Below, one piece after another: positions 1 through 64,000 of a stretch of DNA of 64,000 bases (position 1 is its first letter; the number at the start of each line of letters is the position of its first letter). Below the pieces are notes generated by a model, which was not told the DNA's origin, did no database searches, and saw nothing but the letters and a program-made list of their open reading frames with translations. Both the position numbers and the translations under genes were made by a program. The stretch is from contig OZ176053.1 of assembly GCA_964247055.1 (NCBI GenBank), forward strand, positions 10,540,001 to 10,604,000. Reading direction: 5' to 3'. Source of the stretch: Paragordius varius (taxonomy: Eukaryota > Animalia > Nematomorpha).

Positions 1-1648
1 CTTTTAGATATTTTTGTGATAAAATTTTTCAACTAACAAACTAGAGTGGAAAAACAAAAAAATTGGTAATTATTTCAAAAAATGTTTGAATTCCAATTGC
101 GATTTCAACCTCACCAAATATAATTTACTTCACAGTGTGAAAAAATGAGGGTTACTTTCATATTCAAGAAAGCTACTGCTAAAGTTTTATATGCAATCAA
201 ATTTCTTTTGCGTTGCACCGCTAACTTTGGAAAATTTGAAACGAGGAAATGAGCAAATCCAAAATTTATGATAATTTAATAAAACTAACTCAAAATTTCA
301 TATTATATAAATATTTAAATATTGATAAATGGAAATTGCTTGATCACTTATATAGTTCAAATAGTGTTTAAAAATTACAGTATTTTATTTTTTTTAAAAA
401 AATAGCCATTTAAACTTAACATTAGCGAAAAAACCGGTAAAAATGCATTCCGGTCTCTATATTAAAGAAAAGAAATGCATTAAAATATGACAAAATTAAT
501 TAAAAAAATTACAAAAAGAATGTTTGAACAACCGGTTATTTAACCAGGTTAGTTTATAAACAGATTATGGTTGCTTGATTACACTAGACCACAAATTTTT
601 TCGTCACTCGAGTTTTATGCATTTTCTGATATTTATTATCATTTTAACAGTAAATCTGAGATAAAAATTATAATTCCATCTAAGATATTTGTATAATTTG
701 TTTTTTATGATTATGCGCCCTCTTTATAAATTTACTAAAAAAAATGTTTTTCCTTGAAAATATACAACAAATGCCCATTTGTAATATATCATTCGAAAGT
801 GTATTATAAACTCTATAAAACGCATACAAATATGTTTTACATCATAATTAATATTGGAGAAAGTGAAAAACCGGCGAAGCGAGAGCGTTTTTGTCAAAAA
901 ATATATTTTTACTACCAATGGATGAAAATAACTCAAACTTTGTATAGATGGCAATGAATGTCGAAACACTAATTTATTGCTTTTATATCATTCAAAACAG
1001 CCATTTTTAATTTTGTGTTTTTTAAAAAATACCATCCCATTTATATTAATTATTTTCTTTGGAAAGCTTATAATTTCAAAATTTTAAAGACTACAAATAC
1101 AATTTATGGTATATTAGTGTTATAGCCATAATGTAATAAATTTATAGTAATAACTCTGCATTTTACTATCCAGTAGGTAAAATAATTATGATAATAATAA
1201 TTTTAAAGCAAACCAAAAGCTTTAAAAATTTTTCAAAATAAAATACTAATGTAATCGTAATATTTATATTAAAATAATTTACATGATTTTTAAATTAGTT
1301 TGTCTATGCAAATTTTTGACTTAAAAATTTTGACCATATAAAGCAAATAACTTTTACATCAGGTTGACTAAATGACTTATTACCATTCAAAAGATTCAAC
1401 TTTTTGCGCTCTTTCGAATGATGGCTCTATCTGAAACTTTTAATTTAATAATTTTGAATTTAATGTTAAATCGGGCCCAAATATTTTAAATAGTAATAAT
1501 ATAAAATTCTTAGGTTTTAAACCATTTTTTTTCAGATAAACTTATTGCCTTAATGAAATAAATTTTAAATTCACAAGAATGGCACTTTAAAAAAGCCAAA
1601 ATTTATTGCCTATTGTAATGTTACAAACAGGTTGATGGATGGATAATT

Positions 1649-4645
1649 TTAGGATTCCATATTCGGAATTTTATATCCATGAAGTAGCTTCCTCCATAAA
1701 CTACGATCTTTACATTGTTCTGTGGAAAGGCTACGTTGATTCAAGTCCATTTTTATATTATCATTATAAGAAAAGAGTGGTCGTCCCTTTCTTCTATTGC
1801 CATCAACATTAATGTTTTCAACAGTTTTTAACGGATGGGTGGCGTCTCTTCTCTGAGTATGACCGTATAGACGCAATCTGTTAGTTTGAATTATATAATC
1901 GATTTTATCGTTTTCTTTAATGAAAATTGGTATTTCTGGTGTACGAAAGCAGCTTTTGAGTATTCGATTCTCACTGGTTAGGAGTTTTGTTTGATTTGTT
2001 TTGTTTAATGCCCAGGTTTCAGAACCATAGGTAAGAGCAGGTCTTATTCCTGCCTTGTAAAGATACCATTTATTACGATTGTTAACATGTTTGTTTTGGA
2101 AAACATATTTTAATTGATTATATTTTATCCAACCTTGTTGTATTCTTCTTTTGATAGCCTTTTGTGGGCTTCCCTGAGATGATATGACATCTCCTAGGTA
2201 TACGAAGGAGTCAACCAATTCGATGTCATGTCCATCAATGTTAAGTAGCTTTGGTCGATTAAAATTTTTATTGCTTGGGTCTAAGCAATTTAAGCATTTA
2301 AAATTAATTACATTTGTTAACTTGTCTTTTATTTTAGAGCACTTTTTGTGTACCCACAATTGACATGATATGCATTTAATGGAATTTGAACGTACTTCCT
2401 TACTGCAAATGGAACAGGGGTATCTGGGTGTTTCACTTTCACCCGTTATCATTATTTTTGTTTTTGTGGCGTTTATGATCATTCCATATTGTTTAAGGCA
2501 TTTCTTCCACTTGGAATATGTATTTACCAGTTGATCCCATGATCGTGTCGTTATCACGAGGTCGTCGGCAAATAACATTTCCCAAGGGCATTCACTTCTT
2601 ATGTCTTGCGTTGCCGCATCCATTATAGTTATAAAAAGGAGTGGACTAAGGACTGAACCCTGATGTAGTCCAGCGTTTGTTGGGAAATTGTTTGTATTGC
2701 CAATATTGGTTCTAACGTTGGTTGTTGTATTTTTATAGAGTAGTAATAAAATTTGTATAGTATGTTCTTCTATTCCCTTTTTACGTAGTGCCCATTGAAT
2801 TGTGGAGCGTGGTATTTGGTCAAACGCACGTTCCAGATCTACAAAGACATGATATAGCTTTTGTTTCTTTTCCAGATATTTTTCTTGTAAGCGTCTTAGG
2901 ATGAACAAGGGATCAATTGTGCTACTGTTTGGACGGAATGCAAACTGATTTGAATCTAAGCTTATAAGTTTTCTCAGCCTGTTTTCTAAAATATTTTCGA
3001 ATATTTTTAGTGTGTGTTCTAGAAGTTTTAAAGGTCGGTAGGACGATGTTTTTAAACGATCGCCTTTATTTTTATAAATGGGGATTATTATGCTGTTCTT
3101 CCAATCGTTGGGAGTTTGGTTTGTAATTATTATTTGGTTAAAGAGTTTTGTTAGATATTCTGCAGTGTTTGTGATGGGTCGAATGAGGTCGACTGAAAGG
3201 CTGCTTGGGCCTGGAGCTTTGTTACTTTTTAATTTATTGATTGCAGTTGTGACTTCATCTATGGTGATTTCTTGTATGGGACCAGCTACTGGTGAAACCA
3301 TGCTAATTTGTTTGGTCGGGTTTACTTGGTTGAGTTGTTTTTCTAAGTTCGTTTTCCAAATTTCTTTGACTTTCGAGGGATTCGTTATTATATTATCATT
3401 ATCATCTTTAATACATTTTATGGTTTTAACATCTTTATTACTATTGTTAAGGTTTTTGAGTCTTTTAAAAATCGTTTGGTTTTTAAAGTCTTTTTCTAAA
3501 CTTTCAGCGATTTTAATGGATTTTTCATTCATAGCGTGTCGAATGGCTTTCTGGACCTCTCGTTTTTTGTCATCATAAACTTTTTTATCATCATTATTTT
3601 TCGAGCTTTTCCATTTTTTATATGCTTCGCCTTTTTCACGCAACAATGGTTTTATTTCATTTTTCCACCACCAGCTTTTCCGTTGCCTCATTGGTTTAGT
3701 AAAGCCACAATGTATTTTAGCAGATGTTAGAATTGTGCTTTTAAAATTTTTCCATAGAGTTTCAACATTGTTTTGTTCGGGAATATTTAACGCTGTGTTT
3801 TTGGTGTATTCAGTTAATAATTTTGACTCCTTTAACTTTGCTATGTTTATTTTTTGGGGTTGGAATGCGGTCTTACGGCTTTTCTCGATGATTAGAAATG
3901 CTGTTATTAGCTTGTGTTGGTAGGAGGGTTGATAGTAAGTTTTGATGTTTGTTAAATGTTTCCTAATGTTTTTGGGAATTAATATGAAGTCTATCATAGA
4001 TGAGTGATCACCAGAATTATATGTTATATGCTGGTTGCTTTTTTTCTTAAAATGGGTATTTGCGACTATGAGTTGATTTGCAATGCAAAAGTCTAGCAAA
4101 CTCTCGCCCATCTTATCGAGGGTTCCGACGCCATTTCCACCATGCACGCCATGGTATTCATTACTATCATTATTAATATGGCAATTAAAATCACCACCAA
4201 CAAAAGTTTGTTCGCTAGAAGAAGTTTTGTTCATCAAATCATAGAGGGCTTCCCAATATTCGTTTTTTGATGCTTCGCTTAGACCAGATTGTGGTGCGTA
4301 AGTTGAAACTATATTTATTACATTATCATTCATCAATATTTTTATTTGAATCATTCTTGGATTATGTCTTATTACATCAATTATGTTATCACGGTAGATG
4401 TTTTTAATGAAAATCGCAACACCACCTTGTCCCTTGTCATTTCCTTCAAAGAATAGTGTATAATCGTCTAAGCTTTTCAATCCCTCTCCTTTCAATCTGG
4501 CCTCTTGGATGCAACATATATCTATATTGTTATGACTAAGAGTGTTTGTTACCATTAATATTTTGTTAACGAGGGTACCCACATTCCAAGTAGCAAATTT
4601 CAGAACTGTTTTGTTATTATTACTAACGGTATTATTTATTTTCAT
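1649..4645 (-). CDS. RTE polyprotein: APE-type endonuclease + reverse transcriptase + PHD-like finger + RTE C-terminal domain (998 aa, uninterrupted)
   Basis: EN motifs TWNVGTL, CIQE, GGDFN, IDFIL. RT motifs KAPGP, YRPLKLL, VDLERAFD, GLHQGSVLSPLLF, LFADD. C-terminal YGSETW, LYGHTQR and GRP..D motifs typical of RTE. Confidence 0.95.
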   Translation of the reverse strand: MKINNTVSNNNKTVLKFATWNVGTLVNKILMVTNTLSHNNIDICCIQEARLKGEGLKSLDDYTLFFEGNDKGQGGVAIFIKNIYRDNIIDVIRHNPRMIQIKILMNDNVINIVSTYAPQSGLSEASKNEYWEALYDLMNKTSSSEQTFVGGDFNCHINNDSNEYHGVHGGNGVGTLDKMGESLLDFCIANQLIVANTHFKKKSNQHITYNSGDHSSMIDFILIPKNIRKHLTNIKTYYQPSYQHKLITAFLIIEKSRKTAFQPQKINIAKLKESKLLTEYTKNTALNIPEQNNVETLWKNFKSTILTSAKIHCGFTKPMRQRKSWWWKNEIKPLLREKGEAYKKWKSSKNNDDKKVYDDKKREVQKAIRHAMNEKSIKIAESLEKDFKNQTIFKRLKNLNNSNKDVKTIKCIKDDNDNIITNPSKVKEIWKTNLEKQLNQVNPTKQISMVSPVAGPIQEITIDEVTTAINKLKSNKAPGPSSLSVDLIRPITNTAEYLTKLFNQIIITNQTPNDWKNSIIIPIYKNKGDRLKTSSYRPLKLLEHTLKIFENILENRLRKLISLDSNQFAFRPNSSTIDPLFILRRLQEKYLEKKQKLYHVFVDLERAFDQIPRSTIQWALRKKGIEEHTIQILLLLYKNTTTNVRTNIGNTNNFPTNAGLHQGSVLSPLLFITIMDAATQDIRSECPWEMLFADDLVITTRSWDQLVNTYSKWKKCLKQYGMIINATKTKIMITGESETPRYPCSICSKEVRSNSIKCISCQLWVHKKCSKIKDKLTNVINFKCLNCLDPSNKNFNRPKLLNIDGHDIELVDSFVYLGDVISSQGSPQKAIKRRIQQGWIKYNQLKYVFQNKHVNNRNKWYLYKAGIRPALTYGSETWALNKTNQTKLLTSENRILKSCFRTPEIPIFIKENDKIDYIIQTNRLRLYGHTQRRDATHPLKTVENINVDGNRRKGRPLFSYNDNIKMDLNQRSLSTEQCKDRSLWRKLLHGYKIPNMES

Positions 4646-4912
4646 AGTTTTGGTAGTTTTTATTATAATATATATCAGAAAATATAGGGTATAAAAGTGT
4701 AAATAGGAAATATTATCAATAAATAGGAAATATTATCAAAATAATTATTATTATAAGTTGAATTATTATTGTTATTTGAGATGTTGATAGGTTTTAATGT
4801 TCTTTCAAATTCATATTCATATTATTATACTTCATGGTTTATTGAGGCAATTTTTTACGTAACACATGCCCTTGTGTACAACTAATGATTTTACAGATCA
4901 TTAGAAAACTGG

Positions 4913-4982
4913 CCTTTGCCGTTAGCGCATTTTCATGCCCCAGCCAACACCACGGGGAGGTGGCAATAGGACTTTGTTGGCC
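4913..4982 (-). ncRNA. HDV-like (CPEB3-class) self-cleaving ribozyme at the 5' end of the RTE element
   Basis: Minus strand folds as P1 GGCCAAC/GTTGGCT (G1-U wobble), P2 TTGCC/GGCAA (extendable CCT/AGG), P3 ACC/GGT, L3 TCCCCGT, P1.1 CC/GG, P4 GCAT-GAAA-ATGC, J4/2 GCTAAC with the catalytic-position C at 4925. G1 abuts the TSD. Confidence 0.85.
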
Positions 4983-5447
4983 ACAAACAGGTTGAACAAT
5001 TTTTAAATATTTTTTCAAAAAATGGTTATTTTTTTGGAATGTCACTCAATATTACGAAAACTTGGCGGCATGTGATTCCCATGATGTGTCAAAAATAGAT
5101 TTTCATGCATTGCAGATATTTTTTAGGTATTTTTTTATTAAAAATTTTAATAATTACGGTTTAGTTGGTCTAGTGTGAATTATAGATATTGAAAACTTAA
5201 TATTTAAATTATTTTACGCTTTATATGTTTGATAAGTAGTACAAGTTTGAAATTATTTTAATATATTTTATTGACCTTAACTATTTAAAAATAATTAATT
5301 AATTATAAATCAATTATCTATATAAAAGATATAAATTTACTAATTTATATAAATAAAATAAATGTAAAAAATATATATAAAAATTTCGATTTGATAATTA
5401 ATATATTTACATATTGATTGACTTCGCAATTTATTTATGATTTTGTA

Positions 5448-5999
5448 CTAAACATAAGATTTTGATGTGGTACCTTCAAGATAGCTAATTGCCTATATTT
5501 ATATAGATATAGAGGTACTTTATTAATCCCAGGTAAGTATAAAATTGAGCTAAGAATAGGTATTCGTCGTAGAAAGGATATAACCACAGGGAAAAAACCT
5601 CTAATAAAAAGACATTTGTAAATTTATTAATTTTAAACAATTTAAATAATAATTACCCAAAAAGCATAACAAATCCGTAACTTTCAACAAAAAAACCGAT
5701 TAATGGCCATCCCATCAACACTAATGCTATACCGGTTGCAAATCCCAAACTTCCCTTCCATTTATGTTTTTGAAAAAAAAATTTGATTGTTCGCTCAAAG
5801 CCAATAACTGATATAAGGCCACATATAAATAAAAGCTAAATTTTAATAAAACTAATACGTTTCCAATCGCCAAAAGGGCTTTGTCAAAAAAGAATAAAAC
5901 ACCAAGAACAATAAAAAGGATGCCAAAGGTGACTAATCCAATCCCAATTTCTAAAATTATAAATAATACGTCACTTTGTAAATCGTTTATTTGGATCAT
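5448..5999 (-). CDS. GOLT1B: Vesicle transport protein GOT1 (GOLT1A/B family), 5 exons, 140 aa
   Basis: Exons 5999-5975, 5950-5859, 5835-5657, 5600-5519, 5492-5448 give MIQINDLQKIGIGL..FDKALLAIGN..GFERTIKFFFQKHK..GWPLIG..GFFPVVISFLRRIP. Introns 24, 23, 56 and 26 nt. Confidence 0.93.
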
Positions 6000-6782
6000 G
6001 TGGTTAGCATGTTGAGACTTTACCGTATCATATGAAATAATTAATTCACTATGTACAGATTAAAATTGGACATATAATTATAATATGTCCTATTTATATT
6101 TTGTACCATACTCATATTTTTTGGGATATTTATAATTCAGTTTTATTTACTTTTGCGCTCGGCTCATATCGATATTTACAGCACCTATTATAGCAATTTA
6201 TTTCGCAGACCTAAGATTTCACCCCAAAACCTAATAAAATATATGAAAATAAAAAAATATAATGTATATTAAATTTAAATCTAAGATCCGATAATTTAGA
6301 TGTTGGAACCTCTCAAGCGTGTTTCCTTATATAAAAGACAAAGTGCCGAGATTTTAGGTGAGTTTTTTCAGAACATTAGTATAAAAAAATATACCAATTT
6401 ATATATATCAATAAAAAAAGAAAACAATGTTTGGCGCATTAGTTTGATTAAATTTGTCAATGCTTATTAGCTAAATATTTAGCCTATTTTCTTATATTTA
6501 AAATAGAGTTTTTCAATATTATCTAATTTGTGGCTTGGGCAGCTATTCTCATTTTGAATCGAAGATTACATTGGCAATGAATGTGATTAGTTTAATCACC
6601 AAAAATTTACACTTCATGAGCCGTTTTTGCGGATTACCTATTGAGGTAGATTTGTAATCGAGAGCTAGATCTTGAGAATAAACTACTGCTTAGAAAATTA
6701 TACAATTTACTTATTAACCATCATTGTTATCCCCTATTAGATAAAAAATGTTAAATTATTAATTTGTCACAAACACGATAAA

Positions 6783-7307
6783 CATTTCGATTCAATTTGG
6801 GGTATTTAAATACCCCAGACTTAATTTAAGATTCGTAAAAACCACAGAAGGAAACGGTAATTTATGCTTCTGTTAAATATTATATAAATATGCCAATATA
6901 TATAACTATATTTCATTTTGAAAAAAACATGTCAAAGTATTTCGACGGCATTTTAATTTTATAAAATTTTTGCAAAATATCATCTTCCTTAAGTTTTAAG
7001 GGTAAAATTATAGCTATTTTTAAATTACATCTAACATTGATATAAAAAATGGTTTCATTTGCATTATTTTTCATTTTATCATTGCACACAAGTCTAACTA
7101 AATTTTTACCTTTGGTTAGCACAAAATAAGTTATATCGAATATTTATTTTTTTTTTAAATATTTCTGCTTATTAATGTTATATAAGTGCTAAACTTTGCC
7201 ATGGTTTCGATTCCTTCCATATTTTTTAAATATATTTTAAACAGGCTTGGGGCAACCAACCACCTCAATTTAAATGAAAGACTAAAATGGTGTGTTGTAT
7301 TCAAGTA
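6783..7307 (+). mobile_element. piggyBac-type (TTAA) MITE, degenerate copy
   Basis: Shares CATTTCGATTCAATTTGGGGTATTTAAATACCCCAGAC left end and ..GTGTTGTATTCAAGTA-TTAA right end with the copies at 46.8-57.9 kb. Confidence 0.75.
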
Positions 7308-10300
7308 TTAAGATGCAAATTGGCGTCTGTCACTGAATCACCGTTGAACGGTGTTAAGGGCAGCAGGGAATGGCTTTTGTGAAGAGACGTGGGTCTACTA
7401 TGACCTATTGCTACAAACTGATATTAAACTGCTTGGTGTTAGAACTCTTACTTAAGTTAATTTATTAAAAAGACTCTATATTTGTCTATTTTTCAAAAAA
7501 TAGCAACGAAGAAGTGAGATGCGGATTTCTTTACACTTATGCATCTAAAAAAATTTTTTCCTTAAGCGCCCATAATACTGGAGATATTTTTATAAAACAT
7601 CACCTTAATCACTGTAATATATTTATTCTCAGATATAAAACCCTAAAAGGTAGTGAAGTTTTAACTACAAAAGTATAGATTTATAAAATTTTGATAATTT
7701 TTTTTCCCAAAACAACCTTTTAACCAGGAGTTAAATTTTTAGCCTATTAATTCAACCCAAAATGTAATATAAAAAATAAAAGGGTAAGGTAGATTTTTTA
7801 TAAACAAATATTTTATATAAATTGTGGATCTAGTTTTTAATGTATATTTCATGATGTTCCGCATGGTATTAGACTTTATACACACTGTTATTAAGTGCCT
7901 TAATTTGTGTAAGGCCACAATAGTATGTATTTTTTAAGAGAATAATAAAGAATGTAATTAAAATTAATTGAAAAAGCACATACTTTATTAACATTTTTTC
8001 GTGCGACGACGCTTATCGATTTTTGGACTTTGTACAAATAAATGTGCTTCCAGATATTAATCCCATATTGAGATTTGATACATTTCATATTATATTTGAA
8101 TGGATCAATGTACTTGAAAGTCTGATTAAATATTCTATTGATGATTCTTGAATCACAATTTTTTACATTCTCATATATTTACCATTTATTGTTTTGTCCC
8201 AAAATTTTATGTGGTTTATAAATTCTTATCAATGATCGAAATATCGATAATACATAAAAAAATTTGAGATAGTAGCCTCAGTGCCTTTTATACAATTAAT
8301 CCATGAAAACTTGGAGGTTCTTAAACATTGTAAATTGTGATACCTGAAAGTCATTTATGTGTGATGTATAACAATTCCAGGGCAAATATGCATAAACAGG
8401 TTTAATTAAATTATATTTTAATTTTTATCTCTCGTTTTTGATTTTATTTTAAATTTTTTTGTTCAAAAATTATTTATTCTTTCTTGAAATAGGTAATAGT
8501 ATTAAATTATGCGAAGCTAATTGACCCTTTCTAATTTCACGAATATTTTGATTTTGGGCTATATTAATAACTTTAGACCCCAGCCCTAAAGTGCCTTCTA
8601 GGTCTTAATTTACTTTTTTATTTAGAGACAGGTCTGCAATATTTGCCGGTATTATAGAGGTCACGACCCTTGAGACAAAAAAATATTTTATTTGGTCATT
8701 CTAAATGTTTTATTCAATACTACTGGTGTTTATATGTTAAAGATTTGGATATTTAGCAATTTAATTCATACAAAGTATATTACCCCAAATTTGTTTCATG
8801 GGTTTTTATTTGAAACATAATTTTATATATCTAATGTATAAATTCCAATTTTTATGCACCACTAATTAATTATTTTGATTTTAGAATTTTCCAAAACTAT
8901 ATACCTTGTTAACACATTTCTTTTTACCAATGTTGTTAGCGCATTAGTAAAATCACAAATATATATGTATAGATTTATATATTGAATATTGGAATAATAA
9001 TCTAATTAACTGGTGAGATGACACATATTTTGACATTTTGCAAATTTATTAAATTAAAATTGTTATAATTTTAAATCATCCACATTATTCGTTAACCATA
9101 ACATTTATTTTTATCACATTGTTTCTATATGTTTCTTTTATGTTGTAATCCTAAAATATAATTTTCATTTTTATTGATTTTGTAAAATATATTATTTATA
9201 TAGATAGATAGATTAGATATTGGATATTTGGTTGGTTTTTTATCCTATTGAATAGTATGTATGTAATACGTCTTTTATTATCATAGTTCATTTCCTTTAG
9301 TAAATAGTAGTAGCGATCGTCAATATTATCATTTAAAGTTAAGTTTTTTAATATATATCTATCTAAACATTTATTGAATAATAATGGATAAAAACAATTA
9401 TATCAATATTTGATATATCTATGCTTGCTCTCTCTCGTTTTAATTTTTATTTCATTACGTATTTTCAGGACAATGGTGTCATGGGGTTAAATTTCAATTT
9501 TACGTTTTGAATAAAATTTAAGATGTCGGATATCAGTTAATCCGTTTTAATATCTTTTATGTTAAAATCAGATGGTCAATTTTTATTTAAACTTTGTAGC
9601 AATATTAGTACAATGGTGCTATTCATGAATGTTTTACAGACACATTATTTTATCTTATATTAAATATCACAGACTTATTGACTTATTTTATTGGCAGTGG
9701 TTCATTTTTAAATTCATAGTTGCGCTTTAAACTTTTGCTCACAATAATAATGGAAAAAGCATACGACTTTTTTTTTCAAAAATGCGTGACAAAATTTTAG
9801 CTAAAAATATGATTTGAATTCAATTTATATTTTATGACACGACGCAAATTTTTTGGTATTTACTGAAAGCGTTTTTAACTTTATTAAATATATTAAATTA
9901 TCTTATTCCATTATTTAATCGTTAGGTATTTTTAGTTTTGTATTTTTGAAACTACTCTCCAAAATCTATAATCTTTCTGAATATATTGTATAAAAATTAT
10001 TTTTATTTTTTTACGCTATATTTGAAATAGCTTTATTTAATTATTTAATGGGCTTAATTTATAGGCGAATCTTGGTATGTGTTGTGTTAATTACATCTCA
10101 ATTTAATTTCTAAATAATTTTGAGTAATTATTATATATTCAAAGTATTAGGTTCTCCGAAAATTCTTAAGACCTTTTTAAACCATATATTTAATGTAGGG
10201 AAAATGCGCTGATGCGGTTATCACTCTATTGAGTGTATAATTAGTCTTTATGTAGTGAAGTAGGTCCTTATTCATGGTGCTAATTCTTGTATGATATTTC

Positions 10301-10329
10301 ATATAAAATAATTTTCTATATATAATAAT

Positions 10330-11390
10330 GCATAACCTGTGATGCAGTTGATCGCTTAAATGAGTGTTTGTCCAAAAATCGTAGGATTAAAAAACCCTAC
10401 GTCAATTCCTAATTAGGTTTGATTAAATAATTTGCTAAAACCTAACCCAGATTTCTAATAGTATTTAGAAATATCTGGAATAATCATAGATTCCATATGT
10501 TCCTATAAGTTCTTGGAAATATTGCTTAAAAACTAAAAAAATGTTCTATGGCGGCGCATTTATCAGGCCTAAAACTTTACTTAGCGACTTATTAAAATAA
10601 CCCCCTATATCAAAATATTTGTTTTTCAAGGGGTCATAAATATTTTACTTTATTGAATCATATTCTCATAGGGTTTCTGAAATTTGCCTCTAAAGGCATG
10701 CTGTATCGATATAATGATGCAGTTTTACGCGGGTAGCCCCCTAACCAGGCGCGAAACAAAAAACGCTCGATTAAAATTTTTGACTTAATTCGATACCCGG
10801 AATCATGATTGATTCCATTTGCTCTCGTGGGATTTTCGAAAAATTGCTTCAAAATCAAAAAGTCATTCTATGGTGGCGCATTTTTCAGGGAAAGGGTTTA
10901 ATATAGGGTAATTCAATAAAACTACTTCAATTTTTGCTTTACTACGGGTAATATTTCAAGCCCTTATTTTCATATGGTTTAAAAAGTTTTCTAAATTTTG
11001 CCTCCAAAGTCACGCTGTATCGATATGGTGGCACAGTTGTAGGCGGGGATCCCTTAACCCAGAAATATAAAAGTTCAATAAAAAATTTGCCTTTTTAGGG
11101 GAATACTTGGAATCATCTTTCCATATCTTCCTAATAGTTTTTGGAAGAATGGCATTAAAACTAAATAATAGTTCAATTATAGCGCATTTTTTAGGGCGTA
11201 AAGGGCTTAATTAACGAATTTAAAAAAACTGCTCGACTTAAATTTTTGCCTTTTACGGGTAATATTTCAGGCCCTATTAAACTTATATGGCCTGATAAGT
11301 TTTCTGAAAATTAACTTATAAAAAAAACGCACGACTAAAATTTTTGCCTAATAGGGAATACCTGGAATCCTCATTGAATTTACGGTCTCA
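10330..11390. repeat. Degenerate tandem array of ~315-bp units (about 3.5 copies)
   Basis: Anchors ctatggcggcgcattt (~10546), ctatggtggcgcattt (~10868), tatagcgcatttt (~11178); gctgtatcgatat at ~10700 and ~11014. A reversed unit fragment lies at ~13310-13420. Confidence 0.75.
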
Positions 11391-11798
11391 TACCTTGGGC
11401 GAAAAAAGATTCAATAAATTATTTTTGCGGACTTAATTTTTTTAAAAAAATGGCATCGGGAGGAGCGGGTAAAAAGAGGGCCTAATTTATAAATGCAAGT
11501 CGACTATGTTCAGCGCAATCGAAAAAAAGTAAAAAAAATCATATTTGAAATCGAATGGTCCAACACATTTTCCGAATTGTCTCAAAGACACGATTTTTTA
11601 GGAATTCTGTTTTCAAAAAAACCCGTTTTTTACACGGGGTGGGCCCAAACTGGAGGCCTGATTCAAAAAAAGGGCGAAGCTATTGTCGGGGCATTCATTA
11701 ATGATTATATTTTTTCTACATTTGGATTCGAATGGGTCTACCGGTTTTCCGGAAACAAATCACAAAGCCAGCATTTTCCATTTTTATAAATATATACA
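11390..11798 (-). mobile_element. Non-autonomous Helitron, 5' portion (sister copy of 16450-17024)
   Basis: High visual identity to 16612-17024. 5' terminus reads TGTATATATTTATAAAAATGG versus TCTATACATTTATAAAAATGG in the sister copy. No 3' hairpin/CTAG found. Confidence 0.65.
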
Positions 11799-13028
11799 TA
11801 CTATATGATTTATATTAACTTCTATGCATCTAGATAATTTAAGTTTAAAACACATTATTTGATTAAAATCCAATTTATTAAAAAAAAATTACACTACAGT
11901 TCATCAAACTTAAATTTTAACGCATATATATATATATATATAATATATATAATTTATTGTAATTTTGTGTCTAAAATCTTTTTAAAATATATTACAAAAA
12001 AGTTAGCTAATCAATTGTATGAATTGAATGAAAAATGACTAAAAGTTTTATGTTGGTCATTTGCAGCCAAAAAAATTCATTGATCACAATTTACAAATGA
12101 TGTCATGTTTTTTTATTTGTGTCAGAGAATTTATTTATTTTTCAGGAAATTAAATTAGTAATTAAAAATTTCATCATTCTTCTCAAAAAAATAATTAAGA
12201 TTTTGGTAAACATATTTTTTTGATAAAAAAATTGCATTAAAATAAACCTTAAATAATTTAGGCTAGTTAGTAGTTGGATTAATAAATATTTAGTATTAAT
12301 TTAATTAATAAATTATATCTTTTTTGGTTTTGTAATCATTTATTTATTCGTTTTACTGAAAAATCAATTTTTTATTGATTTTTTCCATCGATATTGACTT
12401 GTAATTCCATTCTTAGCACATTGAATTATTTTAAGAAAATATTAATATAAATTACAACTTTTGTATGGGTATTTGCCCAAGCGGAAAATATACCATTTTT
12501 CAGTCAAAGTATATCAATATTAAACGCCGCAAAAACGGTTTTGTAAAAAATGTTCCCAGTTTTTATCCCAAATATCAACATGTGATCTAGAATTTTTTAA
12601 TGCAAGGAAGTGGTTAATAGAAAATTAACCAAAAAGTCATATTTTAAGATCTGACATTTTTAGCCACTCTCATTGGTCGGTATAATTTAGCATATGAGAA
12701 TTAGCTGAAACAATATTTAAAAAAGTGTATTTTTTTATCATTACTTTTTGAGGGATCCTAAAATATTTTTGTTGCAAACGAGAAACGATTTTTGTATTAA
12801 TATATACTTTTTTCTCCTACTCGTGGATGCTGAATTAAATTTAACAGATAACCATGTATTAAGAAAAATGTTGAATGTTGGGTTCGAGTCAATATCCTGG
12901 AAAATATGTAGGCCTTTTTTTTAAATTATCCCCTGGATTTAACCGCGCTCCCGAGAAAAATGACATTTTTTGCAAAAAAATGTCCTTAAAAATAAGTCTT
13001 TTATGCAATTTTTGCCCAAGTCTCATTA

Positions 13029-13290
13029 TATGCCATTTACACCCAAATTCACCCTTGATGAATTCAAATTAACTTGAAACTATTCGAATTCACCATTTGA
13101 ACAATTTTCCCCCTAAAATAAATTGTGTGTAATTGATTATTAAAAATTACCTATTTTATCTATTACAAATCAGGGAATTTTTCTTTATTAACATAATACT
13201 CAAAAAATAAAAAACTTTGCTATAAAGACATATTGTATTAATGATCAGTTATATAGCCTACATAATTTATTTTAAGGGTGAATTTGAATG
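13029..13290. mobile_element. Decayed copy of the 21-bp-arm foldback element
   Basis: tatgccatttacacccaaattcaccc left end and aagggtgaatttgaa right arm match 43142-43543. Confidence 0.6.
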
Positions 13291-13439
13291 ATACTTATAA
13301 TATAAATAACAAAATTTCCGGCGCTTTTTAAGGTAAACTTCTGGGCAGGGTCAAACGCTCTATAAAATGCGTCATCATATAAAAATTTTCGAAAAAAATC
13401 ATTAGATCAGCTTATAAATTCAGTGGTTTTATATCCGGT

Positions 13440-13660
13440 TGGTTGGTTCTTCCTAAATCATAGTCTCTGTTGACTTCCATTTACTCCTATCTTTGCTGCT
13501 ACATTCAAATCTTTGAATGCCATCTTAGTTGCTCTTTTTTCATGTCTTAATGCCACTTCATCTGTGGTCAGCCTTGTTTTTCCTTGCCCCTTTACCTTTC
13601 CAAACATTATGTCTTTTTCTTTAGACAATTGGACCGCATAACATGATCAATTTATGTTTA
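13440..13660 (-). mobile_element. RTE LINE 3'-end fragment (pseudogenised)
   Basis: Minus translation resembles HVMRSN..KDIMFGKVKG, the RTE C-terminal GHIMR..GKVEG motif. Confidence 0.6.
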
Positions 13661-13789
13661 CCTTCTGTCCCTAAAATATTTGTTTTGTGAAGAGTTATTT
13701 TTGTATTTAGCTTTTCACCATCACCATGTATTACCCTTTCAGCCGTAAGAAATTCTTTGTCCCTTTTTTAAAGTCCAGCGCTCACTCCT

Positions 13790-14530
13790 CTTTGACTGAA
13801 AGAACGAAACAATTGTGTAAGCCTGCCTTTATCTACAAACAAGCTTTTGATTTGATAAATCATAATTCTTTGTGGGAACCATTGAAAGGGAAATCGCCGC
13901 ATTTAATAAGATTGATTGGTTTCCTATATGTAATACAAACAGCGATTATTAGAACAACAACGGGTGACACAAATTCCGATCCTTAAAGGGGTTAGACAAG
14001 GGTGTTGCTCATCTCCTTATATGTTCCATATGTGCAAAAAATCATAAGAAAAAGTGTAAAGGATCTTTAGAAATTGATAGATGAAATTCGGTATGAAAGT
14101 TTGAGATGTGGTCTTAAGTTTAATTCTATTTAAAATATTAAACCCCGGGGAAAAGCCTACAATTGTTAGTAATGTGTCGAAAATAGAACTAGCTAATCAA
14201 CTAACATTTTTGAAGACTTTCTGAGAACAGATCTTCAACACCTGACATCATAGAAGGAATACAAATGGGTAGGAACGCTTGACCAAACTGATAAAGATGT
14301 GGAAAAACAAAAGAATAGGAGTTTAAACCAAAACAAGAGTTCTTTCGGACCTTACATATGAGGTTCAGAATTGGACAGATAGGGAATTCATGGATTTTGA
14401 AAGGAACTGTTGGCGTAGGGTTTTAGGCATACATGGGAAAATAGAATTAGTAATAAAAAGATAAACACACAATTTATGCGATTAAAAGCAGCCTTAAATT
14501 ATGTGGCTCTAAAAAAGCAATTTTTCTAAG
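13790..14530 (+). mobile_element. RTE LINE reverse-transcriptase fragment (frameshifts, stops)
   Basis: YKQAFDLINHNSLW, HLIRLIGFLY, KGVRQGCCSSPYMF, and downstream KMWKNKRI..TKTRV and FERNCWRRVLGI. Confidence 0.75.
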
Positions 14531-15208
14531 CGAGACTACATAACTTCAATGTTGGTTTTATCCTAGTTTAAAGTCAATACATTTAGTTTTGCGCTTTTAT
14601 AAAAAGCTGGATATGGCCTCACTCTCTGTCAAATGCGTTTAGCGTTTTGTATTTCCAAAATCGCTGAGACAAAATGGATGTTTTTATGGGTTTGATGTAA
14701 AGCAAAAATTTCAGTTCGTGGTATATAGCTTTCATCTCTTTAAAATGTCTTATCATATAAAGATAACGCGGTTTAAAGTAATTCAGAAAACCCATGCGAC
14801 CATATGTATTCAATAATGATAGCGCTTATTAACACCTAGCCACCCTCTTTAAAATACGTTACCTTTGGAAAATAACTTGGTTTTAAAGAAATCTTTTGGA
14901 GACTATGATATTATCTGGGCAAAAATATTAACCAAACGCTTTACAAAATTGTAAAATACTAATAACAATAATATGGTTTTGATCTTAATGAAACTTATGA
15001 GATTACCTTTTATACCTCAATACTACATTTGATCAAAAAATGACTGAATAATTAATAAATTTATGGACATAATTTATTTAAATTTTTCAAAAAAGTTTGG
15101 TTGATACGGATATTAAACCGTGTTTTTTTCTTAATTGGGATTATTTTGTGGCGAACAGGTTAAATGGCTTTATAATATCCACTTTGTTATATTTTTAAAT
15201 GTAAAAAC

Positions 15209-15499
15209 CAAGCATGTTTAATCTGCTGCCCTCTGAGTCTTTATGTGGGGCCCGCGAAAAATTTGAAAATTCATAGTTTGCAAAAATATACTCATAACAT
15301 TTTAGTTAAATTGATATTTTTTAAACAAATTTTCTAATTAAGTCGATAATTAGCAAAAACTAGAAAAAAAATTGCATTTTATAGTTTTTAATCTAATAAA
15401 TATATTATGAATTATTGCCCACGTATATTTAAAATGCACATCAAAGTTTTTTGAGTTAAAAATGGGGCCCGCGAAGCCATTTGTTTTGGACACCTCTTG
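15209..15499. mobile_element. hAT-derived MITE-like repeat
   Basis: Degenerate CAAG..GTGTCCAA-type ends with subterminal GGGGCCCGCGA motifs; homologous to ~22580-22832. TSD not convincing. Confidence 0.5.
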
Positions 15500-16449
15500 T
15501 AAAGTAGATAATATGAAATAAATTAATTTTTTTAACGTAATGTTTCCCTTATAATTTAGTTTTTGATTGCGGAACAACGAAAAATTTACATTATGATTAA
15601 AATAACTAAACTTTTATCATTTTTAAGTTTCGTCCAATAGAATCTTTTTTATAGCTGAGTCTGAAATTTTCATTAAATATATCGTGTAAAATAGTTTTGT
15701 GAGCAACCGATTTTACAGTTTTCACATGCCAACACTATATTATTTAATTCCAAATCTCAATGTAAAAAAGCGTTTAAAAAATATATTTTTATATGTTTTA
15801 CCTTTGTATTATACCTTCTTATCATTACGTTAAGATGTATTAACGATTTTACAACCACTTAAAGTCAGCCGCCTTGTAAATTTTCGATTTTTTGATCATT
15901 TTTTTAATGAACGGAAGTTATGTGTCTCTATTTTATACCACATAAAATTTTTAATGGATTATAAAGCGATATTACCGATAATCAAGATATAAGACACAAG
16001 AGATCAAGAAAAAAACAATAAATATTATTATATCACATAAAAAATGGTGGCTAAAAAATCTTTTCCCAGTTTTACTAACTAACACATATATACAACTATC
16101 AACCATTATGTTAATTAGGGCATTAAGCATACATATATGTGAAAGTTGCATGGTTTAATAATGATATTATGTTTTGTATTTTTATGACATATTATAAATT
16201 ATTCAAAAGCATTAGTTTAGCTGAACTCAGAATTAAATTTGTCATTAGCAGCCAAAAATGCACAATACGATATTGTGTTGTCTGAAAAAGTGAACTGAAA
16301 ATTTTTAAAGTTGGTAAAAGGTATTTTATTTCATATGTACTTGCTGCTAGATAAAAATTTAGATTTAATTTTAATGATAATTATATTTCGTATGGATTAT
16401 TGAAAATATACTTTTAATTAAATTTATTCTGCAACATTTATATTAAATA

Positions 16450-17024
16450 CTAGGGTAAATCTCGTGCAAGTCCTTCGGACTTCTAGGGGGGGGGGGGGTT
16501 ATTTGAAAAAAGGGACAATAAAATGTTTCACATATATGGATTATTTCGAAACATTATTAATAGCTATGATAGGAATTTTAAAACGGTGCATTCATACTAA
16601 TATATTGTTTACTTGGGGGAAAAATAGATTCAAAAAGTTATTTTTGTGGATTTTGTTTTTTTGAAAAAATGGCATATTACGGGGGGAGCGGGTAAAAAGA
16701 GGCCTAAATTAAAAAAGCGAGCCGACTATGTTCGGCGCACTCGAAAATAAATAAACAAAAATCATATTTGAAATTGAATGGTCCAATACGTTCTCCGGAA
16801 AATTGTCTCAAAGACACGATTTTTGTGGACTTCTGTTTTTAAAACAAACCCGTTTTTTACATGGGGTGGGCCCGAACTGGGGGCCTAATTCAAAAAAGGG
16901 CGAAGCTATTGTCGGGGCATTTATTAATGATTATATTTTTTCGATATTTAGATTTGAATGGGTCCACCGGTTTTCCGGAAACAGATCACAAAGCCAGCAT
17001 TTTCCATTTTTATAAATGTATAGA
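16450..17024 (-). mobile_element. Complete non-autonomous Helitron (575 bp)
   Basis: Minus strand begins A|TCTATACATTTATAAAAATG and ends with hairpin AAGTCC-GAA-GGACTT, 14 nt, then CTAG|T. No TSD, A/T target, as expected for Helitrons. Confidence 0.85.
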
Positions 17025-20000
17025 TTTTATGTGGGGGCATCTTAAAATTTTTTGTTTAACAAAATCGGCATAAATATACTACCGCCCTAATATCTATATA
17101 TATGTTTTTTGATTATTTTTATATTAATATTGTTAAATTTTTTGAAACGGGTAAAATTTATTTTCTTATAGATATCTAACCAAATTTCTTCGAATGTGAT
17201 GTAAACGATTAATATTTAAACAGCTCTTGATGAGTATTGATATTATAGTTATATTTTATCTGCTTAAGCCAGAAAGACGACTTGCTCAAGACTCGCGTTA
17301 GCGATTTTTAGTCATGAAAAAAATCATTATTCTTTCAAAAATTTATTATTTCCCGGTTTTTTACATAAAAATAATTATCGGTAATCATTTTTATGCTTCT
17401 ACCTCCATTTTATTTATTTTCTTCGGAATCGACTAATATTTATGTTCACATTTAAAATAATTTATTACCTAACATATAATTTCATTTATTTGTTTAGTTG
17501 CAACAACCTCTTGGTTTATAAATTTTATATTTGAATTTATGCAAATACAATTTATTGATCGTGTCGCGAAAACCAGTACTCAAAATGTGCAACCTTGCAA
17601 AGTAGTTTTTAACTTTGACCTTCCCCCACACTCTTATAGTTTCATACTTTTTTAAACTGAGTTTAGCTAAAAAATATAGTATTTTAGCCTCTCCTATCAA
17701 ATATACCATACTGGACAGCAAAAAAATGGATTTAGCTAACAACTTTAGTTTATCATAGTTAAGTTTAGTTTTGACTTAGATCACACCACAACTTAATTTA
17801 TATTCCATTAATGATTTTTCCCTTGTGATTTTATCTTTTTTTTTCTTTCTTTGTCACTCTCCCTCTCTCTCTTGCGTTAGTTGTTGAGCCATTTATATAA
17901 GAAATTAGACTGTTGTTATAATCATCTAAAATTTAGTCTTCAATTACTAATTTATTCTAAAAACAATAATATTCATTTAAATTATAACCAGGTAACTCCT
18001 GGAAAATAATAAACTTAGAAATTTTATAAATTAAAACGCTTTATTCCCATAATAATATATTATATTAATTTATGTATTTATTATACAGTAGCATATGACA
18101 TAACAAAAAGTTTGTCCATAATTATTAAAGATACAAAATTACTGTTAAGATATAGGGAAAACTTGTTAAATTTTAACCATTTGTTGTTTCTTACCATACG
18201 CCACTGTAAATTATGAAATATATATTAAGCAAAACTTGGACAAGACCACTCAAGTAAGTAAAAACGATATGGTAGACTTACTATAACAAACTTATTTGTT
18301 TATCTTATACGCATTTTTCCACAAGGTCACATACATAGATGACCACTAAAAACGTAAAAATATTTTAAACAGAGCGTCTCTTTATATAAAATAAAGACCA
18401 TTTAACCTTATTAAGGTAATATAAAATACTTAAAATAAGCTAGCTCTTTTTATTCTTTTATATATGATGTGCTTGCCTTTGACATTTATTTTGAAAAAGG
18501 TTATTGGTTAGATATAGAAAATGATTTAAATTTTTATAAATAGGCAAACAATTTATTTTTTATACTAACGGCGCATTTTATTAACATAAATATAGTGGAA
18601 AAATAAAACAAAAAACTGATTTTAATTGTTTAAAAAGTTTATGACAAGGGTTCCAAAATACCCCTCCCCGCAAATCAGTTTGTGGGATAGTACAATTAAC
18701 TTTAAATAATTATACGCCAATTTTCGGGTCCTGTTTTTTAAGAATTTCACATTGAAAGATGTGATTATAGGGGAGGTATATAGTTTCATTTGAAAAAGTG
18801 GAAAATTTTAAGTTTTAGCGCATGCGCACAGCTATATTAATTGCAAAAATGTAACCAAATTCTTCCAGCCCACTTAAAATATTTTGACTTAAGATATTAC
18901 CATTTTTACATGAAAAACTATAAAATTGATTTTTAATTAGTTATTTTGGTTTAGTGACTATTTCAAAAAAAACGATAACGAAATGTTATGAATTTTTAAC
19001 TGTTAATATAATTAAATGGTCGAGACAGAAAATTCGTGTATCACGTCAAAAAAAATTTAATACCAAAAAATTTAACGAATTAAAAGTTTATTTAATCATT
19101 AAAAAATATCAGTTTCAGAAACGACTAAGCATTTTTTTTAACCCCAATAAAAACATTTTTTATATAAAAATTTGTATATTATATTGTAATTTGAAATTAA
19201 TACTTTGTAATAAACCAATTTTTGCTTTAAATAATTAGCATCAATTAATAATTAAATCGATAAAATTATTATAGAATTTACATAAAATGTAATTAATTTC
19301 CGAATTCATAGAATAAAAATCCAAACAAATTAAATATTATTACCTTAGACCTTTTCACTTATTTGTTCGCGATGCACATTGGTTAGTTTTATATCTTAAA
19401 ACTTCTTGTTAATACAATACTATTTTGAAAGTTATTTTAATTAAAATATAATTATCAAACATTGTTTTCCAGTTTAAAAAAATATTTTATATTTTTTACA
19501 GTTTATTAAACTTCCAGATCCTAAAATTGGGACAGCTCCAAGAATGAAATAAACAGCTGATTTTAAAATCCTATCAATTTTAGTGTAATCTATAAGCTAA
19601 TTAAAGTCATTTACATTTTCCAACTATAATACATTTATTTGCCTATTGTATAAGCGATTTTAAAAAATTTAAGGAAAAAATGGCGCCAAAGTTTGAGATA
19701 GATTTTTTTTACAATTTTGCGTTTTTTTCGGAAAAAATTTTGTACGATGGGACTAAAAGGCTAAAGAAAGTATATTTTAATTCGGCATAACCTTAAAATA
19801 CATTCTATAATCAAATTTGTATTCGCTTTGAGACATAAAACCACCCTAAGAGGTGAGCAAGTGTTAAAAACAAATAATAAATTAATGTCTTACATTTTTG
19901 TTGATTGTTTATATTATTTGGGAAGCCAGGTAGAGCCAATCATTGCAAATTAATTTCCATCATATTTTTGGAAAAAAGATTAGAAGTTAAAAAAAATCAA

Positions 20001-20705
20001 TTACTTTTTGTAACTTGGAGACTTTTTTTCACGCTTATATCTGTTGTTAATGTGTGCACGCTTATGTAGTTGTGTATATGAATATGTTTTGTTAACAAAG
20101 CAAGCAATATGTTTTAACTAAAGGAGACCATACATATATATATTTATGGGATATTTTTGCTTTTGCATTTTAATAAAACTGTAGTAGATGGAGAGTGTGA
20201 GGCGAGAGATAGAGAACGAACGAGGTAACAAGGCGAAAAAAAATCTATTAAGGCTCATGTTTAATTCTTTACTTATTTCTTTCTCTATTTTTCGATATCA
20301 TACCAAATTTATATTTTTTCCTGCCTGCCTGCCTGCCTGTTTGCCTTACAATAAAATGGAATACTAATTTTGGATATACATACAAATATATGTTCATTCC
20401 ATTTTTGTATATTATTTCATTTTTGGAAGCTATAAAAAAGTGTCAACCTTTGTTTTAACCAAACAACAGAAGAATAAAATTGATTTGTTTCTAAAAATCG
20501 TTGTTACATTACAATTTCGTCAAATTTCTATTATTGATTAACATTTTTTGGTTGGTGTTAATATCGATTACTACCACACATATATTGAGCAACCGCCGCG
20601 TGAATTTCATATGGTTGTTATATATAAGCGCTCCTCGATTTACTTTTACCTTTATCGTTTTCTTTGTTGTTTATGTGATTTGCCTTTCTTCATAATACCT
20701 TCATA

Positions 20706-23700
20706 ATGTTGCTGATATACGCTATGAATTCATTTTCTTTGTGCCTTCCATTACAGAGTCTGCTACACAGTTCACATACTAAATTTAACCTTAATGGTTT
20801 TAGTATTGGTGGTGGTAAAAGAAATCAGGTTTTATTTATATTTCGTATTGAAAAAATACATATATATTTTTTATTGTTTTTTCTAATTTTGACGCCACAA
20901 TCAAAAGTTGGAAATGCGCTTTGGCTTTAATTCATAAATTTTATAATATTTAGTGTCATAAAAATGTTGCCTTAAATAGTTATATAGGACGACAACTTAT
21001 CGACTATTCAATCTATAAATTATTATGATTATATTTAAAATGTATTGGTGACCAAATGCCCCAAATTAAAGCTGTCTTGCCTTTATATCAAACATTAATT
21101 ACAATGTCTACCTAGGGTTAAGGCGTGTCTTTTTGGAATCTGAATTTTTAGTTGATCATATTGTTATGCAAAATAAATTTATTTTTTACTTTTGTGTTTT
21201 TTTTAAAAACACGAACAACTTATTTTTTTGTATTGAGAGATATTTAATGCCATTAGATGTAGATCTTTGGTCTCTTGATTTTTATATCAGCATCAATTTG
21301 ATATTATGATAATGGTGTCACTTATAAGTCCTGTATTTACATAATTATATATTATGTATTATTACTGAGTGTTAGAAAAAATGTTGTCCTGATTTATTCC
21401 TATTAATGTGAGACTTTTTTAGATTTATCACGACATCATTAGTTTCTTTGACATTCAACACATCTCTTTCATAATAAGATATCTCTGGACTATAATTACA
21501 TTTTTTTGGGTGGTGTTGTAAAAATTTTTTTTAATGCATATTCACAAAAACAGTTTGCACAATTTGATATCATCTCACCCAATAATGTATTCAGAAGCTA
21601 TTACAATCTAATAATTTTTCATAAATATTAAAATGACACAACATTGTCAAATTGCTCAAAATTTGAATTTTTTAGGAGTTGTATAATTTATTAAGCGTTA
21701 ATTTATTCAAATCCTTTGCTTATATTATCACATTGAGATTTGTAATGTAAACTGTCCTAAACCATTGTGAATGAACTTTCTTTTTATAAAAAGTTTGATG
21801 AATATTGAAAAATGTTTAAAGCTAGTATAAATTTTATTGTTTAATTTAAACGTAATTAAACTTGCTCATATATATTTCAATTTAATTTCCATACGCATTA
21901 AATGACTATATAACCAATAATAAAGCATTGGTAACAATCTTTTGAGTCGTTGTTTAATTTTATTTTACCAAGCATTTTTTAAGTTACAAAATCCATAAAT
22001 TTTGGACGAATTGTATGCATTGAACTCTAGTAGTCTCCCCATCATATATCTTTTATCTTTGTTATGGTCAATGTAAATTCACACTCTCTAAAATTTGTTG
22101 ATTGTTTCATGCAAAAACACATTTTGTTTTTAATTTCAATTTACGTCATAAAAATTGTCTGGTTTTAATGTTTGCAATGGTGTTTACGCAGCATTCTGTT
22201 TAGGTTTATAAACAAACAGGTTAAACTGTGTGTGTTTGTGTTTTTAAAGGCTCCAAAAAATTATTTTATTTTAAAGTACATAACATATCAATTACTATCA
22301 CTAGGTTTTAATTATAATTACCAGCTTCTTTACAAAATAACTTATCATTATTAGTTTAAAAATGTCCATATATGTGGTATGAGTTAAATGTATTGCTTGT
22401 TTTTCATTAAATTTTGCTAAATAGCATCTACAGTGAAGAGAAACTTTATTGACTTAAAGTATTTGTTTGAAAATAAAATATTTTTTTTCTTTTAGTCAAC
22501 AATACTGGCTCTTTATCGTCTGTTAATGCTATATGGCCATATTTATATAAAACTTGAAAAAAATTAATACCATATTTTTTAAGACACGGGTCGCATGTTG
22601 GCCCTCATAGGCTTTGTGTGCGTCCCCCAAAAAATTCAAAATACTATTCGTAAAATCATACTCATAATTAAAATCAACATTTCTTAAACAATTTGGCTAT
22701 TAAATTGGCAAGAACTAGAAAAATTGTTTATGTTTGCATCTTACAGTCTTATATTTGTAATCTAATAAATTATATCTTAATGCTTTTACATATTTCAGCG
22801 GCTAGCGACGCCATTTATGTTGGACACTTCTGCTTTAATACCATTATAATAATTTAATTTCTTAATTTACAGAGTTCATATGAATCCAATTACAGTCAAC
22901 CATCAACAGATTACTCACAAGATGAAGACCGGGAGATGTCCAGGCGAGAGGCTGAAAAACAAGCACTTATTCAATTGGAAAAAGCTAAAGTACTATATAA
23001 TTGCTATCTAATGATTTATTGGTAGGAAAGTGATAAATCAAGTTAAAATTATTTGTAAAGTATTAGGTTTGAATTCATGGTTATCTTTGGCATTATATTT
23101 TATATATATATATAATATATATATATTGTGTTGAGATAGCTTTTGACCAGCGTATTATTTGTCGTAAAATTTTATTTGTTGACTTAGTTTATGAAATATT
23201 GAGAGAAAATCGGAATCAAGGAAAAAATAAAAATTAAGAATAATTTAAAAAATAATGATAAAAGTTGAGATATTATGGTTGATTATCATTTTAGGAGATA
23301 AGCCTATATCACATAAATAGGGTTTCTATAAAATCTCAGTTTAAAAGATGGCGTAACATACTTAAAGTCAAAACATTTATGAAATTAAAATAATTTTTTT
23401 AATTATTTACTAGCTAAACTCACTATTAAAATCATAACATTCATATTTTATTGATTAAAAAAACTTTTATATCAAAATAAAACTAATAAAGTACTGTTTT
23501 TTATTTTTTTGTCATCGGTTTATAAGTGTATAAAAAATTTATACTGTTTTATTATGGAATCTCACATGAATCGGGGTTATAAAGCATATAATTTATGCAA
23601 TATAGGATTTTAAAAGTGGTGGAAAATCAACCAAATATTCGTACATATCCCAGTAAAAATATTAATTTCTGTTAAAGCAAATTAAAATTTTTGCGGCAAA

Positions 23701-26700
23701 TGAATTCACTGGTCATAAGCTATCTCATGAAAAATAATTATTTTGTTAAAAAAATTTTTGCACACAGTTTTACGTATCACCTATTGTAATCATCATCAAT
23801 TATTTAATTATTGAAAAATATTCCATCATTTTGTAGTTAATTATTTATTAACTAAATTTTACATTTTCAGCATCTAAAGTTTTTAATTATTGAAATATGC
23901 TATAATAATTAAATATTTAGGTCAAAATTCTGGATAATGGAATACGCATTGTGTTATATGATTGAATGAAAATTATCAATTGTTAAAGTTTTTACGATAA
24001 AAGAGAAAATATTTAAGATGGGCATTTTAAGCCTTTACTAATAATTATAAATATGACAAGTCATCAAACAATTAATTCAATAAAAATATATCTTTTCAAA
24101 ATTTAATGGTGTGCTTTTTTAAGGGGTTATGAAAAATAACTTCTATTTTATAGTTGTTTATTCAAGCTATTTTTAGCTTTTAATACGTTTGTATTAATCA
24201 TAGAAAAAAGCCGTGGCATTTGCTGTCCGCACAAACATTGGATACGATTCCAGTTTCGATGATGATTGCCCATTGCAAGGCTATGCAGTTATATTCCATC
24301 CCAAAGAATTTTTACACATCAAAGAAGTTAATATAATTTAATAATATGCCAATCAATAAGAAATATATATATATATATCACCCAAAAATTATGTTTTGAA
24401 TGCTTCCATTTTTAATTTTTTTTATATTGAAATATAAATTATATGATCTAACTAACAAATAATATGATATGTAAAAATTTACCATTTGTTTAGGGTTTTA
24501 AATTGATACGGCCAATTTTTTTGCCGTCTATTCCGCACAAAAATAGGTTTGACTCTAAGTACTTGTTATTTCTTGCATTCAATAATAGTAACCAGAAGTG
24601 TCAATGCGAATCTTTTTTCAAATCGATCCATTATTTATTTCCCGTATAAGTTTACAGAATAGAGCAGTTTTTTTTATATTTCTGCCCATAAAATGTGCAT
24701 TTTTTCGCTTTTTTCATTCCTTTAACCAAAGTATCTTTGTTGTTAATGATATCTGGCAATAATCAATGAAAAACTACTATACATGCATTTACTTATACTG
24801 TATGATAATTATAAGAATACCATTCACATATTTAAAATGAAATATAGAAATACAATAATGATTGGTGGATTGGACGTCTGGTTAAAGAAAATTCGGAACT
24901 CGGTTTCATCCCAAGTCCGGTTAAGATTGAAGCTTTACGCCAAGCACAAGCTCATCAGGCCGCCGCAGCCGTCGTCAGTCAATCTGGCACTACACAGGGT
25001 GGTACTACTAACTCCAACAATGTTAATACTGTTACAAATGTGCCTTCAACGACAAACGATACAACGAACCAAGTTACCTCGAATGTTTCACAATCTAGGT
25101 AATAAACAATGAATCACCCTGTTTTTTATGCTATAATATATATGTTTGACAATCTCCGTAAAACGTAAAAAATGATGTTAAAAAGGTGCTGTATCTCAGC
25201 ATATGGTGATGTTAGGTTTGACATAAAATAGATAATATTTGTAGCCATAGGACATTTGCGTATAATTATATTTTTTATGCCTTCACTTTGTTAGAAAATT
25301 TTCTTCTTTAAAAAAATGTGCACGCAATTTTTTCGCTTTTTACTTTGCCATATAATATAATATAGTCGAACTACTTCAAAAATTGGTGCTCAACAATCAT
25401 CCCTTGAACATGGTCAACAATCACAAAGTAAATCCACATCGAGTCACGAATCCCTACCACCGTCACCTAGTATGGACAATTTTTGTTTTTAACTTGAAAC
25501 TATGTTTAAAATTTGATTATCAAAATTTGTACACAATGCCTGTGACTATGTCAGAAAAACTTTATTTCCTTAGCCGACCGGCAAAAATAAGGATTTATAT
25601 TGATTTAAATAAACAAAATTTTTGTGTTTTTCGGTTTATAAAAATTTTAGAAAATATTTGACAAAAGTATTGATTTTGTCTACGAGCTTTGAACCCAATG
25701 TGTGTGAGCATGTTAAATTTTACCCGAAACTAGTTGGCTTGAAATACCCATGAATATATTTTTTTCAAATTTGAAAAATATTGTAAAATTTTTTGTTATA
25801 AACCTTTTTTCTAGGATGATTGAATTAATTTAAGTCCATTATATAAAACAGAGACTATATCCACTCTCTATGTTTAGCAAATAATATGCAATCCTCATTA
25901 CAAGAAGAATTTGGTATTTCGCGGAAACCCTTGACCCATCAAACCTCTTCCCAAAAAGATGATGAGGGCGCCGTAAATGGCACTTCTGTTACCAACACGG
26001 GTATGGGTGTTGGCGGAAACACAGATACTACTTCCAAAGTTGGTGGTCCGCTCGCAAACCTAGTCAGTGGCGTTAAGGATAAACAACGAAAACCTTTCTT
26101 CAAAAAAGTATAAATATTATTTTATTTTCATTTTTAGGTCCATGTCCTCCATTTGAATTAACCTTTTAATAACAATATATAAACTCAAAATATCATCATT
26201 AAGTTAACTAACTTTATTTATATAAGCTTTAGGAGAAATTTTGCTAAATAAAAAATGTAAACCTTGAATTTGTTAGATTTGTAAAACAATATGCTGTAAA
26301 AAGTGTATTAATACCATAATGTATCGTTATTTTCAAATAAAAATATACTGCAAAAGTGTAGTGTAAAATGTTTTCATAATTAATCTTAGCATATATTTTT
26401 CATTGTTTGATTACAGCCTGAGCATTTACCACCCTATGATGTAGTGCCTTCCATGAGACCAATTGTTTTCGTTGGTCCTTCTTTAAAGGGATACGAAGTT
26501 ACTGATATGATGCAAAAAGCACTCTTTGATTTCCTCAAAAAACGATTTGAGGGCAGGTACGATAACCTAATATATGGCATAAGCTTTGAATATTTAACTA
26601 CATTTTCAAAACTACCTTATTCATGTTTGTATAGTGTCAATATAATTTTTGCAGGATTATTAAATTATTGGCCCATTTTTGTATTAATGGCTAATTTTAC

Positions 26701-29700
26701 AATCTATTTTTCAACAAACATTTAAGTAACAAAGTAATGACAAATTTCGCAAACCTTTCCAATCTAACAACATTTTTTAAAAATTACAGCTGGCCTGAAT
26801 TTGTTTAGTAGGATGAAAATGGTTATCAAGTTATCTAATAATTATATGTGACAAATTATTCTCCCTGAAATTTTTATGCATTAATGAGATTTGATCTAAT
26901 GTTATCTTTAATGTTTTTTAGAATCATTATAACACGCGTGAGTGTTGACATAAGTTTGGCCAAACGATCACTTCTCAACAATCCAACCAAACGAGCCATC
27001 ATTGATCGGACTGCCATGAATGCCAAAGCTACTTCCACGCTCGGTATAAATATATTTTAAATCCGATTTAGGGTTTTATTTTGGTGTTAAGACCAAATTT
27101 TTTATTTACAATAATTTTTAAACTTTTTATATATTTCTATTTAGATTAGCAGTATTTATTTATACTCATACTCATTTTTATCTTTTAAATAGCTGAGATT
27201 CAAGCCGAAATTGAAAGAATTTTTGAATTAGCACGTGATTTACAGCTTGTAGTACTTGATTGCGATACAATTAATCATCCTTCCCAATTGGCAAAAACTT
27301 CACTTGCTCCAATCATTGTGTATGTTAAAATATCTTCTCAAAAGGTTTGCCTTTAGTTTTAAATTTTGTTTTTTAAAAGATATAATTAATTTACTCATTT
27401 TTTATGTTTTAGGTTTTAACCCGGTTAATAAAATCGAGAGGTAAGTCTCAAAGTCGAAACCTTAATGTTCAACTTGTTACGGCTGAAAAATTGGCTCAAT
27501 GTCCTACCGTAAATTTATATTTATTTTTTTTCTTAGCATAATAAAATTGCTTTTTGTGAAAATTACGAGAAAAAAAGTTAAATCATTTTGAATTAGGGAA
27601 TATTACAAGCTGTCATTATTAGTAAAAAAAATCGCAATATAAAAGCTGATCAATCTCTAACAGAATATCGTTTTGGATAAAATTAGTTTTTTACGGATAA
27701 TTAGCATCGTACAAAATACTCAATATCATTTTTTTCGAAAAGAATTTTAACATCATTAGTTTTTGCAAAATAAAGTGCCCATAAATAAACATTTTATAAA
27801 AACCGTGTTTGTTTTTATAAGAAGCATTTATTATATCTAGGAAATGTTTGATGTCATTTTGGAGGAAAATCAATTGGAAGATGCTTGTGAACATTTGGCC
27901 GAAGTGTTAGAGTCCTATTGGAGAGCCACACATCCTGTTTATTATGATGATGAGGACGATTACTTGAATGAATATATGATGGAAGATCAACAGGGTTTAC
28001 CTTTGAATTATTTTTATTTTTTGGGAAAATGTTTTTTGAAATAAGTGAAATCTGAAATGTCTTTATATTTAATTAATACATATTTGTAATAAAGTATGTT
28101 TTTTATCAAAATAATATATTTATTATATGTTACCGCTATTATTTTAAATAATCATAATTGTTACTGATAGTACCGAGTGTTTTAAAATATAGCCCTTTAA
28201 AAATAAGACAATTGAAACATCTGTATGCGCATTAATTTGCAATTATAATATTGAATTTCAAATTTTATTATCCAAAGTACATTTATCATAAATTTTTTCC
28301 GAAATAAAGGTCAAGCTTTGTCGACGCAATCTCAACAATATTACGATTACGGTGATAATGTAAGTGAAATAGATGAACTCAATAGGAAAAAGGGTAATGT
28401 TTATATCAAATAATTTTATATTTCTATCTGTTATACTATCCAGGGGTTTCCAACACGCTGTTCTGTACGCAAAAGTACTCTAAAATATGTTTAAAAAATA
28501 AAGGTTTTTAACATAAATTAACAATTATTTAGAAGATATATCATTCGATATTTAAAATGAATAAAATCGAAATTTACAATGAACCCCGCGATGATATCTG
28601 TGTTGGAAACCCATGATATTATCATACGAATTTCATATACCTTTTTTGTCTATTATTTTACTTTTAAAAGTTTGGTTTATTCTTGTCTTTTTTGAAAGCA
28701 TTACTACATATATTTTTTCAGTTATTTCCAAGATTTATGTTATTGAAAACCGTTTTATATAAATATCCATTTAAAATAATAAAGGGCCCGATGGCAATAA
28801 AACAGCTTCCCGGTTATTGAACAGATTAAGTATTTTATCTGGAACAAGTATTAGTTCTGGTTCGCAACCACCACATAACGTAAATCCACAAGATGCCAGA
28901 AATGAAAGGAGGGAATCATCCCTACTTTCCAGGTCATTTTCCTATTTAATTTTATTTCACGGGATTTCCCTTAAAATTATAAAATAACGAAGTATTTTAT
29001 TTGAGTGAGTCAAAGTTTTAATTGTTATTAGGTTAATATAACATTTTGCATTTATTCAGATAACTGTCATTTGTGAACCCCTTTATTATAAGTTTTTAAG
29101 GCTATTATCCGAATAAAATTGTATTAATGTATAAATCAAACTTAGGCTAACAATGTAGCTTGAAATTGTCTTATTTTAACCATGATACATTATCACGAAA
29201 ATTAATAAAGCATGTATATAAATTATATATTTTGCAAATAATAGACAAAGGTCATTTGTTAGATCGGGAGCGGGTCCGCCCGGTACACGTCAACTTCCAC
29301 ATCAACCCGCTCCAAATTTGGTAGATCATTCACATTCTAATAAAGGTAATATGCTCGCCATATCCGCTAATTTTGACCGCACTGATGCTAAAAGGCGTAG
29401 TGCACGTGCAGAATTGATTACTGCTAATACGCCTTCTGTAACGCAAAAATTACTTAAACCCGAAACTGGGGATATGAGGTGAGTTGTAGGTTACTATCTA
29501 TCATATGTAAAAATGCACGAAAAATTTGCTACATTAAACTTACTTTTATGATTTCGGTTAAGGATGTAATGACATTTATTTCATGCTTAGATTTTTCTTG
29601 TTTATTTCTGAAAAATGATATTTCCAAACTAGTTTAGTTAGTGGTAGGAATGCATACATAATCTATTGTAATTTAAAGATGACAATGTATATTTGAACAC

Positions 29701-32700
29701 ATTTTTACTACAATAAATTTTGTCCTTTTTTATATTATCTACAAATTTTATAGTATAAAATTTGAAATCATAAAGAAAAACCAAAAAGACTAAGATACAT
29801 TTTTTGAAAAACAGCCATACTTTTATACACCTTAATTCTTTAATTTTAAACCTATTGTTCTGGATGTTGCGAAACATGGAATAGAGATTAAATTGGTTAC
29901 GCTCTAATTATATATAAATATATTTCAAAATTGTAATCATTTGTAGGTTATATAAAAAAATCAAGGTTTCAAAAAGTATAACTGTTTTTTAATATTTTCC
30001 CTTAATTTCAAAACACATCTGCATTTATGATTTTAGACTTGTTATGTCTGCTAAGCTTTTTTTAAAAGAGGTCATTCCATATTTATATTTAACCGATCAA
30101 AAAGTCAACTTTAAAAAAATATATGGTACATTGATCGTAATGTTTAAATTTTTGTCCCCTTGTTCTTTTATATTTTAGCAAAGTTGTTACCCAAATATAT
30201 TTTAATGAATGTTAGAAACACTCACAGACAGCAAGCACGATATCAACGAAATGATTCTTCCAGTGGCTCGTCATCTAATTCTTCTACGTCATCCATGAAT
30301 TCAAATTCTTTGCAACCACAAAGATTGCCTTTACCAGGCACCGGACCGCATTATTACAAAAACAGAGATGGTAAATCTCCATCTACACATGGATACCAAA
30401 AAGTAAAATATACAATAAATATGGAAAGAGCTAAGGTGTGAAAAATATTAAATTCTATAATGGTTAATTAACTATATTTGATTTTTAATTTTTCACTAAT
30501 AAAAAACATACGACCCCTAATTAATATTTTTTAACTCCTTATATTTTATTGTGAGAAATTATAAAAATGCGGTTTATAAAATTGTGATTACCTTTTTATA
30601 TTGCGTGATATTTTGCGTAGACTTTTGCTACATATTTTTACGCCCCATATCTTTGGGATTAAAACTTATTTTTTAATAGTTCTGATTTAAGAACGCTTGT
30701 ATTTCTGCAACAATTAATTTTGATCTAACTTATATCTTCTACTGTTATAAATATATAGGACCATCAATACTCCTCCAAATCTTCCGAAAATGCACCACAG
30801 AATGATTCACATAATTTGCCTGCAACTGTCAGACAAAGGCGCCTACAACCCGTGATTCCACCGACACCACACTCTAATATGCGTTATTTACACCAATCTC
30901 CCCCACATTTATTAAGTGATCAAACGATGCCAGGTAACAAAGGATTGTTTAAAATAAAATTAAAAATTATTCTAGGGATTGGAACTGCAACTATTTTTTT
31001 AGAATTCAAATTGAATATATTGGAATTTATAAAACTGTTGAATTATTTTATTTTTTTTCAATTTTTGTTGTTTTTATTCTATTATTACCATCAAGTTTTG
31101 ATTTTTTTTGTATATTCATACATCGAAATTATTTGATAATTAAATGGAACCGAAATAAACCAATTGACCTAACGGTGTTGTTGTTAACTATTCCGACTAA
31201 CTGCATTTTTAAAAATATATCTTCTCCCCTCATTACGTATACCAGATCTAGCGTTTAGTTCGGCTAATGTTTGGTTTGTTTTTTTGATGATGTCCATCCT
31301 TTTCCCAGTATGACTTTTCGAGTGTGTTGGATCTCAAGCTGTGGCCGTCGTAGGAGGGTTTTTGGTGTATTAGGCTGCCAAGTAGAAACATTTTGGGATT
31401 AATTTTGTTTAATATAGTATTAGGGTTGTCTGACCATTTTGTTTGAACAAGTGACCTTATAGGCGCGAAAAAATGGGCATTTTTTTAGACCCGCCATTTC
31501 ATCAGTAAACGCTTTGAAAAAAAACATTATACTTTTGTATCAAGAAATAATATAATAATCTATCTGAAATTACTATAAAAAATGAAATTAAACAGACGAA
31601 ACGTAAAAACTAAGAAGGACTAATTCATTCAAAAAACACAACTCTCCATATAACTACTCATTGATTTGGTATGCAAAATAAGAGTAGAAATGTAAATCGG
31701 TCAAAAACTATAAATAATTATGTAGTTTATGTAGAAGAAGCATCAAACTTTGAAAAGGTATGGTGTTGCCTTTTGAAAAAATATTGTCTTTTAAAATTTA
31801 ATTTTTGTATGCATAATTCCCATTTTTAATGTGTGTATGTATATTGATACTTTGTCATGACAGAAGATGATTCTCTAGCCGATCACGATAATTTCGATGA
31901 CAACAATTATTTTGAACGAGCTGCTTCGCTCAACAAATCACCTTCGGCTTATAAACAAACGCATTACAACTTACCCGTTATGAATAGTACTATTAACGCG
32001 ACGCAAACCTCACATAAGCACAGAAATAGCAAAGTTAATAAAAGTCCACATATTAGCAGCAGTCATACACCATTAGATGCAAGGATGGCCCATCATATTA
32101 CAACCAATCAACATTCTCAATCATATAATCAAGGGGGAGGACGTCAACAACCCCAATTATCATCACCCTTAATGCAGTATCATCACAACAAATATGCTTC
32201 TAATGGAGGCGCTAATATACCAAGGTACAATTGCAATCTAAGTGTTCTTTTTATTTTTGGCCTTCGCCTTTTAGCAACAGCATATCTGCTTAATAATCAG
32301 TAATTTTATTTCATAAAGATGTAACAAAAACTAAACTATTTTTTATAACTCTTGATTTTTTTGATTATATGATTACTATTTAAATATAAACTTATTTCGC
32401 TACCAAAACTGGTGGTATCAAAAGATATTGATTTTCTTTATATATAGAAAATAAAAATTTCACTTTTAATGTTTAGTGTTTATAATCATAATTTTATTGT
32501 TAATATATAAGTAAATTTTTTGGCTTTTTGTTTATTAGCAACCACAAATCTTACAAATATAATTATGCTTAGTCGCATTTAATACAGATATGGAGATGAT
32601 GATGAACGGCAACATCTAAATCCACAACAAATCCCTTATGCTGCTCAATCTGTTATATCCAAAGATTCTTTAAATGACAAACGGGTACGTCGTGCACCCC

Positions 32701-32810
32701 AATTAGGTTACTTGCCTGCACAAAGTTCACACGAAAAAATTATGCAAGCCAAAAAATCATTTTTTGAAAATGCGTCGTCACATCCATCAACCCAAAATTA
32801 TGCTGCTTAG
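20706..32810 (+). CDS. CACNB: Voltage-gated calcium channel beta subunit (SH3-HOOK-GK) with ~490-aa low-complexity C-terminal extension
   Basis: Exons encode [22 protein letters not shown] (22873-22989), [15 protein letters not shown] (24204-24326), [22 protein letters not shown] (from 24848), [34 protein letters not shown] (from 26417), [28 protein letters not shown]. Downstream exons stay in phase to TAG at 32808-32810. First exon (20706-20828) is the least certain. Confidence 0.9.
22580..22832. mobile_element. hAT-derived MITE-like repeat, second copy (CaV beta intron)
   Basis: Homologous to 15209-15499; right end GCCATTTATGTTGGACACTTCTG. Confidence 0.5.
28441..28615. mobile_element. hAT-type MITE (175 bp) in a CaV beta intron
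   Basis: TIRs CAGGGGTTTCCAACAC / GTGTTGGAAACCCATG; 8-bp flanks atactatc / atattatc (7 of 8 match). Confidence 0.75.
31180..31390 (-). mobile_element. Highly decayed RTE 3' fragment
   Basis: GC-richer patch; minus translation includes ILGKGWTS and VYVMRGE..LVG, weakly like RTE LGI.W and GHVMR..GK motifs. Confidence 0.35.
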
Positions 32811-33178
32811 GAGGGAAATACTGTATTTTGTTACTTTTTGACAATTTGGTATAGTAGATTACGAATTCGCCATGCTTTAAAAGACATTGGCTAATATATG
32901 TAATATATGTGATCAAAAATCTTAATAATAAGTGCAATACAGCAATTATAAAACATATATGTAGAGATTGTCATTATTTAATATTTATAACGAATAGCTT
33001 ATTCCGACATGTATTAGTTGCCTAATTATCATTCAATTATTTAAATACATACATATATTTTATTTGCAAATTAACCATTTTGTAACCACAGTATCCCATA
33101 TATTAACATGTAAATTAATAATAATAAATTAACATTCGCACTATAATTTATTTAATGTTTTAAAAAATTAACAATCAT

Positions 33179-36100
33179 TTACATAAGGGATAAAAATAGC
33201 TTTCCTTTCACCATTTTTTTCTGGGGGTTCAAATTTTTAAGTATAGCCGTCATACGTTCGGCCAATTGTTCTTTGGATTCAGCACCGCTCTTGAATTTAT
33301 GCAATAATTCTTTGGCTGTCATTGGTCTTCTTTGCAAATATTTTTTCACATTTTCCTCATTTAGATCGATGGCTGTATTGTCCATAGACAAATTTTCAAT
33401 TTTATTATCAACGTCAACAGTTTTATTGATTGGATTAATCGTATCTTTTATGTCACCCAATACTTTAGCAACCATTAAACGTTTATTGGCATTTTCTTTT
33501 CGTTGAAGTGATGTGTCCAAACCCTTTCGCTTCGTACCTTACATTATGTTAAAAAGGAATTATAGTATATAAAGGCAAAACATAAAAAGTAAAAGACACT
33601 AATCTTTGATAAACAATTTTTAATTTTACTATTGTCAAATATCAAGTTGAATGTGTTACAAATTTACATCTATATTCCTGTTTCCCAACCCGAAACGATG
33701 GGTTATATTTATTTAAATTAAGTATTAAAAATATTAGTCGTTTGCCTTTTGTTAATTTTGATTATTATCGTATGATCTTATAATAATTTTCACTAGGTAT
33801 TATTGGTAACTGGGCCAAAAATAATTTTCACTAATTAAAAATAATTTTACTTTCTTGTGGTAAATCGCCTTGACGTTTCTAAAAATGCAAAAAAAGTAAA
33901 AACAATTATATATATATATATATATATATATATTTTTAATTGATATTTAAAAGTATGAAAAAATCCAAAACTTGCAAAAATATAGAAGATTTAATATTGT
34001 CATCCAGTTCGAGATCGGATTCGTCTGACGTGGCTCCGCTCGTACTAGTTGTGCTTGACGAATCTGAATCAGCTGGACTCGAATGACCAGATTTTTCTTC
34101 CGCATCAAGCGATTCGGCCGAGGATGTCATGATTTCACCATGATTTGAATTTTCTGAGTTTAAATAATAGTTAGTTAATACTTACAACTCATTTTTAATT
34201 TAATACCCAAAACGCGGTTCGCATATATTATTAAACATAAATATTTAGTCATCTGTGAAAACCAATAAATGCCATTATTTTGCTACCGAAAAATATTACA
34301 GTGAATAGATACAAAATCATATTCTTAAAAACAAAATAAACATTTGGAATTATGTCAAAAATTAATAACGCATTATATAATCTAAACAATATTCATTTAA
34401 TTTGATAACCCTTATTTTTACCTTTGTGAAAATATATAATTAATATTTACCATTTTCATTTTTTGATTTAGGTTTTTTTCGCCGTCCCCGTTTTTTGTTT
34501 TCTTTCTTGCGCTTTTTCAACTTCTGTGCTCATCATATAATAGGTGAAAACCATTGTAATTTTACTTAAAACATGAAATACTTTAATGGTACAATAACGA
34601 TCGTCCCAACCTTTTTCGATTCCTCGTGTCCACCGTCTCCATTCTCTCTTTCCCCTGGCAAAGCAGTGCTCGATTTTGGCGTATTTTCATTTAGCCCATC
34701 CATGCTATTACTATTTGTGTGGCTATTGGTATCTTCAATGCTATCTTTAGGGATTATTTCCTCATTATTTTGATCAAAATCATCATTTTCATCGTCATCA
34801 TCTAGGTAATGTAATTCCCGTAAACCAGGTTCATCAGCCACTCCTAGTGGTTCTTGTTCTTCATCGAGGAGTTCGGACAAGTCTGGCATATTTGTCGCAG
34901 TCTCAGCATCATTATTACGGAGGTTAGATTGTTTTTGTTGATCCTCTTCACTATAATATATGAGATATAAATATGAAAGCATCTATTTTATATCGTTATT
35001 TGTTTTTATTATTTCGAAAAACCATCTTTTCACATAATTAATGCAAAATCTTGAGTATACTATAAAAAATATTTTTGCGACCGGTTTAAATAATCACTCA
35101 TTTTTGTACACTATATATATTTATCAAGTAATGATCGATAAGAGAATTATATTTGTCATTATTATTCATCTTTCCAAATCTGATTATAAATCACCATGAA
35201 TGACTGCATTTACAAGCAGTTCGACCGTTCATCATTTAAATAATCAATTAAAACTCAAACATTAACTATGGTGTAAAGTGTCCACTATTAATAAGTCAAT
35301 AACTTTTACTTTACGATAATTTAGCTTAAATAGATATATATTTTCAATTACGCATTTTTGCGATTATCAATCGATGGATTTATATCATCAGTCTCGTCTT
35401 CCGAAGTGGTTGACATGTAATCCAATTCTTGGCCTTCAACATCCCCGTCGTCAGACTCTTCGCCTGGTTCAGAGTCGTTAAGGTTTTCTTTTTTCTTTTT
35501 TGGGTTACTGGACTCTTTTTTGTTTTGGAGGGCTTTTTTACGAGCGGCATTAATTTTGTGTTGACGATTATTATCACCTCACATAATATAAGAAATAAAT
35601 TGTAAAATTGATATTTATTCGTTGTCAATTTGCAAATATTTAAAATAATTTGATTGATCACATTTTTTTTATGTGAAAGAGGGGTGAATCAATTAGGAAA
35701 ACACTATAAAAAGAGAGTCAAAGTTCCCATAAAACAGGCATATAAAAAACTTAAAAGCCTTATATGATACAATGCTAATAAATTTATTTATAATGTTTTC
35801 GGATATATGGTGTTTGAGAAATTTCTAGGAAAATCATATGATTTTACGCATTTCGGTTTCAAAATTTATTTTACATATACAGCATTTAATTTCCAATTTC
35901 CTCCGGGTTTTTAAATTCAGAAATAATTAAATGAATTATATCATAATTTGACGATTTGCTTTATCGAAGCGCTAAAATCTGTTCGAATTTTTTAACACTA
36001 TCGAGAACCAACATTAGATGATATTTAAAATAAAAGAGATATATTTTAAAGTTTACCTTTAAATATTCCATTCCATACTTGTTACGTAAATTTATAATTA

Positions 36101-39100
36101 CTTAAAATTTTGCACACATTCCAAATTATAAGCCGACAAGTCAAAAATAATACAACGGCTAATTGCATTATATGATTTTAACCAAAAAATGATTTATATG
36201 CGAAAATGTTATTAAGGCAAAATTTGAAAAAAAGTCACCTAAACCAAATAATGTATATGCATTGGCGATGCTATAATATATTCTTATTTTTCACTAACCA
36301 TTTTCCAAGCTTACTTTTGTGGGAACAAATGTATGCAATAGCAAATCATCTATTTTTTAAAAAGTCGATGATGGTATATAACCAAAAATTAAATTTATTG
36401 AACATTTATGATTTGTAAACAAATTATAGTGCGTTGTGCGCTATCAATATTAAATGGCCATTGGTTTAATAATTTTTTTATGGAAAAGCATCTATGCATA
36501 TCAATATGATAATATTAACAACTTAAATTTACCTCTTCAAGAACGGAGATGTACGGATATTGATGATTAATAAAAATTTGTTTCCAAAAGAAAAACTATC
36601 ATTAGTTAAGAGTAAATTATTCGGTTGTCCCTTCCGATTCCTGTAAAAACTTCTACAATCATTCCAATAATATTTTATTAAAGATGGAACCCTTCCTTTT
36701 CCATACTTATAGCATAACTCGGGCTAGGTGTCCATGAAATATTCTGCGAATTAAAATAGATGGCAAAACCATTTATATGAGCTTCGCTTATGGTACAACA
36801 CTTTTAGCAGATTACCAGGTGTGGTCATAATACAGGTTTTTTGAAAAACAAATAATTTGGACAAGGAAAATTAATTTTTATTTTTTCAAAATATTATCCA
36901 TGGGCTTATACACATTTCGCTTATTTTTCAGGTAATATATCGATGCCATGCCATAAAAATGAGTGCTTTTGCGGCAAACCATTCGACAAGCCATTTTTCA
37001 ACGTCTTCGAAATTATTGAAGTGATGATCCCTGTGCCCCATTAATGCGAAAAGCTATAGGATAGGGTTAGGTCAGAGGAGTAGAGCAGATAAGGTGTCTT
37101 TCGCTGATTTTGCTGTGTAACACGAAGCATTTCATGTAGCGAAATCACTTTGTCATCATGTATTTTAGTCCATTTCGGTCGTTTTTCGATTAATAAATGG
37201 TATGAATTAATATTTTGTTGTGGATAGCGGTGTTGTGCATTAACGGTTTACTAGGTTTTAAAGATTTATAATACGCAACGCCACTCAGGGCCCACCAAAC
37301 ACTCTTGGTGATGATAGATCGGCTGGTAGGAGCAAGCCAAGATTTTTGCGCTTTGAAGTATTAAAGCCACTTTTCACATCCGTCACAATTCAATGCAATG
37401 AGATTTCCTTTCGTGATGTTGAAGCAGGAATCACAAGTCTTGCGATTTTTTTCATTTGGGACCCATTAACCGAGTTAATCTTCCCAATTGCTCGTAGTCG
37501 TTGACCGATTTGTGATACATGGAATACTTTGCCTGAGTTTGAGTTGAGTCATCATAAAATAACTTTTGTCTGAGTTTGAGTTGAGTCATCATAAAATAAC
37601 CTTTCATTTATTGCAGTTGTGTGTTCTACCAAAGTGTTCATTCTCTTTCACATTACAACTTTTATATTTTCATAACCATTTTTTCACAATTTTAAACGAT
37701 CGCGTATGTACATTCCACATGTTTCTTCCAGCAAACGACCTCAACAGCCTCTGGAATCAGGAAAGCAATGCGGGCCGCAAAAGTTATTTTTATTCGACAT
37801 TACGAAATATAAAACTTGTGTGTGGGTGTGTACAATGTCTCAGCTTTCACTTGTGCACATTGAAATTCCTAGACCAGCATGTCTCAATCACAAAACAACT
37901 GACAATTATCTTTCTATTTTTTGATTTTGATGTCCTTTTGAGGAGAGGGCATAACACATAGTCAATTAATCCGCGTTTATTTGGGAAAACTGTTATAGAA
38001 AATGATTTAACATTTTATATTATGAAGATATGCTTGATAAATAAATTAATGTGAATTTCGGAATAGGAAAAATGATGCCAAATAAATTTTATCTGCTATT
38101 ACATTCCTTATTTTTAAATACGCAAGCATGTAAATTTCAAACACAATTTTAGGTGATAGTTAAAAGAACGAACAAATTTAGATAGTTGAAGAATAGGGTT
38201 TTAAATCATTAAATATTTAGATCAGCCAGATTTTATTTCCAACACAATTTTGGTTAATCAAAATAACGTTCACCACCGTGTTATGACTAAGTATTAGTTG
38301 ATGAGCATTATCAAGCTTTTTTTCACTCATTTGGTAGTCAATAAGAATGAAATCGCATGATTACAAGTAAAAGTGTTACTATATAATTAAAATATATTGC
38401 AGGAATATCTCTATTTCAACCCAAAAACGCTTTAGGACACGCCTGTGATAAAACTAAAATTGAAACACTTTTTCTAATAACTCGGGTATGGTATTTAGGT
38501 CTGATTTTTTAAAATTAGAATATTTCTTTTCGTAAAAAATTTGATATATTAATGGGTAAAAATCTGCCGTTTACAATAAATGTATTAGGGTCTTTTGTCA
38601 TGAAAGTTTTTTGAGTATATACTCTTTGTAGATGATTGCTATCCCTTTTTTCATTAAGCATTTAACATTTCTCCTTTTTATAAGAGTTGTTGTGTATTCC
38701 ATCCCTCTTTTACTTCACTTTTTGCCTTTGCTAGTCAAGTACAATGATAGTATAGACTTGTTTTTTTCATACAATTTTTTAATATTAATAAAACACTCAC
38801 ACTTCTCTTTCTACTCTACATAATAAACCTAAACAAAACAAGCACAAATAACAATATATATAAAAAAAAGAATAGATGGATAAACAACACTCAATGATGA
38901 TGAAAAAATAGAAATACCTTACTTACTGCATGTGTTAAAACGTACTTACTTGCTTGCTTTATATTTATATCGAGTATAAACTACATTTTTTGTTTTTCGT
39001 ATTTTATTGTAATAATATCACTGTTTTTAAATTTTATAATATATAAATATATTTGCACTTGAATAAATGACGGAAAAAATGGATCAAACCAGAGAAATTT

Positions 39101-41848
39101 TAGTTGAAGTTTTAAAGAATTATGATTTTATCTTCGATAAAGGTATGGATTCTGCATCATTGGCACAAAAACAAAAAGGCTGGAAATTAATCCGAGATGA
39201 CTTTATCGTCAAGAGTGGAAGGAATATAACGGAACGACAGCTAAGGAAAGCCCTTAATAACATGAAAAGTCAAATCAAAAAGAAATATATGACATTGGGT
39301 CAAAATAAACGTGTAACTCTACGTAAATGGGAACAAGAACTATTGAATTTAACAACTAAATCGTTTGTTGCCAACAATAATGAAATAACATCGTCCTCCT
39401 TTGATGATAGTGACATAAAAGCCGACTCCAACCTTGATAATGGTAATAAAATATATTGTACAGATTCAGGTAAAACGTATGTTTATAGTTTTAGGAGTTG
39501 AGAATAATGATATTTCAATGGTATCTCATCAACCTTTAAAAATTACAATTTATGATGAAGACGATGATCAAACACCTGATGACTTTTCAAGTATTTTATG
39601 AATTCATAAAGTAAATTTTTTTAGATTCAAATAGTTTGGATATTACAGATAAGACAAATATCGCAATGGCCGATAATCAAACTAAAGAAACTCAGAATAA
39701 AATTGATATGCCCAACATCAATAGCAATAAGTGTAATTTAAATAATATATTATTACAAGAACAAATAAACCTGACTAGAATGCAAATTAAACGTGAAAAA
39801 TTACTTGTAAAATTATTAGAAAATATTATACAATAATAAATATTTTAAATATAACACTATATCTTTGTCTTTAAAGCGACATTTTAATCTGTAATACTTT
39901 CTGGCAAATAGTAACATAATTATCTATCAAGTGTTAACTAAATATTTTAAACTTAATCTAATAATGGGAAAAAAGGCTAAAATATGGTATAATTATGGGC
40001 AATATTCTAATTCTTTCAAAAGGCATTTTTTCTGTCATAATTGTTTGCAAAAGTTTAACCCAGTAAAATTCTTTACAATTAGGATTATCCCCATTTGATC
40101 GATAAATTAATAAAGTAAGTAGTTAACAAATTATAAATTGTTAACAAATTTAATGAGTATCAATGAAATTTAATTTTGCATATTTAAAAATTATATCAGG
40201 CCTTTTTGAGAAGTTAAAAAAATTCAATCCAATTACAAAAAATAAATCCGAATATGCCTTTAATAAAATTAATAAAGTCAAATTTTATTTAAAGTGGCTT
40301 TTAAAAAATCAATTTCTAACAAATATAATTAAAACATGAATAAAATATAGGTCTAATAATTATTCTAAGAAGGATATTTCATATGGTTGAATTTACCTGA
40401 CAAAGAATCAAATATATAATTAGGAAAGGAAAAATTCAAATATTTACAAATATTATTGTCATTAGTAAAAATCTTAATAAAATATATATATATATATATA
40501 CCTAAGCCAATTTTTTATGAAAACATATAAAAGTAAAAATGGGTAACTATAAAAATACATTCTCAAATATTTATGCAGGAATTTTTTTAAAAAAGTATTA
40601 TTTTTACCATTTTCGTTTTCCAACATATCATCGTCCTCACCATCGGATCTTTCATCAATATTCCGCAAGGTAAAAGACGAAGCAGTTTGCCCTAAAATTT
40701 GGTAAAATTATTAATTTAATTTTCCAAATAAGTTCAGCCTTTTCCCAACTATGTTTTAGGATATTTAAAACAATTGTATTAACTTAAAAAAAATTATAGA
40801 AAAATATTTGGCGTCAAATTTAAGATAAAAGTTTTTGGCTTATTTTTATTTCGGATAATTTGTTTAATGTTATAATGTGAGGATTTAGTATAACAACTGG
40901 GTGGAGAACTTCCCCAAAATGTATTCAAATAAAGATTAAATATTAAATTAGCTATTAAACAAAAAACATGGAGAACGTATAAAAAAGTATCTGTGTTCCA
41001 ATAAAATTCAAAAAATACCAAAAAATATGTTGGCTGTATAGGAAATAAAGCTTTGAATTAATAATATATAAATATTAATTAAAGAGGCAAAATAGTACAA
41101 ATTTTTAATAAAACAACAATTGAAAAATTAAATTAAAAAACAAATTAATTATATTTCTTGTAAGTCTCAAAAATTTAATACGGAAAAATAATACCGTTTT
41201 CGTGAGTTTTATCCTCCGGATTTTCATCATTTACATTTAAGCGTTTTTGGACCATAACCGAAAAGTAATTTTGGATTTTATCCCGCCTAAATTTAACACT
41301 TTTAAAATATACCTTTCAAACTCCATTTCTGCTTCGTCATAATCCAGAGTTTTATATTTTGGAATGGATTTAAATGAGTACCAATTCGATATGGGGAAGG
41401 CCTCAAAACATGAACCATCAGAAGATTGCATTAAAACATAATATGATGCATTTTCACTAATTAGTCCTTCTTTAAGTCCTTTATAACTATACTATTTATG
41501 CAATTGATTCGTACCTCCGTAATGATTTTCCTGACCCAATATTCATGTTCCATGTTTTATCATCCATTTTTTTCCTATAATCTTTGGCTTGTTTTTCGCC
41601 CTTGATAAACTGTGAATATGAGCTCCCGGCCCCAAATTTTGGCTCCTCATCATCCGCTATATTATTTTTTATTTTGGAGTTGGATTCAAGCTCATGATTT
41701 CTCAAAATTTTACCAGGGAGATTGGGAATAAATTCGTGTTGAAGTGGAATGTTAAATTTCATAGCTTCATATTTTTGTTGAGGTTTTAATCTAAAATAAA
41801 ATGTAAAATATACTTTCCCAATTTTATTGTATATTGTTGCATGGCCAT
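33179..41848 (-). CDS. GTF2F1: General transcription factor IIF subunit 1 (TFIIF-alpha / RAP74)
   Basis: Exon 1 41848-41814; KYEAMKFN, FGAGS, YKGLKEG..ENASYY, FEAFPISNWYSF, acidic middle with SDDGDVEGQELDYMS, C-terminal YLQRRPMTAKELLHKF..ILKNLNP..KLFLSL. Intron 5 spans 35578-40607. Confidence 0.93.
36830..38000 (-). mobile_element. Decayed mariner (Mos1-like) element in RAP74 intron 5
   Basis: Broken frames resemble Mos1: LYDDSTQTQ, EKRPKW..HDDKVISLH, YSSDL, HFNNFEDVEKWLVEWFAAK. Contains a tandem duplication of about 35 bp near 37535-37600. Ends are approximate. Confidence 0.75.
39067..39836 (+). CDS. Myb/SANT-like (MSANTD/MADF-type) DNA-binding protein, nested antisense in RAP74 intron 5
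   Basis: Exons 39067-39469, 39495-39590, 39625-39836 with 25- and 34-nt introns in phase. N-terminal ILVEVLKNYDFIFDK..KQKGWKLIRDDF..RQLRKALNNMK..KK fits Myb/SANT-like; C-terminal LLQEQINLTRMQIKREKLLVKLLE looks coiled-coil. Confidence 0.75.
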
Positions 41849-41883
41849 GTGGTTTCTTTTACATTCCTATTGCCAGTTGATGT

Positions 41884-43909
41884 ATGAATTTTCAGGAGTT
41901 AGCCGATATAACCGTTCAAAAATTATTTAAATATAACGATTTATTGGATTGGAAAATCCTGAAAAAATCGGTATAACTTTATTTTATCTTTATTATAGGG
42001 TGATGCAGTGATATCTTGCAAACCGTCCCCTGACCAGGATGGAAATTTGTATATTAAATTTTATAATCAAAAAATATTTTTTAATTAATTTATAGGTACA
42101 AATTGGAATGTACTCTTGATGCGCACCCGGAAACTGTGTTTGATCATGTTTTCCCTCATCAGAATATGTCTTTTCGGCTGTCGTGGGATTCGAATCTTGA
42201 ATTATTAGAAAAGATTGAAGAAATTTCTAAAGTTTTATGGTAATTATATATGTCAAGGATGTATTTATAACAAGGACCTATGTCAAAGGTGGATTGATGG
42301 GATTAATATCTGGTCGTGAATTTGTTGATCTCACAAAAATCACTCGTCAAAATGGAGTCATTTGTTTCACGGGTATATATTATCTAAAAAATGGCCAGTA
42401 GGTATACATACAATTACAACAAATCGAATTTCGATAATAATTTAATATTAATTAATTATTGGGTATATCTTAACATAAAGCGTTTTATCAAATAACTTAT
42501 AAAAAAGCGTCTTTGTTCTTATCTCTAATAGAATATGGCATAAAGTCATTAAGGTTTTGTCAAATCAAGAGCCTTTTGTAAAATATATTTTACCACATTT
42601 ATAATTAAAACCAAAATTTACTTATGTATTGATTAAAAAACGGAAACTTTGATAAACATGGATTTATTATATAGCTCATAGTATAACACACAAGAAATGT
42701 CCATTAGAAAATTCAGCTTACATTCGTGCCTTCAATTACCCCTGTGGGATTTTCTGTTTCTCCATACCAGAGTAATCAATTTTATCATTAAACTTAATGA
42801 TACTTTTTACATGTATTTTGCGATATAAAAAATTTAAATTATTATTTTATTGAAATCATCGATTATTTATCTTAACGGTTTATTAAATTGAACACATAAT
42901 TTTTAGGGTAAATTAATCGTTTAAAGTATTCATACATTTATCTGACCTCTCCCCCAAATATTTTACGAATTTTTTTTATAACTAAATGAACGATTAATAT
43001 TTACTTAAAGCTCTTATACATGTTTAAATACTTGTGTATTTTAGTTTAATATATGTTGAGCTAATTTCTATGTAAATCAAATTTCTAAAATCTTTATAAG
43101 TACCGATATTTTTAAAATGTTTTTACTATGATATTCATTTTATATACCATTTACAGTTCAAATTCACCCTTAAACAATTCAAATTCACCCTTAAACAATT
43201 CAAATTCACCCTTGAACAATTCAAATTCATCCTCGAACAATTCAAATTCACCCTCAAATAAATAACATGTTTTTCAAGATTAAAAATTACCTATATTATA
43301 ATATATTTTTAAAAAATAAAATTTTGTTTTAAATTAAAATAATACTGAAAAAAATAATTAATTATGCCATAAAGATATATTTTATATTAATAATGAGTTA
43401 TATTAGTTCGAAAACACATGATTTATTTTTAGGGTGAATTTGAATTGTTCAAGGGTGAATTTGAATTGTTCAAGGGTGAATTTGAATTGTTCGAGGGTGA
43501 ATTTGAATTGTTTAAGGGTGAATTTGAACTGTAAATGGTATATTTAAAAATGCAAGATAGCCATATACCAAGTAATTTATTGATGTATGTTAAAACAAAT
43601 TTAGATTGAATATTTACTATTATAAGTACTAATTCCTGTTTTTATCATACTAATCTAAATGTCTTATACGACATTTTATATTTTAGTGAGCCACATAAAA
43701 CGCATCTGGTGAAATTCATTCAAGCCGATTTGGGCGGGAAAATTCCCCATTCCTTGGTTCATGCAGCATTACCGTCCAACTTGTTAAATTTTTATAATAA
43801 TTTGGCTAAAGCCCTTGAAAGACATCGAAAAAATCTTGGCGTTAAAAAGAATATGGAGCTAGACTCAAATCATCCCAGTAGCTTTAATACTCAAACACAA
43901 AAGGCATAA
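41884..43909 (+). CDS. StAR-related lipid transfer protein (STARD4/5/6-like, START domain only)
   Basis: Exons 41884-41970, 41999-42048, 42096-42231, 42258-42372, 42675-42771, 43687-43909 in phase. R..WD, GLISGREFVDL, IRAFNYPCG and FIQADLGGKIP START motifs. Confidence 0.88.
43142..43543. mobile_element. Foldback/MITE with long TIRs built from 21-bp tandem repeats (last STARD intron)
   Basis: Left arm ATATACCATTTACAG then 5x TTCAAATTCACCCTT(A/G)AACAA; right arm is the reverse complement ending CTGTAAATGGTATAT. TA at both ends. Confidence 0.88.
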
Positions 43910-44300
43910 TACAGTTAGTTATAACAATAATTTGATTGTGATTACAAATTGTCACTTTTTTTATCATTTTTCCACAAAAAAATAGTCCGCTTATTTTTGC
44001 ATTCCAAGATTATAGATCTGTATGTAAGGATTATAAACATTGTATAATCTCACTTAGTTATATAGATTTTAATTTTCATTATATAATAATAAATAACTTG
44101 TATAATTATATATAGCTCGTTTATAGCATGATATTTGCCATTCACAAATTTTATTTTTCTTACATTGATAGATATTAGATTATTTATATGATCATATATA
44201 CCCTCCAAAATGACTTTTATACAACAAGACATTAAATACCATAATATATTTTTTTTAATAAATTTATTTTTTTGTCAATCATGTATTTAATCAATTCGAT

Positions 44301-46387
44301 TTAATCAGACTTTGTTCGCACATTATCGGATTTTGGGAGATGTTTATTTATTTTGACTAAGATTTCTTTGATCTTAAATGTTTTCATTAGCGCATCATAA
44401 TTAAGTTCCAAAGGCCGTTCAACATTATGTCCAACATCTGTATTATAATGATATAAATACTAAAGGATTTTGACTATATGGTAAAAAGACTATCCACAGC
44501 CGTAAAATATTTGAATCAAATTAGATTATAATTATTATAAAACAGTTTTATCCAATACAACCTGTATCTTAAATTTTTATATGTTGAAATTGTTAAATAA
44601 GGTAATTTAAATAGAAAATAAAAAGTCAAAATTTATGATTAGTTTTTAAATCCTTAAAATAATATATATATCATTTAAAGTAACACTTTCATATTTCATA
44701 AATGATTTTGGGTACATTATGTATACCTAAAACGGGCCTCCTAATTTTTTCGATCCCATTTTCATATAAAATTAGGGTTGGGGTTTGTTTTTCCGATATC
44801 TTGGTGTCCAAACTAATTTCAAAACATTCCTTAGCAAGCGCATCAAAGTTTGTCATGGTATCAATCGCATAAAATTGAACATAATCTTCAACAAAATGTT
44901 GTTTGGTTGAACTTGAACAATTTACATGCTGTGATGCAAAATTCTTATTTATATATTCCAGTATTTGATCAATAAGTGGCCGTAATATATGTATGTGATT
45001 CGGAGAGGATGGAACAAACAAATATGCGAATGTGTATATTGGATTTAATTCTAAAATATTTTAACAACCTTTCGTTATATCAAGATACTAATTATCATGA
45101 TTAATTTCAGCAATTAAAGAAAAGGGAATCTTAAATCGAACGGTTCGGTTATATTTTTGTATGAATAAAGCCATCTGGCCAAAAATAAAGATATAAATAG
45201 GAAAATTTATATGATAATTTTTCAAAAATCCAAAAAAGATGCTCTCATGTTAGAATAAAATAAAAACAATATAAAATAAGGTAAAAACGCATTAAATTTA
45301 AAAAATGATATTTTTTCTAAAAAACGATTTTCAAATGGGTTCTAAAAAAATTGCCGATTCTAGAAAAAGACAAATATAGAAATGTAACGAAAATTCAATT
45401 ACCTGTATGTTTTTGATTTTCATTTAGAGCCTTCACAAAATCTAGCGGTGAAATGCGCTTAAACGTTAAAGTATTTGAAGCGCCAGGTGAATTAGTTGAA
45501 ACTGGAGGTTGGGGCAAATATAGTAATTGTAAAATGCAACAAAAAGCATAAATGAAAGCAAGGGGCAATGCTGATAAACCACTCCGCACAAGTAATGCCA
45601 AAGTAGCGAATTTCGTAAACCTATAGAAAATTATATAATCTTTTATTTTATTACTTTTTATAAAGGATTGGAACCTAACCCAATATATTTTTTGAGAAAT
45701 AACAATTTCACCAATATATGGAACTTAATTTTGGTTCTAATTGAGAAAAAAATTGTTTCCGGTCCTATTTTGACAAATAATGATGATTTTTGGATTTATG
45801 AATTTACTGATATTAAGTTAATTTTATAGAGTGAATACAATAGCCATTAAAATATAAACACATTTATTAGTAATTTGTGAAAAATATATATTTTTTTAAA
45901 GTAAACCAGAATCCATGCAAATTTAACAATTTCTAAATGGAACAAAGGATTAAAATAAAGAATGATATCTTTGAAACCATTTATAACCGCGGTTTCAATT
46001 AAAATAACCTTAGGACTGTTTTTAGTGCCAAGGGGGCTCCAAAGGTTAAGTTTTTGGTTAAAATCCGTGATATTCATTTAAATATTAAATTTAGATAAAA
46101 ATATGCTCAAACATATTGCCCACTAAAGTTATATACCTAGTGATCACTTTAAAAGCATCCACAAACGATTTCACATTTCGCATTTTGAAAGTAATACATA
46201 TTCCCAAAAATAAAATAATTTCTTTTTCTCTCCAATCCATAATGCAAGGATCAAAATTATTTTTGGGTGACATATTTGAGGAATAAATCCATGTACAAAT
46301 CGGCGAAATATGTTTTGTAAATATAAACACCAAACTTAAAATTAAATCCACAATATAATGTGGATGATAAAATTGTTGCAACATCAT
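44301..46387 (-). CDS. TMX2: Thioredoxin-related transmembrane protein 2
   Basis: Exons 46387-46137, 45620-45403, 45050-~44732, 44437-44301. HPHYIVDLILS, PCIMDWREKEIILFL and KQTPTLILYENGIEKIRRP match TMX2 motifs. Confidence 0.85.
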
Positions 46388-46397
46388 TTAATGTTTT

Positions 46398-46783
46398 TTA
46401 CCTAAACAATTTCAATTTATTTAAATATGGTAATAATTCCTCTTTATAATATGGTTTTATAGCTAAAGCTGTAGGAATGTTTTCTGGTTGTTCAATCCAC
46501 AATTTATAATCAATATTATTCTTTGTTAATTGTTCAGTTAAATCTTGCAAAGCGTTTTGATTTTCAATCTAAAATAGAAGATAAGCCTAACTTGTAAAAC
46601 AACTTTATGCATAGAATCCAAATTGGAAAAATATTTTATAACATTTTCATCATTATAAAATAAATGAAGAACTGCTGTAGATGCGTGGCAAGCTTGAGTA
46701 ATTATAGATCCAATGTTCCACTTTTTATCAGTCAATAAATCTTTTCTCACTATAATATATTGTACGAGGTCTTTAAATGACAT
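46398..46783 (-). CDS. PTRHD1: Peptidyl-tRNA hydrolase domain-containing 1 (PTH2 family), 120 aa
   Basis: Exons 46783-46592 and 46568-46398, 23-nt intron. VQYIIVRKDL, GSIITQACHAS, MHKVVL, KLWIEQPENIPTALAIKPY, LKLFR*. Confidence 0.92.
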
Positions 46784-46820
46784 GTGAAAAGCCTGGAGCC
46801 ATTTAACATTTGGGTCTTAA

Positions 46821-47364
46821 CACTTCAATTCGAATTGGGGTATCTAAATCCAGACTATATTAAAATTGATATTTTTAAAAAACTATTAAAGGAAACGGTC
46901 CCAAAACGCTCCTATCCTACAAATTATATAAATAAGCCAGAATATCTAAATATAATTTTGTGAAATAAAGTTCTATATCAAACCACTTCGCCATTTTATT
47001 TTACAAAATTTTTGCAAAATTTCGTGGTCATTAAATTTTAAAGGAAAATTACAGCTAATTTTTTAATTCATTCAACATTGATAGAAATAGAAATGGTTTA
47101 TTTTGTATTATTTTTAAAATTAGCCAATGAACACATGTTACGTTGAATAAATTTTTTACCTTTGGGTTTCGCATTATAATAAGTAGTATCAAATATTTTT
47201 GAATTTTATATATTTCGGTTTATTGATGTTATATAAGTGCAAATTTTTGCAATGGGTTTAATTCCTTCCATATTTTTCAAGGTATTTAATTTTAAACAAG
47301 CCTGGGGTATCTAACTTCCCCAATTTTTATCGAAGGACTGAAATGAATGTGTTGTATCCAAGTG
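46821..47364 (+). mobile_element. piggyBac-type (TTAA) MITE
   Basis: TTAA|CACTT ... AAGTG|TTAA. Confidence 0.88.
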
Positions 47365-47610
47365 TTAAATTACATCATATTCGGTATTTTTTATTTTATT
47401 GCCATTGTGGAATATTTATGGATACCAAACGTGTAATAATATAATCAATATAAAAGCTGAATGCGATAAAAATATAAATTTGAACTGAAATTCTGTATTC
47501 TTTGGCTCATTTAAAATACGCTTTATTGGCCCATACGGAAAAATTTTTGTCCTTATTAATGGTCCATACGCAATGCTACCAGGCCCTGATTCTGTGATGT
47601 ATTTATTTAA

Positions 47611-48114
47611 CACTTTGATTCAAAAATGGAATCTAAATATCCCAGACTATATAAAAAACTATTGAAGGAAAAGATTTTCATTTATGCTTCTATCCAAATT
47701 AAAATTAGTTTATAAATAAAAGTTCTTATCAACTACTTAACGCCATTCTATTTTTATAGCATTTCTCCAAAATATCGTGTTAATTGATTCTAGGCCTAAA
47801 ATTATATTTACTTTTTTATAAAATGAAATTTAACATTGATATAAATCAAAAACGTGTTTTTGGTATTATTTTTATATTAAGCATTTGCACACATGTCAAT
47901 TCGTCTATATTACCTTTAAGTATTACCTTAATATAAGATATATTAAGTTTCAATCGAATTTTTTTTATATTTAGGATTAATGTTATATTAGTGCAAACTT
48001 TTGTCATAGCCTTAATTCCTTCCATATTTTAAAATTTTATTTTGAACAAGCGTGGGGTATCTAACTACCTCAATTCGAACCGAATCATAAAAATGATTGT
48101 GATGTATCCAAGTG
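47611..48114 (+). mobile_element. piggyBac-type (TTAA) MITE, right TSD altered
   Basis: TTAA|CACTTTGATTC ... GATGTATCCAAGTG followed by aatc; body homologous to the family. Confidence 0.8.
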
Positions 48115-49884
48115 AATCTTATGTATCTATCCCCTATGCAATGTCGAGTCTGTCTTAAAAGCACGGTCCTTAGTACTTCATGAGTTTTTGGGATGAATTT
48201 ATATCCCCGAGAGATTAGTTTAAAATATATGCTTTCTTCAGGGTTTCGGTACATAATACATTAATTTTTTATAAATTTAATGTAAAATAATCCTCTTCTC
48301 AAACTTTTTCGCCGCCATTTATTTCCATTAATTTTTTTAAATCGCCAATACATCGGCAAATAAACATATATTGTGGTTAGAATATGTAAATAATTAAATT
48401 TAATCATTTATGTTGCATTTTATTAGCCAAAATATTTTATAATTTTGAACTCATGTATAGTTAAATTGTGCTTAAGAATTGTTTCAAATTTGCTCTATTT
48501 AATACATTAACATTTTTTCATATAATTAGGTGATTTTCATCAGATCAAAATTTGAATTAAGTATTCGTTCTTTTTCAGATTTTATATAAATAATTTATTT
48601 CAAATATTTATTAATATGTGAAAGCAAAGAAATATTTATATTAAAATTCTGAAGCGATGGAAATGTTCAAGATCATCGAATTAAATAAGGTGTTTTTATA
48701 ATGTGTTAAAGCGTTTCTACTGTTTCCATTATGCCTTAACAGTATAAAGTACCCTTTAACAAAATTTGTTAAAATAATTTTTGATGCATTTTTAAAAATA
48801 TTTTCAAATGAGGCCAAAATTTAGCACATACTTAAAATTTATATCGCTGGATCTCAGCCTATTTGCTTCTTTTTTAAGAATTTTAGCCTACTTTAGAATA
48901 GCTAAAAGATTTGGGGAACACCACTTCTAAAAATCAAATTTTTTAAAAAATATTGTTGCTTTTATATGTGGATTATAATATATATTAAAGTGATATTTTC
49001 TAGAATGAAGCATTGAGCTTTCACCAAAAAATATTATTTAAAAAAATGTCCGCAAACCATTTGATACTGACCACTTACCATAAATGCGTTAATAACTCTT
49101 TTACATCACTGGTAAGGGCCAAAAAAAGTAGCATGATATTTCTGATACATTTTCCTAGAGTCTATATATTAAATCAATTTTTTTAAAATAGCCCGATAGG
49201 AAATGTATAGTCGATCCTATTATAATTTTGAGCCTGACTAACTTGATATTTATTAATTTTAATTTCATAAAAAATATGGTATGGGCTACAAAAATTAATT
49301 TTTACTTTTAATAATGTAGCGATCGAAATACACAGTACACACAAAAAATACCCTTATGAAATATATAATTTTGATAGAATATGTATCAGAAATATAATGG
49401 TGCATTTTTTGTGTGGGCTATTTAAGTTATATGAAAAAGTTAAAATATTTTTGGTAATAGTCTTTATCTTCAAAAGTGAGGGAAAGTGAATTGAGTGAAT
49501 TTATTTTTGATTCCACGTCTCCTATTTTTAGTTTTGCCCAAGTAAGGTCGTCATATTAAGTACCGAGTGAGCTTATGTTTCTCTGATTATGACCAATAGA
49601 ATAGATATCATTTTAGAGTTATAATTATCAAGAGGTCTGCGTTAAATGGACCAGCTCATCTTGTTCTTTTGGCTCTTAGAAAGGGATGAAGAGCAATTTT
49701 GAGAATTTATAGGGATCAAATTGATTATTTATAGAGTCCAAGATTATGCAATTACTTATACCTTTAATATGAAACTGTTAACTTCAAATATTTAGCTGAT
49801 AAATCCGCTAAGGAAGGTATCAATATTAACCCAAACATAGGTCATCTGAAGCATGGAAAAAATACCATGGCCTTAAATTCATAA

Positions 49885-50635
49885 CACTAGACAACATCTT
49901 TTTCTGTCACACGAATTTTTTGCATTTTCTGATCTTTGCCATTATATTAACAGTATTACTAAAATAAAAATTAAAATTTCACCTAAGAATTTTGTAAACA
50001 CACAAGAAAGTTATTTTGATTAAAACATTTATTTTTTGCTTTTGTATCATTCAATAGAGCCATTTTAAATTTTTTGTTTTTAAAATAATTAACATCCTAT
50101 CTCTGTTAAATATTTTTTTTAAAAATGTTATAAATTTAAAAGACTATATGTTCTTGATCTTATATAACCATTATGTAATAAATTTACAGTTACACTATGC
50201 ATTAGTAACATCTAGTTAAAATAATTAGGAGAATAATGATTTTGTTGAAAAAGCAAACCAAAAGCTTTTTCAAAGATTTTTTATTAAAATTTGTACAAAT
50301 GTAACCCTAATAATTATATTAAAAGAATGATATTTAAATTAATTCGTTGAAAATTTTTCACTTATTTAAGGGTTAAAATGACTATATAAATCCAAATAAT
50401 CACATCAGTTAAAATGAGTAACTATTATTTGAAAGATTCATGCTCTCGCGCTTTTTCGAATGATATTAAATAGATAACTCAATATCTAAAACTTATAATT
50501 TTAAAAATTTCGAGTTTAATGGTGAATCGGGCAATAGAAAAATTATTAAGCGTTACATCAATTTTTTCTTTATACTATTTATGTACTTTAATGACTTAAA
50601 AAAGTAAAATTTGTTGTCTGGTGTAATAAATATTA
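49885..50635. mobile_element. Second copy (left part) of the CACTAG-ended element
   Basis: Begins ataa|CACTAGAC; collinear with 582-700 and 975-1620. Confidence 0.6.
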
Positions 50636-51099
50636 AATTTATCAACCTTGAAACGAAATCGCAACTACATTCTTCCATTACACTAGTCGACAAATTTGGA
50701 CTTTGTCGAGCACCACCACTCAAAATTTTAAATTTTGACTAATTTCATTCTAAAACCAAATTTGAAAAAAATTTTGTTCCCCCAATCAGAATTTTAAGAT
50801 ATTACAGGTTTTTCAATCTTTCAAAAACAAGAGAAAAAATTTTATAATTAATAGGTATTCTATCATCAGATTTATATATCAATTAATGAAGCGTTTTTTC
50901 AATATTGAGAAAATAGTACGGGTATAAGAGTAAAAATTTAGTCTTTTTTGAAGCTATAATCAGGTATAAATTTATATTAAAAAATACTAAAAGTATATTT
51001 TGGTTTAAACCTTCGGTTTCAGATAAGCTTTATGTATTTTGTTAGTTTTAGTTATTTTTAGTACTTATTAGGGTTTTTCGCTTCGGTTGATTCTTGCAA

Positions 51100-52000
51100 A
51101 AATTACTGTTAATTATACCTATTGGATATATTTATTTTCAAAATCATTGGATGCGGCATATTTTTGATTTCACATTGCTGTTGAACGACTTTTTATACCT
51201 GGATGGTGGTTATATTACCATGATGTTATGGGCTATAATAGGACCACTTGTATTTTACCTAATCTTCTTGTCCGATTTAATGGTTGAATTTGTCTATCTC
51301 TATTCTCTAAATTAGTTAATTTGACATGTCAATTTTCCTGGATTTTGTTGAAGTTAACTACGTTACATTCTCTACAAGCCTATCCTACACCGGGTTCTAC
51401 GATCATCTCTTTGTATACTTTGCCATGGCATAATTATAGGAACGCTTGTGGAATGTTATTTTGCAGAGCTTATGTGAGACGCCCGGATCTATTACGCCAT
51501 ACTGTAGCCCTTTTAGATTTTTAATATTTTTGATTTTTAATCTACGGCTTCTTAAATTTATTTTAATTCAATATTCTTTAAGTTTAACGTACTCTTTTAT
51601 TTAAATAGAATTTTAATTAATATTTAATTAATAAATTGAATATTTTATGTCGTGTAACAAGCCCGCTTGATAATATGTATTTCTCGTGCAAAAGAGATTC
51701 AGCGATTTTGGGCAGTTATTTTTAATAAAAGGATCGACGGCATTTATTTAAAAAGTTTTATTATATGGATCATCAATACATTTTCTGTAGAGTCTTCGTA
51801 AATAAAAAATCTTCCGAGGTTACGTATACTTAAGGCTGGTATATTTGGATCATTTTTGCATTTTCGTTCTAAAATTATGATGAAAATACCTGGCTCTGAA
51901 ATACCACTTGTATCGAGTTGCTCATTTACATATTTAAATAAATGTACACGAAGAATAATTGATTTTTAAAAAAATAATTAAATTTTAGAAGAATCCTATT
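51100..52000 (-). mobile_element. Highly decayed mariner-like relic
   Basis: Fragmentary minus-strand similarity in mariner order: IDDP, DPG, LTNLENRDRQIQP, HHGN, MPHP. Many stops. Confidence 0.4.
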
Positions 52001-52124
52001 GGCGGCCTTATTTTTTGTTTTTACCTCGACATTTGAAATAATATAACAAGATCTAATTATCAAAAAAAAATTAACAAATATCATACAAATTAACCCAAAA
52101 GTTGCAAACACTACATTAATCATT

Positions 52125-52741
52125 AGCAGGAACTCTATTGAAACAGTCAAAAGTTACACATATCTTAGGAGCATAGTGCATGATGATAATAATTGTACTC
52201 CCGAGATAAAACGAATGATAGCCATGGCCAAAACGACCGCAAATAATTTAACAAAATCTGGGCATCCCATTATGTTAGCTTAAAAAACGAAAATTCGACT
52301 TACTAATGCAATCGTTTTTCCAACTTTCCTCTACGGGGGTGAATGAAGACTTTAAAAAAATCCGACGCACGGAGAATTAACTCCTTTGAAATGTGGATGA
52401 AACTTTTAAAAATAAAATGGACGGATAAAAATATAGTACTAACACAATTTTGAATAAAATCGATCCCGAATGTCATTTCTCGGAATGTCCATCCGCACCA
52501 AACTATCCTACTTTGGCCACATTATGAGATCTAATTCACTGGAAAAGTCCTTGATGTTGAGTAAAGTTAGCGGTACACGTAAAAGGGGCCGAAGAAGGAT
52601 AAGGTGGATGGACAATATTCAACAAGAAACCCACGCATCTTGGGCTGAACTCAACACTAAAACTAAAAGCCGCAATTTATGGAGAAGTTTTATTACAGTA
52701 TTGCAAAAAGTCGACCTCTACTGTAGCAACACACACACACA
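52125..52741 (+). mobile_element. 5'-truncated RTE LINE with (CA)n tail
   Basis: YTYLRS, EIKRMIAMAK, FPTFLYGGE, KLSYFGHIMRSNSLEKSLMLSKVSGTRKRGRRRIRWMD, then ACACACACAC. Confidence 0.88.
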
Positions 52742-53593
52742 ATTTTCATATAAATAACAATAATTAGTAAAAATATTATAATATTAAATTTGCTATTAAA
52801 TTAAACTGATAAGTGGAATAGAAAAAATTTGATGAAGTGCATAGATAAATCCTTAATTTCTTAAATATATCTGCTATTCATGGAATCACAAATATAGAAT
52901 ATATCACAATTTTTTATTCGAGAATTTGATATTTTTCACAGAAGACAACTTAAATTTACCCCACTTAAATTCCTGTTGTAAACCCATATTTTAACTCCCA
53001 ATCTGGATTATATTATTAACTTTTTCAGATTTATGCATGTAGTATGATTTTAAATAAATAATAATTTAATGGACTAATGTATAGATATGAATTAAAAAAT
53101 GACTATAACCCCCGAAGATATTTAGAAAACTAAATAATTATCAAAAATTGTACCATTTGTAAATAATTTCGAATACGTTTTTATAAATCCAATAATATGA
53201 GTATTGAATTAAAAATGTAACTGTGTTTTCGGAAATATGCCTCTTACCAAAAAAAGTTTACCAGCGGCAAGTATTCTAAAGATTTTCAGATTGTAAAGGA
53301 TGTAAATGATCAAAAATGAATGTGATCAAAAGTAATAATAAATATTATGAAAATTATTTTTTCAACATTTTAAAGAGCCACAAGTGCCTTGGAACACCTG
53401 TTAAACACCCCTGTTATAGAGTCTGAAATGGGACACACCGAAACATGATCCAAATAAACAGTTGATTTTAAAATCAATATTTTTAAGTTTTTGCTGGTAA
53501 TGTAACCTGAAAGCTTACTAAAGTTAATATCTACATTTTCTAACCATACTTAAAAATTAATAGCATATGATATTGCGCGATTTAAGAATTTAA

Positions 53594-54156
53594 CACTTGG
53601 ATATAACACATTCATTTTAGTCATTCGATTCAAATTGGGGTAGTTAAATTCCCAGGCCTGTTAAAATTAAATTCTTCAAAAAATATGGAAGGAATAGAAA
53701 CCATCTCAAAATTGTTATATAACATTTTTAAACCGAAATATATAAAAAAATTTATTCAAAAATACTTGATATTACTTATTTTAAGCTAAAACCGAAAGGT
53801 AAAAATTGGTCGAGAAAACTTGTGTGCAATAGTAAAATTGAAAAATAATATAAAATAAGCCGCTTTTTCTATTTCTATCAATGATGGATGTAATTTAAAT
53901 AAAAAAATAGCTTATTTACCATTAATAAATGAAGACGATATTTTGCAAAAATTTTGTAAAATAAAAATGGCGTCGAAGTAGTTTGACATGGAGTTTTTTT
54001 TAGAACAAAGTTTTTTAGATATTTTGGCATATTTATATAATTTTTATAAGGATAGTGCATAAATTTAAATTGGGACCGTTTAATTCAGTACTATATTAAA
54101 AATTTTGACTCAAATTTAGTCTGGGGTATTTTGATACCCCAATTTTAATCGAAGTG
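53594..54156 (-). mobile_element. piggyBac-type (TTAA) MITE, reverse orientation
   Basis: TTAA|CACTTGGATATAACAC ... TTTAATCGAAGTG|TTAA. Confidence 0.88.
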
Positions 54157-54264
54157 TTAAAGAAAAAAATGGCTGAAAAGTTTGAGAACATTTACACTTT
54201 TAGAGTTTTGAAAGTTATTTTAGTTAAAATTTAATTTATCAATTATTGTTCTCATGTATTTGAT

Positions 54265-57253
54265 CAGTGGTACTCACCAAAAAAATTTGACGGGCCAAAT
54301 AAAATATATTTTTTTTCGAGGGCCATAAACCTTATAATGGCAAATATTCCATAGCATTTGACACATATGCACATATTTATACTCTAAATCAGCACAATGA
54401 ATTTTTTGCGGATCGTATGTTAATCCAACTAAAAACTCGTTTTGCACGATCTAATTAAAATTTAAATATTTTGATATAAACATTTATTTTCATATTAATT
54501 AATAATTTTTGGCAAATTTGGTTTCGCCTCACACAGGCCATTTTTAATACGTCCCATATGATCATCGGTTAAGCGATTTCTGTCTGTATTCTTGATATAC
54601 TTCATTTTTGAATATGCCGTCTCACACTTGTAAGTTGAGGGAAAAACAATTAAAATTAATTGAGCACATTTTTTATATCTTCATATTTATTTGGCACATC
54701 ATCATAAAACTCTGCATATCTTTTTTCTCCACGATTCTCCTAGAATATAGCCTCCACATTGGAATCATTTTTAAAATCTACGGATTCAATGATATGCGCC
54801 TGATCAAAACCGAGTGCTCAAATTGCATATTGATATATCCATATGCCATGGATTTTCAACGAGTTTTAAGCAATTTTTGATATTTGTTTATTCTTAAAAT
54901 CTGAATTTCATCTCATAAGATAAAAATGTTAAATGATTGTCAATTATTAACCGTGGTAAATTCCATATTTTCTTCATGAATCGTTTTAATTGATAAATAT
55001 AGTAATGTTTTATTTATAAAATCTTGGTTATATATTATTATTTTAAAAGCAAATGTTTGATTAGTAAATTGGGTTATTATTTTGCTCCCTAGAGGACTTG
55101 TATTAACAATACCAAGTTTTTAAGTAATGTCACAAAGATAGGCTAATTAAACCCACCATTCATCACTATTTTCCTCGTCAAACTTTCTGTTATCTTTTAA
55201 AAATAATATAATTTCATGTCTTAAAACAAAAAATCTGTTTAATACTTAGGCTTGGCCATCTCACAGCGGTGTACAAACAAATATCAAACTGACTGTGGAT
55301 ATCTTTTAGAAGGTTTTTGAATTTAAGGCGGTTGAATTTGCCACAGATGTGATTAGGAATATCCACAACCGTTTTAATTCCTAAATTGAATGATTCATCT
55401 TTTACACGCGAAACCAAGTTTTGCTGATGAATAAAGCAGTGAAAGGAAATATTTTAATTGTATTTGTTTTTCAAAAGAGCTTTGCTTATCTCAATCATAG
55501 ACAACCATCTAAGCAGATCGAAACCATTTTTTTCATAGATATACCATTATTATTGAAAAAAGTGCTAATTATTCGAGAATCACTTCCTTTCGTGGTATTA
55601 TTCGTTACTAAAATTTTTAAATATTCCTCGTTGATTATGTTGTTTGCAAAATCTCACGAAGAGCGCACATTAAGTTGTTGAACTAATATCAGTGCTAGAA
55701 TCAATAGCAATACACTTATATTTGCACTTTGTCACAACGAATGTTTTGTTAAAAATATATTTAGACATATGTTCAATGCGTGAAGCACATGTTGATTCAG
55801 AAAGTTAAAATTGTTTTGCCTCAGGATTTGATCTTTATTATGGAATTTATCAAATAAAAAATGCAACCAATTATTAGACATTCTTATATTAGTTGGGAAT
55901 CAGTAAACGGTTTTATATTTTTTTGTAAAATATAGCAAATTTTATAAGAAGCTAATGTTACAGCTTTTTCCTGGGAGAAAGCTATGGACATAATAGATTT
56001 TTCTTTCTGGTATAATTCCTTACTCTTTTTATATTTTTCGTTTCTTTTCTCATGATTTTCTGGTATTTTATGAAAATGATGGATTTTAAAATGTGGTTCA
56101 ATATTGTATTTTTAAAATTATGTTGTCCTTACATACGGAGGTAACAAGATTTTCAGTTAAAACGACAAAGAATTTATCTCCTAATCCTTTTTAAAAGAAC
56201 GATTTTCATCGGATAATATACTTTTTTTAGCATTACATGCCATCCTTTAAATTTATGTGTAAATATTATGTAAATTTCTTCAAAAAAATAAGAACATGTT
56301 TTGAATTATGCCATAAAAAACAGGTCGAAATTTAATGGATAAGAATGAGTTTGGATAGAAATGAAAAGAATATGTATATGCAAGTTTGGATGAAAGGTTT
56401 GCTTAACACTTCGATTCAAATTGGGGTATCTAAATACCCCAGACTTAAAAGTTTTATAAAACTACTGAAGGAAACGGTCCCAATTTAAATTTATGCTTCT
56501 ATCCTGAGAAATATAATATAAATATGCCAAAATATCTAGATAAAATTTTGTTTTGAAAAAAAAGTTCCATCTCAAACTACTTCGACGCCATTTTGATTTT
56601 ACAAAAATTTTGCACAATATCGTTTTCATTTAATTTTAAGGGTAAAACTGAAGCTAATTTTTTATATATATTACATTCAACATTGATTCAAATAGAAAAA
56701 GCGGTTTATTTTGTATTATTTTTTAATTTTACAATTTGACACATGTCACGTTGACTGAATTTTTTACCTTTCAGTTTTAGCTTAAAATAAGTAATATCAA
56801 GTATTTTTGAATAAAATTTTTTATATATTTCGGTTTATTGATGTTATATAAGTGCAAAATTTTGCCGTAGTTTCGATTGCTACCATACTTTTTAAAGTAT
56901 TTGATTTTAAACAGGCCTGGGGTATCCAACTACCCCAAATTGAATCGAAGGACTAAAATGACTGTGTTGTATCCAAGTGTTAAATACAATAGAATGCAAT
57001 AAAAATTTCAAATTGAAAAGATAATAGAATACAGAAACAACGTGTGCCAAAATTTTGAAATTATTTTAATGTAGGGAATTTTTCTAATTTTGGGTAAAAA
57101 AAAATTACAAAAATTTTATCTAAAGAAAAATTAATATAAAATAAGCGAAAATTCGTTGTTGTTTTAAAAATTTCTTTAATAAAAAAAATAAGTATCAATA
57201 TAGCCATAGGGCAATTTCGAAGCACTGTTAGGGCCGCGGTTTGAGTACCACTG
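54265..57253 (-). mobile_element. Decayed hAT (Buster/Charlie, GTF2IRD2-like) transposon
   Basis: 12-bp TIR CAGTGGTACTCA at both ends; 8-bp flanks tatttgat / tattagat. Transposase remnants KTVVDIPNHI..KFKNLL..LYTAVRWPS and FPSTYKCETAYSKMKYIKNTDRNRLTDDH. Confidence 0.88.
56407..56979 (+). mobile_element. piggyBac-type (TTAA) MITE nested in the hAT element
   Basis: TTAA at 56403-56406 and 56980-56983; CACTT..AAGTG termini. Confidence 0.9.
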
Positions 57254-57304
57254 TATTAGATAAAAAAAGTCACTTTTACAATTTTGTGACTTTCTAAATT
57301 TTAA

Positions 57305-57851
57305 CACTTCGATTAAAAATTGGGGTGTCCAAATACCCAAGGCAATATTAAATTTGATATTATTAAAAAACTACTGAAAGAAACGGTCTAAATTTAAATT
57401 TTGCTTCCATCCTCATAAAATATATATAAATAACCCGAAATATCTCAATAAGTTTAGTTTTGAAAAAAATTCTATATTACTTAGGCGCCATTTTTATTTT
57501 GCAACATTTTGCAAATATCGTATTTATTTTATTTTATAGATAAAATTAAGGCTAATTTTTCATTTAAATACAATTTACATTGGAAACACAAAAAGTGGTT
57601 TATTTTTTATTATTTAAATTTAGCTAATGCACACATTTCATGTTGACTAAATTGGGTTTCACCAACTAATATCAAGTATTTATGAATAAATTTTATTAAA
57701 ATTTCGGTTCAATAATGTTATATAAGTGCAAACTTTGGCATTATTTCAATTCCTTTCATATTTTTGGAGTATTTAGTTTTAAATAGGCCTAGAGTATCCA
57801 ACTATCCCGATTTGAATCGAAGGACTGAAATGAATGTGTTGTGTACAAGTG
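57305..57851 (+). mobile_element. piggyBac-type (TTAA) MITE
   Basis: TTAA at 57301-57304 and 57852-57855; CACTT..AAGTG termini. Confidence 0.88.
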
Positions 57852-58520
57852 TTAAAATTGGACAGCTCCAAAGCACGATAGATAATTACAGCTGATAAAT
57901 CCAAATAAACCAAGTTTTTGCTGGAAAAATATAGCATAAAAAATTTAATCATAATCTACAATTTGCCTGTTGATTAACGATTTTAAAAAATTATATAAAA
58001 TGGTGGCAGATGAGTATCTTTTTACAATTTTACTTTTTTAAAATTCTTTTAAGGCGCCTAAATAACGAAAGCACATTTTTAAGCTTAAACTTTACGATAT
58101 TTGAATATATCGCTCTTATAAGACAACCCCAAAGGTAATGGAGTGTTACAATATTTTAAATCATGCACCTACTCTAGCTTTTGCCAAAAAAAAATATTTA
58201 GCATCTGAGTAAAATACGCGATTTTTAGCAGAGCTTATTATTAAAAAAATGTTTTATATGACTAGCGAACCATAAAAGACGTAAATCCCAAATTGCATTT
58301 TTTAATATGAAGAAATCCATTTACAATTCTCCGCAGTTTTGTCCGACATTATTTGTTTGTAAATCATATTGGATAAAGGTAGATATGTTTTTTATTAGTA
58401 ATTTTTTAGAGTGTATATATATATTTACTATGTTTATGAATATAATTTATTTTCGATATACCTGGATAATGACATATGGATAAACGAAACAATTAAACAA
58501 CCCCTACGCCGAGGTTGATT

Positions 58521-63011
<4,491 letters not shown>

Positions 63012-64000
63012 GAAAAATTGTTTTTATATACTCAACTTTTTTTATCCTAAGAAAATTTAGAATTTTGTTATTTTTCTAGTTTAATACCGAAATTTGAAAA
63101 TTGGCATAAATGATAGCATTTGATGTATGACAGAATTAAAAGATATAAATTTTGCTATTAAAAATAATATCAGTCGGGGTTTGTATTTAGGGTCCCTATA
63201 AAAATTGCAACTAGATTGAGTAAAAAAAATAAATTTAAATTCGTACATTGCTTATTTTTTCAGTTTTATTTATTTGGTCTGTTAAAAGGCTTTTTGTTTA
63301 GCTTTTTTTTCTGTTATTTAACACATTGTGTTCCAAGTTAGTTACATAGAGGCAAAGATAAACTTTTAAAGTCCAAAAAAATAAATTTTTTAGAACCTAT
63401 AACCTAAATTTGATTAGCTATAAACTATTTCGTATCGTTTAAAAATAAAGCTGATTCCAACCAAACTCCAAGTATAAGCAATGGCCCACCTACAGAGTCT
63501 AGCGCCAGGAAACCGGGAGGTATTTACTTTATTTTATACCATCACGGTCAAAAAGATATTTTAAAATAGTTATACACCGTATATTTTTGTTGGTTTTGTA
63601 AATCTCTAGTTTAATAAAATTATATTCAGGTAACGCACCCGCCAACATGCCAATGAAATCCAAGATCTAAAAGGAAAAAATTGTGGCAGGAAATTGTCTA
63701 AGAAATATTTTTTGGACCATACAATCTCAAATTATTAATCATAATATAATTTAAATATATAGTTATTTAATATCTTTTTTCCATATATATTATTAATATG
63801 TTGGTGCATTACATATAGATAATACATTTCCATGCTTAATTGATATTTTAAGCTCACACCCATCAAAGGACCATAAAAGAGGTAACCTCATAATATAAAA
63901 GGGAGCTTGATTACTCTATCTTCCAGTAAATTTTATAAATTTGATAATATAAAACATTCCTTTGCATACTTAATGTAATCTTATTATTATTATAAATACC

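What the first reader, a model, noticed from the sequence alone, without database searches (positions are those of the whole stretch)
46380..46410. PTRHD1 stop and TMX2 start are 10 nt apart on the same strand: candidate operon or bicistronic mRNA
Seen (minus): ...AAA TTG TTT AGG TAA aaaacattaa ATG ATG TTG. PTRHD1 ends at its conserved C-terminus (LKLFR*) and TMX2 begins at a normal N-terminus, so there is no room for a 3'UTR, poly(A) signal and promoter. The last PTRHD1 codons contain TTGTTTAG|G, a possible trans-splice acceptor 14 nt before the ATG. The same AG|GTAA could act as a donor and would be in phase with TMX2 exon 2, giving a fusion. Established: operons resolved by SL trans-splicing exist in nematodes, flatworms and tunicates, normally with longer spacers. 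Inference: dicistronic translation by reinitiation, SL resolution overlapping the upstream CDS, or a TMX2 promoter within PTRHD1.
Basis: partly seen in the sequence, partly recalled or inferred. Interest (0 to 1): 0.75.

Follow-up and report, generated by a model that had tools for sequence, protein, structure and literature searches.

The report
Two hairworm genes ten bases apart
In this horsehair-worm-type genome the small gene PTRHD1 stops ten bases before the membrane-protein gene TMX2 starts, and a distant horsehair worm keeps the same two genes head-to-tail, so they probably share one RNA, though no RNA data could be reached to show how the second protein is made.

Summary
On the minus strand a two-exon PTRHD1 gene ends with TAA at 46400-46398. 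An intact four-exon TMX2-like gene starts with ATG at 46387, preceded directly by an in-frame stop. The spacer is 10 nt.

- **Gene ends are real.** PTRHD1's C-terminus matches its orthologues. TMX2's N-terminus aligns within 3 residues of the Gordionus TMX2-like protein.
- **The pair is conserved.** Gordionus sp. m RMFG-2023 has the same order and strand with a 42-nt spacer. The pair is absent from a mite, a springtail and three other contigs. The surrounding DNA is gene-poor, so this is not genome compaction.
- **Leaky scanning is unlikely.** PTRHD1 has 4 internal ATGs here and 7 in Gordionus.
- **No spliced-leader gene was found.** The SL1/SL2 tests are weak, so this does not exclude one.
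- **No reinitiation element was seen.** There is no TGGGA motif and no significant RNA structure.
- **The fusion idea is not conserved.**

Poly(A)-like and TATA-like hexamers lie inside PTRHD1's last codons, so "no room for signals" is too strong.

Best reading, at about 45%: one co-transcribed two-gene unit. The route to TMX2 protein is open (reinitiation, internal 5' end or trans-splicing).

The scan has noted at least ten similar pairs elsewhere in this genome.

The parts
46592..46783 (-). PTRHD1 exon 1 (64 codons, ATG at 46783)
   Evidence: Pfam PTH2 7.7e-12. 70% identical to Varroa PTRHD1. Translation checked.
46569..46591 (-). 23-nt GT-AG intron of PTRHD1, phase 0
   Evidence: Removing it restores a gap-free alignment to orthologues (...KVVLQ|IENQ...). 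Gordionus has a 39-nt intron at the same codon. Read-through ORFs of many species break at the same place.
46398..46568 (-). PTRHD1 exon 2 with stop TAA (46400-46398)
   Evidence: Pfam PTH2 positions 62-115 of 115, 3.2e-07. The C-terminus KLKLFR* aligns with orthologue ends.
46388..46397 (-). 10-nt spacer AAAACATTAA between the PTRHD1 stop and the TMX2 ATG
   Evidence: Read directly. Its last three bases are an in-frame TAA for TMX2.
46398..46405 (-). TTTAG|GTAA: acceptor-like and donor-like string in the last PTRHD1 codons (cut between 46402 and 46401)
   Evidence: Read directly. Gordionus has CTTAG|GT in its spacer, 21 nt before the ATG. Function not shown.
46416..46421 (-). AATAAA hexamer inside the PTRHD1 coding sequence, starting 21 nt before the stop
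   Evidence: The count is within the chance expectation for this AT-rich exon (1 observed, 1.6 expected).
46387..46392 (-). ATTAAA hexamer spanning the spacer and the A of the TMX2 ATG
   Evidence: Significance not shown.
46137..46387 (-). TMX2-like exon 1 (ATG 46387; ends AG|GT, phase 2)
   Evidence: 62% identical to Gordionus TMX2-like, E 6.9e-28.
45403..45620 (-). TMX2-like exon 2
   Evidence: 51% identical to P0056 residues 88-130, E 2e-13. Splice sites read.
44727..45050 (-). TMX2-like exon 3 (thioredoxin-like part, motif degenerate)
   Evidence: Matches P0056 residues 209-255, E 1e-08. Weak best PDB hit is human TMX2 2dj0.
44301..44437 (-). TMX2-like exon 4 with stop TAA (44303-44301)
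   Evidence: Frame and stop. AATAAA follows at 44268. The homology of this exon was not tested by a tool.

Best explanation
PTRHD1 and TMX2 form a conserved, hairworm-specific two-gene unit. It is most likely transcribed as one RNA from the promoter upstream of PTRHD1, giving a dicistronic transcript. PTRHD1 would be translated by normal scanning. TMX2 would be reached either by ribosomes that finish PTRHD1 and restart at the ATG 10 nt further on, or from a second RNA 5' end created inside the last part of PTRHD1. What is shown: both genes are intact, their ends are genuine, and the arrangement is kept in a second genus. What is inferred: co-transcription and the route to TMX2 protein.
For: Intact genes with genuine ends lie 10 nt apart. 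Gordionus has the same order and strand with a 42-nt spacer, although the proteins are only about 55-62% identical. The pair is not linked in Varroa, Orchesella or three other contigs. The linkage therefore arose in the hairworm line and has been kept. The surroundings are gene-poor and repeat-rich, so compaction does not explain the spacing. TMX2 exon 1 holds no AATAAA or ATTAAA (the ATTAAA at 46392-46387 only touches the A of its ATG), so an RNA that passes the junction should run on. Stop and start lie within the roughly 20-30 nt range that reinitiation after long ORFs tolerates, and are out of frame (PMC10275272). I saw three further stop-to-start pairs of this genome myself: TAATG, 18 nt and TAA-TAA-ATG. 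The scan lists more.
Against: No RNA evidence was available. PTRHD1 has 4 internal ATGs and is 131 codons long, and reinitiation after such an ORF is normally inefficient. No TGGGA motif was seen by eye in the sequences, and no significant structure lies upstream of the stop (z -1.4 and -0.8). The Gordionus spacer is 42 nt and in frame, which is outside the range known for viral reinitiation. AATAAA inside the PTRHD1 coding sequence and TATA-like strings at -61 and -40 would allow two separate, abutting mRNAs. The scan's list of tight pairs is biased towards the tightest ones.
Confidence: 0.45

Rival explanations
1. Two abutting or overlapping transcription units. TMX2 has its own start site in the last roughly 60 nt of PTRHD1 or in the spacer, with a very short leader. 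PTRHD1 mRNA is cut at or shortly after its stop codon, or runs into TMX2 intron 1.
For: AATAAA at 46421-46416 would place cleavage around the stop and spacer. ATTAAA lies at 46392-46387, and the next AATAAA lies in TMX2 intron 1 at 45868. TATAAAG at -61 and TATTTAAATA at -40 in the window, and TATATTATAAG at about -38 in Gordionus, were read. Another agent's note suggests very short leaders in this genome (s1-379342, not tested here).
Against: All these motifs occur at chance frequency in DNA with 27% G+C. Gordionus has no canonical hexamer near the PTRHD1 stop. This model gives no reason why the pair should stay glued together across genera in gene-poor DNA.
Confidence: 0.25
2. An operon resolved by spliced-leader trans-splicing. 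A leader is joined at TTTAG|G (46402|46401), 14 nt before the TMX2 ATG. Molecules processed this way give TMX2 mRNA only.
For: An acceptor-like YTTAG|GT is the only string shared by the two species at the junction. It lies 14 nt before the ATG in the window and 21 nt before it in Gordionus. It resembles the cis acceptors of these genes (TTTTAG, CTATAG, ATACAG). From my own knowledge, hairworms are the sister phylum of nematodes, which use SL-resolved operons.
Against: Rfam SL1 and SL2 give no match in the genome, although only 50 of about 37,000 candidates were scored. The best matches to the nematode SL1 22-mer lie inside a dispersed repeat and lack a GT donor. The flanks of 5S genes share no SL-like gene. 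The acceptor lies inside the PTRHD1 coding sequence, so use of it destroys the PTRHD1 message. The other tight pairs show no consistent acceptor. No paper in the library links Nematomorpha with trans-splicing.
Confidence: 0.15
3. Alternative cis-splicing from a shared promoter. The donor of PTRHD1 exon 1, or of a 5' non-coding exon, would be joined to the acceptor at 46402|46401 to make a TMX2-specific mRNA. Alternatively, the AG|GTAA donor would be joined to TMX2 exon 2 to make a fusion protein.
For: The acceptor-like and donor-like string is present, and the AG|G phase matches TMX2 exon 2.
Against: Gordionus has no GT donor at the PTRHD1 end and no intron between the parts that correspond to TMX2 exons 1 and 2. 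A fusion would also drop TMX2's conserved first membrane segments.
Confidence: 0.07

Closest known systems
Dicistronic nuclear genes of animals (Drosophila dicistronic transcripts; human MOCS2, SNURF-SNRPN). Named from my own knowledge, not checked in a paper here.
   Same: Two unrelated protein genes lie on one strand, with a small protein first and a very short spacer. The arrangement is conserved between related species.
   Different: No transcript is shown here. The spacer (10 nt) is at the short extreme. The upstream ORF is not depleted of ATGs, so the leaky scanning invoked for many such genes does not fit.
Termination-reinitiation after long ORFs (calicivirus and influenza B TURBS; 'scenario 2' of PMC10275272)
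   Same: The stop and the next start are within 20 nt and out of frame, and the upstream ORF is long.
   Different: No TGGGA-type 18S-complementary motif and no significant structure lie upstream. The Gordionus spacer is 42 nt and in frame. This is a cellular gene pair, not a viral one.
Nematode SL1-type and SL2-type operons; tunicate operons without intercistronic regions (my own knowledge)
   Same: Same-strand housekeeping genes are packed closely, with an acceptor-like AG a few bases before the downstream ATG.
   Different: No SL RNA gene was found. There is no room for an upstream 3'UTR between the genes, and the candidate acceptor lies inside the upstream coding sequence.

Membership tests
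PTRHD1 (PTH2-domain protein) | PTH2 domain (PF01981) covering the whole small protein | tested here: met
   Exon 1 covers profile positions 2-57 and exon 2 covers 62-115 of 115. Both score over the curated cut-off.
PTRHD1 (PTH2-domain protein) | Closest named relatives are PTRHD1 rather than PTRH2, and the length and C-terminus agree | tested here: met
   Best hits are named PTRHD1. The end KLKLFR* aligns with KLYK and KLFK. A separate PTH2 gene exists elsewhere in the genome (C2).
TMX2 (thioredoxin-related transmembrane protein 2) | Colinear similarity to recognised TMX2 proteins along the whole length | tested here: met
   Exons 1-3 match Gordionus XP_065314545.1 colinearly. That protein hits human TMX2 9kcm_T at 1.2e-25. 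Exon 4 was not tested.
TMX2 (thioredoxin-related transmembrane protein 2) | Thioredoxin-like domain with the single-cysteine SxxC-type motif | tested here: not met
   The window reads SSPNH where Gordionus reads WSPEC. There is no Pfam thioredoxin hit at E below 0.1, and the direct PDB hit to TMX2 is only E 0.54.
SL trans-spliced operon | A spliced-leader RNA gene in the genome | tested here: inconclusive
   Rfam SL1 and SL2 give no hit. The SL1 pattern hits lie in a repeat without a donor, and nothing is linked to 5S genes. A divergent leader would be missed.
SL trans-spliced operon | An intercistronic region that holds the 3'-end signals of the upstream gene before the acceptor | tested here: not met
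   The spacer is 10 nt and the candidate acceptor lies inside the PTRHD1 coding sequence.
SL trans-spliced operon | Polycistronic precursor and leader-bearing downstream mRNA | not testable with these tools
   No RNA contigs for either gene are in the collections.
Termination-reinitiation dicistronic mRNA | Stop and restart codon within about 20-30 nt | tested here: inconclusive
   The window has 10 nt, which meets the criterion. Gordionus has 42 nt, which does not.
Termination-reinitiation dicistronic mRNA | Upstream tethering element (18S-complementary motif or structure) | tested here: not met
   No TGGGA was seen by eye in the last 170 nt of PTRHD1. Fold z-scores are -1.4 and -0.8. Unknown cellular elements cannot be excluded.
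Leaky-scanning polycistronic mRNA | Upstream cistron depleted of AUG codons | tested here: not met
   There are 4 internal ATGs in the window PTRHD1 and 7 in Gordionus, close to shuffle expectation.

The most novel reading that the evidence does not exclude
Hairworms may carry a whole class of conserved two-gene units whose stop and start codons abut or overlap. The downstream genes would be expressed by a cellular, TURBS-independent termination-reinitiation system, or by a still undiscovered spliced leader. Either would be the first operon-like gene organisation described in Nematomorpha, and it would bear on how nematode operons arose.
Probability: 0.2. Interest if true: 0.8.

Novelty: new member of a known kind. 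Interest (0 to 1): 0.5.

Why it matters
Animals outside the trans-splicing phyla rarely place two full protein genes on one message. How ribosomes reach the second gene after a long first one is poorly understood for cellular mRNAs (PMC10275272). This pair, with at least ten similar ones noted in the same genome, would give a natural set of cases in the sister phylum of nematodes. Existing RNA-seq or long-read cDNA could test them directly. On its own the pair is one more bicistronic-type locus. Its value lies in being conserved between genera and in belonging to a series.

Tried and rejected
- **RNA evidence.** No protein from the same species or from Gordionus transcripts turned up for PTRHD1 or TMX2. 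Contigs of the nearest ENA hit came without DNA.
- **Nematode-type leader.** Rfam SL1 and SL2 gave nothing. The four genome matches to the SL1 22-mer, best at 20 of 22, lie inside a dispersed repeat or unrelated DNA and are not followed by GT. I rejected them as SL genes.
- **5S-linked leader gene.** Six 5S loci share only 5S and repeats.
- **Deep conservation.** The pair is not linked in Varroa, Orchesella, an unidentified contig with TMX2 exon 1, an unidentified genomic PTRHD1 contig, or two PTRHD1 transcript contigs.
- **Leaky scanning.** Rejected on ATG counts.
- **Read-through fusion.** Rejected. TMX2 is in the +1 frame relative to PTRHD1 in the window, and Gordionus has three in-frame stops in its spacer.
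- **Splice fusion.** Rejected as not conserved.
- **Structured element at the junction.** Not significant.
- **Literature.** No paper in the library links Nematomorpha or Paragordius with trans-splicing, spliced leaders or nuclear operons. Two hairworm genome papers do not mention them.
- The spliced gene models were searched exon by exon, by reference.

Full report
**What is there**

The window is G000:C4:10540001-10604000 of a 110.6-Mb assembly with about 27% G+C.

On the minus strand one search shows ...AAA TTG TTT AGG TAA aaaacattaa ATG ATG TTG... The stop is at 46400-46398 and the ATG at 46387-46385, so the spacer is 10 nt as reported.

**The upstream gene is PTRHD1**

- Exon 1 is 46783-46592 and exon 2 is 46568-46398. 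Both hit Pfam PTH2 over the curated cut-off and together cover profile positions 2-115.
- The best named relatives of exon 1 are PTRHD1 proteins (Varroa, 70% identity).
- Orthologues fetched end in ...KLYK or ...KLFK exactly where the window ends in ...KLKLFR*.
- The alignment across the exon junction (...DSMHKVVLQ|IENQNALQDL...) is gap-free only if a 23-nt GT-AG segment (46591-46569) is removed.
- Gordionus has a 39-nt intron at the same codon. Read-through ORFs of many other species break at the same point. The 23-nt segment is therefore a real, very short intron at an old intron position.

**The downstream gene is TMX2-like**

- Exon 1 (83 codons) was searched against 1.84 billion representatives. 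It gave one strong hit, P0041 (62% identity, E 6.9e-28, query 3-83 against protein 6-86).
- That cluster is Gordionus sp. m RMFG-2023. RefSeq calls its full-length member XP_065314545.1 'thioredoxin-related transmembrane protein 2-like'.
- That protein hits human TMX2 structures (9kcm_T at 1.2e-25 and 2dj0).
- Window exons 2 and 3 match it colinearly. Exon 4 was placed by frame and splice sites only.
- The N-termini differ by only three residues. A TAA lies directly in frame before the window ATG, so the start is at 46387 or at the next codon.
- I searched the model exon by exon, by reference. The joined proteins were not built or searched.

**Is it more than chance?**

- The Gordionus locus L012 (OX940784.2) carries a PTH2 gene at 7560-7958 and the TMX2-like gene from 8001. 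They share a strand and are 42 nt apart.
- A tblastx of the 22.8-kb Gordionus locus against the whole window finds only these two genes colinear.
- The proteins are only about 55-62% identical, so the two worms are well diverged.
- The pair is not linked in Varroa or in Orchesella.
- It is also not linked in an unidentified contig with TMX2 exon 1, an unidentified genomic PTRHD1 contig or two PTRHD1 transcript contigs.
- Around the pair the window is gene-poor and repeat-rich, so general compaction does not explain the spacing.
- The linkage is therefore a derived trait of the hairworm line that has been kept.

**Tests of mechanism: translation**

- *Leaky scanning.* PTRHD1 has four internal ATGs in the window and seven in Gordionus, near shuffle expectation. 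This route is unlikely.
- *Read-through.* TMX2 is in the +1 frame in the window, and three in-frame stops lie in the Gordionus spacer. This is excluded.
- *Splice fusion (AG|GTAA to TMX2 exon 2).* The phase is right. However, Gordionus has neither the donor nor the intron, so a conserved function is unlikely.
- *Reinitiation.* A 10-nt, out-of-frame stop-start fits the viral 'long ORF' class, in which the codons lie within 20 nt and efficiency falls beyond about 30 nt (PMC10275272). Against this, I saw no TGGGA motif by eye, the junction has no significant structure (z -1.4 and -0.8), and Gordionus has 42 nt.

**Tests of mechanism: RNA processing**

- *Spliced leader.* Rfam SL1 and SL2 found nothing, though only 50 of about 37,000 candidates were scored.
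- The nematode SL1 22-mer matches best at 20 of 22. That match lies inside a dispersed repeat and has no GT after it.
- Six 5S loci share no linked small gene.
- The one junction feature shared by both species is YTTAG|GT, 14 nt before the ATG in the window and 21 nt before it in Gordionus. I estimated the chance of this at roughly 1-2%, after the fact.
- *Separate mRNAs.* AATAAA lies inside the last PTRHD1 codons (46421-46416) and ATTAAA spans the spacer and the ATG. TATA-like strings lie at -61 and -40.
- All of these occur at chance frequency in this AT-rich DNA, and they are not conserved in Gordionus.

**Context in the genome**

I saw three other junctions myself: PFDN1-TMEM199 (TAATG), TAF13-HSCB (18 nt) and the small gene before UTP6 (TAA-TAA-ATG).

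The scan's notes list more: COX17-DPH3, COX19-TAF1B, ANAPC16-RCL1, SMIM12-TRNT1, C19orf53-GatC, a PIGBOS1-like pair and ASNS-TRIP13. In nearly all of them the first gene encodes a small protein.

These notes are unchecked and biased towards the tightest cases. So the scan has found this kind of pair before on other DNA of this genome.

**Verdict**

The pair is a conserved unit, most likely co-transcribed. No RNA could be reached, so the mechanism for TMX2 expression is unresolved.

I put a dicistronic unit at 0.45, abutting separate mRNAs at 0.25, SL trans-splicing at 0.15 and alternative cis-splicing or fusion at 0.07.

No paper in the library reports operons or trans-splicing in Nematomorpha.

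Noticed in passing
window 46569-46591 (-): PTRHD1 has a 23-nt GT-AG intron at a widely conserved phase-0 position. Gordionus has 39 nt at the same codon. It is one more case of the ultra-short introns that the scan has noted across this genome.
   Followed up: partly
window 44990-45010 (-), TMX2 exon 3: The TMX2-like protein has lost the single cysteine of the thioredoxin-like motif (SSPNH against WSPEC in Gordionus). It also carries an insertion of about 20 residues after it. The gene is otherwise intact, so it may no longer act through a thiol.
   Followed up: partly
L016:1501-1522 and L018:1501-1522; related copies at window about 46830-46960, 47300-47340 and 47600-47700 (-): A dispersed repeat family contains GGTTTAATTACCCCAGTTTGAA, which matches the nematode SL1 leader at 20 of 22 positions. 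It lies inside the repeat with no GT donor after it, so the likeness is probably coincidental. Copies lie just upstream of PTRHD1.
   Followed up: partly
window 4913-4982 (-): There is an Rfam match to the HDV-like drz-agam-1 ribozyme (38.9 bits, cut-off 37).
   Followed up: no
window about 43430-43540 (-): There is a tandem array of a roughly 22-nt unit (caattcaaattcacccttgaa...) a few hundred bases beyond a convergent gene on the + strand, whose last exon reads like a START-domain C-terminus (about 43650-43900).
   Followed up: no
L011:1410-1540: The UTP6 start (MAEFVQLNLEQ...) and the long UTP6 ORF beginning at 1501 are in different frames. A very short intron or a frameshift must lie between them.
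   Followed up: no
L004 (ENA ERZ25766962 contig, unidentified organism): A PTRHD1 homologue sits in a run of apparently intron-less same-strand genes spaced about 70-150 nt apart. It is an operon-like, very compact eukaryotic contig unrelated to the hairworm.
   Followed up: no
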